Position numbers and translations under genes: made by a program. This document shows positions 1-64,000 of a stretch of DNA of 64,000 nucleotides, piece after piece. Within the stretch, counting starts at the first letter, position 1. Each line of letters starts with the position of its first letter. Source of the stretch: a bacterium (lineage in GTDB: Bacteria; Zhuqueibacterota; Zhuqueibacteria; Residuimicrobiales; Krinioviventaceae); NCBI GenBank assembly GCA_963693055.1, contig OY843751.1, forward strand, positions 992,001 through 1,056,000. Reading direction: 5' to 3'. The notes beneath the pieces are model-generated. The model did not search any database. It saw only the letters and a list, made by a program, of their open reading frames with translations, and had not been told where the DNA came from.

Positions 1-1817
1 ACATTTGTTGAATCAACAGTGATTCCTGATATTCGTGCTTTGCCGGCATTTAACTGACCATTAACGGATAGATCAGAATTATTGATATAGACATCTGCAT
101 TTCCGGTTAATACTGAAACCGTGATACTGTCCAGTTTTATGTTTTGCAGATTTATTTTATTTTTAATATTTAACGAATCCGGCTGGCCTGTAATATTACC
201 TGTGATCTGACCTTGTGAACTGGAGTGCATGCCAGTTAATGCATAAAGATCCTGAGGGTACAAGGAATACTTGAAACCCATGTTCCGGTTGTGATCCAGT
301 GCGCCTGCCAGATTAAATTGACCCAATGGGGATGTTGCTGTCAAAGAATCAATTTGAACGGATTGATCTCTTTGTTCTCCATTTAACGTGATTGAATGAA
401 ATGGTATATCTCTGATGGTAATAGAATCGGACTGGATTGAAAATTGGTTTGTAAAGCTGTTCTGACTCCATGAGCCGGCATTGGTAAGTGATAGTGATAT
501 GTCTGAAGATATCTCGGGTAAGAAACGGTCCAGCTGCAGGTTCTCCACCAGTCCTTTGAGTGTGTAGCGGATTGTATCTCCCAGTGTTGTTTCATTGCTT
601 AGATGCAAATCCGCAATGTTGGATGTTCCCTGAACATTTAAAATAATGTCTTTTTGTTTTTTACTGCCCTCTATTAAAAGGTTTTTAATTTGATATGTAT
701 TAAAATCCGAGTTGTTAAATTGCGCCAAAAGTTCTAGTTCAGAATTATTGATGGAAATATCTTTGCCTTGTACCTGAATGTTTCCATTAATGTTTGTTTT
801 GGGCAAGTTCAAAGAATCAGTCCAGCGAGTCAGGTTGATCCGTTTCAATTTTGTTTCTAGTGTGTATGAAAAGGGAGATGTGTATGGAGATACCTGGCCA
901 GAGAGTGCGAACGATTGTGAATTACGAGAGAAATCAGAACGGATTTGCATCTCGTTATCCTGGGTTTCGATATAAATATTGGCAAGCAAATTACCATTAG
1001 GTGAAAGCACGGGGAGCCATTGTGCAGCTTTGTTGAGAGATAATGTCAGGTTTGGCATGGACAGGTTTAAAAGCTGGTTATTTTCCAGATCATATAAAAG
1101 ATCTGCATTTACTATTGAAGAGTCGGTTTTGGCATGCAAATCGTTTATGTGCATGAGAGAATCCATCATTGCAATAGTGCAGGAAAATTGATTCAGTGAT
1201 GTCTTGTATGCTGGAATGTTAAATGTAAGAGCATTGATTGTAACATCAATGTTTTTTTTCGATACAACAAGTCCTGCTAAAAGTTGGAAATTATTAACTG
1301 CAACAGTGTCTTGGGGCAGCAACTGAATTATTTGAAAACATCCACGGGCAATTTTAATATCTGGCGCTGTAATTTGAAAGGGTAACGAGTTATTGCCGGA
1401 TTCAGGTGTCTGGGTCGTATCCGATTTTGCGAGTTTTTGCCAATTGAGTTTGTTATTTTCTTTTTCCAGATTTATAAACAACGAATCTAAATGGATAGTC
1501 TCTATCTGCAACCGGTTTTTTGCCAATTCGAATAAATTATAGCTGATTTGTAATTGGTCCGTATATAACAATGTATCAGTATGTGTTGAAATTCGGATTC
1601 CATCAAGTGAAAGTTCTTTAAATAAATTTCCTTTTATTGCATCCACTTGAACTAGGGCATTCAAATTTTTATTTAAACGGTTAAGCACCAGGGTCTTTAG
1701 TTTATCTTTAAACCACACCGTCTGACTTGATGCAATAACAATGATCAAGAGTATAAAGATTATTCCGAGCGTAATGAGCAAGGAGAGCAGGATTTTTTTT
1801 ATGATCTTAGAACGCAT
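1..1817 (-). CDS. tamB: TamB/AsmA-like translocation and assembly module protein (partial, runs off window start)
   Basis: Not in ORF track. N-terminus translated by hand from ATG at 1817: MRSKIIKKILLSLLITLGIIFILLIIVIASSQTVWFKDKLKTLVLNRLNKNLNALVQVDAIKGNLFKELSLDGIRI. Single N-terminal TM anchor then beta-rich sequence; overlaps stop of the upstream Omp85 gene. Full frame continuity not checked codon by codon. Confidence 0.7.
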   Translation of the reverse strand, partial: MRSKIIKKILLSLLITLGIIFILLIIVIASSQTVWFKDKLKTLVLNRLNKNLNALVQVDAIKGNLFKELSLDGIRISTHTDTLLYTDQLQISYNLFELAKNRLQIETIHLDSLFINLEKENNKLNWQKLAKSDTTQTPESGNNSLPFQITAPDIKIARGCFQIIQLLPQDTVAVNNFQLLAGLVVSKKNIDVTINALTFNIPAYKTSLNQFSCTIAMMDSLMHINDLHAKTDSSIVNADLLYDLENNQLLNLSMPNLTLSLNKAAQWLPVLSPNGNLLANIYIETQDNEMQIRSDFSRNSQSFALSGQVSPYTSPFSYTLETKLKRINLTRWTDSLNLPKTNINGNIQVQGKDISINNSELELLAQFNNSDFNTYQIKNLLIEGSKKQKDIILNVQGTSNIADLHLSNETTLGDTIRYTLKGLVENLQLDRFLPEISSDISLSLTNAGSWSQNSFTNQFSIQSDSITIRDIPFHSITLNGEQRDQSVQIDSLTATSPLGQFNLAGALDHNRNMGFKYSLYPQDLYALTGMHSSSQGQITGNITGQPDSLNIKNKINLQNIKLDSITVSVLTGNADVYINNSDLSVNGQLNAGKARISGITVDSTN

Positions 1818-3615
1818 GACCAACACTCAGGTGATATTCAAATGTTGTTTTGTCATCAAATATTGGAGAAGCCATATCAACTCGGATAGGTCCAATAGGA
1901 GTATGGAGACGAATTCCAACACCGGGAGAGTAATGCAGATCATTCATGTCAAAATAGAGACTTGAAGTCCATACGTTACCAAAATCCATAAAAATGACCC
2001 CTGAAAGTCTGCTCCAGACCGGGAAACGCAGTTCAATGCTGTTTTCGATATAACTGTTTCCACCCAAAGGTTTTCCCTGAGAGCTTTTGGGCCCCAGTTC
2101 TGATCTGGCCCACCCGCGGACCGAACTGCTGCCTCCAATAAAGAAACGTTCTTCAATAGGGGCAATGCTGTTTTGCCAGGTTTCAATGACTCCCCATTTT
2201 GTTTTAAGGGCCAGTACAGTAGACTCGTTAATTTTCCTAAAAAAATGTGCTTCAGCGAGAAAACGGTGATAATGAAAAGAGCTGTTAAAACCCAGGCCTG
2301 AAATTGTATATGTTGCTGATAAATAAGATCCCGAATTGGGGGTAAACATGGGAACGGATGTATCACGTGTTATACCCAGGGTTATGCCACTTTTATTATA
2401 CAAAGAGATATCCCGGTTTGCCAGTAACTCTTCTTTGGTCAAAGAGTTTGTATAAAGTTTTGCCTGTTCAAGTGAATAATTCATAAATATATCAATATCT
2501 GAAGATACATTCTTGTGTACACTACTGCTAATACCTGTACGTCTGATTCGGTATGCGGGTTCCCTTTCTTTTCTGAGGAACGGCTCAATTGTCAATGAGG
2601 TCCTCTTCCATACAAATGCCGGGTGCACCCATTTGAGGTTAAGATTATATGGTTCAAGATAAGAGTGCTTTGCATTTAATGTAATTCGCCTTACACTGCC
2701 CAGAAACCCAATTTTTCTGACTTCAGCAAATAGACGGACCTGGTCTTCCTTACCATAACCAATACCTGTTTTAGTACGGAATCGTGCGGATTCTTTAACA
2801 TTGATGGAAACCGGGATTTGATTATTTGTAGTAGAATCCAGCAAGGCATTTACAGATACGTATTGAAATACACCAAGTTCATATACCTGTTGCTGAGATT
2901 GCCCAAGCTCGTTTTGTGAAAAATTATCACCACTGCTAAATGAAATCTGTTTTTTTATATAATATGATGGAATTTGTTCGTTTTGAACAGAAATTTCACC
3001 AAAAAAACTTTTTTGGCCTGTGTTAATGCTGAAAACAACTTGAACAAAATTATCTTGTACCGATAATTTAGGATCAACCAAAACATATGGAAATCCATTA
3101 TTGACATAATATGAATTAATTAGTAACAGGTCTTTTTTGTATTGATTGTCTGTAAATCGTTCCCCTTTGATAAGCCTTAATTGTTTTTGTATGTCCTGAG
3201 GAAGAGACGTGCTGGAATCTTTACCAGAATTCGGATTAATATTAAAAATAACATTTGAAATGATAATGGGTTGGTTCTCATGGACTTTAATGTCTATAGC
3301 AACACTATTATCTATTTTTGTTACAGCATCAACATCAACATTCAGGAACCCCTCTTTTTTGTAAAAATCCTTAATACTGGCAATGTCATTTTGTAATAAC
3401 GTTTCATCAAAAGGGAGCAGGTCTCTCCAAAAAAACAGTCTTTTCAGCGTTCCCCGTTCTTTTAACTGCATCTGATTTTTGATCTGCCCGGAAGAAAAAG
3501 TCTCATTCCCCGTTATATTGATTTTTTTGACCGGATATTGAGCAAAGATTGCAACAGGATACAGAACAGCCAGCAGAATCGCGATCCTGAAAAATTTGGA
3601 AAATACGGATTTCAT
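1807..3615 (-). CDS. Omp85 family (BamA/TamA-like) outer membrane protein with POTRA domains
   Basis: Likely start ATG 3615 (MKSVFSKFFRIAILLAVLYPVAIFA signal peptide); POTRA motifs (ITGNETFS, YKKEGFL, YVNNGFP, ELGVFQ); barrel motif FFIGGSSSVRGW; C-terminal TPIGPIRVD...SVGHAF. Confidence 0.9.
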   Translation of the reverse strand: MKSVFSKFFRIAILLAVLYPVAIFAQYPVKKINITGNETFSSGQIKNQMQLKERGTLKRLFFWRDLLPFDETLLQNDIASIKDFYKKEGFLNVDVDAVTKIDNSVAIDIKVHENQPIIISNVIFNINPNSGKDSSTSLPQDIQKQLRLIKGERFTDNQYKKDLLLINSYYVNNGFPYVLVDPKLSVQDNFVQVVFSINTGQKSFFGEISVQNEQIPSYYIKKQISFSSGDNFSQNELGQSQQQVYELGVFQYVSVNALLDSTTNNQIPVSINVKESARFRTKTGIGYGKEDQVRLFAEVRKIGFLGSVRRITLNAKHSYLEPYNLNLKWVHPAFVWKRTSLTIEPFLRKEREPAYRIRRTGISSSVHKNVSSDIDIFMNYSLEQAKLYTNSLTKEELLANRDISLYNKSGITLGITRDTSVPMFTPNSGSYLSATYTISGLGFNSSFHYHRFLAEAHFFRKINESTVLALKTKWGVIETWQNSIAPIEERFFIGGSSSVRGWARSELGPKSSQGKPLGGNSYIENSIELRFPVWSRLSGVIFMDFGNVWTSSLYFDMNDLHYSPGVGIRLHTPIGPIRVDMASPIFDDKTTFEYHLSVGHAF

Positions 3616-3626
3616 CAAATTACAGG

Positions 3627-4511
3627 TTATTGCCCTGTTGTTTCGGTAAAGGGAACCGGCAGGGGAGAGCGAACATGCAAATCTCTTTGCGGAAAGGGGA
3701 TTTCTATCTGATTTTCTCTGAATTTTCGTACAATGTCGCAATTGATATCCGATCTTACATAATAATGTCGTTTGGGATCCTTGATCCATACACGCAGCAT
3801 CAGGTTCCACGAAGAATCTCCAAACTCCATAAACAACACTTCGGGGGCAGGAAATTTCAATACTTCATCATTTTCTTCTGCAACATTTTTTAGTACAGAT
3901 AGAACCAGATCAAGATCCGAATTATAAGATACACCAATATTCAGGTCAAGCCGGACTTTGGGATCACCATGTGACCAGTTGACAACATTTGACGAGATAA
4001 ATTCAGTGTTGGGAACAATATAAGAAATATTATTGAGTGAGCGTATCGTTGTAGAACGGATATTAATTTCTGTAACATCACCCTCAGTATCGCCAACAGT
4101 AATACGGTCACCCACTTTGATTGGCTGTTCAAATAGTAATATAAGCCCTGATATAAAATTGGAGGTGACATTTTGTAAACCAAAACCAATACCTACGGAT
4201 AATAAACCGAATATAACTGCCAGTCCGCTAAGATTGATGCCAATACTGTTAAATGCAAAGATAGCGCCAATAATAACCAGTATATATTCAAAGATACGCA
4301 TCATTACATAACGTTTACCTTCCTGAATGTGAAATCGGGACAGGACCTTGTCTGAAAACCAGCGCGTTGTTGTTTTGGAAAGATATAAAAATGCCCCAAA
4401 TATGAGAATGAATTTAATCAGAGAGCTTAGGGAAATTTTTGTATCTCCCAATGAGAATAGCACAAAGTTTAATACATCATTGAATTTTTGAAAAATATCG
4501 CCTAAGCCCAT
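3627..4511 (-). CDS. mscS: Small-conductance mechanosensitive channel
   Basis: GIGFGLQNVTSNFISGLILLFEQPIKVGDRI and IEIPFPQRDLH motifs. Confidence 0.93.
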   Translation of the reverse strand: MGLGDIFQKFNDVLNFVLFSLGDTKISLSSLIKFILIFGAFLYLSKTTTRWFSDKVLSRFHIQEGKRYVMMRIFEYILVIIGAIFAFNSIGINLSGLAVIFGLLSVGIGFGLQNVTSNFISGLILLFEQPIKVGDRITVGDTEGDVTEINIRSTTIRSLNNISYIVPNTEFISSNVVNWSHGDPKVRLDLNIGVSYNSDLDLVLSVLKNVAEENDEVLKFPAPEVLFMEFGDSSWNLMLRVWIKDPKRHYYVRSDINCDIVRKFRENQIEIPFPQRDLHVRSPLPVPFTETTGQ

Positions 4512-4570
4512 AAACCAACTCCTCTAAAAGTGAACATCAAATACGGATTTACCATATTTTGAAAAATAGC

Positions 4571-4599
4571 TTGACTTTTCCAAATGAATTTGATATTAT
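4571..4599 (+). promoter_or_regulatory. sigma70-type promoter of tRNA-Gly
   Basis: TTGACT (4571-4576), 17 bp spacer, TATTAT (4594-4599) preceded by TGn, 10 bp before the tRNA. Confidence 0.75.
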
Positions 4600-4609
4600 T
4601 GGTCTCGCT

Positions 4610-4681
4610 GCGGGAGTAATTCAGCGGTAGAATGCAAGCTTCCCAAGCTTGACGTTGCGGGTTCGACTCCCGTCTCCCGCT
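4610..4681 (+). tRNA. tRNA-Gly (anticodon CCC)
   Basis: GCGGGAG/CTCCCGC acceptor stem, anticodon arm CAAGC-TTCCCAA-GCTTG, T-loop GGTTCGACTCC; CCA not encoded. Confidence 0.97.
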
Positions 4682-4689
4682 CAAATGAG

Positions 4690-4727
4690 AAAACGCCTTT
4701 TGCTAAAATTGCAAAAGGCGTTTTTTT
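4690..4727. terminator. Bidirectional intrinsic terminator (tRNA-Gly / ackA)
   Basis: AAAACGCCTTTTGC-loop-GCAAAAGGCGTTTTTTT between convergent genes. Confidence 0.85.
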
Positions 4728-4732
4728 ATAAA

Positions 4733-5926
4733 TTATGCAGCTTGCAAAATCTTTTTTGTATCTCTGGCAATAGCCAATTCTTCATTGGTAGGTACAACCA
4801 GAACACGGGTTGTACCTGTTCCTAAATCAAATTCATTGGTTTCATTTTTATCGGGATCAAAACTGATTCCAAAGTGTTCCATGTTTGACAGAATAATATT
4901 CCGGCAATAGGGTGACCGCTCTCCAATTCCCGCAGTAAAGACTAGTGCATCCAAACCACCGAGAATTGCATAATATGCACCAATATATTTTTTAATTCTG
5001 TGACAAAAGATTTCTAATGCGAGTATATATTTTTCTATTCCAGCCATTGCTTCATCTTCAATATCGCGGAAATCGCTCATACCTTCTGTAAGTCCCAGCA
5101 TACCACTCTTTTTATTCAACAGGTTATCTACCTGCTCAACGGACATGTTTTTCAAAGTAGCGATATACAATACAAGCGCGGGATCAATATCGCCGCAGCG
5201 GGTACCCATAACCAATCCTTCAAGTGGTGTAAAACCCATGCTGGTTTCAATAGATTGGCCACCATCAATTGCTGTTACACTGGCTCCATTTCCAAGATGG
5301 CATGAAATAATTTTTAATTCTTCAATGGGTTTACCCAGATAGTCGGCAGTTTGGTTTGCTACAAAATTATGAGAGGTGCCATGAAAACCATATCGTCTGA
5401 TTTTGTCATATTTGTAATAGTCCAGGGGAAGTGCATACATGTGAGCTTTGGGTGGTATTGTGTTGTGGAATGCTGTATCAAAAACACCTACCTGAGGCAC
5501 GCCTGACAACTGTTCCTCGCAAACTTCAATTCCTTTAAGATTGTGGGGATTATGCAATGGAGCAAACTGAATACAACGTCTAACACCTTCTTTAACATTA
5601 TTATCAATGCGAACGGATGTGACAAATTCCTCACCACCATGTACTATACGGTGTCCAATTCCTGAAATTTCGGATTGATCTTTAATTACTCCGTTTTCCG
5701 GATCCATTAATGTTTTAATTACCAATCCTATAGCCACACTGTGATCAGCAATTTCACGTGTATCTGTAATGTTTTTTTTACCTTCAACAGCGGGTTTATA
5801 TTTCAGAATGGCGTCTTTGGCACCTATACGCTCAACCTGACCTTTTGCGACAACACTTTCATCACTCATATCAATCAATTGATATTTTATGGAAGAGCTG
5901 CCGCAGTTTAGAACTAAAATGTTCAT
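4733..5926 (-). CDS. ackA: Acetate kinase
   Basis: ILVLNCGSSSIKYQL, GHRIVHGG, APLHNP, RRYGFHGTSH, TPLEGLVMGTRCGD, PTNEEL. Confidence 0.97.
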   Translation of the reverse strand: MNILVLNCGSSSIKYQLIDMSDESVVAKGQVERIGAKDAILKYKPAVEGKKNITDTREIADHSVAIGLVIKTLMDPENGVIKDQSEISGIGHRIVHGGEEFVTSVRIDNNVKEGVRRCIQFAPLHNPHNLKGIEVCEEQLSGVPQVGVFDTAFHNTIPPKAHMYALPLDYYKYDKIRRYGFHGTSHNFVANQTADYLGKPIEELKIISCHLGNGASVTAIDGGQSIETSMGFTPLEGLVMGTRCGDIDPALVLYIATLKNMSVEQVDNLLNKKSGMLGLTEGMSDFRDIEDEAMAGIEKYILALEIFCHRIKKYIGAYYAILGGLDALVFTAGIGERSPYCRNIILSNMEHFGISFDPDKNETNEFDLGTGTTRVLVVPTNEELAIARDTKKILQAA

Positions 5927-6136
5927 CAATTACTCCAAATCTTTTATCGCTATATTAATATAATAATAATTAAATAATTAAATGAAATTTAGCAAAAATT
6001 TGTAAAATATCAAGTAAAGTTTTTTCACTGTTTTTATTAAGCATGAGAGGAATTTAAAAAACAATTTGTAATCTATTATCATTATTCTTAAATTCGATTG
6101 AATTTTATAAACATTCACTAACTGGTTGTTTTTCTT

Positions 6137-6775
6137 ATGAAAGTTCTGATTGCTGAAGATGATGATGTTTCAAGACGTATTTTGGAATACTGGCTTAAAA
6201 AATGGGGTTATGAAGTATTAATTGCCCACAATGGAAAACAGGCATGGGATGTTTTGAATCAGGATGATGCTCCGAGATTGGCAATATTAGACTGGGTTAT
6301 GCCTGAAATGGATGGGTTGGAAGTATGTAAAAAGGTCCGAGAAAAGTGGGATGAAGGTTATATTTATATTATTATCCTAACTTCCAAAGAGAGCAAACAG
6401 GACATCATTCAGGCTTTGAATTCGGGTGCCGATGATTTTATACAAAAACCCTATTATCAGGGTGAACTTCAAAGTCGAATAAACGCAGGGCGTAGAATTA
6501 TAGAATTGCAGCTTGCATTGTCTGCAAAAATTCAAAGCCTTGAAGAAGCATTAAATCATGTCCGGCAATTACAGGGATTGTTGCCTATATGTTCGTACTG
6601 TAAAAAAGTGCGAGATGATAATAATTACTGGCACCAGGTGGAAGAATATATAACCCATCATTCAGATGCTAAATTTAGTCATGGAATTTGTCCTGATTGT
6701 TATGAACAATATGTAAAACAGGATTTAAAAGAGTTACGAGAAGAAAAATCCAGGCAAAATTCAGCCAAAGAATAA
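6137..6775 (+). CDS. Response regulator (REC) with C-terminal Cys/His-rich domain
   Basis: IAEDD, LDWVMPEMDG, KP receiver motifs; coiled coil; LLPICSYCKKVRDD...SHGICPDC. Confidence 0.88.
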   Translation: MKVLIAEDDDVSRRILEYWLKKWGYEVLIAHNGKQAWDVLNQDDAPRLAILDWVMPEMDGLEVCKKVREKWDEGYIYIIILTSKESKQDIIQALNSGADDFIQKPYYQGELQSRINAGRRIIELQLALSAKIQSLEEALNHVRQLQGLLPICSYCKKVRDDNNYWHQVEEYITHHSDAKFSHGICPDCYEQYVKQDLKELREEKSRQNSAKE

Positions 6776-6823
6776 CACCCCTCTTTTCGCTTTCCAATTG
6801 ATTTGATTAAAAAGGAGTATTTG

Positions 6824-8419
6824 GTGAAATTATTATATAATTTTATATTGACTATATTGATTACCTTGCCGGTATTTGCTAAAGTTGCAGAAAAACCGGA
6901 TTGGGTAGCAGGCAGGCCTGATGGTTGTACTACTATTACAGTTGGGCGTAAAGCATCTGATGGGGGTTGGGTTTCAACTTCACATACTTGCGATAGTCAT
7001 CGTACCCGTTCTTGGGTGGATATTACACCTGCCAAATCTCATGTTCCTGGGACCAAAGTTGATATGCTAAAGCGTGAAAATGATGATTCCAGGGCAATGC
7101 CCACTTATAAAAAAATCAAAGTAGGATCCATACCCCAGGTAGATTCCACATATTCTTTTATTAATACTGCATATCCATGTATGAATGAATATCAATTGGC
7201 AATTGGTGAGTCAACTTTTGGTGGCCGTGAGACATTGCAGTCCGATAAGGGATTAATCGATTGTCAGCAATTGGTGCAATTGATGCTTGAACGCTGTAAA
7301 ACCGCCAGACAGGCAATTAATATGGCAGGCAACTTGCTTGCTTTGTATGGATGGAATGATGCTGGTGAGTGTCTTACTATTGCAGATACCAAAGAGGTTT
7401 GGCACCTTGAAATTGTTGGCCCTGGAAAAGGCAATAAAGGTGCAGTTTGGGTAGCACAGCGTGTACCGGATGACCATATATCTGTTAACGCCAATGCAAG
7501 CCGTATCCGCAAGGTTAATGTTAATGATACCAATTATTTTTTAGCGTCTTCAAACCTTACTAAAGTTGCTCAAGATAGCGGATGGTGGAGCCCCAGTCAG
7601 GGCGAGTTTGAGTTTTGTTACGCCTATGATCCTGATGGCAGACGTTCAATTGCTGCCAGACGTCGTGAATGGCGGGTATTGACCATGGCTGCTCCTTCTT
7701 TGGATGTTGACCCTAATGATAAAGATTTCCCCTTTTCTGTCAAGCCCGATTCACTCATGACTTTACCAAAATTGGTAGAAATTTTTCGAGATTATTATGA
7801 AGGAACAGAATATAATTTTATAAAAAATATAACCCAGGCAGATTCCAACGGCAAACAGGTAATATCACCATTTGCCAATCCTTTTATGCCTTATGAAATG
7901 AATGAACTGTTCAACGTCAATGGTGGGTGGAATGAATTGGGCGAACGTACCATTGCACGTTGGTATACCATGTATGCAACTATAACCCAATCCCGGGATT
8001 GGATGCCAGATGAAATTGGCGGCGTTGTGTGGCTGGCATTTGATAATGTTGCCTCGTCAATCTATACTCCTATTTATTGTGGCAATAGTGATGTACCAAA
8101 ATCTTTTAAAACCCCCGGACGGCAGAATGGATATACTCGTGATTCCGCGTGGTGGGCTTTTAATCGCTTGGGAACACTTGCAGCACAACGTTGGGGCGAT
8201 ATGCGTAACAATGTTGCAAATGTATGGTACCCCATGCAGAAGGAGTTGTTTGATAAACAACAGCAACTGGAAATTGAAGCTTTATTGTTATTTGATCAAG
8301 ATCCGCAAAAAGCTATTGATATGCTGAACAAGTATAGCATGGAATGGGGAAACAAGGTGGTTGAACGTTGCTGGAAATTGGGTGACGAACTGTGGACAAA
8401 ATATGATGAAAAATTTTAA
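6824..8419 (+). CDS. C69 family dipeptidase (Ntn hydrolase), secreted
   Basis: Signal peptide; nucleophile motif GCTTITVG; MNEYQLAIGESTFGG, SAWWAFN; start GTG 6824 after AAGGAG (ORF track starts 6803). Confidence 0.88.
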   Translation: MKLLYNFILTILITLPVFAKVAEKPDWVAGRPDGCTTITVGRKASDGGWVSTSHTCDSHRTRSWVDITPAKSHVPGTKVDMLKRENDDSRAMPTYKKIKVGSIPQVDSTYSFINTAYPCMNEYQLAIGESTFGGRETLQSDKGLIDCQQLVQLMLERCKTARQAINMAGNLLALYGWNDAGECLTIADTKEVWHLEIVGPGKGNKGAVWVAQRVPDDHISVNANASRIRKVNVNDTNYFLASSNLTKVAQDSGWWSPSQGEFEFCYAYDPDGRRSIAARRREWRVLTMAAPSLDVDPNDKDFPFSVKPDSLMTLPKLVEIFRDYYEGTEYNFIKNITQADSNGKQVISPFANPFMPYEMNELFNVNGGWNELGERTIARWYTMYATITQSRDWMPDEIGGVVWLAFDNVASSIYTPIYCGNSDVPKSFKTPGRQNGYTRDSAWWAFNRLGTLAAQRWGDMRNNVANVWYPMQKELFDKQQQLEIEALLLFDQDPQKAIDMLNKYSMEWGNKVVERCWKLGDELWTKYDEKF

Positions 8420-8447
8420 GCCGGAATTTTATTCCGGCTTTTTTTTT
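8418..8447. terminator. Intrinsic terminator between convergent genes
   Basis: AAGCCGGAAT-TTT-ATTCCGGCTT followed by T-run. Confidence 0.8.
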
Positions 8448-9840
8448 ACATGTCCAGGTCAAAGCTTTGGCCAAATTGTGGTACGGTAACATTCCAGCCA
8501 AATTTATCTCTAATTTTTTGAGCCATAGATTCAGATGATTCAGGCTCGCCATGTACAATAAATGTTTGCAGCGGCGGACGATTAAAACCTGACAGCCATG
8601 CAAGTATTTCATTGTAATCCGCATGACCAGAGTACCCACTCATGCTTTCCACTTTGGCTTTTACAGGTATTTGTTGTCCATGAATTTTAACAGTCTCGTG
8701 GCCTTCCATCAAGGTCCTGCCGCGCGTTCCTTCAGCCTGGTACCCTACCAGTAACACGGTGTTTTTAGGATTCGGTAAACGTTCTTCCATGTGGTGTAAA
8801 ATTCGTCCACCTGTTAACATGCCGCTTGCAGATATGATAATAGCATTCTTTTTAACTGAATTGATTGCAATAGATTCTTCTCTTGATCTGCATATGTTTA
8901 AATATTGTGGATGCAATACATTCTTGCCTTCCATGATTTCTGTGCGTGTAACAAGATCAAATTCTGCGGGATGATGTTCAAAAACATCTGTAGTACGGAT
9001 TGCCATGGGCGAGTCTACATAGATCTGCAATGCAGGAATTTTACCTTCCTCTTCAAGCTGACGGATTACATAGAGTAATGTTTGTGTTCGTCCAACAGCA
9101 AAAGCGGGAATAACCAGCACACCACCACGTTCTATGCTTTCATTGATTATTCTGCTCAGCTCTTCAGTGGGATTCCCGGGTTCATGTAACCGTTGACCAT
9201 AAGTTGATTCTAATACAAGGTAATCTATATTGAAAACCTGTGTAGGATCCTGCAATATTGGGCGTTCAGGGCGGCCAATATCTCCACTAAACAATATCTT
9301 TTTGGCCTCACTGTTATGACGGGTTTTAAACTCTATAAAGGATGAACCTAAAATATGTCCGGCGTCTTTAAATTTAACGCGTGTATCCTCATCAATATAA
9401 AAATCTTCACCGTAATATTTGGGTTGTAACAAAGTCAATGTTTGTTCAGCATCTTCAGTGGTATAAAGAGGGAGAGCAGGCGAGTGCTTGGAATATCCTT
9501 TTTTATTGGCCCATTTTGCATCTTCTTCGTGTAAATGCGCGCTGTCTAGTAACATGATTTTGACCAGTTCTGATGTTGAATGAGTACTGTGTACCTGTCC
9601 TTTAAAACCTTCTTTTACCAGGCGTGGTAAAAATCCGGAATGGTCAATATGCGCGTGCGTCAGAAAAACCCTGTCAATTTCGTTTGCGGGAACTGGAAAG
9701 GGATCCCAGTTTTTTTCTCGAATTTCTTTGCGGCCCTGGAACATTCCGCAATCAATAAGAAATTTATAGTCATCAAGTTCCAGGAAATGTCGTGAGCCTG
9801 TTACTGTGCCTGTAGCTCCGTAAAAAGTAATTTTAGACAA
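8446..9840 (-). CDS. MBL-fold beta-CASP ribonuclease (Ysh1/TTHA0252-like)
   Basis: LTHAHIDHSG, AGHILGS, ESTYG, SGHAD, VHGE motifs. Confidence 0.92.
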   Translation of the reverse strand: MSKITFYGATGTVTGSRHFLELDDYKFLIDCGMFQGRKEIREKNWDPFPVPANEIDRVFLTHAHIDHSGFLPRLVKEGFKGQVHSTHSTSELVKIMLLDSAHLHEEDAKWANKKGYSKHSPALPLYTTEDAEQTLTLLQPKYYGEDFYIDEDTRVKFKDAGHILGSSFIEFKTRHNSEAKKILFSGDIGRPERPILQDPTQVFNIDYLVLESTYGQRLHEPGNPTEELSRIINESIERGGVLVIPAFAVGRTQTLLYVIRQLEEEGKIPALQIYVDSPMAIRTTDVFEHHPAEFDLVTRTEIMEGKNVLHPQYLNICRSREESIAINSVKKNAIIISASGMLTGGRILHHMEERLPNPKNTVLLVGYQAEGTRGRTLMEGHETVKIHGQQIPVKAKVESMSGYSGHADYNEILAWLSGFNRPPLQTFIVHGEPESSESMAQKIRDKFGWNVTVPQFGQSFDLDM

Positions 9841-9974
9841 AACATTCCTCCTGTTTTCGTTATTGCATATAATAAGGGTTTATATGCTTAAATACCATAA
9901 AAAATTTATTGTATATGTTGTTAAAATTGGTTATAAATAAGGCGGTGTTTGTAAACAGATTTTTAGAGGATGAT

Positions 9975-10709
9975 TTGAGAGATACAATTTATTCTACACC
10001 TCAGCAGCAGGTATCCGGGTTTGTATTTGATGATAAAGTGGCAAATGTCTTTCCGGATATGATTAAACGTTCCGTTCCGGGATATGGAGATATTATTAAT
10101 ATGCTGCCGGTTTTGACGCGTTATTATGTTAAAGCCAACACACGCTTGTATGATTTGGGCAGTTCTTTAGGTGCTTCTACTTTTGCTATGCAATGTGGTG
10201 TTGATAAACCGGGATGCCGCATTATTTCTGTTGATAATTCACTGTCAATGCTTGAAAAATCTCTGGAATTAACCCAGGCGGGTTCAGCTCCACAATTTGC
10301 TGAAATTGAAAGAGTTTGTGCCGATATTCGGGATATTGAATACAGTAATGCATCAGTAGTTGTAATGAACTTTACCTTACAGTTTATAGAGCCTGATAAC
10401 AAAAATCGTGAAAAGTTGATTAGAACGATATTTGATGGAATGATACCTGGTGGGATTTTAATTATTTCTGAAAAGATCCATTTTCCCGATGATGTTGAGC
10501 AGAAGAATATGACCAATTTGCATTTGGCATTTAAGCGATTTCAGGGTTATAGTGAACTGGAGATCCACCAAAAGCGAACTTCGTTGGAAAATGTGCTTTT
10601 AACGGACAGTGCAGAGCAGCATCTTGAGCGTTTAAGAAACACTGGATTTGGACACGTGCAGCAGTGGTACCAGTCATTAAATTTTTGTTCATTTATGGCA
10701 GTTAAATGA
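9975..10709 (+). CDS. cmoA: Carboxy-S-adenosyl-L-methionine synthase
   Basis: FVFDDKVANVFPDMIKRSVPGY, DLGSSLGA, NFTLQF, GYSELEI..KR..LENV; likely TTG start 9975 after GAGGA. Confidence 0.93.
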   Translation: MRDTIYSTPQQQVSGFVFDDKVANVFPDMIKRSVPGYGDIINMLPVLTRYYVKANTRLYDLGSSLGASTFAMQCGVDKPGCRIISVDNSLSMLEKSLELTQAGSAPQFAEIERVCADIRDIEYSNASVVVMNFTLQFIEPDNKNREKLIRTIFDGMIPGGILIISEKIHFPDDVEQKNMTNLHLAFKRFQGYSELEIHQKRTSLENVLLTDSAEQHLERLRNTGFGHVQQWYQSLNFCSFMAVK

Positions 10710-11680
10710 TGGATTATACGTCTTTATATAATTTTATGGATAATACCCGTCTGGCAGACTGGCGAGATCTGTTAAAAAGGCAGATCGACGAAGCTCTTGA
10801 TGAGTCATCGAATGGTGATCTCGCAAAATGGAATGCAATATTAAAATCTCTTCCATGTTCCAAGCCTACCCACATTGATCTGGATCAGGGGGCCATTCTT
10901 ATTGGTGAGCCCGATGATACTACCAGAGAAAAGCGTAAATTCATTGAGCAGACCATGAAGCAGTTTCATCCCTGGCGCAAGGGACCTTATTCTTTATTTG
11001 GAATTCATATTGATACAGAGTGGCGATCGGACTGGAAATGGGACCGGGTAAAAGATCATATTACTCCCCTTGAAGATCGTGTGGTTCTGGATGTGGGGAG
11101 TGGGAATGGATACCATGGTTGGCGTATGTTGGGAGCCGGAGCCAAACTTGTAATTGGTATTGATCCGTTTTTGTTAAGCGTTGTACAGTATCATGCAATA
11201 AAACATTTTATTGGTGATGAACCCATGTATGTTGTGCCGGTTGGTGTTGAAAAAATGCCAGAAAACCTTAAAGTGTTTGATACGGTTTTCTCCATGGGGG
11301 TTATGTATCATCGTCGTTCTCCCATTGATCATCTTTATGAATTAAAAAGTTTTCTAAGACCGGGAGGAGAGCTGGTATTGGAAACACTAGTAATAGATGG
11401 CGGCCCTGAAAAGGTTTTGGTCCCTGAAGACCGCTATGCACAAATGCGCAATGTTTGGTTTGTTCCCAGTTGTTTAACGCTTGAAAGTTGGTTAAAAAGA
11501 TGTGGGTTCAATGATGTGAGATGTGTAAATATTACCAAAACAACTTTTGGAGAACAACGATCAACAGATTGGATGCAATGGGATTCATTAGCAAATTTTT
11601 TGGATCCTGAGAATCCCAATTTGACTATTGAAGGGTACCCTGCTCCTGTCCGTGCAGTCTTTATTGCGAATGTAGGTTAG
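10706..11680 (+). CDS. cmoB: tRNA 5-carboxymethoxyuridine (cmo5U34) carboxymethyltransferase
   Basis: PWRKGPY, IDTEWRSDWKW, SMGVMYHRRSP, RYAQMRNVWF, TIEGYPAP; overlaps cmoA stop. Confidence 0.95.
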   Translation: MMDYTSLYNFMDNTRLADWRDLLKRQIDEALDESSNGDLAKWNAILKSLPCSKPTHIDLDQGAILIGEPDDTTREKRKFIEQTMKQFHPWRKGPYSLFGIHIDTEWRSDWKWDRVKDHITPLEDRVVLDVGSGNGYHGWRMLGAGAKLVIGIDPFLLSVVQYHAIKHFIGDEPMYVVPVGVEKMPENLKVFDTVFSMGVMYHRRSPIDHLYELKSFLRPGGELVLETLVIDGGPEKVLVPEDRYAQMRNVWFVPSCLTLESWLKRCGFNDVRCVNITKTTFGEQRSTDWMQWDSLANFLDPENPNLTIEGYPAPVRAVFIANVG

Positions 11681-11687
11681 GTATTAA

Positions 11688-12959
11688 TTATTGCCCGTTA
11701 CTGAGTGAATCTGAATGAATTGTAATGTGTGACGGAGGGAATTGTTTCGCATCAAGTGATTCAATTAACACAAATTTTGATGATTCTACAATTGCCTGCT
11801 TTATACCCATTACTTCTATAATGATTTTAAAACTGTTGGGCATGTAACCACAGCTTTCTACTAAATTATTCTCAACGACCTTGAGCATATCTTTGTCAGA
11901 AAGAAAATGTACTGCTTCTTTAACACCAACTGTAAAGAAACTGGAAATCAGAATGATTGTATTCCCTCTGGGAGCTCTTATCTTGATAATTGTTACATAA
12001 TCTTTATGAAGCATGTCTTCATTAAATTCAGTAATAAATGTGGTTGTGTCATTTTCTGAAAAATTGTAAATAATTCTGTCTCTATTATTGATTTCCAGAT
12101 CTGCTTCAGAAATATAATTAGACAAGATTCCCAAAGACCTGTTGTTGCCAATATATACAATGTTTTGCTCGTCAATCAGATTTGGGGTCAGTTTGGATGC
12201 CCGTCTTAGGACAAATTGTCTGGGTACAGAGTTTAACACTTTGATAATTCCGGCCAAGGACCAAATTGTAGAATAGGGAAAGTAGGTCTGATCTGCTGCT
12301 CTAATTAAGCTTTTATCCTTGGGGAAAATGATATCACCCATTTCTTCTTTGCTGTTGATCCAGGTGTCTCGAATATGCACTGAACGTTTATCTATCATAA
12401 TGGGGTAATTGTAATAAAAGTGGTCACCACATACAATTACAGATTCTTTGTCTTTTGACATAAAACTACCCCATATGGGATCATTATCATCAACAATCTG
12501 ATAGTAATTCAATTGTTTTTCTGAACGATAAAACAGAAATGATAAAGTAACAATGATCAATAAACAGAGTATTAATGCTATATTAACAGGTTTAATTCTG
12601 GAACCTAAAGGTTTTTTTTCTTTTTTAAAATTTCTTTCAGTGATTTTTATTACATAATTACCTTTAGGAATTTCAATGATATATTTATCAGTCTTGCCTT
12701 CGTTGTTGTAATAATCATCCAGCTTTTTGCGAAGGTTGTGTATATGAACGCGGACGAGAGGGTCTTCTCCGGGAATAAAGTTTTCATCTTTCCGAAAGAC
12801 CTCCTGAGCAATAGTAACCTCTTTTGGAGATATATCATCAATAGAACATTGAATTAAATATTCTAACAAATATTTGCTATTCTTGCTGTTCTTGAATTGC
12901 TCACTTGATAGAATTTTTTCCTGTATGTCATTTAATAATTTTTTATCTGCTTCTATCAT
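11688..12959 (-). CDS. Membrane-anchored transcriptional regulator (N-terminal winged HTH, single TM, extracytoplasmic domain)
   Basis: N-terminal IL.S..F..S...LLEYL...KEVTIAQEVF...DPLVRVHIHNLRKKLDDYY...IEIPKGNY; TM segment IALILCLLIIVTLSFLF; divergent from TBDR. Confidence 0.7.
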   Translation of the reverse strand: MIEADKKLLNDIQEKILSSEQFKNSKNSKYLLEYLIQCSIDDISPKEVTIAQEVFRKDENFIPGEDPLVRVHIHNLRKKLDDYYNNEGKTDKYIIEIPKGNYVIKITERNFKKEKKPLGSRIKPVNIALILCLLIIVTLSFLFYRSEKQLNYYQIVDDNDPIWGSFMSKDKESVIVCGDHFYYNYPIMIDKRSVHIRDTWINSKEEMGDIIFPKDKSLIRAADQTYFPYSTIWSLAGIIKVLNSVPRQFVLRRASKLTPNLIDEQNIVYIGNNRSLGILSNYISEADLEINNRDRIIYNFSENDTTTFITEFNEDMLHKDYVTIIKIRAPRGNTIILISSFFTVGVKEAVHFLSDKDMLKVVENNLVESCGYMPNSFKIIIEVMGIKQAIVESSKFVLIESLDAKQFPPSHITIHSDSLSNGQ

Positions 12960-13025
12960 GAAAGGCTTTCATTTTTGATAAAAAATAAAATGGAATGAAA
13001 AATATTTTTAACAAATATAAAGATA

Positions 13026-13117
13026 TTGTTAATTAACAACTTTAACAAAGTAAGTAATTACTTTAAAAACAACAAGTATTTTTTTTAACATTGTTAGAGA
13101 TGTTTTTTAACCGTTAA
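13026..13117. promoter_or_regulatory. Cluster of TTAAC/GTTAA palindromes, candidate operators
   Basis: TTGTTAATTAACAA (13026-13039), TAACA-T-TGTTA (13086-13096), TTAAC-C-GTTAA (13107-13117). Confidence 0.45.
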
Positions 13118-13230
13118 TTTACTTGTTTTGCATCGAATATGTTTATATTATTAACACATAATAATTTATGCTGTAGGAATTATTATGCTTGTTCTCCCTC
13201 AATTTTTAGCCTCATCATAAAGGAGTGAAA

Positions 13231-16191
13231 ATGTATAATAAAAGATTATTTTGGTCAGTTTTACTTTGTATGGCCTTGTTTGTATCTTTTACTCCCTCTT
13301 TCGCCGCTACCTCCGGCCAGGTGCAGGGAACCATTACTGATGCTTCAACACAGGAAAGTTTGCCAGGTGCAAACGTATTTTTAAAAGGAACTGCTATTGG
13401 TAGTGCATCCGATCTTGAAGGTCAATTTAGGATAGCAAATATTCCTCCTGGCAATTATACACTTGTTGTCTCTTATATGGGATATATTCAGCAAGAAGTT
13501 CCTATTCAAATTGCTGCCAATCGTACCTTGACACAAAATATTAAAATGGACTATAGCGTTGTTGATGTTGAAGGTGAAGTAATTATTACCGCTCAACGTG
13601 AAGGCCAGGTTGCCGCTATAAACCAGCAAATTACTTCTGATCAGATTGTGAATATTGTTTCTGCAGAACGTATACAGGAGTTGCCCGATGCTAATGCTGC
13701 TGAATCTATTGGACGTTTACCGGGTATTGCCGTACAGCGTAGCGGTGGTGAAGCGCAGACTTTGATGATTCGCGGACTTGATGCCAAGTATACAACTATA
13801 TCTTTAAATGGTGTACAGATACCCGCAACAAGCGCTGATGACCGTTCTGTGGATCTTAGTGTGTTGTCACAGGAAACTTTGGCAGGTATTGAAGTTTATA
13901 AAGCCATTACACCTGATCAGGATGCAGACGCGATTGCAGGCGCAATAAATCTTGTAACCGGAAAAGCCCCTGAAGGACAGAAAATAAGACTTGATGTAAT
14001 TGGATCTTATAATGATTTGGAACAATCCACTAGCCAATATGATGTTAGTGGAAGATATAGTAATAGATATATGACAGGCAAATTGGGTATTCAAGCAGGT
14101 GCACAAGCAGAAAAACGTGACCGTAGTACAGAATCTTTTGTAGATTCCTGGAATATACCAGCAAACCTTGATTATTCAATCAGTAACTTAACCGTTGGGT
14201 ATACTGATGAAACCCGCGAACGTTATGGCGCAGATATAACATTCGATTATAATACCTCTGATGGTGGGAATATTAAATTTATTAATATATTTAGTAATAC
14301 CAATCGTGAAAGATATTACTCATCACGTAATTATAATACTGGTGGTGATAATGTTGTATATACCGGACGAGCAACTGACACTGAAATTCAAACCTGGAAC
14401 AATTCGCTTGTTGGTGAAAACCATTTGTTTGGTTTTGACATGGATTGGGCATTGGCTCATGCCTATACACGAAATTCCACTCCATTTGATCATGATATGG
14501 AATTCCGCGAAAACCAGACTACTACGTCTGGTATGAAAAGTGAAATATATGAAGAAGAATATAAACGTGTTTCCGGTAAAGAGTTGATACCACTTGCATG
14601 GAACAATTTTGAAGCCGGTTTTTTAAGAGATGCTACATTTTCACAAAGTGAAAATAATGAAAGAAATTATGTAGCGCGAATTGATTTGAAAAAAGAGTTT
14701 AATCTAACTACAAAGATTGCTGGTTTTATTAAAGTGGGTTACAAATACCGTGATAAAGAACGTGAGCGTGATTCTGATGTAAGATTTGCTCCTTATTGGC
14801 TGCGTTCTTCACAAGATAGTGTCTATACAGATAGCGGAAGTTTAGTAGCCAAAGATTATGCAAATTCTTTATGGCCAAATGGATCTAATAATTTATTGGT
14901 AGACTGTTTAACCGGACCTCCGTATGCTTCTCGTACTTTGTATGATGATTATGAGTTAAATCCGGTAATTAATGGATATATGGTTAGAGAATGGTATAAT
15001 TTTAATGGACGTGGAGCCCGTAATGTTACTTCAGATGGTGTAACTTCGAGCTTGTACGAATATGTTTATATGCTTTACAGTAACAGAGATAAATATCACG
15101 TTAAAGAAAATATTAATGCAACATATTTAATGACCAAACTCAATTGGGGACAGACAGTGTCTTTGATTGCTGGTGTTCGCTATGAAAAAGAAAATAATGA
15201 TTATACTGCCAAGTTTATTCCAAATGTATCAGGCTTTTTAGAATATCAATCAGCAGTAATGTATGATACAACCGCAAACTTTGATAATGAACATTGGCTG
15301 CCCAATTTTCATCTTCGAATTAAACCTTTAAAATGGTTTGATGTACGTTTAGCAGCAACAAAATCACTTACCAGACCCGATTTTTCAATGCGTTTACCCT
15401 ATTTGTATGTGAATAATCAAGATCAGGAATTAGAACGTGGAAATTCTGGTCTAAAACCAGCGTTGGCTTGGAACTATGATGCAAGTGTTTCTCTTTACAA
15501 ATCTGAATTTGGTTTGTTGACTGTTTCCGGTTTTTCTAAAAAAATTGATAATGTATTTTATTGGTTAAACAATGTGAAAATTTTGAATACATCTCATGCT
15601 GATAGTATTGGACTTCCGAGTGAATGGGGACCCTATAAAGGTATGGAAATGTCTGAACCCGTTAGCGTTGATGGTACTGATGTGTATGGATATGAAATTG
15701 ATTTGCAAACCCATATGTTCTTTCTGCCGGGTATGTTGAAAAATATTGTTGTAAACGCAAACTTTTCAAAAATTTGGTCACATACAAAATATCCAAGGTT
15801 TAAAATTAAAGAAGATAATTCTTCTTTCCCACCCAAGTTGTCTCCATATTATTATTTCACAGAACGTCCTTTAACAGGACAAACAGATTATACCGGGAAT
15901 ATTGCAATTGGTTATGATCAGGGTGGTTTCTCTACAAGATTGTCAGTTTACTTTCAGGGACCCTATTTGTCTTCTATTGATTCTAATGAAAATTTGGACC
16001 AATATCGTAAAAGTTTTTCAAGATGGGACCTTTCAGTTAAACAACAGGTTACTCAAAATATTGCAATTTTTGCCAATATTAACAACTTAACTAACACCAT
16101 AGAAGGAAATTACTATGGATTTAAGGAAATTGACAGAGGAGGTGAGGTAACTGGTATATCCGGAGATATCGGATTACGTTTTACTTTATAA
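13231..16191 (+). CDS. TonB-dependent receptor with N-terminal carboxypeptidase-regulatory-like domain
   Basis: Signal peptide; GTITDASTQESLPGANV; plug ELPDANAAESIGRLPGI, IEVYKAITPDQDADAIAG; NINNLTN; C-terminal GLRFTL. Confidence 0.93.
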   Translation: MYNKRLFWSVLLCMALFVSFTPSFAATSGQVQGTITDASTQESLPGANVFLKGTAIGSASDLEGQFRIANIPPGNYTLVVSYMGYIQQEVPIQIAANRTLTQNIKMDYSVVDVEGEVIITAQREGQVAAINQQITSDQIVNIVSAERIQELPDANAAESIGRLPGIAVQRSGGEAQTLMIRGLDAKYTTISLNGVQIPATSADDRSVDLSVLSQETLAGIEVYKAITPDQDADAIAGAINLVTGKAPEGQKIRLDVIGSYNDLEQSTSQYDVSGRYSNRYMTGKLGIQAGAQAEKRDRSTESFVDSWNIPANLDYSISNLTVGYTDETRERYGADITFDYNTSDGGNIKFINIFSNTNRERYYSSRNYNTGGDNVVYTGRATDTEIQTWNNSLVGENHLFGFDMDWALAHAYTRNSTPFDHDMEFRENQTTTSGMKSEIYEEEYKRVSGKELIPLAWNNFEAGFLRDATFSQSENNERNYVARIDLKKEFNLTTKIAGFIKVGYKYRDKERERDSDVRFAPYWLRSSQDSVYTDSGSLVAKDYANSLWPNGSNNLLVDCLTGPPYASRTLYDDYELNPVINGYMVREWYNFNGRGARNVTSDGVTSSLYEYVYMLYSNRDKYHVKENINATYLMTKLNWGQTVSLIAGVRYEKENNDYTAKFIPNVSGFLEYQSAVMYDTTANFDNEHWLPNFHLRIKPLKWFDVRLAATKSLTRPDFSMRLPYLYVNNQDQELERGNSGLKPALAWNYDASVSLYKSEFGLLTVSGFSKKIDNVFYWLNNVKILNTSHADSIGLPSEWGPYKGMEMSEPVSVDGTDVYGYEIDLQTHMFFLPGMLKNIVVNANFSKIWSHTKYPRFKIKEDNSSFPPKLSPYYYFTERPLTGQTDYTGNIAIGYDQGGFSTRLSVYFQGPYLSSIDSNENLDQYRKSFSRWDLSVKQQVTQNIAIFANINNLTNTIEGNYYGFKEIDRGGEVTGISGDIGLRFTL

Positions 16192-16234
16192 GTACACTAA
16201 TTCACAATAACATAAATTAATTTCGGAGGAAATT

Positions 16235-17866
16235 ATGCGTTATCTTGGTACTTTGTTATTCGTTGTTCTGGTTCTGGCTATTATGGCCCCAATGGTATCT
16301 GCAGATACTGTTGTTGATCCAACAGCTGGTTTTGTTAATGAAATCATTAACGGTGATACCACTGCAACTGGTGCACGTAACGATTCAGTTTATGTTTTTC
16401 AACGTGGCGCTACCTATTATGCGCGTAATGAAATTACTAACCGTGGTTGGACTATGGTATTGAAGGCTGAAGAAGGCGATGGCCCATTACCAGTAATTAC
16501 TACTTTTATTGAAGAAGATGGTGATATTGAGCACCGTTTGGTGACTGGCCGTGCAGATGTTTATTTGTATGATTTATACTTTGATGGTATGGGACCAGAA
16601 GTAGATGATTATACTGTTCAAGATCCATTGCTGCCAATGAATGGTCAGTTGTTAAATGCAAACGCTTCAGGTGCTGTATTTGTAATGGATGGTTGTATTG
16701 CAAATAATGCAGGTCAAGTACTTTTGCGTTCTTCCAGTGGCGCACGTAAAGTTCAGCTAACCAACTCTATTTTCTGTAATGCAGGTCAGTTGTCTCGTGA
16801 TAACCTGGGTAATGGTCGTTTGTTTGATTTACGTGACGGTGCAACAGATACAATTATTGTTAAAAACTGTACTATTATTAATGGTGAAGATCGTGTGATC
16901 CGCCATCAGGATGCTAGTGGAAAAAATAACTTTTTGAGCTATTGTGAATTTGATCACGTAACCATTGCAAACTGGTTGGGTTCTTTTGGTTTTATCCAGT
17001 TAGGCGATTTGGGTGAACCTGGTTTGAAAATGACCAACTGTCTGTTTGTTAACCCCATGTGTCTTGGTGAAGATCCTGATGATGCATGGCGTATTCAGGA
17101 ATTTGGTTGGTTCTCTGGCGAATGGTATGAAGAAGAAGTAAGACCTAAAATGCCATTGTTACGTGATGAACCGAATGTATCTGATACTTTGACTGTAGTT
17201 CCTAATTTCTTTATTCAAAACAATGTTGTTCATTACCAGGATCCAGTAATTGAATTTTTCGATACTTATGAACTCAATCCTGCACCTGTAATGACTGATC
17301 GTATTGCTTCAATGAATAGTGCTGAAGGCTCAAGTATTCTTGAAACCGAAACTTCTGTTGAATTTACAAATTGTGCAGATATTCCATTGGATCTGATGTA
17401 TTGGTATCGTGATAATCAAGGTGCTGTTATTTCTGATGAAGTTGAAATGGACAGACGTTCACGTGAATTCTGGTCAGATTCTTTGGATATGAGCTATGAA
17501 GTTGCTAATGATGCTTTTGTAGGTACCGATGGTTTACCAGTTGGTGATACCAATTGGGCAAGTATTGTTACTACTGGTATCAATGACGATGCCAAAGCTC
17601 CTGCAACTATGGCATTGAACCAAAATTACCCCAATCCTTTCAACCCAACCACTTCTATCAACTATACTTTGAAAAAGAGTGGCATGGTGACTTTGAAAGT
17701 TTTTGATACATTAGGTCGCGAAGTTTCTACCCTGGTTAACAAAAATGTTGCTGCGGGTAGTTATGATGTAACTTTTGACGGTGCAAGTCTTGCTTCAGGT
17801 GTATATTTCTACACATTGAAAACAGATAATCAGACTCTTACCCGCAAGATGTTACTTGTGAAATAA
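16235..17866 (+). CDS. Secreted probable beta-helix protein with T9SS type A/FlgD-like sorting domain
   Basis: Signal peptide; beta-helix-like repeats (NSIF, NCTI, HVTI, NCLF); LNQNYPNPFNPTT...KMLLVK. Confidence 0.8.
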   Translation: MRYLGTLLFVVLVLAIMAPMVSADTVVDPTAGFVNEIINGDTTATGARNDSVYVFQRGATYYARNEITNRGWTMVLKAEEGDGPLPVITTFIEEDGDIEHRLVTGRADVYLYDLYFDGMGPEVDDYTVQDPLLPMNGQLLNANASGAVFVMDGCIANNAGQVLLRSSSGARKVQLTNSIFCNAGQLSRDNLGNGRLFDLRDGATDTIIVKNCTIINGEDRVIRHQDASGKNNFLSYCEFDHVTIANWLGSFGFIQLGDLGEPGLKMTNCLFVNPMCLGEDPDDAWRIQEFGWFSGEWYEEEVRPKMPLLRDEPNVSDTLTVVPNFFIQNNVVHYQDPVIEFFDTYELNPAPVMTDRIASMNSAEGSSILETETSVEFTNCADIPLDLMYWYRDNQGAVISDEVEMDRRSREFWSDSLDMSYEVANDAFVGTDGLPVGDTNWASIVTTGINDDAKAPATMALNQNYPNPFNPTTSINYTLKKSGMVTLKVFDTLGREVSTLVNKNVAAGSYDVTFDGASLASGVYFYTLKTDNQTLTRKMLLVK

Positions 17867-17878
17867 TCTCCTTCCTTC

Positions 17879-17910
17879 AACCCGGAGGTTAATAACCTCC
17901 GGGTTTTTTT
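17879..17910 (+). terminator. Intrinsic terminator of TBDR operon
   Basis: AACCCGGAGGTTA-A-TAACCTCCGGGTT + T-run. Confidence 0.85.
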
Positions 17911-17946
17911 ATCTCTAATTTATATTTGAATCAATAAATGGTTGGT

Positions 17947-19194
17947 TTATACCCATCCCCTGAGTTCACACGCTTCTGCAACCCGTGCAACCCCTACAAT
18001 CGTTGCGGCAAGTCGTGGATGAACATGTTTTTCTTTAACCGCGGACATGACGGTATGATAAGCGGTGGTCAGTTTTTCATCGAGTCGGGTGTGGACTGTG
18101 TTTTCATCCCAAAAATCAGATGTTGCATTCTGGACCATCTCAAAATGAGATACGGTAACCCCTCCGGCACTTGCTAAAATATCGGGTATTACATGTACTC
18201 CCTTGTTATTGAGAATGATATCCGCTTCAGGAGTGGTGGGGCCGTTTGCAAGTTCACAAACAATTTTTGCTTTGATTTTTTCTGCATTATGAGCGGTTAT
18301 TGCATTTTCCAGCGCCGCCGGGTAAAGGATGTCTACATCTGCTTCCAGAATAGAATCCCGGTCAACGGCTTTACCTCCGGGAAACCCTGCAATGGTACCG
18401 TGTGTGAGTTTCCATGTTACCAGTTCTTTTACATCCAGCCCGTCTGCATTGTAAAGACCACCGCGGGAATCGCAAACTGCGGTTAATCTGCCTCCACCCA
18501 ACAGTTCGTTATGCAACAACGCCGCACGCTGTCCGGCATTTCCAAATCCTTGAATGGCAAATGTACCGGTGGGATCAATGTTCAGCACTTTACATGCTTC
18601 TCGCACGGTGATAACTCCACCCCGTGCTGTGGCATCGCGTCTGCCTTCGGTACCACCGATTTTTTGCGGCTTGTCTGTTAATACACCAGGATGATGGCGT
18701 TGGGTAATCACTTCAAATTCATCCATCATCCAGGCCATAATCTGGGGATTTGTGTACACATCTGGAGCAGGGACGTCTTTGTCAATTCCCAGATATGAAG
18801 CTGATGCCCGAATATACGCTCTTGAAACGTTTTCCATTTCACGTTCAGACATGTTACGAGGATCGCAGCATACACCGCCTTTACCACCGCCAAGTGGTAA
18901 ACCCGCAACTGCGGTTTTCCAGGTCATCCAGCACGCTAGCGCGCGTATGGTATCTACTGTTTCATCCGGATGAAAGCGTATACCGCCTTTTGAGGGACCA
19001 CGGGCTGTGTTGTATTGAATGCGCCAGGCGTGATAGATTTTAACAGAGCCATCATCCATTTTGACCGGAAGGGTAAATTTAAATTCACGTTGGGGCCAGA
19101 TCAACAAGTCGGTTGTTGCCTGATCAAGATTCAATAACCTGGCGGCTTCCAGAACTTGTTTTTGTGCCACATTAAAAGAGTTGTATGATTGCAT
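17947..19194 (-). CDS. Glu/Leu/Phe/Val dehydrogenase (probably NAD(P)-dependent glutamate dehydrogenase)
   Basis: GPSKGGIRFHP, MTWK, GGGKGG, DVPAPD, IQGFGNAG, ELANGPTT. Confidence 0.9.
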   Translation of the reverse strand: MQSYNSFNVAQKQVLEAARLLNLDQATTDLLIWPQREFKFTLPVKMDDGSVKIYHAWRIQYNTARGPSKGGIRFHPDETVDTIRALACWMTWKTAVAGLPLGGGKGGVCCDPRNMSEREMENVSRAYIRASASYLGIDKDVPAPDVYTNPQIMAWMMDEFEVITQRHHPGVLTDKPQKIGGTEGRRDATARGGVITVREACKVLNIDPTGTFAIQGFGNAGQRAALLHNELLGGGRLTAVCDSRGGLYNADGLDVKELVTWKLTHGTIAGFPGGKAVDRDSILEADVDILYPAALENAITAHNAEKIKAKIVCELANGPTTPEADIILNNKGVHVIPDILASAGGVTVSHFEMVQNATSDFWDENTVHTRLDEKLTTAYHTVMSAVKEKHVHPRLAATIVGVARVAEACELRGWV

Positions 19195-19208
19195 TGTTTA
19201 GCTTCCTG

Positions 19209-19382
19209 TTAAGAGTTTTTATTCTTGTCATTTTCCGGATGATCGTGGGAATCCAGAAATATACGATACCAGCAGCCTTTACACATCAAGGCCCGATCAA
19301 CCCGTAACAAGACTTGTTCCCAGGGTGAAAGTTTTCGCCCGCAATGGGGACATGTTTCAGGCACTTTTTCTTGTGTATTCAC
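19209..19382 (-). CDS. Small Zn-ribbon protein
   Basis: CPHCG...CKGCW; GTG start 19382 directly after the upstream stop, 14 bp before the next gene. Confidence 0.7.
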   Translation of the reverse strand: MNTQEKVPETCPHCGRKLSPWEQVLLRVDRALMCKGCWYRIFLDSHDHPENDKNKNS

Positions 19383-19383
19383 G

Positions 19384-22300
19384 TTAAATTCCCGGTTTAA
19401 TAATAACACCGCGGCTTTCATGTCCGTTCATTCTCACAGAAAACGGCTTGTCAAAGCTCAGGTGTTTTGTGTATTGTTTTTGTTCAACAATATTTTGGTT
19501 ATTCAGCCAATCCCAATCCAGAAAGCAGTTATTGTTTTGATGGTCAATGGTAAAATAACCTACCATAAAAGAGTTCAGGTTTTGGAAAAAGTGAGATCCT
19601 TGCGATGGTGTAACATCAATGTCTTTAAATTTGGCTTCAATAATTACTCTTGCACCCGAAATCTGGTCCCACCTGACGGGTATACCCAACCAGGGATCCA
19701 TGCTGCCCCAACGACCAACACCAATCAACAGATAATGCCGGTTTTGATCTACCAGCTTTGAATTAAAATAACTGACTTCTTGTGCAACCTGAACGCTGGC
19801 AGCCCTTTCAAAGATATCTCTGTCTACCATTATGATATCCTGCAAATGCTCTATAACTCCATTGCCCATGACCTTGGCACTTTTGCAGATCATTTCGTCA
19901 TCATGATATTGATCTATATTTAATACTTCAAGTTCCCGGTTCAATACCATGGGCCGCATTTGCAATATACCAAATTCTTTTTTATCTTTTTGAGATAAAT
20001 TTACCGCATACTCTATTTCCACAGGAGTACCCATACCCCAGCGCCCCATATCCAGAATCAGATCAAGAATCTCGGGCAGGGGGAATGTTTTAAATTTTAA
20101 TAGGGGAGCGAGCGTAATTAACCGAACTCCTGGTTTTGATGTGCCGTCATAAATAATGTCATTCTCTTGAGAATAAGTTGAAGCCAGTTGGAAAAGTGTC
20201 CCATCTTTTTCTGCCACAGATAAGGGATAGCTTTTAATATGGCTGTCTTCAATGTCTTCAGGATTCTCGGGTTCTTTTGATAGATCGAGCGCGAAAAATT
20301 CGGTTTGTGAATTTTTTACAATGTATTTGGGTGCATTGAGCGGATCTTGACGAGACGGATATTTGGGGCAAAATCTTGCCGCTGTACCACCCTCGACAAC
20401 TGTTTTTCCCAAACCCAGTGCCGCGGAGGCAATACCGTCATTGGGTTTTTGTGGTGGCAACGGATAAAAGTTGTACGATCTGGCAACACCTGCAAAATCC
20501 GGATAAAAGCGGTCATTATGCCTTGAACCTATCATGCTTTGAATAATTACCGCCATTTTTTCTTCTTCAAGCCTATATGCAGTTGCTTTGATATAGTTTT
20601 TGGCAGCCTGTAAAAATGTAGAAGCATACACTTTTTTAATGGCCCTTAGCAGGTTTGCCAAGCGTATTAATGGATCAGGGTGGCTGTTGGGCAGCATATA
20701 TGTATTATAAACCCCTGCAAAGGGTTGGTTATGCGAGTCTTCCAGCAAACTAGATGATCGTATTGCCAGAGGGGTATTTACCAGATCCAGAAATGCGATA
20801 AGTTCGCCTAAAATTTCTTCAGGAAAACGTCTTGATTGTAGAAAACGGTGCATGATTTCCTGATCGTCATGGGTGGATAATGCGAATGCGTGCAAATCAT
20901 TTTCATGAAGAAATTCATCAAAGACATCTGTACCAATTACAATTGCCGGGGGTATGCTTATTTTTACTCCCGGAAACTGGTTGTGGATATTGTAATTGTT
21001 GATGAGAATATTTACAAAACTTAGTCCACGCGCCTTGCCTCCCAGAGATCCTCCGCCAATTCTTGATATACTTGAAGAGGGATCATACGTCTCTTTTTTG
21101 AAATCTGTGATAATGCCCTGCTGACGGATTTTCCGGTACTCTTTTAATGACGCAATCAAATCCTGTCGGGCGTTTTCTACATCCGGAAAATCTGTGATTT
21201 TACGGGGACGTAGTTGGTGCGCAAGCCAGAATTCTGTTCTGGCTTTTAACCAGTTTGAAAAATGATTGCGGGCAGCGTGGTACTGAATACTTTCGGCAGG
21301 CACAGATTTTAATTGTTCTTCAAGAGATATTAAATCATTCGCACGGCCTACCTCAACTCCTTCTTTGGTATAAAAAACAAAATCTCCAAAACAGAGATTG
21401 TTGATCATAAAGTGCTGTAATTCGTGCAGAAGGGTGGGAGAATTTTTTAAAACAAATGAAGCTCCAATAGAATGGGCTTCTTTTTCGTTATCAATATTGT
21501 TTGAATTTAACAAGACCGGTATATCCGGATGGCTGTTTAATACGTATTTTGCAAATTCAAGCCCTGCTCTGGAGTCCATTGTGTTGTTGCGTGGAAATTC
21601 AATGTCTGAAATAACACCCAAAATAGTTTCATTATAATTATCGTAATACGATTTTGCTTCTTCATAGGTTTTACATAAAAGTATTTTGGGCCGTGCCCGC
21701 TGCCGCAGTTGCTTGTGCGATAAATTGATGCCTTCAGAGATCAGACGCTGTGATTGACGCATGGTCTCCAGATAGATCATGGGCAGGAAGGAGGAATAAT
21801 ACCTTACATTATCTTCTATTACTATAATGGATTGCACACCAACCAGATTGGTATCATGATCTACGTTTAGTTTATCTTCCAGATGTTTTATAATTGCAAG
21901 TAATAGTCTAAAATCTCCCTGCCAGATAAAGATTTGATCAAAAACTGATGAATCTTGGTGTAAAAGCAGGTCAGACAATTCCCGATTATCGAACGCAAGC
22001 AGAACAATGGGTATGCCAATATCCAGAGATTTTACCTTTTCTGCAAAATTGGAAACCCGCATGTCTTCAATGTGCAAAGTAGTTAAAATAAGGTCGAACC
22101 TGCGTTCTTCCTGGATGATTGCCAGGGCTTCTTTACCGCTCGAAACCCGGGTCAATTCGGGCGAGTGGCTTAAATTTAATCCCTGGTATTTCTCACGGAT
22201 CAATTCATACAATCTTCCGTCTTCTTCAAACACATAGAGATCATACAAGCTGGATACCAATAGAATGTCTCTGATACGCAATCGCATAAGATTTTGGAAC

Positions 22301-22389
22301 CCTTGAAATCGGGTTCCATACCCATGCTCGACCCATAATGGGTCGGCATGGGGCAGAACTTTAATATTAGATGACATAGTATCTTTCAA
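19384..22389 (-). CDS. PEP/pyruvate-binding (PPDK_N) domain protein with N-terminal receiver-like domains
   Basis: Receiver-like segments (ILLVSS..D, IIVIEDN, VISDIEFP); IGGGSLGGKARGL, LAIRSSSLLEDS, FAGVY, EEKMAVIIQ, GLGKTVVEG, LQMRPM; C-terminal GRWGS...SQGSHFFQN; alternative ATG 22377. Confidence 0.85.
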   Translation of the reverse strand: MKDTMSSNIKVLPHADPLWVEHGYGTRFQGFQNLMRLRIRDILLVSSLYDLYVFEEDGRLYELIREKYQGLNLSHSPELTRVSSGKEALAIIQEERRFDLILTTLHIEDMRVSNFAEKVKSLDIGIPIVLLAFDNRELSDLLLHQDSSVFDQIFIWQGDFRLLLAIIKHLEDKLNVDHDTNLVGVQSIIVIEDNVRYYSSFLPMIYLETMRQSQRLISEGINLSHKQLRQRARPKILLCKTYEEAKSYYDNYNETILGVISDIEFPRNNTMDSRAGLEFAKYVLNSHPDIPVLLNSNNIDNEKEAHSIGASFVLKNSPTLLHELQHFMINNLCFGDFVFYTKEGVEVGRANDLISLEEQLKSVPAESIQYHAARNHFSNWLKARTEFWLAHQLRPRKITDFPDVENARQDLIASLKEYRKIRQQGIITDFKKETYDPSSSISRIGGGSLGGKARGLSFVNILINNYNIHNQFPGVKISIPPAIVIGTDVFDEFLHENDLHAFALSTHDDQEIMHRFLQSRRFPEEILGELIAFLDLVNTPLAIRSSSLLEDSHNQPFAGVYNTYMLPNSHPDPLIRLANLLRAIKKVYASTFLQAAKNYIKATAYRLEEEKMAVIIQSMIGSRHNDRFYPDFAGVARSYNFYPLPPQKPNDGIASAALGLGKTVVEGGTAARFCPKYPSRQDPLNAPKYIVKNSQTEFFALDLSKEPENPEDIEDSHIKSYPLSVAEKDGTLFQLASTYSQENDIIYDGTSKPGVRLITLAPLLKFKTFPLPEILDLILDMGRWGMGTPVEIEYAVNLSQKDKKEFGILQMRPMVLNRELEVLNIDQYHDDEMICKSAKVMGNGVIEHLQDIIMVDRDIFERAASVQVAQEVSYFNSKLVDQNRHYLLIGVGRWGSMDPWLGIPVRWDQISGARVIIEAKFKDIDVTPSQGSHFFQNLNSFMVGYFTIDHQNNNCFLDWDWLNNQNIVEQKQYTKHLSFDKPFSVRMNGHESRGVIIKPGI

Positions 22390-22395
22390 TTCTTG

Positions 22396-23757
22396 TTATA
22401 CAATACCCTGATCAATCATGGCATCCGCAACTTTGAGAAAACCACCAATATTGGCACCATTTACATAATTGCCCGGAGTACCAAATCTTTCGGCAACATC
22501 AACACAGGTTTTATGGATGTTTTTCATGATCATATGCAAACGTTCATCCACTTCTTTGCGGGTCCAGGGGAGACGCATCGAGTTTTGTGTCATTTCAAGT
22601 CCTGAAACCGCTACCCCACCGGCATTGGCAGCTTTGCCCGGTGCATAGAGCGCACCCGCATCCAAAAATACTTTGACGCCATCAATGGTTGTGGGCATGT
22701 TAGCACCTTCACTGATTACATCAACACCGTTCTTGAGCAGGTTTTCAGCATCTTTTTTATTGATCTCATTTTGTGTTGCACTTGGGAAAGCGCAATCTGC
22801 TTTATGGTCCCAAAGTGGGTTATGATCCAGATTGTGGTCCAGATCGGTATAAACCGCACTTTTATATTTTTCCGCATATTCTTTAATTCTGCCGCGTCGT
22901 TGGTTTTTGAGCTCCATAACAAATTCCAGCTTTTCGCTGTCAATTCCTGCTTCGTCATAAATATAGCCATTTGAATCAGAAAGTGTTACAACTTTGCCGC
23001 CCAATGCTATAACTTTTTCAGTGGTAAATTGTGCAACATTACCGGAACCTGATACCAGACAGATCTTTCCTTCAAGTGTTTTGCCCTTGGTTTCAAGCAT
23101 TTCTGCTGCCATATAAACTGCGCCATATCCGGTTGCTTCGGGTCTTATTAAAGAACCACCCCAGTTCAGTCCTTTACCTGTAAGTACACCGGTGAATTCA
23201 TTTTTGAGTTTTTTATATTGACCAAAAAGAAAACCGATCTCGCGTCCGCCAACACCAATATCACCTGCGGGTACATCCGTGTTTGGGCCAATATGACGGT
23301 AAAGTTCACTCATAAAGCTCTGACAAAAGCGCATTACTTCATTGTCACTCTTGCCTTTGGGATCAAAGTCAGAACCACCCTTGCCACCACCCAGTGGGAG
23401 CGAGGTAAGGCTGTTTTTAAATACCTGTTCAAAAGCCAGAAATTTTAAAATACTTAGATTTACAGAGGGGTGGAACCGGAGTCCGCCTTTATATGGACCA
23501 ATTGCGCTGTTCATTTCAATTCTGAATCCCCGGTTTATTTGCACTTCTCCCTGATCATCAACCCAGGGAACGCGAAACATTAGAACACGTTCAGGCTCAA
23601 TGATCCTTTCAAATATTTTTACAGAGCGGTATTCAGGATAACGGTCATAAACCAGTGCTACAGATTCAGCTACTTCTTCAACAGCTTGTAAAAATTCGCT
23701 TTCATGCGCGTTTTTTGCTTTTACATCGCTCATCAGGGAATTGATAAAATCCGACAT
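22396..23757 (-). CDS. gdhA: NADP-specific glutamate dehydrogenase
   Basis: GPYKGGLRFHPSVN, GGGKGGSDFDPKGKSD, DVPAGDIGVG, RPEATGYG, GKAANAGGVAVSGLEM. Confidence 0.96.
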   Translation of the reverse strand: MSDFINSLMSDVKAKNAHESEFLQAVEEVAESVALVYDRYPEYRSVKIFERIIEPERVLMFRVPWVDDQGEVQINRGFRIEMNSAIGPYKGGLRFHPSVNLSILKFLAFEQVFKNSLTSLPLGGGKGGSDFDPKGKSDNEVMRFCQSFMSELYRHIGPNTDVPAGDIGVGGREIGFLFGQYKKLKNEFTGVLTGKGLNWGGSLIRPEATGYGAVYMAAEMLETKGKTLEGKICLVSGSGNVAQFTTEKVIALGGKVVTLSDSNGYIYDEAGIDSEKLEFVMELKNQRRGRIKEYAEKYKSAVYTDLDHNLDHNPLWDHKADCAFPSATQNEINKKDAENLLKNGVDVISEGANMPTTIDGVKVFLDAGALYAPGKAANAGGVAVSGLEMTQNSMRLPWTRKEVDERLHMIMKNIHKTCVDVAERFGTPGNYVNGANIGGFLKVADAMIDQGIV

Positions 23758-24034
23758 GATAACCTCTTTATTATAATTTTCAAGATTTTTAGGAAAAGAT
23801 GCAGAATATCATGTGGATTTACGGGAAAGATAAATTCAGCAGGGTACACTCTAATTGTGGATATATTAGAACCATAGCACCTGTTTTTAGTGACTACCTC
23901 GGTAGAGTATACAAAATTTAATATTTCTCTGCAACCTTTTTTTGTTTTTGTATACAGGGAATACAAATTTATTGTTTGCAACATTGTCTTAAATCTGTTA
24001 CTTTAAAAGAAAAATTATAATAAAAGGAGGGCCC

Positions 24035-25609
24035 ATGAAGAATCTGTTTGCGGGAATAGACAGTTCTACCCAAAGTACCAAATTGCTTGTGCTGGATATT
24101 GATGAGAATAAAGTTGTACATGTGGATGCTGTGAATTATGATAATGATTTACCTCAATATAATACCCGAAATGGTGTTGTAGCTAGTCAAACTGAAGGCG
24201 CATCCGAATCAGATCCCATGATGTGGGTAGAGGCTTTGAATATATTATTCGCGCGTTTACAGAAATCTAATGTTCCTCAACAAAATATTAAAGCGATAGC
24301 CGTTTCAGGGCAACAGCATGGCTTGGTCACTCTGGATGCAGAGGGAAACCTTACACGGAAAACCAGTAAATTGTGGAATGATTTTAGTACCCAGCAGGAA
24401 TGTGATTTGATGACCGAGGCTGTCGGCGGGCTCGATGCCATGATTGAGGAGGTTGGCAACAGTCAGCGAACGGGTTATACGGCAGCAAAGATTTTTCATA
24501 TGGTTCGTAACGAGCCGGAGGCTTTTGCAAAAACCTCTACCTGCTTTTTGGTCCACAACTTTATCAACTGGTATCTCACGGGAGGTAAAGATGGTGGAGT
24601 ACGGATGATGGAACCGGGAGATACTTCCGGAATGGCACTTTGGGACCCCAAAACCGGCAAATGGTCTGAAAAAGTTATGAATGCCATTTCACCGGATTTG
24701 AAAAATAAAATCCCACCCCTTGAACCTGCTGATAAATCTATTGGAACTATTGGAAAAACACTTGCGGAACAATATGGATTTGATCCCGAATGCCGAATTG
24801 ATGCCGGCTGTGGAGACAATATGTATGGTGCAGTGGGTACTGGTAATGTAGAACCAGGTATTGTAACGATCAGCCTGGGTACCAGTGGAACAGCTTATAC
24901 ATTCCTGAATGAACCTTATGTTGATCCTACCGGCGAAATAGCTGCCTTTTGTGACAGTACCGGTCATTATTTGCCTTTGTTATGTGTATCTAATCTGGCA
25001 AATGGATACAACGCAATTATTGACCAATTTAAATTGAGTCATAAAGAATTTGTAGAAATTGTTAATACGGTTCCGGTTGGAAATGAGGGACGTTTGCTGA
25101 TTCCCTGGTATATGGGTGAACGCACTCCGGATGTACCCCAGGCAAGTCCGGTTTATTTTGGTTTTGATTTGGATGATTTTACAAAGGAAAAATTGTGCAG
25201 AGCCGTATTAGAGGGCCATATACTAAATCTGTACGATGGTTTCAGGAAAATGCCAGTCCAGGCAAAAGAAATTCGGGTAACCGGTGGACTTGCACAATCA
25301 GAAGCCTGGGTACAAACTATTGCAGACGTATTTGAGGCAGAAGCTGTGCCGGTTGAAGGTGAAGGAGCGGCATTGGGCGCAGCGCTACACGCAGCATGGG
25401 TATATGATAAAGAAAACGGTGGTAACGCTTCCTTGAAAGAAATAACCGATCCTTTTGTAATATTACGTGAAGAAAGACGCTGTAAACCTGTTCCTGAAAA
25501 TGTGGATGTGTTTAAAGTGCAAAAATCCATGTTTTCTGCACTAAGTAAACGTGTCAGGGGACACCATTCTACTGATGATCCATTTGCTTTGCGAGCAAAA
25601 ATGTTATAA
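24035..25609 (+). CDS. xylB: FGGY carbohydrate kinase, xylulokinase-like
   Basis: GIDSSTQSTK, SGQQHG, KLWND, GDNM, SLGTSGT, GERTP. Confidence 0.85.
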   Translation: MKNLFAGIDSSTQSTKLLVLDIDENKVVHVDAVNYDNDLPQYNTRNGVVASQTEGASESDPMMWVEALNILFARLQKSNVPQQNIKAIAVSGQQHGLVTLDAEGNLTRKTSKLWNDFSTQQECDLMTEAVGGLDAMIEEVGNSQRTGYTAAKIFHMVRNEPEAFAKTSTCFLVHNFINWYLTGGKDGGVRMMEPGDTSGMALWDPKTGKWSEKVMNAISPDLKNKIPPLEPADKSIGTIGKTLAEQYGFDPECRIDAGCGDNMYGAVGTGNVEPGIVTISLGTSGTAYTFLNEPYVDPTGEIAAFCDSTGHYLPLLCVSNLANGYNAIIDQFKLSHKEFVEIVNTVPVGNEGRLLIPWYMGERTPDVPQASPVYFGFDLDDFTKEKLCRAVLEGHILNLYDGFRKMPVQAKEIRVTGGLAQSEAWVQTIADVFEAEAVPVEGEGAALGAALHAAWVYDKENGGNASLKEITDPFVILREERRCKPVPENVDVFKVQKSMFSALSKRVRGHHSTDDPFALRAKML

Positions 25610-25617
25610 TAACCCAT

Positions 25618-25642
25618 TCCCCCGGTAAGCCGGGGGAGTTTT
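25618..25642 (+). terminator. Intrinsic terminator
   Basis: TCCCCCGG-TAAG-CCGGGGGA then GTTTT. Confidence 0.65.
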
Positions 25643-25775
25643 CCTTTCAAGAAATAATAATTATTTGTATATTGTTGAAAATAAAAAAGTGGTTAAATGT
25701 TCATTTGTTAATACCTGTGGGCTGACACTGCATTAAAATTTGGTTATAATCCATTCATATAAAAAGGAGATTTAC

Positions 25776-26240
25776 ATGCAAGTTGCAAAAGACATGGTTG
25801 TTGCCATGCATTATACATTGGTATTAGAGAATGGTGAAATTGCAGATACTTCAGCAGACCGGGAACCGTTGAGTTTCATTTGTGGTCACAGTCAGATTAT
25901 ACCTGGTTTGGAAAACGAATTGATGGGAATGTCTGTTGGTGACAAGAAAACTGTCAAAGTTGCGCCCAAAGATGCTTATGGTGAATATGATGAAAGTTTG
26001 TTACAACGGGCACCTAGAGAACAAATCCCTGAAAATATAGAGTTGAAAGAAGGTTTGGTATTACGTGCAAATAGTGAAGATGGCCAAATTATGGAATTTG
26101 TTGTAAAATCTTTTGATGAAAAAGAAGTTGTCTTTGATTTGAACCATCCTCTTGCAGGCGAAACACTGACTTTTGAGACTGAAATCATGGAAGTACGAGC
26201 AGCAAGTTCTGAAGAAATTGATCATGGACATGTTCATTAA
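25776..26240 (+). CDS. slyD: FKBP-type peptidyl-prolyl isomerase SlyD
   Basis: IIPGLE, AYGEYD, DLNHPLAG, EEIDHGHVH; ATG 25776 after AAGGAG. Confidence 0.92.
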   Translation: MQVAKDMVVAMHYTLVLENGEIADTSADREPLSFICGHSQIIPGLENELMGMSVGDKKTVKVAPKDAYGEYDESLLQRAPREQIPENIELKEGLVLRANSEDGQIMEFVVKSFDEKEVVFDLNHPLAGETLTFETEIMEVRAASSEEIDHGHVH

Positions 26241-26250
26241 GATTTTTTTA

Positions 26251-26288
26251 AAAAAAAGGCTGTCCTCAAAATTGGGACGGCCTTTTTT
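26251..26288. terminator. Bidirectional terminator (slyD / TPR-GWxTD gene)
   Basis: AAAAAAAGGCTGTCC-loop-GGACGGCCTTTTTT. Confidence 0.8.
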
Positions 26289-26291
26289 ATT

Positions 26292-28865
26292 TTAATCATT
26301 ACTTGCCTGATAATTGGGGTGTTCTATTGTAATTCCTACTTTTTTTGTATATTTTTGCCCGCTGTTCAAGTCTTTTATATTGATGATTAAATCATAAATT
26401 CCTGTTTCCTGATTTCCTACAGCCAGATTGAGGTAAATGCTTTCGTCGCGGGCTATACCCTGATAGTCAAATGCCGTTCCGGTTTGCCCGTCTTTTCCCA
26501 GCAGACTTTTAAAGAAACCATACAGTTTCTGTTCTTTTAGGTTTTCTATGGGACCAGCCGGTTTTAAACTGCACTCTAAATTGAAATGAGTTTTAAATTC
26601 ATTGTTGAGAATTAAATTGTATATTTCAAAATAGATGCCAATTGTGGCATTTGACGGATAAGCTGAAAACATGTGAGGTGTATAAGTGATATCATTTTTG
26701 GTGAATTTGGAATATTCGGTTTTTACTGTAATCGGATTGGATAGAATTACATCACTGGTTAAAAGTTGATTTGTATTATAGTTAACAATCTCAAGCGTGT
26801 CTCTATAAACTCCTGTACGATGAGATAAAAGGTCAGTAAATTGTAATTCATAAACATGAGAGCCGGGTTTGATAGAAGTACGATCTAATCTAACAGCTGA
26901 ATTGTATTTCCAGACATCCGGTCTAACATCTACCGGTACTTTTTCAGTTTTTTTGATTCGAACTGAAGGGTCCCAATTCCTGTCATACATACCTAAAAAT
27001 GTTTTCAGGTGCAATTCAGGGGGAGACTGAGAACGGTCCAGAACAGTTTGGTTGCCTTCCAGCAGATAATAAAGCTCAAGATCCGTTTGATTGTTTTCAC
27101 CTTTAAAACTCAGAAAGGTATAAGGAATGGTTAGTGGCTTTGAAATGTATCTATAATCTGAACTTTCAGTTTGTAGTGCTGATTTTAAATCATCAAGTGT
27201 TTCTTTTTTAAATTCAACACACATACGTTTAACTTGTTCAATATCAGGCCTGTCCATAAAAGAGACTACACTCAATTGCCCGTATTTAGGATCAAGGTCT
27301 TCCCGGCCTGCTGGTGCATATGGGATGGCCTCAATAACCCATCCCAGAAATCCGCCGTATTTTTTGAAATGGAAAATCATTTCTGGGCGGGTATCGGTTT
27401 TGAAATATTTCCAGCTGAGGTTCATTGGCAGGTTGTCAAAATATTCTTTACGGTATAAACTTTCACCCAGATCAGCCCTGGGAACCCGTGGCGCTCCTAC
27501 CGCCATTTGGGCTTCATCATCAGGAGATTCGTTCAGTCTTCTGGCAATTTCACCTGAATTGGCGCTGATCCCTCCAACAATATGACGCATTGACGCATCA
27601 TATTCATCCTGTTTTTTTAGACGCCATGCAATATAATCTTCTGAAATAATATTTGGCATGCCATCCATTGATCTTGCCTGGTCATCCGGGAATCCATGGC
27701 GTATAAAAATGAGCCCTAGGTCGTCCAGATCCCGTTCACTATTGATGATAGCTTGAGGAAAACCAGCTGCTTTGAGCATTTGTGAACCCTGAATATTGTA
27801 GTTGGCAAAGGGATGAGAGTCCTGATAGGCTACTTCGTTAAATCTGTTACTCAACATGTATCTGCGAAAGTTTTTTTGAGCAAATGCAAGTCTTCGGTAA
27901 TGTTCACCAATTCTTTCGTTTTCCAGAGTAGCATAATTGGGGTCGCGAACATTCCAAAAGCGTTTATAAAAAATTGGCAGGTCCTGCATGCGCGTGTTTT
28001 GTAATTTGTCATGCTCCTTATCAGTTAACAGGTAGCTAAGATCTTTATAAATTTCAATTACTGTTGAGCTGTCTTGAATGTTTTCAATAGCTTTCCAATA
28101 GTGTTTTAATCCCTTTGCATCATCCTGCATATTGAAATAGTTTCTGGCCAAAAGCAGATCAAGCATGCTTGTAGAATAATTCGGGAATATTTTTTGTGTT
28201 TCTAATAACTGATCCAGGCTGAGCTGGTAATGTCCTGCAGCAAAATGGACATGCGCGAGGTTCAGGTAATACTGGGGATTGTTCGGATTTTTTTCTATCA
28301 GATAGTTGATGGTTTCGATTATGTTTTCATTGTCTTGCATCCATATTGCAATTTCAAGGAATTGCTGGAATATTTCCTGATTATCGGGATTGTGTCGAAT
28401 GGCTTTGTTGTATAATTTTAGGGTTTGTTCCGGCATATCTAATAGTTTATTGGCATTGCCTATTTCAAGCCATGCATCTGAAATAGTGGGATCGTATATG
28501 ACAGCTTTTTCAAAATAATCGCGAGCTTTGATGATGCGTTTGGGTCGATGTTTGTAGACCATTCCCATTTGATAATATGCGCGTGCATATTCCCTGTCAA
28601 GTTGAGTTGCCCTTCTAAATTCGTTCAAGGCATCCCTCCCCGCGGGATTTTTTGAATAATAAACCATACCCATGCCATAATGTGCCTGGGCAATATCATT
28701 ATCCTTGTCCAGGATAGATTTGAACAGTTTTTCTGCTTTTTTTAATTCTTTTTTGTAGACATGTGACATCCCCTGGTCGAACAATGGCTGCCACCAAAGA
28801 TCAGCTTCTGATGCTAACAAAACCGATGAAAAGAAGATTACTGCTAAACAGGTAATATTTTTCAA
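26292..28865 (-). CDS. Exported TPR-repeat protein with GWxTD-like domain
   Basis: Signal peptide; several TPRs (AQAHYGMGMVY, ARAYYQMGMVY, DAWLEIG); FWNVRDPNYATLENERIGEHYRRLAFA and DDLGLIFIRHGFPD; C-terminal Ig-like domains. Confidence 0.75.
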   Translation of the reverse strand: MKNITCLAVIFFSSVLLASEADLWWQPLFDQGMSHVYKKELKKAEKLFKSILDKDNDIAQAHYGMGMVYYSKNPAGRDALNEFRRATQLDREYARAYYQMGMVYKHRPKRIIKARDYFEKAVIYDPTISDAWLEIGNANKLLDMPEQTLKLYNKAIRHNPDNQEIFQQFLEIAIWMQDNENIIETINYLIEKNPNNPQYYLNLAHVHFAAGHYQLSLDQLLETQKIFPNYSTSMLDLLLARNYFNMQDDAKGLKHYWKAIENIQDSSTVIEIYKDLSYLLTDKEHDKLQNTRMQDLPIFYKRFWNVRDPNYATLENERIGEHYRRLAFAQKNFRRYMLSNRFNEVAYQDSHPFANYNIQGSQMLKAAGFPQAIINSERDLDDLGLIFIRHGFPDDQARSMDGMPNIISEDYIAWRLKKQDEYDASMRHIVGGISANSGEIARRLNESPDDEAQMAVGAPRVPRADLGESLYRKEYFDNLPMNLSWKYFKTDTRPEMIFHFKKYGGFLGWVIEAIPYAPAGREDLDPKYGQLSVVSFMDRPDIEQVKRMCVEFKKETLDDLKSALQTESSDYRYISKPLTIPYTFLSFKGENNQTDLELYYLLEGNQTVLDRSQSPPELHLKTFLGMYDRNWDPSVRIKKTEKVPVDVRPDVWKYNSAVRLDRTSIKPGSHVYELQFTDLLSHRTGVYRDTLEIVNYNTNQLLTSDVILSNPITVKTEYSKFTKNDITYTPHMFSAYPSNATIGIYFEIYNLILNNEFKTHFNLECSLKPAGPIENLKEQKLYGFFKSLLGKDGQTGTAFDYQGIARDESIYLNLAVGNQETGIYDLIINIKDLNSGQKYTKKVGITIEHPNYQASND

Positions 28866-28998
28866 TGTACTCTCCCCATATGTTCAAGTTATTTGAAATG
28901 TTGCTAATGGTACCCCAACTGATATTACAAAACAAGCCATATTAATTTATATAAAAAAATTATCATAAATGCAAGAAATTAAAAGCCTTTTTTTTATT

Positions 28999-29574
28999 TC
29001 AAGGAGTTGTGAATGATGGCTCTGTGGGTTCTGTGATGGCCGTGTCACGTTCCCAACCGCTGTATTGTAATTCAAGGGATTCTATTGCAATTTCGTTTGA
29101 ATTGGCATCAAACTCGGTTACAGGGCTGTATTGTGCCGGCCAGCAGTTGTAAACCTTGAAGGCCATAACAATTTGTCCTGCTTCATTCAGCAATTCAATT
29201 ATTATGTCTTTTTTATATTCAGATTGGGGTGTACTAGAATTGTTATTCCAGACCTGGGTTGCCCATTGTTCAAAGGATGTATCATGAGTGCGGCCCCGCT
29301 CAAGTAAAAGAGGCTGAACAGTTGTTTTTCCGGGCACCTGCTTAACTGTACCGTTTTTGTCATTTCCTGATTTATAAACCATTATTTGAGTTTCCCGGTG
29401 CAAACCACTGATATGGAAAATTCCGGGTATATATTTCCCGTCCCATTTTACTCTGAATTTACTGCGATTATAAGGATTTGTTCGGTGTGTATTTACAGCA
29501 AACTCGATTGCAATGGATGAACCTGTTGCAAATAGTATTAAAAGGATTATCGAAACAATTCTAATTTTTTTCAT
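28999..29574 (-). CDS. Phage/eCIS tail-tube protein (T4 gp19/Afp1-like) with Sec signal peptide
   Basis: Signal MKKIRIVSIILLILFATGSSIA then IEFAVN..R.NPY...KFRVKWDGKY, LERGRTHD..FEQWA, KKDIIIELLNEAGQ...FKVYNCWP, DANSNEIAIE, GWERD...EPTEPSF; RBS AGGAG. Confidence 0.88.
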   Translation of the reverse strand: MKKIRIVSIILLILFATGSSIAIEFAVNTHRTNPYNRSKFRVKWDGKYIPGIFHISGLHRETQIMVYKSGNDKNGTVKQVPGKTTVQPLLLERGRTHDTSFEQWATQVWNNNSSTPQSEYKKDIIIELLNEAGQIVMAFKVYNCWPAQYSPVTEFDANSNEIAIESLELQYSGWERDTAITEPTEPSFTTP

Positions 29575-29598
29575 AATGAACTCCTGATTTTCAATATA

Positions 29599-30135
29599 TT
29601 ATCGAATACTGAGATCCCGTTCCCAACCTTCATGTTCCAGTACAAGTATTTCCATTGCTTCATCACTACTGTTTTTTTCCAGTTTGGTCAAGGGAACATA
29701 TTTTGCCGGCCAGCATCTGTAAACTTTGAATGCCATCAAGGTCCTGCCTGTATTGTCTACCAGTTCAATAATAATATCTTTGCGAAAATCTCTCAAAGAG
29801 ACTTCTGATCCCATTCCTCCGCTTACATAACTAACTTTATTTGCCCATTTTTCAAATTCATTGTCCATGGTGCGCGGTCTTTTGAGCACAATAGGTTGAT
29901 ATTCTGTCTGTCCGGGTGCCCTTTGTGCGGAATTGGGACTAGCTCCATTGCGATATTCAATAACCTCGGTTGTTCTTACAAGATCACTAACAAATGAAAT
30001 ATCAGGAATAACTTTCCCATCCCATTTGACATGGAAATCGACTTGTACATTCCCGGATGATGGTGGTTGAGCGAATGAATTTAAAAATAAAGTGAATATA
30101 AAGACGGAAAGTAGAATGAATTTAAATTGTTTCAT
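29599..30135 (-). CDS. Phage/eCIS tail-tube protein (T4 gp19/Afp1-like) with Sec signal peptide, paralog
   Basis: Signal MKQFKFILLSVFIFTLFLNSFA then FHVKWDGK, RTTEVIEYRNG, PGQTEYQPIVLKR, FEKWANKV, EVSLRDFRKDIIIEL, FKVYRCWP, LEHEGWERD; RBS GGAGG. Confidence 0.88.
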   Translation of the reverse strand: MKQFKFILLSVFIFTLFLNSFAQPPSSGNVQVDFHVKWDGKVIPDISFVSDLVRTTEVIEYRNGASPNSAQRAPGQTEYQPIVLKRPRTMDNEFEKWANKVSYVSGGMGSEVSLRDFRKDIIIELVDNTGRTLMAFKVYRCWPAKYVPLTKLEKNSSDEAMEILVLEHEGWERDLSIR

Positions 30136-30546
30136 ATTTTCCTCCAGGATGTTTATATAATAAACCCATACGTTTCCGGATTTATTCTATATGAGGATAA
30201 TGTTTTTCGTAATAACTTAGTATGAGCGGGATTATTAAGATATTGGTTTTTACAGGTTAATTTTTGAAATGGTATGTAAATCTGGTCTTACCCGTGAGCC
30301 TTTTTTAACAGATTTGAGGTGAGAGAAAAGTATTGTGTGATTAATTTTGAATTGTGTGGATGAACTTGAAGTTTAATACGAATGATACAAATGAAACTAA
30401 TTTTCTCATATTAGATTTACTGATTCATTTTAAAATTCCATTGGACCTTTGATAATATGTTATTTTTTTTTTTCGTATTCATTCAACAAATGTCTTGACA
30501 TTATTTGATCACTTTTAGATAGAACTTTAAGTTAAGATTATCGCAA

Positions 30547-31323
30547 TTACTTTCTGCGGGTGAATAACAAACCGGACCAGGTATTGTCAATAGAGCATAT
30601 TTTATAATCTACCAGTCCGGCAGCCAGACCCGTATTGCGTATCAGGGTTTGAGTAATATCAGTCTTAACTCCCGAAGATTTTTTAGGCCATGCGATCCAT
30701 AGTTTTTGTTCTCCGTATTGCTTGCTGATTGCTGCAATCTGATCTTCCAGGTCAGCCATGCTGTTTAGAAACCAAAGGGTGACATCTCCGGGTGAATTTT
30801 TAGAGGATTGCAATTTTGCTCCATTTGGTAGTTGGGGGGCAAGCATGTCTTTAAATCCATCAGGTTCATTTAACAGCGTTACAACAGAGTCTGGTTTGAT
30901 TCCGAGTTTTTTAGGAAGGGGAGTTCCCGAATAGGCGGCCATAGTAGATTCCGGTACAACCGGGGCCGCGGGAGGCGATTCTATTGCCTGTTTAAGAGCC
31001 TTTTGAATTTGGTCCCATTCCGTATAAACGGCATCGGGTAAGATGGATTGTGTTTTTAAAACTTTATCTGGTTCTCCTTCAACAAATACGATAGGCATAT
31101 TACGGGTGTTTTTATAACTTCTGAACCCAATTGCTACATCGCGTCCTACTGATGGTTTTCGTGAGAGATCAATAACCATTATATCCGGTGGATCATCACG
31201 CAATTGTCTCATACTCTTGTTATCAATCGGCCCTGATGCTACCTGGTATCCGAATGATTGCAGGATTTCAGACAAGGATTCTGCTTTTTCTACATCCCAA
31301 TGTAATAGATATATTGAATACAA
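30547..31323 (-). CDS. Atypical receiver domain fused to DUF3052-like domain
   Basis: N-terminal REC-like (PPDIMVIDLS, MPIVFV); C-terminal YSGTPLPKKLGIKP...LWIAWPKKSSG...GLVDYKICSIDNTWSGL. Confidence 0.7.
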   Translation of the reverse strand: MYSIYLLHWDVEKAESLSEILQSFGYQVASGPIDNKSMRQLRDDPPDIMVIDLSRKPSVGRDVAIGFRSYKNTRNMPIVFVEGEPDKVLKTQSILPDAVYTEWDQIQKALKQAIESPPAAPVVPESTMAAYSGTPLPKKLGIKPDSVVTLLNEPDGFKDMLAPQLPNGAKLQSSKNSPGDVTLWFLNSMADLEDQIAAISKQYGEQKLWIAWPKKSSGVKTDITQTLIRNTGLAAGLVDYKICSIDNTWSGLLFTRRK

Positions 31324-31340
31324 TAGAGTTTCCTCAAGAG

Positions 31341-32771
31341 CTAGTTGATTTTTATGTTAAAAACCAATACAACCAGAGTAAATGTAAACAGTGTAATCAA
31401 CATAACAAACAAGATGTTGAGGAAAATCCCGGCTCTGGCCATTTTGGGGATTGTTATGGTGCCGCTGCCATAAATAATTGCATTAGGCGGAGTTGCCACG
31501 GGCAGCATAAATGCGCAACTTGCTGCAATGGCAGTTGGAACAACAAACAATAACGGATCTTGCCCAATACTAACCGCAACGGAAGCCATAATGGGTAAAA
31601 ACGCGGCAGTTGTTGCAGTATTGCTCGTCAGTTCAGTTAAAAGGATAATACATGCTGTTATGATAAATACAATGATGATAATATGTGGATACTGAATTTG
31701 AGAGAGTTGGGTGCCAATCCATACTGAAAGGCCTGTACTGCTAATTGCAGATGCCAATGATAATCCACCCCCAAACAGTAATAATACTCCCCAGGGTAAT
31801 AACTGCATGTCTTTCCAATCCAACAAGAATTCACCATTATTCCAGTCTGCGGGTACAAGAAACATGAGTAATGCTCCCAGAATTGCTATACCTGTATCAG
31901 AAATACCGGGAACCATGTTTTGTAACAAGGGGCGAATGATCCAAAGTAGGGCCACAAGCGCAAAAACAACAGCTACTTTGATTTCATTTGCAGACATTTT
32001 TCCCATCTTTGCAAGTTCGGATTTTATGAAATTTTTACCCCCACTAAAGGAGTTGATCCTGATTGGGTATATTACATAAACCAATAGCAGATACGAAAGA
32101 AAAACACCAATGATGACCAGGGGCACGCCAACAATCATCCATTTGACAAAATCCATTTGGAAACCATAGGTTTCATTTAAAAAAGCTGCCATTAATGCGT
32201 TGGGAGGAGTGCCGATCAATGTACCCAGGCCGCCTATACTGGCAGAATATGCAATACTTAGTAACAGAACAACTGAAAAGTTTCCCAAATCTTTATCGTT
32301 ATTGCTGCTTTTGGCTACCTCAACAATTGACAGCGCAATAGGCAGCATCATCATGGCGGTTGCGGTATTACTGACCCACATGCTCAGAAACGCTGTAGCT
32401 ATCATGAACCCTGCAATAATGGAGCGGGGTTTCATACCAATGCTGCGGATGATTTCAAGAGCCATGCGTTTATGAAGATGCCAGCGTTGAATACCCAGTG
32501 CTACTACGAATCCGCCCATAAATAGAAAAATCAAAGGATTTGCATAGGGTGCCGCTGCAGGCTTGATTGCTGCAATACCGGTAATGGGAAACAAGACCAG
32601 GGGTATCAGTGCTGTTGCAGCAATGGGGATTGCTTCTGTGATCCACCAGACTGCCATCAGGCAACCGATTGCAGCAGTGTACCATGCTTCAGATGATAAA
32701 TTATGAGGTGCGGGAAATATTAAAAATAGCAGAAACAGAGTTGGGCCTAGAAACAATCCGGTTTTCTTCAT
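31341..32771 (-). CDS. DASS/SLC13 sodium-coupled di/tricarboxylate or sulfate symporter
   Basis: WWITEAIP, SMWVSNTAT, GTLIGTPPNA, ELTSNTAT, FMLPVATPPNAI. Confidence 0.93.
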   Translation of the reverse strand: MKKTGLFLGPTLFLLFLIFPAPHNLSSEAWYTAAIGCLMAVWWITEAIPIAATALIPLVLFPITGIAAIKPAAAPYANPLIFLFMGGFVVALGIQRWHLHKRMALEIIRSIGMKPRSIIAGFMIATAFLSMWVSNTATAMMMLPIALSIVEVAKSSNNDKDLGNFSVVLLLSIAYSASIGGLGTLIGTPPNALMAAFLNETYGFQMDFVKWMIVGVPLVIIGVFLSYLLLVYVIYPIRINSFSGGKNFIKSELAKMGKMSANEIKVAVVFALVALLWIIRPLLQNMVPGISDTGIAILGALLMFLVPADWNNGEFLLDWKDMQLLPWGVLLLFGGGLSLASAISSTGLSVWIGTQLSQIQYPHIIIIVFIITACIILLTELTSNTATTAAFLPIMASVAVSIGQDPLLFVVPTAIAASCAFMLPVATPPNAIIYGSGTITIPKMARAGIFLNILFVMLITLFTFTLVVLVFNIKIN

Positions 32772-32956
32772 AAATTTTCCTATGTGTGAACTGAAAATGT
32801 TTGGCCCTGATCATTACAAGCATCAGGACCATTCGGAAATTATGCGCCAGCTTGGTACTGGTATTATTAATATCGGATAATTTTTGAAATTGTCAAGTGT
32901 TGATCCGAAAAAAAAGAGTTTTATGATAAAAATGATAATAATTAAAGAGAATATAT

Positions 32957-32991
32957 AAAAAAAGCCCCTGTTTTTTTATTACAGGGGCTTT
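32957..32991 (-). terminator. Intrinsic terminator of 33000-34973 gene
   Basis: AAAGCCCCTGT-loop-ACAGGGGCTTT preceded by A-run (U-tail on minus strand). Confidence 0.8.
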
Positions 32992-32999
32992 ATAAAGAT

Positions 33000-34973
33000 T
33001 TATTTTACTAACAGAATTTTCTGCATTTGAATGTGATTACCGGCATTCATTATGATAAAATATGTACCGGTTGAGCAAAGTTGTTCGTTCATATCACTGC
33101 CATCCCATAAAAGATTAAATATACCTGCTGCTTGTTTCTGGTCAACAAGTGTATTGACTACACGTCCCAGGATATCTGTGATATACAGATTAACATTTGT
33201 ATCTTTAGCTAGCTGATAGGAAATCTGTGTGGTTGGGTTAAATGGATTGGGATACGCTTTCATCAGTAACGTAGTTGTGGGGACAGGAGTACTGCAAAGC
33301 GCTGTTTCAGCCAGAAATGTAACATTGCCATTTATATCTACATCTGAAAGCCGGTAGCGATAGTTGATTCCTCCTTTGACAGTATTATCTGTAAAAGAGT
33401 ATTCACTCTGGTTTGTCGTACTTCCCGCACCTAATAGTTGGTAATTTATATTATAATTTGCAATCACCTGCCACTTCAATTCCCCCGGATTTTCCATTGC
33501 CGCACGTTCGAGAATAAAACCAAGGTTATCGGTTTCACTTTGTGTAGTCCATGTCAAGATAACAGCACCCGTTACTGGTTCTGCATTCATAGAGGTCAGT
33601 TCTACAGGTAGTGAAGTATCTCTGGCGTTTTCATACGCACCCATGTCTGGCGGGGTACCGCGATCATTATCTTCAATATCTTTGGTCGGTGCGCCTGTTG
33701 CGGTCCCGGTACCAATACAGGGGCTTGTATCATCCAAATGATATCCGTTGGTAAATATCGGATCATCATTTATGTTACCGGTTCCGGTATATGCTCCTGA
33801 CGCGGATTGGATATCGCTATAGTTTACTACCAGCGTGCCGGTATTGTTAATTGAATCATCTTCTCCCCAGAGAATGCAGTTATTGATGTTCATGGTTGCC
33901 GAACCCAGGTTGCCAAGTTCTTTATGACTTTCTGGTGAGGTAACAGAAAAGGTACAGTTGGTCAGATTGACGATTCCTGCATTGTTGAAAATTGTATCAT
34001 AAGTTCCGCTATTATTTGTGTTGTCATACATGAGACAATTTGTGCAGGTTACCGTCCCTGTATTGTTATAAAAAGCGCCTCCGTTTGCGGCATTATCGGT
34101 AAATTTACTGTTACTGCAGGCAATAGTACCATCATCGTTATAAAAAGCACCACCATCATAAGCTGTATTGTTATTTGAAAACGTACATGCAGTAATTGTA
34201 TGGGTTCCGGTATGAGAACCGCTTTCAGTATAGTAGGAAATTCCGCCACCAAGAAATGCACCATTATTGTCTTCAAAAGAGCTGTTTGAGATTGTTGTAC
34301 TGCCACCATCAACTGCAATTGCCCCACAGACGGTGAGACAAGAATTACCGCTAAAAGTACAATAGTTAAAGATAGCAGAACTTGAGATATTATAAACCGC
34401 ACCGCCGTTGTTACCATAATTCCCTGTAAAAATGCAATTATTGATTGTAGGGCTGGAGCTCTGATTAAGCATTGCACCACCGGCTTTATTAGTTTCTGTA
34501 CTGTTTGCATATCCGTTGGTGAGGGTGAATCCATCCAGTACGGCAGTAGATGTTTGTGCGGAGGTGTTGGCAACAATGTGATAAGCGTTGTTTGCAGTAG
34601 TAACACTTTGATCAAGGTCGCCATCGAGTGTTGTTATATAACTTGAAAAATCTCTCTGGCTAAGCAGAGTTTCTGTGGCATTGAATCCACCATAAACGGA
34701 CACGCCATCTTTGAGCTCAAACGCGCTGGTAGGATCGTTATCAATTTGTCCTGTACCGTCATCAGGATAATAGGTTCCCTCTGCTACCCAAATTTCAGCC
34801 CCGCTACTCGCTGCTGCCAAGGCATCTTGTAAATAGTTGTAGGCATTCAGCCATGAAGTTCCGTTATTACTACCGGATGCATCAGTGTCAACATAGATTA
34901 CTTCTGCTGCTTGGGTTACAGATAAAATCGTAAATAGAAAAAGGACCGTAATGAGACTTTTTTTTAAATGCAT
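33000..34973 (-). CDS. Secreted right-handed beta-helix protein (GGA/FxxN repeats) with Ig-like and T9SS/FlgD sorting domains
   Basis: Signal peptide; IYVD...GTSWLNAY..LQDAL, IWVAEGTYYP; GGA(M/V/F) and F..N repeats; DMGAYE; SLPVEL module; AYPNPFNP. Confidence 0.85.
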   Translation of the reverse strand: MHLKKSLITVLFLFTILSVTQAAEVIYVDTDASGSNNGTSWLNAYNYLQDALAAASSGAEIWVAEGTYYPDDGTGQIDNDPTSAFELKDGVSVYGGFNATETLLSQRDFSSYITTLDGDLDQSVTTANNAYHIVANTSAQTSTAVLDGFTLTNGYANSTETNKAGGAMLNQSSSPTINNCIFTGNYGNNGGAVYNISSSAIFNYCTFSGNSCLTVCGAIAVDGGSTTISNSSFEDNNGAFLGGGISYYTESGSHTGTHTITACTFSNNNTAYDGGAFYNDDGTIACSNSKFTDNAANGGAFYNNTGTVTCTNCLMYDNTNNSGTYDTIFNNAGIVNLTNCTFSVTSPESHKELGNLGSATMNINNCILWGEDDSINNTGTLVVNYSDIQSASGAYTGTGNINDDPIFTNGYHLDDTSPCIGTGTATGAPTKDIEDNDRGTPPDMGAYENARDTSLPVELTSMNAEPVTGAVILTWTTQSETDNLGFILERAAMENPGELKWQVIANYNINYQLLGAGSTTNQSEYSFTDNTVKGGINYRYRLSDVDINGNVTFLAETALCSTPVPTTTLLMKAYPNPFNPTTQISYQLAKDTNVNLYITDILGRVVNTLVDQKQAAGIFNLLWDGSDMNEQLCSTGTYFIIMNAGNHIQMQKILLVK

Positions 34974-35075
34974 GGTGCCCCTCTCGTTTGATGTTTGTTA
35001 CTACTAGAATGATTTTATGGAAATATGTTGATAGTACCCGGCAAAAAATATAAATAATTTCTTGAATTTCAAAGC

Positions 35076-35118
35076 TTTAATTCGGGTTCTGCATAAATTT
35101 ATCAGAACCCGAATTAAA
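35076..35118 (-). terminator. Long inverted repeat/terminator downstream of MFS gene
   Basis: TTTAATTCGGGTTCTG-N11-CAGAACCCGAATTAAA, perfect 16 bp stem. Confidence 0.7.
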
Positions 35119-35126
35119 AAGTTGTA

Positions 35127-36455
35127 TTAAGCCCTGGGTTTAATCTTCCAGGTGAATGCCAGCAGAATGATAGACATGAGAGTGCAGCCCAGAATGCAGA
35201 AAATGATCACATCCCAGCCGGTGGTTGTACCATAGACTCTCCTGAAATAATCGGCAATCCAGCCAAAACCTTTTGCCTGGGCGGTTCTGCCCATATAACC
35301 AAAGAGACCTATGAATCCCGCAGCAGTACCAACCGCTTTTTTAGATGTAAGATCCAAACCTGAAACCCCTAACAGCATTACGGGCGGGTAGACAAAAAAT
35401 CCGATAATGGCAAGGAATGTCATGTCTAGCCAGAGATGACCGGGAGGATTAAGATAAATACCGGTAAACGCGGCGAAAATAGGGATCATGCATAGCAGGC
35501 TTAGCATACCTCGTCGTCCACCCATTTTATCGGATAGCCAGCCGGAGATCAGAGTAGAAGGAATACCACCAAACTCAATGATCAGGATCGCCAGACCGCC
35601 ACTGGAAAGCGTAGCATTTTTAACTTCGCGCAAGTATAGTGGCCCCCAATCCAGCATGCTGTATCTGACAATGTATACAAAAAAGTTTGCTATTGCAAAA
35701 ATCCAGAGGTATTTATTTTTAAGAATGTTTTCAACAAAGAGTTCCCGGGTGGTGAGCTCTTTTTCAAAAGTCTGACCCGATTCAGGAAAATCGTTTTTGT
35801 ATTCTTCAATGGGAGGCAGCCCAACGGATTGAGGTGTGTCTTTTAATCTTGTAAAAAGATATATAGAGCCAACTAAGGCGATAGTACCGGGAAAGTAAAA
35901 AGCCGCCTGCCAGCCAAAGTGAGATGCAGCAAAGGCTGCAAGAATACCGGCAATACCACCCCCGATATTATGCGCAACATTCCAGATGGCAAATACAGAG
36001 CCTCTTTCTTTTAGGCTGAACCAATGCCCAATGGAACGACCGCAAGGAGGCCATCCCATACCTTGCACAAACCCGTTAAGTGACCATAATAATAAATGAA
36101 CCGGATAACTGGCAATACCTCCAAACATGAAATTGATTAGAGCTGTTAATAGTAACCCAAATGCCATAAACGCCCTGGGATTGCTACGGTCTGATAATGA
36201 ACCCATTAAAAATTTTCCAAGTCCATAGCAGATCGCTGTTAAAGCTAGGATATTGCCAATCATATCATGGTTATAGGCAAGCGCTCCTTCAATATCTTTG
36301 GCAACAACCGAAAGGTTATTGCGGACCAAATAAAATGTAGCATAGCCTAAAAAGGTTGCTTCAAGTGTACTCCATCTATACTTTTTGTAAAGATGGTCAG
36401 TTTTTGTTGCATCAACTCGGTCAATATGTGTTGCGGGTTTGAACAGCGATCTCAA
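35127..36455 (-). CDS. MFS organophosphate:Pi antiporter (GlpT/UhpT/PgtP family)
   Basis: GYATFYLVRNN, YGLGKFLMGSLSDRSNPR, QGMGWPPCGR, WNVAHNIGG, KKAVGTAAGFIGLFGY. Confidence 0.9.
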   Translation of the reverse strand: MRSLFKPATHIDRVDATKTDHLYKKYRWSTLEATFLGYATFYLVRNNLSVVAKDIEGALAYNHDMIGNILALTAICYGLGKFLMGSLSDRSNPRAFMAFGLLLTALINFMFGGIASYPVHLLLWSLNGFVQGMGWPPCGRSIGHWFSLKERGSVFAIWNVAHNIGGGIAGILAAFAASHFGWQAAFYFPGTIALVGSIYLFTRLKDTPQSVGLPPIEEYKNDFPESGQTFEKELTTRELFVENILKNKYLWIFAIANFFVYIVRYSMLDWGPLYLREVKNATLSSGGLAILIIEFGGIPSTLISGWLSDKMGGRRGMLSLLCMIPIFAAFTGIYLNPPGHLWLDMTFLAIIGFFVYPPVMLLGVSGLDLTSKKAVGTAAGFIGLFGYMGRTAQAKGFGWIADYFRRVYGTTTGWDVIIFCILGCTLMSIILLAFTWKIKPRA

Positions 36456-36471
36456 AGGTTACCTCCTCAAT

Positions 36472-39400
36472 CTAGGGCCTTAAGAATAATAAAATATCTA
36501 TATTGTTTTTTAAACCAAAATGGGACTCGTAATTTAATTCTCCATCAAGTTCGAATGTATGTTCAGGAATTGAATCTGATAGTGAGAGTTCAATCTGTTT
36601 TTTTTCATTTGGTTTTATATCGTCTATTGTAAAATTATCCGCTATTCCTTTGAATGTTATTACAGGATTACGCAAGGTGAATGCTCTTTTGTTTTGTATT
36701 TTTAACACGACTTTATGACCTTTATATGAAATCGGTTTTACAACAGCGTCAGCGTGAAATTGTTTAAACGCGTCAGCCATGGGTTGCCTGATCTCAAATC
36801 TTGAGTTGATGTCAATCAAACCCGGATGATGTTCTGGTACGTCGGTCAGTTTGTAAAATGTGCCACCTGCCATACCCTTGTCTAATCCCCATTGGGCCAT
36901 GCCCCAAATGGCGTCAAGCCCTGTTAACTCGTCCGGTCCCCAAAAACTGTTATATTCGGTATAAATGACCGGCAAGTTGTGTTCAAAGCCCAGGTTTATA
37001 CTCGTCTCTATTATGGGTTGTCTATCGGTGGATTTCTGAAACAATCCAAAATAGTAATTAATACCCATAATATCTTGTCCTCGCCAGTTATCCTGACCGT
37101 AGAGATTGGCATAATTAACTGGACGATTATATGGATCATAAATTTTGTATACAGGATAAGTTGTCAGAAGGAATTCATCCAGGTTACTATGTATTTCATT
37201 GCATGAATTCCAAAACAAAACACCGGCATTCTCCTTGTATGCATTTATGAATTGGCGGCTCACTTCCTGTACACCTGCTAGTGGAGAACCATTGTACCGT
37301 GCAAATATTTCTTCTGATGACGCACATGAGAAATCAGCCAGGGCCATCCAGCACATGTTTTGTTCAAATGCCAAATCAACCAGCCAGGTGTTGGGATGGT
37401 CACCGCGTAATGTGTTGAATCCACATGCTTTGAGAATCTCCATTGCTTTTTTAGAGAGTTCCCGGCTCGATCCCCATAATCCATGAACATTAACACCCTT
37501 CATAATAAAAGGTTCGCCATTGACCAGGATTTCGGTTTCCCGTGTTTCAACTACAGTAGATATTATTCGTTTATCATAATGAACGGGGCCGTTATTCGTC
37601 TTTAATTCAAAATGCAGATCATAATATCCCCAGTTGGGGGCAGGTTCAAGTGTTGTTTGGGCTTTACCGGAAAGTGTGGTTTGGACTAGTTCTTTTTTAT
37701 TACTTGTAACGGTGATTTCTGTTGTTTTAATTTTTGTTTTACCTGCTAAAAGATTGATGTCTATTGGGGTGGTAAATGTTGAACCCGATTTTTCAACATG
37801 GTTGTGTCGTTTAACAAGTATTTCCATCTTGTTTGGCAATGCGATCGTTTCTTCTTTTTCTGTCATAGTCAGGACAGTACCATCTTTGATGATACGTACC
37901 CTGGAAATCAGTTTGCCATACTGGTGGATATTATAATCCAGGTTGATTTGGTTTTTCCCCGGTTTTAATGATATTCCCGGAAAGCTTGAAAATACCGTAT
38001 TGCCAATCTCTGTTTGAACATCGAAAGCACAAATTGCATCAAGCGTTTTCTCACCATAATGGGTAACGTCTATGGTACAGTGTGTTTGGTTTGTATTTTT
38101 ATCCCACTCGGTTACCAGGGCATTGATCTCGATTGGCCGCGCAGTTATATAAATCGGACACAGGGTATATAACCTGCCTACATTAAAATAGTCAATGGAT
38201 TCAGGATTGTTTAAAAGTACCCATTGAAATGACCCTTTTTTAGTTGTGTCTCGAACAGTAACGGTAAGGTAATGCTTGCCTGTAAATATTTTTGGCATAT
38301 TGATTGCCGCCGTAGCATCCAATGGTGTTTGCAGGGGAATTGAAAATGTTATGTCTTGCACATGAGTACCGGGTTTCCATGTTGAGGTGGCAGGGGTAGG
38401 ATTAACAACCTCAGTTTGCAGTATCTGTCCATATTCATTGCAAATGTGATACATGAACTGTAAATCTTGATTGATGGCAGAGCCTGTTACATTCCATGGT
38501 ACAGATAGTGTATAGTCTTTACCCATTACAAAGGATGTACTAGAGAGGGAAACATCTCCAAATTGAAGGTTATAGGTGCCGTCATGCTGTTGTCCATGAA
38601 ATAAATTGTCAGCAGTATTAATAAGCTGTTCTGCATTGTTTACTGCTTGAAAAGAAAGTTTTTGCTCTCCCTGTTCAAGGCGCTCTTTTGCTAAATTGAG
38701 CAGAGAAAGCGCGCTGGAGAATGCAGTCTTTTTCTTGAGAACTTGAGGGTCTTTGGAATTCGCACTTGAAGAGTTAAGAAACGATTCCATTTGTGTGGAC
38801 AATTTTTCGATTTTGGCTTCCAGTTCTTTATTTGACCGGTATTCGAAGACCCGTTCATCAGAACCAAGCTGGTTTTCGTCAGAATCGGTTAATTCAATAC
38901 GCAGGGAATAGCTGCCTTCATCCCTGATTTGTAATGGAGATTGGGCCAAAATTTCGTTCAATGGGAGTGTGAATGACCCGGAAGGAATATTTTGAGATGT
39001 TTTGAATTTTTGGGTTTTATTGTTATGTTTGAGTGAAATTGATAATTCGCAGTTTTGTACTGCTTTTTTAAAATTGGTATATAGATTAAATTCGGGGAGC
39101 GATTTGTTTAAAATAATGTGTTTAGGAGTGGATAAATAGACTGTAGGTGGGGTTATGGTTATATCTTTATCCGATGATATAAAATGTGCAATCCTGGCAT
39201 AACCTGACCAGCATCTAACTCCATATCGGCCTTGCAGACTGTTGTCGCTTTTTGCCTGGATGACCCATTCTTGAGGTTCTTGTTCAGTAACAGACCAGAA
39301 CTTGCAGTAAATATTTTCTCCATCCAGTTTTACTTTTTGCCAGAACCAGCCGGTTGGATTCCATTTGGTGTCAAAGGTCAATCCTTTTCCCGCGGCCAGA

Positions 39401-39843
39401 TCAAAGGTATAATCATCTATTGAGGCATCTCGGTAACGCAAACTGGTACCCGAGTCTTCGTCCTGTTCAATCCAGTATTGCGGACGTCTTTCTTTGGTAT
39501 TGTGATAATATTCAACGTCCTGGGGGAAATCTGCTCTAAACATTACTATCCCGTCCGCATCTCTTTCAGTTGGAAGCGGGTCCTTCCACAGTACCTGTAT
39601 ATATCCATCTGCCATCTGTTGAGATTTGGCAAACAGTATAATATTTTTACCTTTAAATTCAATAACCTGTTTCCCGTAACCCGGCGGGACTGATGGGTCA
39701 TCAATGATTTCTGCCTGACCATCACCGGCCATATCCAGGACTTGCCAATCATCTAATGATTCACAGTTTGATTCAAATTCTGCGTATACAAAGGATGAAT
39801 AGAAAAAAAATAGAATAATTAATACATATCGGTTCTTGAGCAT
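36472..39843 (-). CDS. Large secreted glycoside hydrolase with C-terminal GH2-like (clan GH-A) TIM barrel
   Basis: Signal peptide; ILVNGEPFIMKGVNVH, GFNTLRGDH, WNSCNE (acid/base), DPYNRPV, DIMGINYY, PVIYTEY (nucleophile). Confidence 0.72.
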   Translation of the reverse strand: MLKNRYVLIILFFFYSSFVYAEFESNCESLDDWQVLDMAGDGQAEIIDDPSVPPGYGKQVIEFKGKNIILFAKSQQMADGYIQVLWKDPLPTERDADGIVMFRADFPQDVEYYHNTKERRPQYWIEQDEDSGTSLRYRDASIDDYTFDLAAGKGLTFDTKWNPTGWFWQKVKLDGENIYCKFWSVTEQEPQEWVIQAKSDNSLQGRYGVRCWSGYARIAHFISSDKDITITPPTVYLSTPKHIILNKSLPEFNLYTNFKKAVQNCELSISLKHNNKTQKFKTSQNIPSGSFTLPLNEILAQSPLQIRDEGSYSLRIELTDSDENQLGSDERVFEYRSNKELEAKIEKLSTQMESFLNSSSANSKDPQVLKKKTAFSSALSLLNLAKERLEQGEQKLSFQAVNNAEQLINTADNLFHGQQHDGTYNLQFGDVSLSSTSFVMGKDYTLSVPWNVTGSAINQDLQFMYHICNEYGQILQTEVVNPTPATSTWKPGTHVQDITFSIPLQTPLDATAAINMPKIFTGKHYLTVTVRDTTKKGSFQWVLLNNPESIDYFNVGRLYTLCPIYITARPIEINALVTEWDKNTNQTHCTIDVTHYGEKTLDAICAFDVQTEIGNTVFSSFPGISLKPGKNQINLDYNIHQYGKLISRVRIIKDGTVLTMTEKEETIALPNKMEILVKRHNHVEKSGSTFTTPIDINLLAGKTKIKTTEITVTSNKKELVQTTLSGKAQTTLEPAPNWGYYDLHFELKTNNGPVHYDKRIISTVVETRETEILVNGEPFIMKGVNVHGLWGSSRELSKKAMEILKACGFNTLRGDHPNTWLVDLAFEQNMCWMALADFSCASSEEIFARYNGSPLAGVQEVSRQFINAYKENAGVLFWNSCNEIHSNLDEFLLTTYPVYKIYDPYNRPVNYANLYGQDNWRGQDIMGINYYFGLFQKSTDRQPIIETSINLGFEHNLPVIYTEYNSFWGPDELTGLDAIWGMAQWGLDKGMAGGTFYKLTDVPEHHPGLIDINSRFEIRQPMADAFKQFHADAVVKPISYKGHKVVLKIQNKRAFTLRNPVITFKGIADNFTIDDIKPNEKKQIELSLSDSIPEHTFELDGELNYESHFGLKNNIDILLFLRP

Positions 39844-40072
39844 GGGTTACCTCGAGCTGAATGTGTGCGTTTTGTAGATTGTTTAAGAGTTTTTTATATA
39901 GGTATGTACAAATATTTAATGATAAAAAAGGATTCTCGAAAATCCTTGCCAAAAAATATAAACAGTTTCGTTTCATATAATATGAAAATATATGAATTAT
40001 ACAAGTAAAACAACGTAATTCTTGAATAGAAGTGGGGTGAGGACTGGTTTGAGACTTTTCAATTTTTTATTT

Positions 40073-40097
40073 CAGGGCCGGTTAGCACCGGCCCTTT
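40073..40097. terminator. Hairpin downstream of FG-GAP gene
   Basis: AGGGCCGGT-TAGC-ACCGGCCCT. Confidence 0.55.
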
Positions 40098-40104
40098 GGA
40101 TGCT

Positions 40105-42243
40105 TTATTTGATCATAACCATTTTTTTTGAATATGTGTGGAATGCGGTTTGGGTTTTGATTTTTACCTGATAAAAGTAAACGCCCGAACTCGATACTAT
40201 TCCGTTTTCGGTTGTTCCATTCCAGGTATATTGGTGATACCCGGCATTCAACTGTGAATTATTCAAACAGTTTATTTTTCTTCCATTGATGTCATAAATG
40301 TTTATTTCAACAGTTGCTTTTTCGGCCAGTTGAAAGGAGATACGAGTTTGCGCGTTAAAAGGATTGGGGTAATTCTGGTTGAGGACAAATTCTGTAGGAA
40401 CAGGATTGGATTTTTCCTCAACAGGAAGCGTTAGGTCCTTTTCATAAACAGTGAAAATTCCAAATTCATCCCGGATAATGAGTTCTTCCGTACCATTATT
40501 ATAGAAATCATAAAATGTGGGGACATATTCTCCATAATAATCAATATTAACAAAGGCATCATTCCAACGGGCCCAGGCGGGGGATTGGGCATTGCCAATG
40601 TTTTCAAAGGCATACAATGAATCCGTAGCACTGTATTTAACGACCATATCAAAATCGCCATCCTGGTTCAGATCGCTGAATGTAGAATAGTTGAAAACGG
40701 TGTCCGGTAGACCCTGTTTCCAATCAGGCCTTAATTTCCAGATAGAATCCGGTTCTTGTGTGTTTTCATAAAAATGATACGCGCTGGGATAATTGTAATT
40801 ATTTACTCCAATATCCATAACTGTTTTTTCGCGAAAAATAAAATCAAGGTCACCATCGTTATCCAGATCATAAAAGTTAATGTCCAGAAACAGGGTACTG
40901 TCAAACTGGCTAAATATCATATCTTTCAGACTGGTTTTGCTGATCCATTCGCCGCTCAGATCCGGTTTCGAGTTTTCATAAACATTTGTATAGCTGTAAT
41001 ACATGTAATGGTGTGAGTAAATGAATTCAGGCAGATCATTATTGTCAAAATCTGTCAACTGGTCTTTGTAAGAGTCTCCTTCCGTATAAGTGGTAAACTC
41101 TGTTTCTGAGGGAGTGTGTTTGTAGAATAAGCAGTTCATCAGCGTATCTGGTGTGAGGCGAACGGGTTTTAGTCCAAATTCTATCCAACCTCTATAGCCA
41201 TTGACAAATAGAAAAGATGGAAAGCGATTATTCAATTGAAATGGATAAATTCTTGAGAATGGTAAAGCAGGTAAAGAATTCAATACATAATAATGGGGAT
41301 CAAAGGGCTGCTCTTCATTACCAGTAGCTAAATAAATACGACAAACCCGTTTTCTGTCTATAACAGATAAATCCTGTTTTCCATCTTTATTGTAATCATA
41401 AGGGAAAATGGAATTGATGGTATCATTGATCTCAATATTTGGTAAATCTTGTTCATTTGAAAAGTTGAATTCGTTTGAATCCTGTCTGCCATAAAATAAT
41501 TTAATTTTGTAAATACCTTCTGTGATACTGATAATCAGCATATCAACCAGACTGTCGTTGTTTACATGCATCATGGTTGGAGAGATGTATTCATAGCTCA
41601 ATGTGTTTTTTGTAGCATTTTGTAAAACGGTCGAGTCTTTTTCCCAAGCAGGTTCGCTTGCATTACCAATATTTCTAAAAAAAGATAAATTTAGTACTCC
41701 AAGTCCTATATAGCTATTATTCACTAGCAAGTCTAGATCTCCATCGGAATCTATATCAAAAAATGACGGATTGTCTGGTGTATACGCAGCTATTTCAAAA
41801 TTAACATCTTTGAATGTATCCGGATTAAGGGTTAAGGTTAGTGTGCTGTCAATTTCCCAGTCATATAGCTCTGTGGCATCTCTGATGATTATATTCGGAT
41901 TTCCATCTGCATCAATATCCTGGATGGTAAAGCCCATATTGCCTATGCAGCCTTCAATTCTTGTTTCATAAACTTTATCGGGTAGATAATATGGGGGAGT
42001 TTCTGTGTCTTGTCCCAGAAATATTTGTAATTTTCGCCAGGTCCAATCTTTATGTTTCCCCAAAATTGCAAAATCTGTTATACCATCCTTATTAAAATCA
42101 CAAGGTGCCATAGCATTAACGAAAATATCTAACCCCGATGGATTCAACGGGCGGGTGTCAGCCATCCAGTGGATGGGTACAGCAAAAAGATTGAAATTCA
42201 GGATTAAAATAAAGATTTGAAAAAAATGTTTTGAATTAATCAT
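40105..42243 (-). CDS. Secreted FG-GAP/VCBS repeat beta-propeller protein with T9SS/FlgD sorting domain
   Basis: Repeated D-x-N/D-x-D-G-x-x-D motifs (DFNKDGITD, DIDSDGDLD, DLDNDGDLD, DLNQDGDFD), ENIG...P.W; LNQNYPNPFN; ATG 42243. Confidence 0.85.
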   Translation of the reverse strand: MINSKHFFQIFILILNFNLFAVPIHWMADTRPLNPSGLDIFVNAMAPCDFNKDGITDFAILGKHKDWTWRKLQIFLGQDTETPPYYLPDKVYETRIEGCIGNMGFTIQDIDADGNPNIIIRDATELYDWEIDSTLTLTLNPDTFKDVNFEIAAYTPDNPSFFDIDSDGDLDLLVNNSYIGLGVLNLSFFRNIGNASEPAWEKDSTVLQNATKNTLSYEYISPTMMHVNNDSLVDMLIISITEGIYKIKLFYGRQDSNEFNFSNEQDLPNIEINDTINSIFPYDYNKDGKQDLSVIDRKRVCRIYLATGNEEQPFDPHYYVLNSLPALPFSRIYPFQLNNRFPSFLFVNGYRGWIEFGLKPVRLTPDTLMNCLFYKHTPSETEFTTYTEGDSYKDQLTDFDNNDLPEFIYSHHYMYYSYTNVYENSKPDLSGEWISKTSLKDMIFSQFDSTLFLDINFYDLDNDGDLDFIFREKTVMDIGVNNYNYPSAYHFYENTQEPDSIWKLRPDWKQGLPDTVFNYSTFSDLNQDGDFDMVVKYSATDSLYAFENIGNAQSPAWARWNDAFVNIDYYGEYVPTFYDFYNNGTEELIIRDEFGIFTVYEKDLTLPVEEKSNPVPTEFVLNQNYPNPFNAQTRISFQLAEKATVEINIYDINGRKINCLNNSQLNAGYHQYTWNGTTENGIVSSSGVYFYQVKIKTQTAFHTYSKKMVMIK

Positions 42244-42329
42244 GATACTTCCCCCTATCAAAATTAAAAAATTGTAGTTATTTATAGTTAATAATATTTG
42301 TAAATAAAGTCAATGCTTTTTTTATAAAA

Positions 42330-42704
42330 TTATATCATACCAGCCCGCATCACATCCAAACGGATTTTGGCATCTACATCTTTTTTAATTATAGGAGCCA
42401 GGTTAGCGCAGGGGGAATCCTTGCAAAACGCACAAGACGACATTCCCCGGTCTTTTGCGCAATTGCGGATCTTGCAGTCTTTGCAGGGGGTGAACAGTAC
42501 ACCTGAATCACTCATGCATCCCAAACAGTCGGTTATGTCCTCCAGTGTATATTTTGTGTTATAGAGATTATTGGTAATGTTGACAATCTCTTGCCGCATT
42601 TTTTGTTTTTTTTGTGGATCGGGTTCAAGTGTTGCCATATAAATAGGGCAGCCTTTGCACATTAATCCGCAATAAGAAAACTCGGATTGATATGATGTTG
42701 ACAT
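42330..42704 (-). CDS. DUF3795-like Cys-rich protein
   Basis: YCGLMCKGCP, CLGC, CKDCKIRNCA, CAFC...PC. Confidence 0.8.
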   Translation of the reverse strand: MSTSYQSEFSYCGLMCKGCPIYMATLEPDPQKKQKMRQEIVNITNNLYNTKYTLEDITDCLGCMSDSGVLFTPCKDCKIRNCAKDRGMSSCAFCKDSPCANLAPIIKKDVDAKIRLDVMRAGMI

Positions 42705-42853
42705 GATTCATACCTGTTGTTGATGATTAAAGCCGGGTTGAATCTATATTGTATTAAACATTTGAGGTGGAAGATCTATTCAGGAATTTCTTGATTATGT
42801 AAAGCCGGGTTGTTAGGTACTCGTTTTGTGGACTTGGCCTTGGAATGATGATT

Positions 42854-42888
42854 AAAAAAAACGGTCCCGAGATAAAATTCCGGGACCG
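42854..42888 (-). terminator. Intrinsic terminator of cytochrome operon
   Basis: A8-CGGTCCCG-loop-CGGGACCG. Confidence 0.75.
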
Positions 42889-42897
42889 ATAATCAAC

Positions 42898-44202
42898 TTA
42901 AAGCTCCAACCCCAGAATATATTCTGCAATTTCTGTCAACTGGGCGTCTCCTAAATGTGCCATAGACGGCATAATAGGGCCACCGCGTTTGACCTGTGGA
43001 TTCTTGGCCCATAATACTATTTGTTGTGGATTATCTGGATATAATCCGGCAATTTCTTTAAGAGATGGACCCACCATTACCGTAGCCGGTGCATGGCACA
43101 CGCCACAATTTCTTGCAAACGCGGCTTCAGCACCGGTAGCTTTGGGTGCTTTACTGATGCCCATGCGCTCGCGTCCTCTGGCCGCTTCGGCTTGCCAATA
43201 GAGCAGCTCAGTTTTTTCTGCAACCATTTTACGATGTGGATCAACAGCACGTTCACGATAATAGTGACGTCCAAATGCCATCATGGTTACGGTACAGGTA
43301 AGCAAAATAATGATGAGCCAGAAACGTCCATTTGAAAATTCACGTTGGCTGCGGAGTTCGTTCCATACATACAACATGAACAAAATTGCACCGGTAATTC
43401 CTAAACCGATAAAGAGGTATACGGTAAGATCAAGACCATGCACAGGCAGGGTCAGTAATAATAATGGTCCTACAATAAACTGCATAGAGGTAACCATGAA
43501 TGCAATTTTGTAAAAAAGTCGTTTTACTTCTGAACGGGTAAAACCCGGCAGTTTTTCTTCGTGTGGATATTTTTTGCGTCCAAACCAGCCTGCACCAAAC
43601 AAAGCGGTTACTGCAATGGCTGCAAGAACAAAGTGCATATAACGGGGGATTACGTTTTGCAATAGAACAGCAGAGATAAATCCTTTAACCTCCAGCCAGC
43701 GGGTGGGAAAAAGCATAAGGTTCACATTGGCCAGAAAAATAAGAGGAATGACCATAAATAACGCCAGTGCCACACCTGCTATTGTAAGGTGAATGAGTTT
43801 GTTGTCTGCAAGTTTGTCCCAGGTATATTTATGCAGATAGGTCAGTAAAAATGCTACCGAAACTGCAGGAATAATCATTACCCAGGCAATACCGGTAAGA
43901 GAGGTGGAAGCGTAAAAATAAGTTGTATATGCCAGATTGATTGCCAACAGGGGTGCAACGCCCAACACCACAGCCAGACTTTTATTAACCGTTACTGTTT
44001 TGGAAATTTCTCGAGCCAGATGATCATATCTTTTATTTGATATTCCCATGATTTCAAAGATAAACGAGAGTGCCACACCACCAAACATAAAGTTTACAAA
44101 CAGAATGTGCAGCATGAACAGAAAAACCAGTAAAATTTTTAATGTACCTTCCGGTAAGGGAAGTTGTAATTGTATATCATGAGGTACAGGTATAGAATCC
44201 AT
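42898..44202 (-). CDS. Multi-TM CydA-like membrane subunit with C-terminal cytochrome c
   Basis: About 9 TM helices; LHILFVN, SLAVVLGVAPLL, RYMHF; heme motif CGVCH and distal Met (IMPSM). Confidence 0.75.
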   Translation of the reverse strand: MDSIPVPHDIQLQLPLPEGTLKILLVFLFMLHILFVNFMFGGVALSFIFEIMGISNKRYDHLAREISKTVTVNKSLAVVLGVAPLLAINLAYTTYFYASTSLTGIAWVMIIPAVSVAFLLTYLHKYTWDKLADNKLIHLTIAGVALALFMVIPLIFLANVNLMLFPTRWLEVKGFISAVLLQNVIPRYMHFVLAAIAVTALFGAGWFGRKKYPHEEKLPGFTRSEVKRLFYKIAFMVTSMQFIVGPLLLLTLPVHGLDLTVYLFIGLGITGAILFMLYVWNELRSQREFSNGRFWLIIILLTCTVTMMAFGRHYYRERAVDPHRKMVAEKTELLYWQAEAARGRERMGISKAPKATGAEAAFARNCGVCHAPATVMVGPSLKEIAGLYPDNPQQIVLWAKNPQVKRGGPIMPSMAHLGDAQLTEIAEYILGLEL

Positions 44203-44225
44203 ATCTTCCTCTATTGTTAAGGTCC

Positions 44226-45620
44226 TTAATTATCAATTCCTGCTGTTTGTGCACCTTCCATGCGAAAGGCCCGGTTTTGGTGAGCAATAATAAACTCACT
44301 CAACGCATTGCGTTCGGCATCGGTACCGGGATATGGAGGCATAAAGGGTCTCACATTGTGCATACCCGCTATAAAGTTAGAGATCTGTTCCGGCGTCCAG
44401 GGGGTATCCCCGGGGAACAGGTAACGAAATTTACCGGTTACACTGTTTAATCCGCTTACAGTATGGCAGCGACTGCACGTGAGCATAAATATGTCGCGAC
44501 CAGCTTCATAGTGGTTATCGGGAGTAATCTCTTTGGTTTTTACGAATGAAGCATGGGGGAGCACTCCATCTTCACTGTAAAGCGCATAATTGTCTTTTAG
44601 TAACCCGTTTGCGTACATATAATCTGCAATGACATAGGGCTTGCGCAGGAATTCTCTTGCACGTTCAAAGTAACCCAGTAAAGCAATGCCAATAATAAAA
44701 GGTATTATCATTACAAACCTGGGTACCCAGCGTGAACGGATAATGCCTGCTATTGCTACTATGGCTACTGTTACAACCATAGCCAGCAGTATAATGAGAA
44801 TTGTATGGTACCAATTTGCATAATTTTGAGTTGCAATGGCAATTGGGGCGTTTTCAGCCATATATGCAGGTATGCGCTGCCAATACCACCAAGCTGATGC
44901 AGCGGCAGGAACCAGCCATATCAAACTCCAGATGGAAAGATATCTAATAACCGTATAACGCACCGGTTGTTTTTTTACGAAAAAGGGTACCAGAAACATG
45001 AAAAACAATCCGCTGCTCATCATAGCAAAAGAGGTCCGAAAGGCTAACTGTGGAATGTATACCGGATTCAAAACCGCGGTTAGTAAGCTCGAAAATTCAG
45101 TCCATTCACGTACAAATGGCATCCATTGTCCGGGGGTCATCATAAATCCCAGCACTGCTGTAATAATGACCATGGTGAGCCAGGAGAATAGTGCCAGGAA
45201 AGCACCTATGCGGATATGTTTCTTTTTATTGGTTTTGGACATGGATTTCCAGCTCAGGAAATACCACATGATAAAGCAAACTTCTGCAACAAAGATGATC
45301 CATTCGGTAAACCATGCCCAAAAGAAAATCCGTAACAAGCTGCCTATGGCATCCGGATTTACCAGCGATGTGGTGAGCCAGATTCCCACACCGGTTAAAG
45401 CTCCAAATGTGGTTGTAATGATGAAAAATACAAAAGTGAATTTGTAAGCCAGTTCGTCCAGCCCGGCATCATTACGTTTATGGGCTATCCATTCCAGCAG
45501 AGTTACAAGGGGTACAGCACCTACAGCCATGGGGTGATTGATCATAACATGCACAATGGCTACAATCGCTACAAGCATGCGATTACCGATAAAGTCCAGA
45601 TGAAAGAGTGGAAAATCCAT
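44226..45620 (-). CDS. Cytochrome bd subunit I-like protein with C-terminal cytochrome c
   Basis: HVMINH, TTFGALTGVGIW, WFTEWIIFVAE, GFMMTPG, ERAREFLRKPYVI; CSRCH and PFMPPY. Confidence 0.8.
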   Translation of the reverse strand: MDFPLFHLDFIGNRMLVAIVAIVHVMINHPMAVGAVPLVTLLEWIAHKRNDAGLDELAYKFTFVFFIITTTFGALTGVGIWLTTSLVNPDAIGSLLRIFFWAWFTEWIIFVAEVCFIMWYFLSWKSMSKTNKKKHIRIGAFLALFSWLTMVIITAVLGFMMTPGQWMPFVREWTEFSSLLTAVLNPVYIPQLAFRTSFAMMSSGLFFMFLVPFFVKKQPVRYTVIRYLSIWSLIWLVPAAASAWWYWQRIPAYMAENAPIAIATQNYANWYHTILIILLAMVVTVAIVAIAGIIRSRWVPRFVMIIPFIIGIALLGYFERAREFLRKPYVIADYMYANGLLKDNYALYSEDGVLPHASFVKTKEITPDNHYEAGRDIFMLTCSRCHTVSGLNSVTGKFRYLFPGDTPWTPEQISNFIAGMHNVRPFMPPYPGTDAERNALSEFIIAHQNRAFRMEGAQTAGIDN

Positions 45621-45628
45621 TCAAACTC

Positions 45629-46252
45629 CTATGCTTTCAGGGTTTTTAAGAATTTATTTGCAGATTTTTGAATAACCTTTTTTTTATGTTGAAGCAATGG
45701 CTCACATAAATCATAGAGCTCTTGATGTAATTCAGGATGATATCTGGCAACAGCTTCAAGTCCTGCTATTGCATGACCAGCATGTCTGCCATTCCAGGCA
45801 GTCAGTATCTTTTGTAATTCCGGCCAGACCTGAATCGCAGTTTCAGAACTGGTTGATGCATAAACGGAAAAAATATCTGCAGTATAGTCCCGCACAATGA
45901 TACTTTTATCATTTTTAAATATATTTAAAAGTTGGCCCAGATGTTTTTCAATAGGTTCAGGGATTTTATCAGCAATAAATGAAAGTGCATGAGCTGCTTC
46001 CCAACGAACACGGGTTGTTTTATTATCAAGACAATTGATTATAGAATTGCTATGGGGAATGATTAAATCGGGATTTGTTTCAGCTACCATTGTAAATACC
46101 TCGGCACAATCTCCTGATGTTTTGGATTGGGTTAATCCTTTTTCGACCTCAAACAATAAAGACGGTTTCGCCAAGCATTGCTCAGCGACGGACCGGTTCG
46201 ATTGCTGGGTTTTATCACCGGTTAACGATGATATCTGGTCTAAAAGGCCCAT
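45629..46252 (-). CDS. HEAT-repeat protein
   Basis: TRVRWEAAHALSFIA, DKSIIVRD helical repeats. Confidence 0.65.
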   Translation of the reverse strand: MGLLDQISSLTGDKTQQSNRSVAEQCLAKPSLLFEVEKGLTQSKTSGDCAEVFTMVAETNPDLIIPHSNSIINCLDNKTTRVRWEAAHALSFIADKIPEPIEKHLGQLLNIFKNDKSIIVRDYTADIFSVYASTSSETAIQVWPELQKILTAWNGRHAGHAIAGLEAVARYHPELHQELYDLCEPLLQHKKKVIQKSANKFLKTLKA

Positions 46253-46386
46253 ACTGCCCTGTTGTTTTGATGATTTTAAATGGTTTTATGCAATAATAAG
46301 AATCTATATCATAAGGCGCAAGTGAATTTCACAGTCATGTTAAAAGATGTAGTGGAGTTCTGTATGGATGTTGGGGGAAACAGGAT

Positions 46387-46422
46387 TACCTTCCAGGCTT
46401 TGATTTGAATTCCTGGAAGGTA
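46387..46422. terminator. Hairpin downstream of YbaK-family gene
   Basis: TACCTTCCAGG-N14-CCTGGAAGGTA. Confidence 0.55.
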
Positions 46423-46433
46423 GGAAGTTGATT

Positions 46434-46925
46434 CTAGTGGGATTTTTTCCGATTATATTTCCTGTGCATTGAGAAATTACCAATGTGCGGATTTGTGAGC
46501 TTTTTGAAATCTTGAAATTTCATTTTTATCAATTCTTTGTGATTGCATGCATTAAAATAGATTTCAGGGTCATTTGCCAAATCTTTGTCAACCCATACAG
46601 GAACATTGTAGAGGTTACCAAAGGGGGGCATTGCACCTACTTCACAATCCGGGAATTGAAACTTGAATTCCTCCTCTGATGCAAGTAGAACCTGATCTGC
46701 ACCGGTAATTTTTTTAAGATGTGAAAAATCAACCTTGTTCGATGCGGGTAAAACAGCCATTGCCATTTTACCATTAATGAGCACCATTACTGTTTTGGCC
46801 ATTTCCTTACCGGGAATATGGGCATAATGGGCAATTTCCTGAGAGGTGTATGCGGGAGAATGGGATAATGTAATATACTTTACATGGTGCTCATCCAAAT
46901 AATGTGTTAATTGGGATGAAGGCAT
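46434..46925 (-). CDS. YbaK/EbsC aminoacyl-tRNA deacylase family protein
   Basis: HSPAYTSQEIA, MAKTV, FPDCEVGAMPPFG; ATG 46925 after AAGGAG. Confidence 0.88.
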   Translation of the reverse strand: MPSSQLTHYLDEHHVKYITLSHSPAYTSQEIAHYAHIPGKEMAKTVMVLINGKMAMAVLPASNKVDFSHLKKITGADQVLLASEEEFKFQFPDCEVGAMPPFGNLYNVPVWVDKDLANDPEIYFNACNHKELIKMKFQDFKKLTNPHIGNFSMHRKYNRKKSH

Positions 46926-47302
46926 AATATTCTCCTTTATTATATTAAAAATTGAATTGCTGATACACTTGGCAAATAATGGTGGAAATGCAATTAAAGA
47001 AAAGAATGCATCTAGCAATTGATTGTTTTTAATCTAGTCGTTCTTGAGGAATTCTGGTTCCGGAAATTCAAGTGTAAGAGATAGCAGATCTGTTTCTATC
47101 TAATAATAATTAATAATTGATATCATGTCAAGATAATAGTTGTGAAAAATATCTGGTAATCAGCTATATTGAAAAAGTGAATAATTTATGCAGGCAAAAC
47201 ATCAAATAATTATATGGAAATTACTAAATCGGCATTTGGAATATTGCAAAAAAATTACGTTATTAAAATGGAAAAAAATTACTTTATAAAGAGGAATTGC
47301 TA

Positions 47303-49390
47303 ATGAAAAAACTTTTGACAATCCTATTATTGGGAGTTATCATGACTTCATGTACACAACAAAAAAATCCATTTTTACAAACATGGAACACTCCTTTTGG
47401 AACACCACCATTTGATAAAATTCAGGAAAAACATTATATACCCGCTTATCTGGAGGGTATGAAGCAGCAAATGGAAGAAGTTGATGCCATTATTAACAAT
47501 TCTGAAGATCCTACCTTTGAAAATACACTTGAAGCCCTTGACAATAGTGGAAAATTGCTTAATAAGGTAGATAATGTTTTTAGTAATTTAAATTCATCTA
47601 CCACAAATGATGAGTTGCAAAAGATCGCCAAAGAGGTTTCACCATTATTATCAAAGCATTTTGATGATATCTCGATGAACGACAAGCTTTTTGCACGTAT
47701 CAAAGCTGTTTATGACAAACGTGACCAGCTCGAATTGGATACTGAACAGTTTAAACTTTTGGAAAAATCATACAAGGATGCGGTACGTGGTGGCGCGCTT
47801 TTGAATGATGAACAAAAAGACAAGTTGAGAGCAATAAATGCAGAGCTTTCCAAATTGTCTTTGCAGTTTGGTGAAAATGTTTTAAAAGAAAACAATGAAT
47901 TTAAGATGGTTCTTGATAAAAAAGAAGATTTGGCCGGATTACCGGCCAGTGTTATTGCAGCAGCTGAAGAAGCCGCAAAAGAACATGGTGAAGAAGGCAA
48001 GTGGGTGTTTACCCTGCACAAACCAAGTTTAATCCCTTTTTTACAGTTTTCCGACAAAAGAGAATATCGTGAAATTATGCTGAAAGGATATATTGAACGT
48101 GGTAACCATAATAATGAGTTGGATAATAAAGATATACTGAAAAAGATGGCTTCTTTGCGTGTAAAACGCGCCAATCTGCTTGGTTATGAAACACACGCAC
48201 ACTATATCCTTGAAAAAAATATGGCAAAAGAGCCAGAGAATGTTTACGAGTTGTTGTGGAAATTATGGAAACCCGCTTTGAATAAGGCAAAGGCTGAAGC
48301 ATATGATCTGCAAGCCATGATCAATAAAGAGGGTGGTGATTTTAAACTCGAACCCTGGGACTGGTGGTATTATGCAGAAAAGATCAAGAAAGAAAAGTAC
48401 GAGCTGAACGAAGAAGAACTGCGCCCTTATTTTCAGTTAGAGAATGTAAGAGACGGTGCGTTTGCAGTGGCAAACAAACTCTATGGAATAACCTTTACAG
48501 AGCTGCAGGATGTTAAGGTTTATCATCCGGATGTTAAAGTCTTTGAAGTCAAAGATGCGGATGGATCACATGTAGGTGTTTTATATACCGACTATTTCCC
48601 CAGAGCCAGTAAACGCGGTGGTGCATGGATGAGCAGTTTTCGCAAACAATCTAACAATGGTGAATATATCACTCCTTTAATCACCAATACCTGTAATTTT
48701 ACCAAACCCACTGCTGATACACCTTCATTGCTCAGCCTTGAAGAAGTATCTACATTATTTCACGAGTTTGGCCACGCATTGCATGGATTGCTATCTGATT
48801 GTAAGTACAATGAACTTTCCGGAACGTCAGTTTCCAGAGATTTTGTAGAGCTGCCATCACAAATTATGGAAAACTGGGCCAGTGAGCCAGAAGTAATGAA
48901 AAGTTTTGCCAAACATTACAAAACGGGCGAGACGATTCCCGATGATCTGTTGGCCAAAATTGAAAATGCGGGTAAATTTAATCAGGGCTTTGCTACAGTT
49001 GAATATTTAGCCGCATCCTTTTTAGATATGGATTGGCATACACTTGCTGAAACAAAAGAACATGATGTTGATTCCTTTGAAAATGCAAGCATGCAAACCA
49101 TTGGTTTGATACCGGAAATTGTTGTGCGTTACAAGAGCCCATATTTTAGACATATTTTTGCAGGAGGATATTCTTCAGGTTATTACAGCTATATCTGGGC
49201 AGAAGTATTGGATGCAGATGCTTTTCAAGCATTTAAGGAAAACGGTATTTTTGACCGAGAAACTGCAATGGCGTTTCGCAACAATGTGCTTGCAAAAGGT
49301 GGCAGTGAAGATCCTATGAAGTTATATGTAAAGTTTAGAGGTCAGGAACCGGATATAAAAGCCCTTTTGGAACGAAGGGGCCTCAATTAA
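47303..49390 (+). CDS. dcp: M3 family peptidyl-dipeptidase Dcp, lipoprotein
   Basis: Lipobox IMTSC; KRGGAWM, FHEFGHALH, DFVELPSQ, GYYSYIWAEVLDAD. Confidence 0.93.
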   Translation: MKKLLTILLLGVIMTSCTQQKNPFLQTWNTPFGTPPFDKIQEKHYIPAYLEGMKQQMEEVDAIINNSEDPTFENTLEALDNSGKLLNKVDNVFSNLNSSTTNDELQKIAKEVSPLLSKHFDDISMNDKLFARIKAVYDKRDQLELDTEQFKLLEKSYKDAVRGGALLNDEQKDKLRAINAELSKLSLQFGENVLKENNEFKMVLDKKEDLAGLPASVIAAAEEAAKEHGEEGKWVFTLHKPSLIPFLQFSDKREYREIMLKGYIERGNHNNELDNKDILKKMASLRVKRANLLGYETHAHYILEKNMAKEPENVYELLWKLWKPALNKAKAEAYDLQAMINKEGGDFKLEPWDWWYYAEKIKKEKYELNEEELRPYFQLENVRDGAFAVANKLYGITFTELQDVKVYHPDVKVFEVKDADGSHVGVLYTDYFPRASKRGGAWMSSFRKQSNNGEYITPLITNTCNFTKPTADTPSLLSLEEVSTLFHEFGHALHGLLSDCKYNELSGTSVSRDFVELPSQIMENWASEPEVMKSFAKHYKTGETIPDDLLAKIENAGKFNQGFATVEYLAASFLDMDWHTLAETKEHDVDSFENASMQTIGLIPEIVVRYKSPYFRHIFAGGYSSGYYSYIWAEVLDADAFQAFKENGIFDRETAMAFRNNVLAKGGSEDPMKLYVKFRGQEPDIKALLERRGLN

Positions 49391-49401
49391 ACAAGTTTTT
49401 G

Positions 49402-49435
49402 AAAAAGGTCGTCTCTAACGAGACGGCCTTTTTTT
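49402..49435 (+). terminator. Intrinsic terminator after dcp
   Basis: AAAAAGGTCGTCTC-TAAC-GAGACGGCCTTTTTTT. Confidence 0.85.
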
Positions 49436-49561
49436 ATTTAACAATATACACTCCCCGGGAAAAATTTTATTATTATTGAAAAGTCTTGTTTAAAATCTAG
49501 TTTTTTTTAATTGTCAAGCAAAATAAGAACAATTTTTAGAATTCCTCTTGCATGTAATTAG

Positions 49562-49577
49562 TTGGCATAATTATTGT
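49562..49577 (+). promoter_or_regulatory. sigma54-like -24/-12 element upstream of MCP 1
   Basis: TTGGCATAATTATTGT; near-identical copy upstream of MCP 2; -12 is GT rather than GC. Confidence 0.5.
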
Positions 49578-49756
49578 CTTCTATTTAATAGCATGTTGAT
49601 ATTTACTTACATAATCAGAGTATAAGAACTATGTTATAAAAATCTATTGTTTGTCAAATTTTTGTTGAATATAAAATGTAAAAAAAATTCAAATTTCTTT
49701 TTTCATTAACTTTTTGTCAAGGGGGACGTAGTAAACTAAAGAAAGGATGTAATAAA

Positions 49757-51514
49757 ATGAAAATTCAAAAATTTGGAGTACTATTAAAACTTTTGATAGG
49801 AATTGTATCAATTATTGTTATAAACATAATTATGACACAGCACTTGAAACTCACTGATACGGGGAAAGTGAGTTATTCAATGGGGTATTATCTATTACTG
49901 ACTTTACAGATTTTAATTGCGGGTGTAACAATTTCTTTTATTGTATTTCAATTAAATAAAACGATTGGAATGCTTGACAAGTTGTTAATTGGTGATCTAG
50001 ATAATGATTTTAAATCAAGTACGAAAGATGAGTTTAGTCTTATAGCGCAATATTTGAATGATTTGCAGTTTAAATTGAAAGAAAAAATAATCTGGTATGA
50101 AAATATTCTTGATTCAATTCCATTTCCAATCTCTGTAACTGATATGAATATGAAATGGACTTTTATAAATAAACCTGTTGAAGATATGCTTAAAGTAAAA
50201 CGCGCCGATGTAATGGGGCAACAGTGTGAAAACTGGAATGCAAATATTTGTAAAACTGAAAATTGTGGAGTATTGCGTTTACGCAATGGTTTTAATGAAA
50301 CGTTTTTTAAACAGTTTGGGATGAATTTTAAAGTTGATTCTCAATATATACATGACTTAAAAGGAGAAAAAGTTGGACACATTGAAGTTGTACAGGATAT
50401 TACTTCCTTGTCAAGAATCTCTGAATACTTGAATTCTGAGGTAAGTTCATTGTCTGCTGATATACAACTCATGGCGCATGGTGATTTAACTGTTGAACCT
50501 GTTACAGGTGAGAGTGATGAATATACACATGATGCACGAAAGACGATGTTGCAATTGAATGATGCGTTAATACATACAATACGAAATATGGGTGAAAAGT
50601 TAGGCCAGGTTCAAGCTGCTTCAGACCAGGTAAGTAGTGGTGCTCAACAGATGGCCCAAGCCAGTCAATCTTTAGCTCAAGGTGCTTCAGAGCAGGCAAG
50701 TAATATTGAAGAGATAACAAGCAGTATGCAGGAAATGGGTGCTATGACAAATCAAAATACAGCAACTGCGAAAGAAGCTTTGATTTTATCTCGTGAATCT
50801 ATTAATACTGCTGAAAAATCTTCAGAAAGTATGCAAAAATTATCAGAAGCAATTCAAAAGATTAAGGAATCTTCTGATGAAACTTCAAAAATAATAAAGA
50901 CAATTGACGAAATTGCATTTCAAACCAATTTGTTAGCGCTAAACGCCGCGGTAGAAGCAGCTCGTGCGGGTGAAGCCGGTAAAGGTTTTGCGGTTGTTGC
51001 TGAAGAAGTTAGAAATCTTGCTATGCGTAGTGCTGAAGCAGCCCGTGAAACATCTTTGATGATTGAGACAGCTATTAACAATTCTGATAATGGTGTTTCT
51101 TTAAATACAGAGGTGACTGAATCACTTCAGGAAATGATCAGTCAGGTAAATAAAATTGAAGAGCTTGTAGAAGAGATTTCCTCTGCTAGTAACCAGCAAA
51201 AAGAAGGAATTGATCAGGTAAGCGATGCAATGGAACAAATGAGTAATGTTATTCAACAAAACTCGGCTAATTCTGAAGAGACAGCTAGCGTTGCTGAAGA
51301 ACTTACAAGTCAGGCCCAAGTAATGAAAGAAATGGTGAGTGAATTTAAAATTAAATCAACTCTATCTGCCTCCAAAACAGTAAAATCTCAATCTTTTAGC
51401 AATAATACCAGGATAGCCAAAAGAGAGCAGGGTAATCAACAAAATGAAAAATCAATATCGTCACCTGAACAGTTAATTCCATTTGAAGATGATGATGTTT
51501 TTAATGAATTTTAA
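49757..51514 (+). CDS. Methyl-accepting chemotaxis protein (2 TM, HAMP, PAS, MA domain)
   Basis: [37 protein letters not shown]; [16 protein letters not shown]; C-terminal [13 protein letters not shown]. Confidence 0.95.
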
Positions 51515-51606
51515 AAAATTATAAATCAAGGAACCATAAAAGAAAATATCAGAGAATCTGATTCAGTTTTTATCTCTATTTTAAAATATGGTGTTTTGAT
51601 TGTTTC

Positions 51607-51646
51607 AACAGGCCGTTTCTTTTGAGACGGCCTGTTTTGTTTTTTT
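51607..51646 (+). terminator. Intrinsic terminator after MCP 1
   Basis: AACAGGCCGTTTC-TTTT-GAGACGGCCTGTT + T-rich tail. Confidence 0.8.
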
Positions 51647-51780
51647 AAAGTAATCTTTTTTTCCTGCCTCTGGGGAATTTTATTCAAAGTCTTGTATCGT
51701 TCTGTAGAAAAAATATATACACAAATTTTTCAAATCCCTTAAAAACAACTTGTTAGTTGAAAGCTTACTTTTGTCTTGTA

Positions 51781-51796
51781 TTGGCATAATAGTTGT
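51781..51796 (+). promoter_or_regulatory. sigma54-like -24/-12 element upstream of MCP 2
   Basis: TTGGCATAATAGTTGT, about 190 bp before the ATG, as for MCP 1. Confidence 0.5.
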
Positions 51797-51972
51797 TATT
51801 AGTTGCCATTAAGTACTGTAATACAATCTTGCCAAATTTGAGATTTTAAAGATTTTTATGTCTTGCAATTTAAAATCTTGACTGCAGTAAAAAAATATGA
51901 TAATACAAAAAAAATATTTTGATTTTTGGAAATCAAAGATTTAACGCTATTGTGCAGAAGGGACATTTCAAA

Positions 51973-53736
51973 ATGAAACTACAAAAGAGTGGGGTCCTAT
52001 TACGGCTTGGAGCAGGGTTTATATCCATCATCGTTATTAATTTTTTTATGATTCAGCAATTAAAACTCACAGATGCCGGAGAGCTAGAGCTTTCATTGGG
52101 TTTTTATTTGTTATTAGCTTTGCAGGTTTTAATTGCAGGCATTGTTTTGTTTTCAATTGTTAAACCATTACATAAAACGATTTCCATGCTGGATACACTT
52201 TTAACAGGTGATCTTGATGATAATTTTAAAACCAGTAGTAAAGATGAGTTTGGTTTAATTACTCAATATATAAATGATCTTCAGGAAAAAATTAAAGAAC
52301 GTATTGTTTGGTATCAGAATATTCTCGATGCCTTACCTTTCCCGGTATCTGTGACTGATATGAATATGAAGTGGACATTCATAAATAAAGCTGTTGAAGA
52401 CATGATCAATCAGAAACGCGAACAGGTGTTGGGTAAAAACTGCAATAACTGGAACACAGCTGTCTGTAAAACAGAGAATTGTCCCTTGCATCGTTTAAAA
52501 AATGGTGAAAATCAAACACTATTAGAATTGTATGGATTTAACTTTAGTGCAGAAGCTGCATACGTGCATGATCCCGCGGGCAAGACAATTGGGATGATGG
52601 AAGTTTTGATTGATGTTACAAAGTCAACACGCATTAATAATTATCTTGATAATGAAATACATACCTTGTCTGAAGATTTAATACGCATGTCGCAGGGAGA
52701 TTTAACAGTTGAACCTGTAACAGAAGATGGTGACGAGTATACCCAAAAAACCCGTGAAGCAATATTAAAATTGAACAATTCATTGACTCAGACCATCCGT
52801 AATATGGCAGAAAAACTTGAACAGGTAAAAGCAGCTTCAGATCAGGTTAGCAGTGGTGCACATCAGATGGCACAGGCAAGCCAATCATTGGCACAGGGTG
52901 CTTCTGAACAGGCCAGTAACATTGAAGAGGTTTCAAGTAGTATGCAGGAAATGAGTGCAATGACTAGTCAGAATACTGCAACTGCTAAAGCGGCACTGGA
53001 CTTGTCGCGCGAGTCACGAAATACTGCCGAAAAATCGTCATCCAGTATGGAAAAACTATCAGAAGCGATTCAAAGGATAAAATCATCTTCGGATGAAACT
53101 TTTAAAATTATAAAAACCATTGATGAAATTGCATTCCAAACCAATCTGTTGGCGTTGAACGCTGCTGTAGAAGCGGCCCGTGCTGGTGAAGCAGGTAAAG
53201 GATTTGCCGTTGTTGCAGAAGAAGTAAGAAATCTTGCCATGAGAAGTGCGGATGCTGCCCGTGAAACATCCGATATGATAGAAGCAGCTATCAACAACTC
53301 GGATGATGGAGTTAAATTGAATTTAGAGGTTACCGAGTCTTTGCAGGAGATGATAAGTCAGGTCAATAAAATTGAAGAACTGGTAGATGAAATTGCATCG
53401 GCAAGTGATCAACAAAAAGACGGCATTGATCAGGTAAGCAATGCAATGGAACAAATGAGTAATGTTACACAACAGAACTCGGCAAATTCTGAAGAGACCG
53501 CCAGTGTTGCTGAAGAGCTGACAAGTCAGGCTGAGGTTATGAAAGAGATGGTTTCAGAATTTAAAATAAATTTAAGCCAATCTATGTCTGCATCTGTCAA
53601 GCCCCAAACATCTAACGGAAACGGAAAACATAGCTTTGATGTACCTCGGGTAGCAATACGAGAACAAAAAGCCAAGTCAGAAAAATCACCAGAACAGTTG
53701 ATTCCATTTGATGAAGATGCTTTTGATGGATTTTAG
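51973..53736 (+). CDS. Methyl-accepting chemotaxis protein, tandem paralog
   Basis: Same architecture as 49757-51514; ATG 51973 (MKLQKSG aligns with MKIQKFG); C-terminal [12 protein letters not shown]. Confidence 0.95.
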
Positions 53737-53758
53737 GGATAACAAGAGGTAAATAATT

Positions 53759-53794
53759 GGGGCTATTTCAATTTCTGAAATAGCCCCTTTTTTT
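53759..53794. terminator. Terminator between convergent genes
   Basis: GGGGCTATTTCA-ATTTC-TGAAATAGCCCC + T-run. Confidence 0.8.
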
Positions 53795-56579
53795 ATTTAT
53801 TTTTTTCTGCTCTGATCTTGTCTTCTTTGATGCTGTTTTCAAGCATGTCGGCAGGATGATCCAGTATTGGGGAATCTGCAACGGCTTTCCAATTGAAATT
53901 TTCATCAAAGGGATCGAGTGCTTTTTGCGGATCAAATATACGCGTGTCCGGCGAAAGAGCGTTATAAGGGGTAAAATCAGGTTCGTTTGTAAAAAAATCT
54001 GACATGTCTGATGCTCCTGCATCGTATTGGTTCAAGTAGGGAAGCCCTAAAATATGCCAGAATGTTTTAAAGATGCTGCCAAAACTGTAATGTACATGGC
54101 TAACATAATTCTTTTTGACCCAGGGAGAAATCACCATTAACACGCTCCGGTGTGCGTCAATATGATCAACACCGCCCTGTGAATCATCTTCAGTAATGAC
54201 GATTGCCATATTTTTCCAATAGGGAGTATGAGACAAAAATTCAATCATACGGCCAACGGCCAGATCGTTATCTACCATATAGCTTTCTCTAAAGGGGTAG
54301 CCATCTTTGGGGCGTTCACCGGAACCATGATCATTGGGAACCATGATCGTAATTACTGACGGCATGGTCTTTCCTTCACCCATCCAGCGATCATTGAATT
54401 CTTTGAGAAACATGTCGATACGGAACTGATCCGGAATACCCGTGTTGTAGGTGGCATAAATCTTTGATGATTTGTCATAGATTGGTGCCGGAACCGGATA
54501 GTTGACAACATAACGAACGCCGGTATATTTGAAAACATTCTCGCCATAAGAGGGAGCAAGCTCAAGCCCGAATCCAAAATTAAAGAAATCGATCTTGTTT
54601 CGCTCCAGATGGTCCCAAATTGAACCCGCTTCGTTATAATCTTCAGGATAGATTGCACCGGTTGCGCCAACAAACGCAAGGTTGCCGGGAGCAGCAGAGC
54701 CTTCGCGCATTCTTCTGCCGCCGCCATAACTTGCAGATACACTGGTCTCGACCCACTCGTTGGGGTAGGTATTGACCAGCCAGCGATGACCATCAGCCGA
54801 GTGATCGGAATCGCAATAGAAATTATCTGAAATTGCAAAACGCTTTGCCAGTTCAAGGTGGTTACGCATTACGGTTGCATTTTCTACTGATCTTTTTTTA
54901 TCATCACTTTTAAAGCTAACACCGGCTCCATAACGGGCAAGTGAGGGTTCACCATTTCCATTTTCAACCTGTCCAAAGACTTCGTCATACGTTCGGTTTT
55001 CTTTGGATACAAATACAATATGTTTGATGGGTGACTCTTTTTGTCCGGGAAAGAGGGGAATGGGGTTGTCACCACGGTTTTGAACCGCTTTTTCTGTAAC
55101 TTGCTCAAAGTTGAAATTGTTCTCTATAACCTTTTGTGTGAGCGATTTTAATTCACCATCAGCGGGAATGTCCATTACTGTTACGGTACCTTTCATTAAT
55201 CTGCCTATGTTACTACCTTCAGGACCGGGATCAAACGCGGGGCCGCCATTAGGACCGCTGCCAAAACCTTTTGCATTGGCAACAATGAGCTTTTTACCAT
55301 CTTTGCTTACTCTGATTTTTGAGGGAAACCAACCTGCGGGAATGTGCCCCAACAGTTCCATCTTTTCAATATCCAGTACACCAATTGCATTAACACCAGA
55401 TTCTGCAACATATAGCCGTTTTCTGTCAGGTGACAATGCCAGACCAAAGGGGATTACTCCCCTGAGCTGTCCCAGACGTTTGTCTACAGATAAAAAGATG
55501 TTTTGTACAACCGTATCTTGTTGGGTATCGATAACGGAAATACAATCGTTATTGCCGTTGCTTACAAATATATATTGATCCGTTGCAACAACCGAATTTG
55601 GGCTTGCTCCGCCAACTGCGGGAAAATCTTCAACCATTTCACCCACGAGAATACCTGTTTTTATTTTTGCAGTAACCTTTGGGGGTACCTGTTCAAGATC
55701 CACTTTCCAAACAGAAAAGGATTCAGGAACATTCGGGTCACCCAAGCCAGGTACTTTAACCGAGTCTGTATCAATACCCTCTTTAGCTTCTTTAGTATTG
55801 TAACCAAATGGTGGGTAATGCAGAGCTGTGCCTTGCATATTTTTCGGGTCAACGCTGCTGATATATTTATATTCAAACATACCTACATTGGCTACCCATG
55901 CATGTTTTCCATCGGGAGACAGGGTAATGCCAAAAGGATACCGACCTGTGGGAACGTTGTATTTAATTTCTTGGGTTTGTGTATCAATGACCAACAACCG
56001 GAAATTGATTTGATCTACCGCATAGAGTGTAGAACCATCATGGCTCAAAACCATATCGCCAATATAGCCGTGAGTAAAGTCAACAACATTATCTTTGTAA
56101 CCGCATTCAATCTGTCCTTTAGATTCACCGGTTGTCACGTCGAACATAAAAATACGGTTTTCCTGGCCACCTGCAACATATACAGTTTTGTTATCCGGGG
56201 TGATTGCAAGCCCCATGAATACAGCGGCCAGGGTGCCGTCGTCATTTTCAACACCGGGAGGAACTTGTTGAATGTCCGGTTCATCACTGGTTACATTTCG
56301 TAATAGTGTTATGGAAAAGGGACGCGTACCTGAGTTGGCTGTAACGGCAACACTTCCATCAGGACTAAGCGTTAATCCATACGGATGCGGAGCAACCGTA
56401 TAGGTTTTACCCAAAGGGGTGACGATTCGACCATTGGGTATAATGGTCTCACCTAGTTTGTTGATTTGGGTGATCTTTTTTTCTGCGGGTGCCGAGACCG
56501 TCCATTTTTTGTTATTTTGTGATCCACATGACATTGTGAAAAACGCTGCAAGAAACAGTAGTAAAACGATTTTTTTCAT
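53793..56579 (-). CDS. Lipoprotein: YncE/YVTN beta-propeller fused to phosphoesterase (alkaline phosphatase superfamily)
   Basis: Lipobox TMSC; PYGLTLSPDG, PFGITLSPDG repeats; IKHIVFVSKENRTYD, SDNFY..S.DGH.W, PNDH, EDDSQGGVDHIDAHRS; ATG 56579. Confidence 0.88.
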   Translation of the reverse strand: MKKIVLLLFLAAFFTMSCGSQNNKKWTVSAPAEKKITQINKLGETIIPNGRIVTPLGKTYTVAPHPYGLTLSPDGSVAVTANSGTRPFSITLLRNVTSDEPDIQQVPPGVENDDGTLAAVFMGLAITPDNKTVYVAGGQENRIFMFDVTTGESKGQIECGYKDNVVDFTHGYIGDMVLSHDGSTLYAVDQINFRLLVIDTQTQEIKYNVPTGRYPFGITLSPDGKHAWVANVGMFEYKYISSVDPKNMQGTALHYPPFGYNTKEAKEGIDTDSVKVPGLGDPNVPESFSVWKVDLEQVPPKVTAKIKTGILVGEMVEDFPAVGGASPNSVVATDQYIFVSNGNNDCISVIDTQQDTVVQNIFLSVDKRLGQLRGVIPFGLALSPDRKRLYVAESGVNAIGVLDIEKMELLGHIPAGWFPSKIRVSKDGKKLIVANAKGFGSGPNGGPAFDPGPEGSNIGRLMKGTVTVMDIPADGELKSLTQKVIENNFNFEQVTEKAVQNRGDNPIPLFPGQKESPIKHIVFVSKENRTYDEVFGQVENGNGEPSLARYGAGVSFKSDDKKRSVENATVMRNHLELAKRFAISDNFYCDSDHSADGHRWLVNTYPNEWVETSVSASYGGGRRMREGSAAPGNLAFVGATGAIYPEDYNEAGSIWDHLERNKIDFFNFGFGLELAPSYGENVFKYTGVRYVVNYPVPAPIYDKSSKIYATYNTGIPDQFRIDMFLKEFNDRWMGEGKTMPSVITIMVPNDHGSGERPKDGYPFRESYMVDNDLAVGRMIEFLSHTPYWKNMAIVITEDDSQGGVDHIDAHRSVLMVISPWVKKNYVSHVHYSFGSIFKTFWHILGLPYLNQYDAGASDMSDFFTNEPDFTPYNALSPDTRIFDPQKALDPFDENFNWKAVADSPILDHPADMLENSIKEDKIRAEKNK

Positions 56580-56822
56580 AATTCCTCCATATTTGCCAAT
56601 ACAGTAACATTCTGTAATGTAAAACAATTTCCAATAACAAGTTCTGTTTAAATTTAATGAATTTTATTTTTTACTTGATTTTTAACACTTTTTTCATTTT
56701 TATAAAGATAGGGGTTTTGTTGATCCAAATATTAACAAAATCAACCAACCGCAGCACCGGCATTACAATTATAATTAATCATTAATGTTGTAGGAATGCA
56801 GTAGAGTCTATGGAGGGCTTTT

Positions 56823-58094
56823 ATGAGACTTAAAGCAGTATTCTTATTGGGGGTATGGTTATGTTTTACCTGCCCGGTGTTTTCTCAATTATCAGAATGT
56901 CGTATTGATTTCAATACCGCAGGTGATGGAACGAATGTCTATGGCGGCAACACCTGGAATTTGAAAACCCACGTTGTAAAATCTGGTTTGGCTTTGACCA
57001 ATATTGATGGGAGTTCAGCCGGAGGAGCCAGCATTAGATTGGATGCGTACTATAATGATGCGTTGCCCAACGGAAACTGGAGCTTGGGAAATGTAGGTTG
57101 GATATATTCTACTACGGGTGTAGGGGCCGACCAATTGTTTTATACAGGTGCAGCAGATGTTACGACTTTTATCTATTTGGAAAACCTTACCGAAGGTTAT
57201 TATCGTGTAGATCTGGTTGTAAGTTATTCTTATACAGGCACCTATTATAGCAGTGATTATCAGATCGGCAGCAATTATGGTGTTGTACGAGAACCAGGTG
57301 GAGACATTGTTAGTGGTATGACCGGTCAGGGATTTAATCCCAATGTGGGATATAATGATGGCAGGTATGTGTCGTGGTCTGATATCGTTCCGGATGATGG
57401 AGCAATCTCTGTACAAATATCCGGCAGTAACCATAACATGATCAATGCATTGCGAATTGTTTACATGGGAGATTTATCTTTACCTGTTGATCTTTCCATG
57501 ATGCAGGCAAATTGGAAGGATGGAAAACTTTTAGTAGAATGGAGCACTGCAAGTGAACAAGATAACCTGGGATTTGAAATACATCGTTCCTGTTCTGAGA
57601 TGGGCGAGTTTGAAAGGATTGCCAGTTATTTGGATCGTTCCGAATTGAAGAGTAAAGGTAATTCTACAACGATCAGTCAATATGCATATACAGATCTTGA
57701 TGCCAATTTTGATGACAACTATTGGTACAAAATTGTTGATGTGGATATTGCCGGTAATCGCACGGAACATGGACCATTCAAAGTTCAAGCAGAGGGAGAG
57801 CAAGCAAAGCATCTTGACCGGTTTGAGCTTTATCCGTGTTATCCTAATCCTTTTAATCCGGTGACACGAATCGATTTTGATCTGCCTGGTGATCAATATA
57901 CGCAAATTACAATTTACAATGTATTGGGAAAACCCGTATGTGAATTGGTAAACAGTCAATTACCGGCCGGTAGACATTCAGTTACATGGGACGCCAAAGA
58001 TTCAAAAGGAAATGAATTAGCCGGAGGTGTGTATTTTGTTCATGTTTCAAGTGGTTCATTCAACAAAGTGACAAAAATTATATACTTGAAATAA
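56823..58094 (+). CDS. Secreted protein with Ig-like and T9SS/FlgD sorting domains
   Basis: Signal peptide; SLPVDL..WSTASEQDNLGFEI module; CYPNPFNP; N-terminal domain not recognised. Confidence 0.8.
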   Translation: MRLKAVFLLGVWLCFTCPVFSQLSECRIDFNTAGDGTNVYGGNTWNLKTHVVKSGLALTNIDGSSAGGASIRLDAYYNDALPNGNWSLGNVGWIYSTTGVGADQLFYTGAADVTTFIYLENLTEGYYRVDLVVSYSYTGTYYSSDYQIGSNYGVVREPGGDIVSGMTGQGFNPNVGYNDGRYVSWSDIVPDDGAISVQISGSNHNMINALRIVYMGDLSLPVDLSMMQANWKDGKLLVEWSTASEQDNLGFEIHRSCSEMGEFERIASYLDRSELKSKGNSTTISQYAYTDLDANFDDNYWYKIVDVDIAGNRTEHGPFKVQAEGEQAKHLDRFELYPCYPNPFNPVTRIDFDLPGDQYTQITIYNVLGKPVCELVNSQLPAGRHSVTWDAKDSKGNELAGGVYFVHVSSGSFNKVTKIIYLK

Positions 58095-58159
58095 CATCTG
58101 TTGCATTTTAATGGATTAGTCATTATTTTCATCCTTGTACCAATATATGGAGCTAAAGA

Positions 58160-58477
58160 ATGGCCTGGTTTTTTCTTTTTATTGCCGGTGTGATGGAGAT
58201 TACCTGGGTGTTGGGGATGAAGTTTTCAGAGGGTTTTAGCAGACTCTGGCCAAGTATAATGACAGTTATTGCAATGACTTTTAGTATGTATTTTTTATCT
58301 CGTGCTATCAAGGTAATTCCCATTGGGACCGGTTACGCGGTTTGGACCGGAATTGGGGCAGCAGGCACTGCGATTATTGGTATGCTGTATTTTGACGAGT
58401 CCCGATCTTTTTTGCGAATGATTTGCATTGTTTGCATTGTATTTGGAACTGTAGGGCTCAAAGTGTTTTCAAAATAG
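58160..58477 (+). CDS. sugE: SMR family exporter (SugE/Gdx-like)
   Basis: 105 aa, 4 TM; AGVMEITW..GMKFSEGF, IPIGTGYAVWTGIGA. Confidence 0.88.
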   Translation: MAWFFLFIAGVMEITWVLGMKFSEGFSRLWPSIMTVIAMTFSMYFLSRAIKVIPIGTGYAVWTGIGAAGTAIIGMLYFDESRSFLRMICIVCIVFGTVGLKVFSK

Positions 58478-58486
58478 GCTGATATA

Positions 58487-58966
58487 ATGGAATTGTTGCA
58501 AAATGGTTTTGTATATCTTGTACCAATACTGCTGCCTAACCTGATTTGGCTTTTTTTATCAAACCATGATGAAATTGGTGAGGTTAAGAAAAGTTTAAAG
58601 ACAGTTTACAAGAATTTGTCAATTCTTGAGAATATTGGGCGCATTGGGATCTTTATTATACCCTTGTTTGGCAGTGTTTTAATTGATCAATATTACCCCT
58701 ATTTTGTAATAATGCTTTTTATTGGATTATTTGTTTATTATGCCGGCTGGGTACGGTATTTTATAAATGACCGAAAACCAGAATATTTATATTGTTCTTT
58801 ATGGAATTTGCCTTATCCTCTGGCTGTAGCCCCTGTTTTTTATTTTATGCTATTGTCATTATTAATTCTTTCAATACCTATGCTTCTTTTTTCAATAGTG
58901 TTTGGGATTGCTCATGTATTGAAAAGCAGGATAGATTATAATATACTGATGGATCAAAAAGAATAA
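58487..58966 (+). CDS. Hypothetical membrane protein
   Basis: Several hydrophobic segments; LPNL, ENIGR, YYAGWVRYF, PLAVAP. Confidence 0.65.
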   Translation: MELLQNGFVYLVPILLPNLIWLFLSNHDEIGEVKKSLKTVYKNLSILENIGRIGIFIIPLFGSVLIDQYYPYFVIMLFIGLFVYYAGWVRYFINDRKPEYLYCSLWNLPYPLAVAPVFYFMLLSLLILSIPMLLFSIVFGIAHVLKSRIDYNILMDQKE

Positions 58967-58985
58967 AAAAAGTCAGGATGTAGTT

Positions 58986-60245
58986 ATGAATTCTCGTGAT
59001 CGTATCCAATGTACTCTGGGCCATAAAGAACCGGATATTCTACCTGTTGATTTTGGTGGCGGGCCTGTAACAGGTATTGCTGTTCAGGTTGTGTATCAGC
59101 TTCGGCAGAGATTGGGTTTAGACAAGCCGGGTACTCATGTCAAAGTAATTGAACCTTATCAAATGCTGGGTGAAATAAAACCGGATTTGCAGGATGCATT
59201 AGGATTGGATGTGGTTTCTGTGAATAACAATGGAACCATGTTTGGATTTGATCTGGTTGATTGGAAGGAATGGACTACTCCTGATGGTACACCCGTACTT
59301 GTACCCGGATTGTTTAATACAAATAAAGATAACAATGGTGATATACTACAATATCCCAAAGGTAATGCCCAATTGCAGCCTTGTGCAAAAATGCCCAAAA
59401 GTAGTTATTTCTTTGATGCTATTGATCGCCAGCAACCCATTAATGAAGAAATGCTGGACCCTAAAGACAATCTGGAAGATTTTGAGCTATTAAAACAAAC
59501 GGAAATCGATCATTATCGGTTAGAAACTGATCGATTGTTCACGGAAACGCATAGAGCTATTTACAGCACTTTGCCCGGAGTAAGCTTTGGTGATGTTGCG
59601 CTGGTTCCCGGATTATTTCTGGAAAATCCCAGAGGTGTGCGCAGTGTTGAAGAGTGGTATATGAGTTCGCTAACTCGTCCCGATTATATCAAGGCTGTTT
59701 ATGAACAGCAGGCCGAGATTGCTTTGCAGAATTTGAAAACTTTGTATGAAACAGTAGGTGATAAAATATCTGTTATACAGATTAACGGTACCGATTTTGG
59801 AACTCAGAACGGTCCTTTTTGCTCCAAAGAACAATATCGTGATCTCTATTTACCCTATCAGAAAAAGCTTAACGATTGGATCCACGCAAATACCCCATGG
59901 AAAACATTTATTCATAGCTGCGGGGGAATTTATCCCTTGTTGGATGAAATTGCAGAAGCAGGATTTGATATCTTGAATCCCGTACAGAGTACTGCCAAAG
60001 ATATGGAACTGCCACGTTTGAAAAAAGAATATGGAGATACCTTTGTATTCTGGGGTGGTGGCGTAGACACACAGAATATTTTTCCTTTTGGTACACCTGA
60101 GCAGGTTAAAGAGGATGTTAAACAACGAATAGAAATTTTGGGTGATGGCGGTGGATTTGTTTTCAGTACCATACATAATATTGTAGCCAATGCCCCCATT
60201 GACAATGTTTTGGCCATGTTTGAAGTAATTAAAGATTATCGATAA
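58986..60245 (+). CDS. Uroporphyrinogen decarboxylase / MtaA-like methyltransferase family protein
   Basis: MNSRDR...H.EPD..P.D.GG, DFGTQ, FIHSCG, DILNPVQ, FWGGGVDTQ, HNI. Confidence 0.85.
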   Translation: MNSRDRIQCTLGHKEPDILPVDFGGGPVTGIAVQVVYQLRQRLGLDKPGTHVKVIEPYQMLGEIKPDLQDALGLDVVSVNNNGTMFGFDLVDWKEWTTPDGTPVLVPGLFNTNKDNNGDILQYPKGNAQLQPCAKMPKSSYFFDAIDRQQPINEEMLDPKDNLEDFELLKQTEIDHYRLETDRLFTETHRAIYSTLPGVSFGDVALVPGLFLENPRGVRSVEEWYMSSLTRPDYIKAVYEQQAEIALQNLKTLYETVGDKISVIQINGTDFGTQNGPFCSKEQYRDLYLPYQKKLNDWIHANTPWKTFIHSCGGIYPLLDEIAEAGFDILNPVQSTAKDMELPRLKKEYGDTFVFWGGGVDTQNIFPFGTPEQVKEDVKQRIEILGDGGGFVFSTIHNIVANAPIDNVLAMFEVIKDYR

Positions 60246-60418
60246 AAAAAATTATTGATAAGTGATATTAATACAATACATTTTGAAAGATAATTTATAT
60301 ATCTGATAATAGCAAAACTTTGTTTGAACTGATGATTTATATCTCAGTAATTAAAGTTTTTTAGTTTGTGATATGCATGTGGATTATACAATAGTTCATA
60401 ATCTTGCACCTTGAACTA

Positions 60419-61168
60419 TTAAAATTTGGAAAATCCGAGGCTAAAATTAAAATAAATATTATTGATGTTTGTATTTTCAATATAATTAAAATTTTCATCA
60501 TTAATATAGATTTTTGAAGCATCAACTCCAAAACCAACACATGCAAACAAATAGGATTTTCTAAATAGAAAATAATTTATTTCAAGAGCAAGTCCATATC
60601 CAGAAACATCAATTGCCTTGTTATAATTTTTAATCAATGTTACAAACTCTTTGTCTTGCCCTATAAAATTTGTCAGATTATTTTTCAAATATGAGACACG
60701 ATTCAGTTCCCCGAAAATAACCTTTGGTGATGTTGATATAGAGAATTTCAATTTTTTGATATGAAACCATCGGGAAATAATGGGGCCAATATTATTTAAA
60801 TAAAGTATTCCCTCTGGTGAACCATATTCCTCGTAATAATCATCTTTGATTCGTTGATTTACAGATCTGTATTGATAATTGAGACCTACAGAGTATTGTG
60901 TTGTTAGTTGATAATTTAGAGCTAAATTAAAATAATCTGTATAATAATGATATTCGAATGGCTTTGTGCTTGAATCGCTTTGGGATACAAAATGAATATT
61001 GAAAATGTTGACAAATTGTTCTTCTTCTGTTGTGATTTTGCTACTATGAGTTCCAATTCCAAAATTTGTTGTAAGCCAAAATGTTTTGTTTTTAGGAAAA
61101 CTTTCAGCTTTTAAATTTGCAGAAATGGTAATAATGAGTAGAAAACTGAATAATAATTTACAATTCAT
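60419..61168 (-). CDS. Hypothetical exported protein, probable small outer-membrane beta-barrel
   Basis: Signal peptide; alternating aromatic strands; C-terminal YFNFSLGFSKF. Confidence 0.55.
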   Translation of the reverse strand: MNCKLLFSFLLIITISANLKAESFPKNKTFWLTTNFGIGTHSSKITTEEEQFVNIFNIHFVSQSDSSTKPFEYHYYTDYFNLALNYQLTTQYSVGLNYQYRSVNQRIKDDYYEEYGSPEGILYLNNIGPIISRWFHIKKLKFSISTSPKVIFGELNRVSYLKNNLTNFIGQDKEFVTLIKNYNKAIDVSGYGLALEINYFLFRKSYLFACVGFGVDASKIYINDENFNYIENTNINNIYFNFSLGFSKF

Positions 61169-61348
61169 AGCGCCCCCTGTTTTTTAAGATCACTCTTTGT
61201 TAAATATATAGATGATTAAATAATATTTCAAGTTTAAAATAGTGATAAAAGATTTAAACATCGTGTCAAAGATCCCTATCGTACAACTCTAACACGATTA
61301 ACTTGAAGTAAATAAATATAATTGTTTTATATCTAACTTTTTTAGTGC

Positions 61349-62164
61349 TTACCCCAATGCAACATCCAGGGTCATCATGACTGCAAAGCCCAGCATGGCT
61401 CCAATGGTTGCTACGTCGCTGTGCTTGTCGAGTTGGGATTCTGGGATGAGTTCTTCAACCACAACATAGATCATTGCTCCTGCCGCAAATGCTAACGCAT
61501 AAGGAAGAATGGGGCGCATCTGCAAAACTGCCCAGGCACCCAGCACACCTGCTATGGGTTCGACTGTGCCTGAAAGCTGCCCGTACCAGAAACTTTTTCG
61601 CCTGCTTAATCCTTCTCTTCGCAGAGGTACAGATACCGCTGCACCTTCAGGAAAGTTTTGAATGCCAATACCAATTGCCAGTGCAACTGCTGCTGCAGTT
61701 GTAGCTGATGGAAGACCCGCAGCTGCTGCTCCAAATGCGACACCCACCGCTAAACCTTCGGGGAAATTATGAATGGTTATTGCTAAAACGAGTAAAATGC
61801 TCCGTTTCCATGTGGTTTGGGGCCCTTCCGCTTCGTCGGTTGGAAAACCTGGATGGAGGTGGGGTAACAATCTGTCAATCAACCACAAAAATGCTCCACC
61901 TCCCAAGAATCCAACTGTCGCGGGAATCCATGCGGGAATTGTCATTTGATTTTCAGCCATTTCTATTGCCGGCGCCAATAGTGACCAATAACTTGCGGCT
62001 ATCATAACACCTGCAGCAAAACCCAGCATGCCATTTAAAACATTATGTTTCACAGATTTGAAAAAGAATACCATTGCGGCACCTAATGCAGTAACAAACC
62101 ATGTGAAAAGTGTGCCGATCAGTGCTTGCATAACAGGGGGTTGCTGTGATATGAAATCAATCAT
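61349..62164 (-). CDS. ZIP family metal transporter (GufA/ZupT-like)
   Basis: [44 protein letters not shown]; ATG 62164 after GGAG. Confidence 0.93.
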
Positions 62165-62222
62165 TGTATTGTCTCCAAGGATGTTAAGAATATGTAACAG
62201 TATATAAAATGTGAATCTAATA

Positions 62223-62240
62223 TCCAACTTAAAAGTTGGA
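62223..62240. promoter_or_regulatory. Perfect inverted repeat, candidate operator between divergent ZIP and Trx-Grx genes
   Basis: TCCAACTT-AA-AAGTTGGA. Confidence 0.5.
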
Positions 62241-62353
62241 ATTATTATTCCATAAGATTCAGTTAATATGATGTAAAATTATTTTTTTTTGCATCCAACC
62301 CCAATATCCTGCATCTAAATTATAAACACTAGAGAAACAGCAGGAGAAAAAGA

Positions 62354-62932
62354 ATGCTAAAAGCGATTGAAAATGTTGAACAATACCAGCAGGTTGCTGA
62401 TAAAGAGAATTTTTATATTCTGGCCTTTTATTCAGATGCTTCTGAAAAAAGCAAACTGGCAATAAATGTACTTGATGATTTAAAGAATGACAATAGCGAC
62501 ACTCCGTTTTATTCAGTTAACGCTTCAACAGTCAAAGATATTCATCCCAAACTGGGTGTGAACAGTGTGCCTACGGTGCTGGCTGTTAAAGACGGTAAGG
62601 TTGTTAAAAACATTCAGGGATTGCAAAACCGCAATCATTACGAGATGCTGTTATATGATGCACCCGTGAAAAAAGATGGTACCGGAAAGGTCCGTCATTC
62701 TGTAACAGTTTATAGTACCCCCACGTGTTCCTGGTGTAACCGATTAAAACAGCATTTACGTCAGCACAGGGTCATGTTTCGGGATGTTGATGTCTCAAGA
62801 GACCAGCATGCCGCTCAGGAGTTGATGCGACGTACCGGACAAACCGGTGTACCGCAAACAGATATAGACGGTCAAATTATTGTAGGATTTGATCAAACCC
62901 GAATTGATTCATTATTGGGATTAGCGAAATAA
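62354..62932 (+). CDS. Thioredoxin-like (no CxxC) plus glutaredoxin-like (CSWC) fusion
   Basis: N-domain FYSDASEKS...GVNSVPTV; C-domain VYSTPTCSWC...GQTGVPQ...IVGFD. Confidence 0.85.
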   Translation: MLKAIENVEQYQQVADKENFYILAFYSDASEKSKLAINVLDDLKNDNSDTPFYSVNASTVKDIHPKLGVNSVPTVLAVKDGKVVKNIQGLQNRNHYEMLLYDAPVKKDGTGKVRHSVTVYSTPTCSWCNRLKQHLRQHRVMFRDVDVSRDQHAAQELMRRTGQTGVPQTDIDGQIIVGFDQTRIDSLLGLAK

Positions 62933-62961
62933 TATAAAAATTGATATGGAGGAAATGTAAC

Positions 62962-63246
62962 ATGCAAAATATTCAACCCGTAAACGGCAATGTATTGATA
63001 GCATTTGAAGACAGCTCGGAAGAAACAACCACCGGTGGAATTATAATTCCGGATACTGTTAAAGAAAAACCCAGCGAAGGCGTGATTGCTGGTATAGCTG
63101 CCGATGCTTCGGAACAGATTGCTGTGGGTGATCGTGTTATTTATAAAGCATATTCCGGGACTGAAGTCTCTTATGAAGGCAAAGACTATTTGATTGTTCC
63201 GGTGGGTGATATCCTTGCCAAATATGTAGAGGTAGATGCTATTTAA
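62962..63246 (+). CDS. groES: Co-chaperonin GroES family protein
   Basis: IQPVNGNVLI, TTGGIIIPDTVKEKP, VGDRVIY..YSGTEV, DILA; ATG 62962 after GGAGG. Confidence 0.88.
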   Translation: MQNIQPVNGNVLIAFEDSSEETTTGGIIIPDTVKEKPSEGVIAGIAADASEQIAVGDRVIYKAYSGTEVSYEGKDYLIVPVGDILAKYVEVDAI

Positions 63247-63280
63247 CTCTAAATACCAAGATTAGAGTTGTTGTGAATGA

Positions 63281-63314
63281 AAAACCGGATTGTTTAACTT
63301 TCCGGTTTTTTTTT
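63281..63314 (+). terminator. Intrinsic terminator after groES
   Basis: AAAACCGGA-loop-TCCGGTTTTTTTTT. Confidence 0.8.
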
Positions 63315-63440
63315 ATTGGGTATTGATTGATACTGTATGGGCTGCCTAAAAAAATAATTGTTCAGATAATTCCATTGAATATTATTAAATGTTGTTTTAT
63401 TTTACAAGATATCTGACCAACTAAAAGTGAGGTCCTCCCC

Positions 63441-64000
63441 ATGAAAAATGAAACAACCCGTCGGCAATTTTGTAAATCGGCCCTCGCGGCTACTCCTTTA
63501 GTAATGCTGAGTAACGCTTCCGCACAATCTCAACCAACCGGACTGTCAAAAAAACTGGGTATCGCATTGGTGGGATTGGGTTATTATAGTAAAGATTTAT
63601 TGGCCCCTGCCTTGCAAATGACGAAAAATTGTTATCTCGCCGGAATTGTTTCTTTCCCGATGGATGATCAACAATACTGGATTGATAAATACAATATTCC
63701 CCGTAAAAATATCTATGCGCATACTGATTTTGATGCTATTGCTGATAATCCCGATATTGATATCATTTATGTGGTTCTGCCAAACTCGATGCATCACGAG
63801 TATACCATTCGTGCCGCAAAAGCCGGCAAACATGTGATTTGTGAAAAGCCCATGGCACTTACGGTTAAAGAATGTCAGGAAATGATTGATGCTTGTAATG
63901 ATAATCACGTAAGATTGTCCATTGGGTATCGTTTGCATTACGAGCCATATACGCAAGAGGTGATGAGGTATGGTCGGGATAAAGTTTTTGGTGCTATTAA
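63441..64000 (+). CDS. Tat-exported Gfo/Idh/MocA oxidoreductase (glucose-fructose oxidoreductase-like), partial
   Basis: Not in ORF track. Manual translation MKNETTRRQFCKSALAA...KLGIALVGLGYYS...NPDIDIIYVVLPNSMHHEYTIRAAKAGKHVICEKPMA; RBS GAGG; runs off window end. Confidence 0.9.
   Translation, partial: MKNETTRRQFCKSALAATPLVMLSNASAQSQPTGLSKKLGIALVGLGYYSKDLLAPALQMTKNCYLAGIVSFPMDDQQYWIDKYNIPRKNIYAHTDFDAIADNPDIDIIYVVLPNSMHHEYTIRAAKAGKHVICEKPMALTVKECQEMIDACNDNHVRLSIGYRLHYEPYTQEVMRYGRDKVFGAI

Follow-up and report, generated by a model that had tools for sequence, protein, structure and literature searches.

A tail-tube gene pair with predicted export leaders in a genome without a detected contractile machine

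Tail tubes are known as cytoplasm-built parts of virions and injection machines. The 64,000-nucleotide stretch of bacterial DNA analyzed here, called the window, carries two adjacent tube genes whose products begin like secreted proteins. The locus raises the question of whether these tube subunits are exported, and what they could build on their own.

The gene pair and its genome

Gene A (28999..29574, minus strand, 191 aa) and gene B (29599..30135, minus strand, 178 aa) encode tail-tube paralogues with predicted Sec leaders that share 46% identity over 145 residues. The open reading frames and translations confirm the initial annotation of two co-oriented genes, 24 bp apart, with tube-family motifs; B lies upstream of A. 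The strong ribosome binding sites described at both leader ATGs are also present: AGGAG (29581..29585, minus strand) lies within the 24-bp spacer, 6 nt 5' of the A start, and GGAGG (30141..30145, minus strand) lies 5 nt 5' of the B start. A and B are members of the gp19-like tube family. PF06841 matches A with an E-value of 8.6e-38 (129.6 bits) and B with an E-value of 3.9e-31 (108.1 bits) against a cut-off of 28.2 bits, and TIGR02241 gives 130.3 bits for A and 98 bits for B against a cut-off of 62.4; matches above both cut-offs now underlie a gp19 assignment first made from motifs. The closest solved relatives by sequence are the CIS inner tubes 7adz, 9r9h, and 7b5h. In the AlphaFold2 model of B (mean pLDDT 84), the tube fold comes after an N-terminal helix (residues 2–19), and the top fold matches of this model are the AlgoCIS, Anabaena, PVC, Afp, and Streptomyces CIS tubes with a TM-score of ~0.6 on the query. 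B is the stand-alone structure model; the fold of A was assigned from sequence matches and a complex model. By sequence and structure search, A and B resemble AlgoCIS Alg1 (7adz), Anabaena All3324 (7b5h), Pvc1, Afp1, Streptomyces Cis1, and T4 gp19. The solved CIS tubes are parts of sheath-baseplate machines, whereas A and B have leaders, and the searches revealed no sheath, spike, baseplate, or cap to go with them.

The neighbors of the pair were identified by profile searches as a TPR/GWxTD protein, an FKBP isomerase, a DUF3052-like protein, and a sodium symporter. The locus does not belong to a prophage or tailocin: these neighbors are not tail, lysis, or head genes. A phage origin of the leader form was considered and rejected because seven of seven related viral-contig loci carry leaderless tubes. 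The GC contents of the two genes (0.40 and 0.39) are close to that of the genome (0.39), and a scan of the locus returned 15 promoter-like matches and 0 terminators. The 857-aa exported protein with TPR and GWxTD domains (26292-28865, minus strand) lies 133 bp downstream of A and is unlinked to the pair in other genera. The gene at 33000-34973 (minus strand) encodes an exported beta-helix protein of 657 aa whose C-terminus has a sorting domain (PF18962/FlgD); it is missing at the corresponding place of the same-genus locus L001.

The genome is a single 6.5-Mb contig rated 100% complete, and A and B are the only two PF06841 matches in it. Profiles for the sheath (PF17482, PF04984), baseplate J (PF04865), gp25 (PF04965), the hub (PF05954), Hcp (PF05638), and TssC/VipB (PF05943) have no match in this complete genome, and each was positive in control genomes. 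The Pvc16/Afp16 cap profile PF14065 also has no match, and it has none in any control genome either. Searching the genome with a sheath profile made from the nearest eCIS lineage gave no match (best E-value 0.83). Comparison of 1135 reading frames from 79 sheath loci with the genome recovered the tube pair and otherwise just general families, sigma-54 regulators among them. These genome-wide searches found no unlinked contractile machine elsewhere in the genome, and the absence of sheath and baseplate genes first noted for the 64 kb extends to the whole complete genome. The locus is not an eCIS or cytoplasmic CIS: it is without sheath, baseplate, gp25, and spike/hub, and its tube subunits have leaders. 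Nor is it a T6SS, being without Hcp and TssC/VipB.

Predicted export leaders and their distribution

The predicted signal peptide of A comprises residues 1–22 (29509..29574, minus strand) and ends in S-I-A; it was placed from the sequence and its register in relatives. That of B also comprises residues 1–22 (30070..30135, minus strand), ends in S-F-A, and was placed from the sequence and relatives. Both N-termini have a basic n-region and a hydrophobic core, with best 10-residue hydropathies of 3.56 and 2.87. Leaders were assigned by our own hydropathy/charge rule together with position counts and conservation in relatives. The homologue set (n = 207) combines the best 120 of 1402 sequences for the A query with the best 120 of 7237 for the B query; both lists were ranked by likeness to leader-bearing queries and are biased towards leader-bearing proteins. 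The tube N-arm is present in 151 of the 207 homologues, 40 of them short and 111 with a longer N-terminus. Among the 40 short, leaderless forms, 37 have the arm Phe 3 residues after the start. A hydrophobic N-extension occurs in 107 of the 111 long-form A relatives (28 residues long in 71 of these), and 55 of the 56 arm-less, B-type relatives have a hydrophobic leader, which substantiates the signal-peptide-like N-termini described initially (n-region, hydrophobic core, and S-I-A or S-F-A). The n-region is positive in 105 of the 107 leader-bearing A relatives, and a Tat motif is found in none of the 107. Leader likeness among relatives is 19% compared to 75% for the following 40 residues.

The residue 3 positions before the arm Phe in the 107 leader-bearing relatives is Ala in 92, Gly in 8, Ser in 4, and Thr in 3, and Ala22 of A is in register with the start Met of the leaderless tubes. 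This count agrees with the earlier proposal that A is cut where canonical tubes begin. Cleavage after the Ala22 equivalent would leave the same N-terminus as a leaderless tube after Met removal, if the rules for Sec and Met-aminopeptidase processing apply. A start-site artefact was considered and rejected: leader architecture and cleavage register are kept in more than 100 proteins, and a Met within 4 residues of the arm Phe is found in only 4 of the 107. A and B are very probably exported by Sec and cleaved. Profile search identified no outer-membrane sorting domain in either protein, which makes the periplasm the default site. The dipeptide G-C directly follows the hydrophobic core in 5 of 49 B proteins (P0158, P0160, P0164, P0171, and P0178; also in L069), and these may carry a lipoprotein signal or anchor.

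In the window's phylum (167 genomes), PF06841 is matched in 34 genomes and PF17482 in 24. Leader-bearing tubes occur in 9 of the 167 (8 pairs and 1 lone A), and PF17482 is matched in 0 of these 9. A tube and a sheath occur together in 22 of the 167; loci were read from 20 of the 22, though not every copy, and the tubes seen are leaderless. The sheath-linked count includes the unpublished G158 and G162, which give one or two rows of the tree and face analyses. Of the remaining 3 of the 34 PF06841 genomes, one has a gene truncated at a contig end, one has a leaderless orphan from another lineage, and one has a weak fragment. Sheath-domain matches were also seen in genomes without a PF06841 match (G058:C323, G040:C54, G241:C98, and G272:C438). 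A second phylum, represented by 86 genomes of unstated completeness, has 5 pair genomes with PF17482 in 0 of 5, 9 genomes with tube and sheath, 4 leaderless orphans, and 1 broken B/A hybrid. The hybrid is a single gene (L170:1408-1974, plus strand, in G243) whose first half resembles B and whose end resembles A; it contains an internal stop, is without a clear leader, and may be a collapsed B/A pair. Another pair genome, L012 (Brevinematales), also has no PF17482 match (0/1). Overall, a sheath match was found in 0 of 15 leader-bearing genomes, a count in which related genomes are not independent and most assemblies are incomplete. No leader-bearing tube was found among the sheath loci read. 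The named sources of leader-bearing relatives are KSB1, Calditrichia, Eisenbacteria, Latescibacterota, and Syntrophaceae.

B is the upstream gene at all 19 pair loci, and A stands alone at 3 loci. The recurrence of leaders in a two-gene, sheath-less context, raised initially as a check, is thus seen in 19 pair loci and in 15 genomes without a sheath match; the leader is not peculiar to this genome with its close homologues in eCIS loci, since leaders recur outside eCIS loci. No other gene family is common to more than 3 of the 21 loci compared (the same-genus locus was omitted). An ORF upstream of the pair in L007 was considered as a third tube and rejected as a pyridoxamine-oxidase-like protein. 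Fused forms were examined as a functional hint and set aside: the 77 longer tube proteins, among 7999 candidates scored, are mostly single-member read-throughs with sheath or unrelated genes. Two of the 77 have a hydrophobic start, and neither resembles a leader-tube fusion.

Leaderless orphan tube genes are common. No sheath is present at 26 such loci with at least 1 kb upstream, and 16 of 18 leaderless-orphan genomes tested, whose completeness is unknown, have no PF17482 match. Leaderless tube genes are therefore often sheath-less too, and a missing sheath does not by itself mark an exported tube. L005, L009-L011, L013-L016, L018-L022, L026, and others carry single leaderless tube genes of the same lineage that have no sheath close by, with Anaerolineales, Acidimicrobiaceae, Acidobacteriaceae, a cyanobacterium, and Nitrososphaeraceae records as sources; these genes are possibly a class of cytoplasmic orphan tubes. 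A leaderless orphan tube gene in a Flavobacteriaceae record (L027:7980-8505, plus strand) is split over two frames. Leaderless, sheath-less orphans also occur in other tube lineages (L160, L166, L169, L171, and L062), which indicates that orphaning happened more than once.

A FastTree phylogeny of 339 tube cores (duplicates and cores below 110 aa excluded) places all 63 B proteins in one clade (support 0.96) and 106 of 120 leader-bearing A proteins in another (support 0.97). A larger clade of 233 members (0.89) contains both, together with leaderless orphans and without a single one of the 61 sheath-linked tubes; support for the deep nodes is modest. A small number of leader-bearing proteins branch outside the main A and B clades. 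In L025:7650-8456 (plus strand, Terracidiphilus), a leader precedes a small helical domain, which a Pro/Ala/Thr linker connects to a tube domain that has neither arm nor tail. Its tube is nested among leaderless orphans in the tree, a position that suggests repeated, independent gain of export. The nearest sheath-linked relatives in the tree are the leaderless single tubes of one eCIS lineage, for example those of L023, L065, and L066, with a sheath gene directly upstream. They are ~50% identical to A and B and share the N-loop, the SL.DF insertion, and the EP.EP tail with A; unlike A and B, they start leaderless at Met-x-x-Phe, lie behind a sheath gene, and retain both stacking faces (0.93/0.92).

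The frequency of leaderless orphans and the B/A hybrid with its internal stop would also fit decaying eCIS remnants, with the leaders as accidental upstream extensions. Compared to the same-genus copy, mature A has a dN/dS of 0.135 and mature B one of 0.09, and the A value exceeds the 0.02–0.10 of neighboring housekeeping genes, as decay would have it. The leaders give 0.47 (A) and 1.1 (B) from few changes (8 in B). Comparison of a second pair of loci yields values of 0.15 and 0.21. Two independent genome pairs (dN/dS 0.09–0.21) thus indicate that A and B are under purifying selection, which counts against decay. The strong ribosome binding sites at the leader ATGs, the conserved leader architecture and register, and the lack of an internal Met in 103 of the 107 relatives speak against accidental leaders. 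The remnant explanation is largely refuted, and we give it almost no weight.

Stacking faces of A and B

According to the accessible text of PMC8718954, tube rings stack by placing the beta2-beta3 loop against the N-loop and alpha-loop, and lateral contacts make the beta-barrel. Deletion of the N-loop or of the loop stops tube formation in several phages, as described in the same portion of that paper. These elements are distributed unequally between the paralogues. The N-loop DPY motif is found in 117 of 120 A proteins and 0 of 63 B proteins, the NEAG turn in 117 of 120 A and 1 of 63 B, and the EP.EP tail in 108 of 120 A and 0 of 63 B. The SL.D[FY] segment is retained in 61 of 63 B and 95 of 120 A. 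The R.GG[DE]P motif is present in 41 of 63 B and 17 of 120 A compared to 58 of 61 sheath-linked tubes. The window A retains the N-loop, the NEAG turn, and the C-tail, its beta2-beta3 tip has diverged, and its SL.DF segment is deleted. The window B is without the N-loop, the NEAG turn, and the C-tail, and retains the beta2-beta3 loop and SL.DF. The N-loop of mature A (residues 23–39; 29458..29508, minus strand) is a predicted ring-stacking element based on the modeled interface and the part of PMC8718954 cited above. The C-terminal tail of A (residues 178–191; 29002..29043, minus strand) carries the EP.EP motif, which B does not have, and was delimited by motif counts and model contacts.

A model of three mature A and three mature B chains (A3B3) scored 0.64, and the best of three controls scored 0.00. 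Among solved complexes, 116 of 157 attain the complex-score mark, as do 2 of 215 mismatched pairs; these counts are only a rough guide for this case. The A3B3 runs agree in at least 92% of contacts, with a partner pLDDT of at least 75. The contacts comprise A residues 28–41, 48–53, 93–94, 129–134, 155–162, and 184–191 and B residues 57–76, 92–118, and 173–175, which correspond to the A N-loop, NEAG turn, alpha-loop, and C-tail against the B beta2-beta3 loop and helix region. These are the elements named as inter-ring contacts in the available part of PMC8718954. Barrel-edge strands are absent from the contact list, and the contacts are thus read as ring-on-ring stacking. The model is predicted to join exactly the two retained faces, with the type of stacking read from the residue lists. 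The six-chain (3+3) model may pass because it resembles solved CIS tubes, and the score reflects likeness, not binding. Formation of rings and stacking of A on B are likely.

The A-side and B-side contact surfaces of the A3B3 model were defined as face 1 and face 2, respectively. Sheath-linked tubes have identities to the sheath-linked consensus (face 1/face 2) of 0.93/0.92, orphans 0.76/0.74, A proteins 0.75/0.66, and B proteins 0.21/0.72; these scores are partly circular because the faces come from the model, whereas the element-by-element motif counts are not. Face 2 is favored in 63 of 63 B proteins, and face 1 in 98 of 120 A proteins; the 63 B proteins share a single evolutionary loss of face 1 and do not count as 63 losses. 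The values are 0.63/0.22 for the window A and 0.17/0.56 for the window B. Three lone A proteins have face 2 identities of 0.81–0.86 compared to 0.72 or less in 14 paired A proteins, a small sample (n = 3) in which one locus has 533 bases upstream and the lone proteins are also nearer the consensus overall. One face is lost in B and the other is eroded in the window A, a combination that points towards a closed double ring.

These face values bear on the idea that A polymerizes to give long tubes without a sheath, or filaments on the surface, for which B would be the nucleator, cap, or lipid anchor. The accessible part of PMC6466441 describes polytubes self-assembled by some phage tube proteins, the predicted N-terminus of mature A is in exact register with eCIS tubes, most A proteins (95/120) retain SL.D[FY], lone A genes retain both faces, and the putative lipoprotein signal of 5 of 49 B relatives could serve as an anchor. 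The window A, however, has a face 2 identity of only 0.22 and a deleted SL.DF segment, and R.GG[DE]P is rare among A proteins (17/120 versus 58/61 in sheath-linked tubes). A and B are also without an outer-membrane sorting domain, and no conserved export or anchor gene lies nearby. Filament growth is unlikely on this evidence. The initial annotation had envisaged stacked sheath-less rings: stacking is predicted here too, with A-on-B contacts, and long tubes or filaments are not supported in this genome because the A face is eroded. Open-ended filaments, pili, and matrix fibers are unsupported here for the same structural reason, one stacking face being lost in B and the opposite one eroded in A. 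Longer B-capped tubes are possible in relatives whose A keeps both faces.

The surfaces that would face outward in the closed double ring are the least conserved, with pairwise identities of 0.34 (B face 1) and 0.57 (A face 2). B does have its own nearly invariant residues, P87 and R88, on the side without the N-loop. These residues, the hollow fold, the predicted periplasmic location, and the possible lipidation of some B proteins would suit a periplasmic spacer or conduit docked on inner- and outer-membrane partners encoded elsewhere. The poor conservation of the free faces argues against docking, as do the lack of a linked partner gene in any of the 21 loci and the patchy occurrence (9/167 and 5/86 genomes), and we consider a conduit quite improbable.

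Defense genes are often small, patchy, partner-less cassettes, and so is this one. Exported one-faced rings would be natural chain terminators, and in the envelope they might act as decoys, capping the tube of a contractile phage tail or eCIS as it enters; the absence of a sheath match from the same genomes (0/15) is in line with this. The predicted A-B binding would instead occupy both working faces, ~50% identity to eCIS tubes weakens cross-binding, and the flanks read have no defense-island context. A decoy function is very improbable.

A proposed assembly and its place among known systems

The preferred reading is that A and B form a Sec-exported, periplasmic, non-contractile, closed A6B6 barrel that may hold or carry cargo in its lumen, and we put this slightly above an even chance. 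A and B would be exported unfolded via Sec and then cleaved. Each would form a hexameric ring, and the N-loop face of A would dock on the beta2-beta3 face of B. The bare side of B and the eroded side of the window A would accept no further ring, and growth would end at twelve subunits. The available sections of PMC8718954 give a ring height of 3.8 nm for Hcp, and those of PMC8894135 give a lumen of ~3.6 nm for AlgoCIS; if like solved tubes, A6B6 would be ~8 nm tall with a lumen of ~3.6 nm. Solved CIS tubes have at least 20 stacked rings, 22 in AlgoCIS, according to the same sections of PMC8894135. Without an initiator, which assembly often requires, tube proteins can persist as monomers, as stated in the accessible parts of PMC6088184 and PMC8718954. 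The closed two-ring reading applies to this genome, and most A relatives (95/120) retain SL.D[FY]. In relatives with both A faces, B would cap short tubes. We lean modestly towards this combination, closed A6B6 in the window's lineage and B-capped short A tubes in such relatives. Without a sheath there would be no contraction and no injection. The role as cargo cage or carrier is the weakest step, a guess that we hold to be doubtful. It follows from the absence of a conserved partner gene and from the poor conservation of both outer faces, which leave the lumen as the likeliest working surface.

T4 gp3 is a tube initiator/terminator with the tube fold. As a putative end ring with a single stacking face, B is like the tube initiators/terminators Afp5/Pvc5/Alg5 and Alg7. 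It differs from these proteins in that it is nested in the A-type inner-tube lineage, has a leader, and scores 32.6 bits against the CIS5 profile cut-off of 260. Hcp has a cargo chaperone role. T6SS Hcp hexamers are free tube-fold rings without a baseplate, as envisaged for A and B, according to the accessible part of PMC6088184. Unlike A and B, Hcp is cytoplasmic, depends on the T6SS, and belongs to another family (the genome has no PF05638 match). No description of signal-peptide-bearing tail-tube proteins was found in the literature searched, which mostly excluded subscription papers and supplements, and the accessible parts of PMC10553843, PMC12210884, and PMC6899500 contain nothing bearing on them. 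The initial statement that no described system has this architecture holds for that literature. The tail-tube pair with predicted leaders is real, conserved, under selection, and apparently undescribed; its architecture is well supported by sequence comparisons, and its assembly is predicted by modeling.

A stepwise domestication, in which the sheath was lost, the leader gained, the gene duplicated, and opposite faces lost, may have led to a self-limiting A6B6 nano-barrel serving as a new class of envelope cage or channel in several diderm phyla, with an independent second gain of export, combined with N-loop loss, in the acidobacterial L025. We advance this history tentatively, at a little under even. 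The leaderless orphan tubes hint at an intermediate stage that has yet to be studied. The two-gene system, potentially a naturally secreted hollow ring, is easily tested by electron microscopy. The reciprocal loss of faces suggests how an open-ended polymer turns into a fixed-size particle. Capsids and encapsulins are a comparable case of a phage structural protein turned cellular. If the proposed assembly is true, another phage structural protein would have been turned into a cellular envelope component that works free of its machine.
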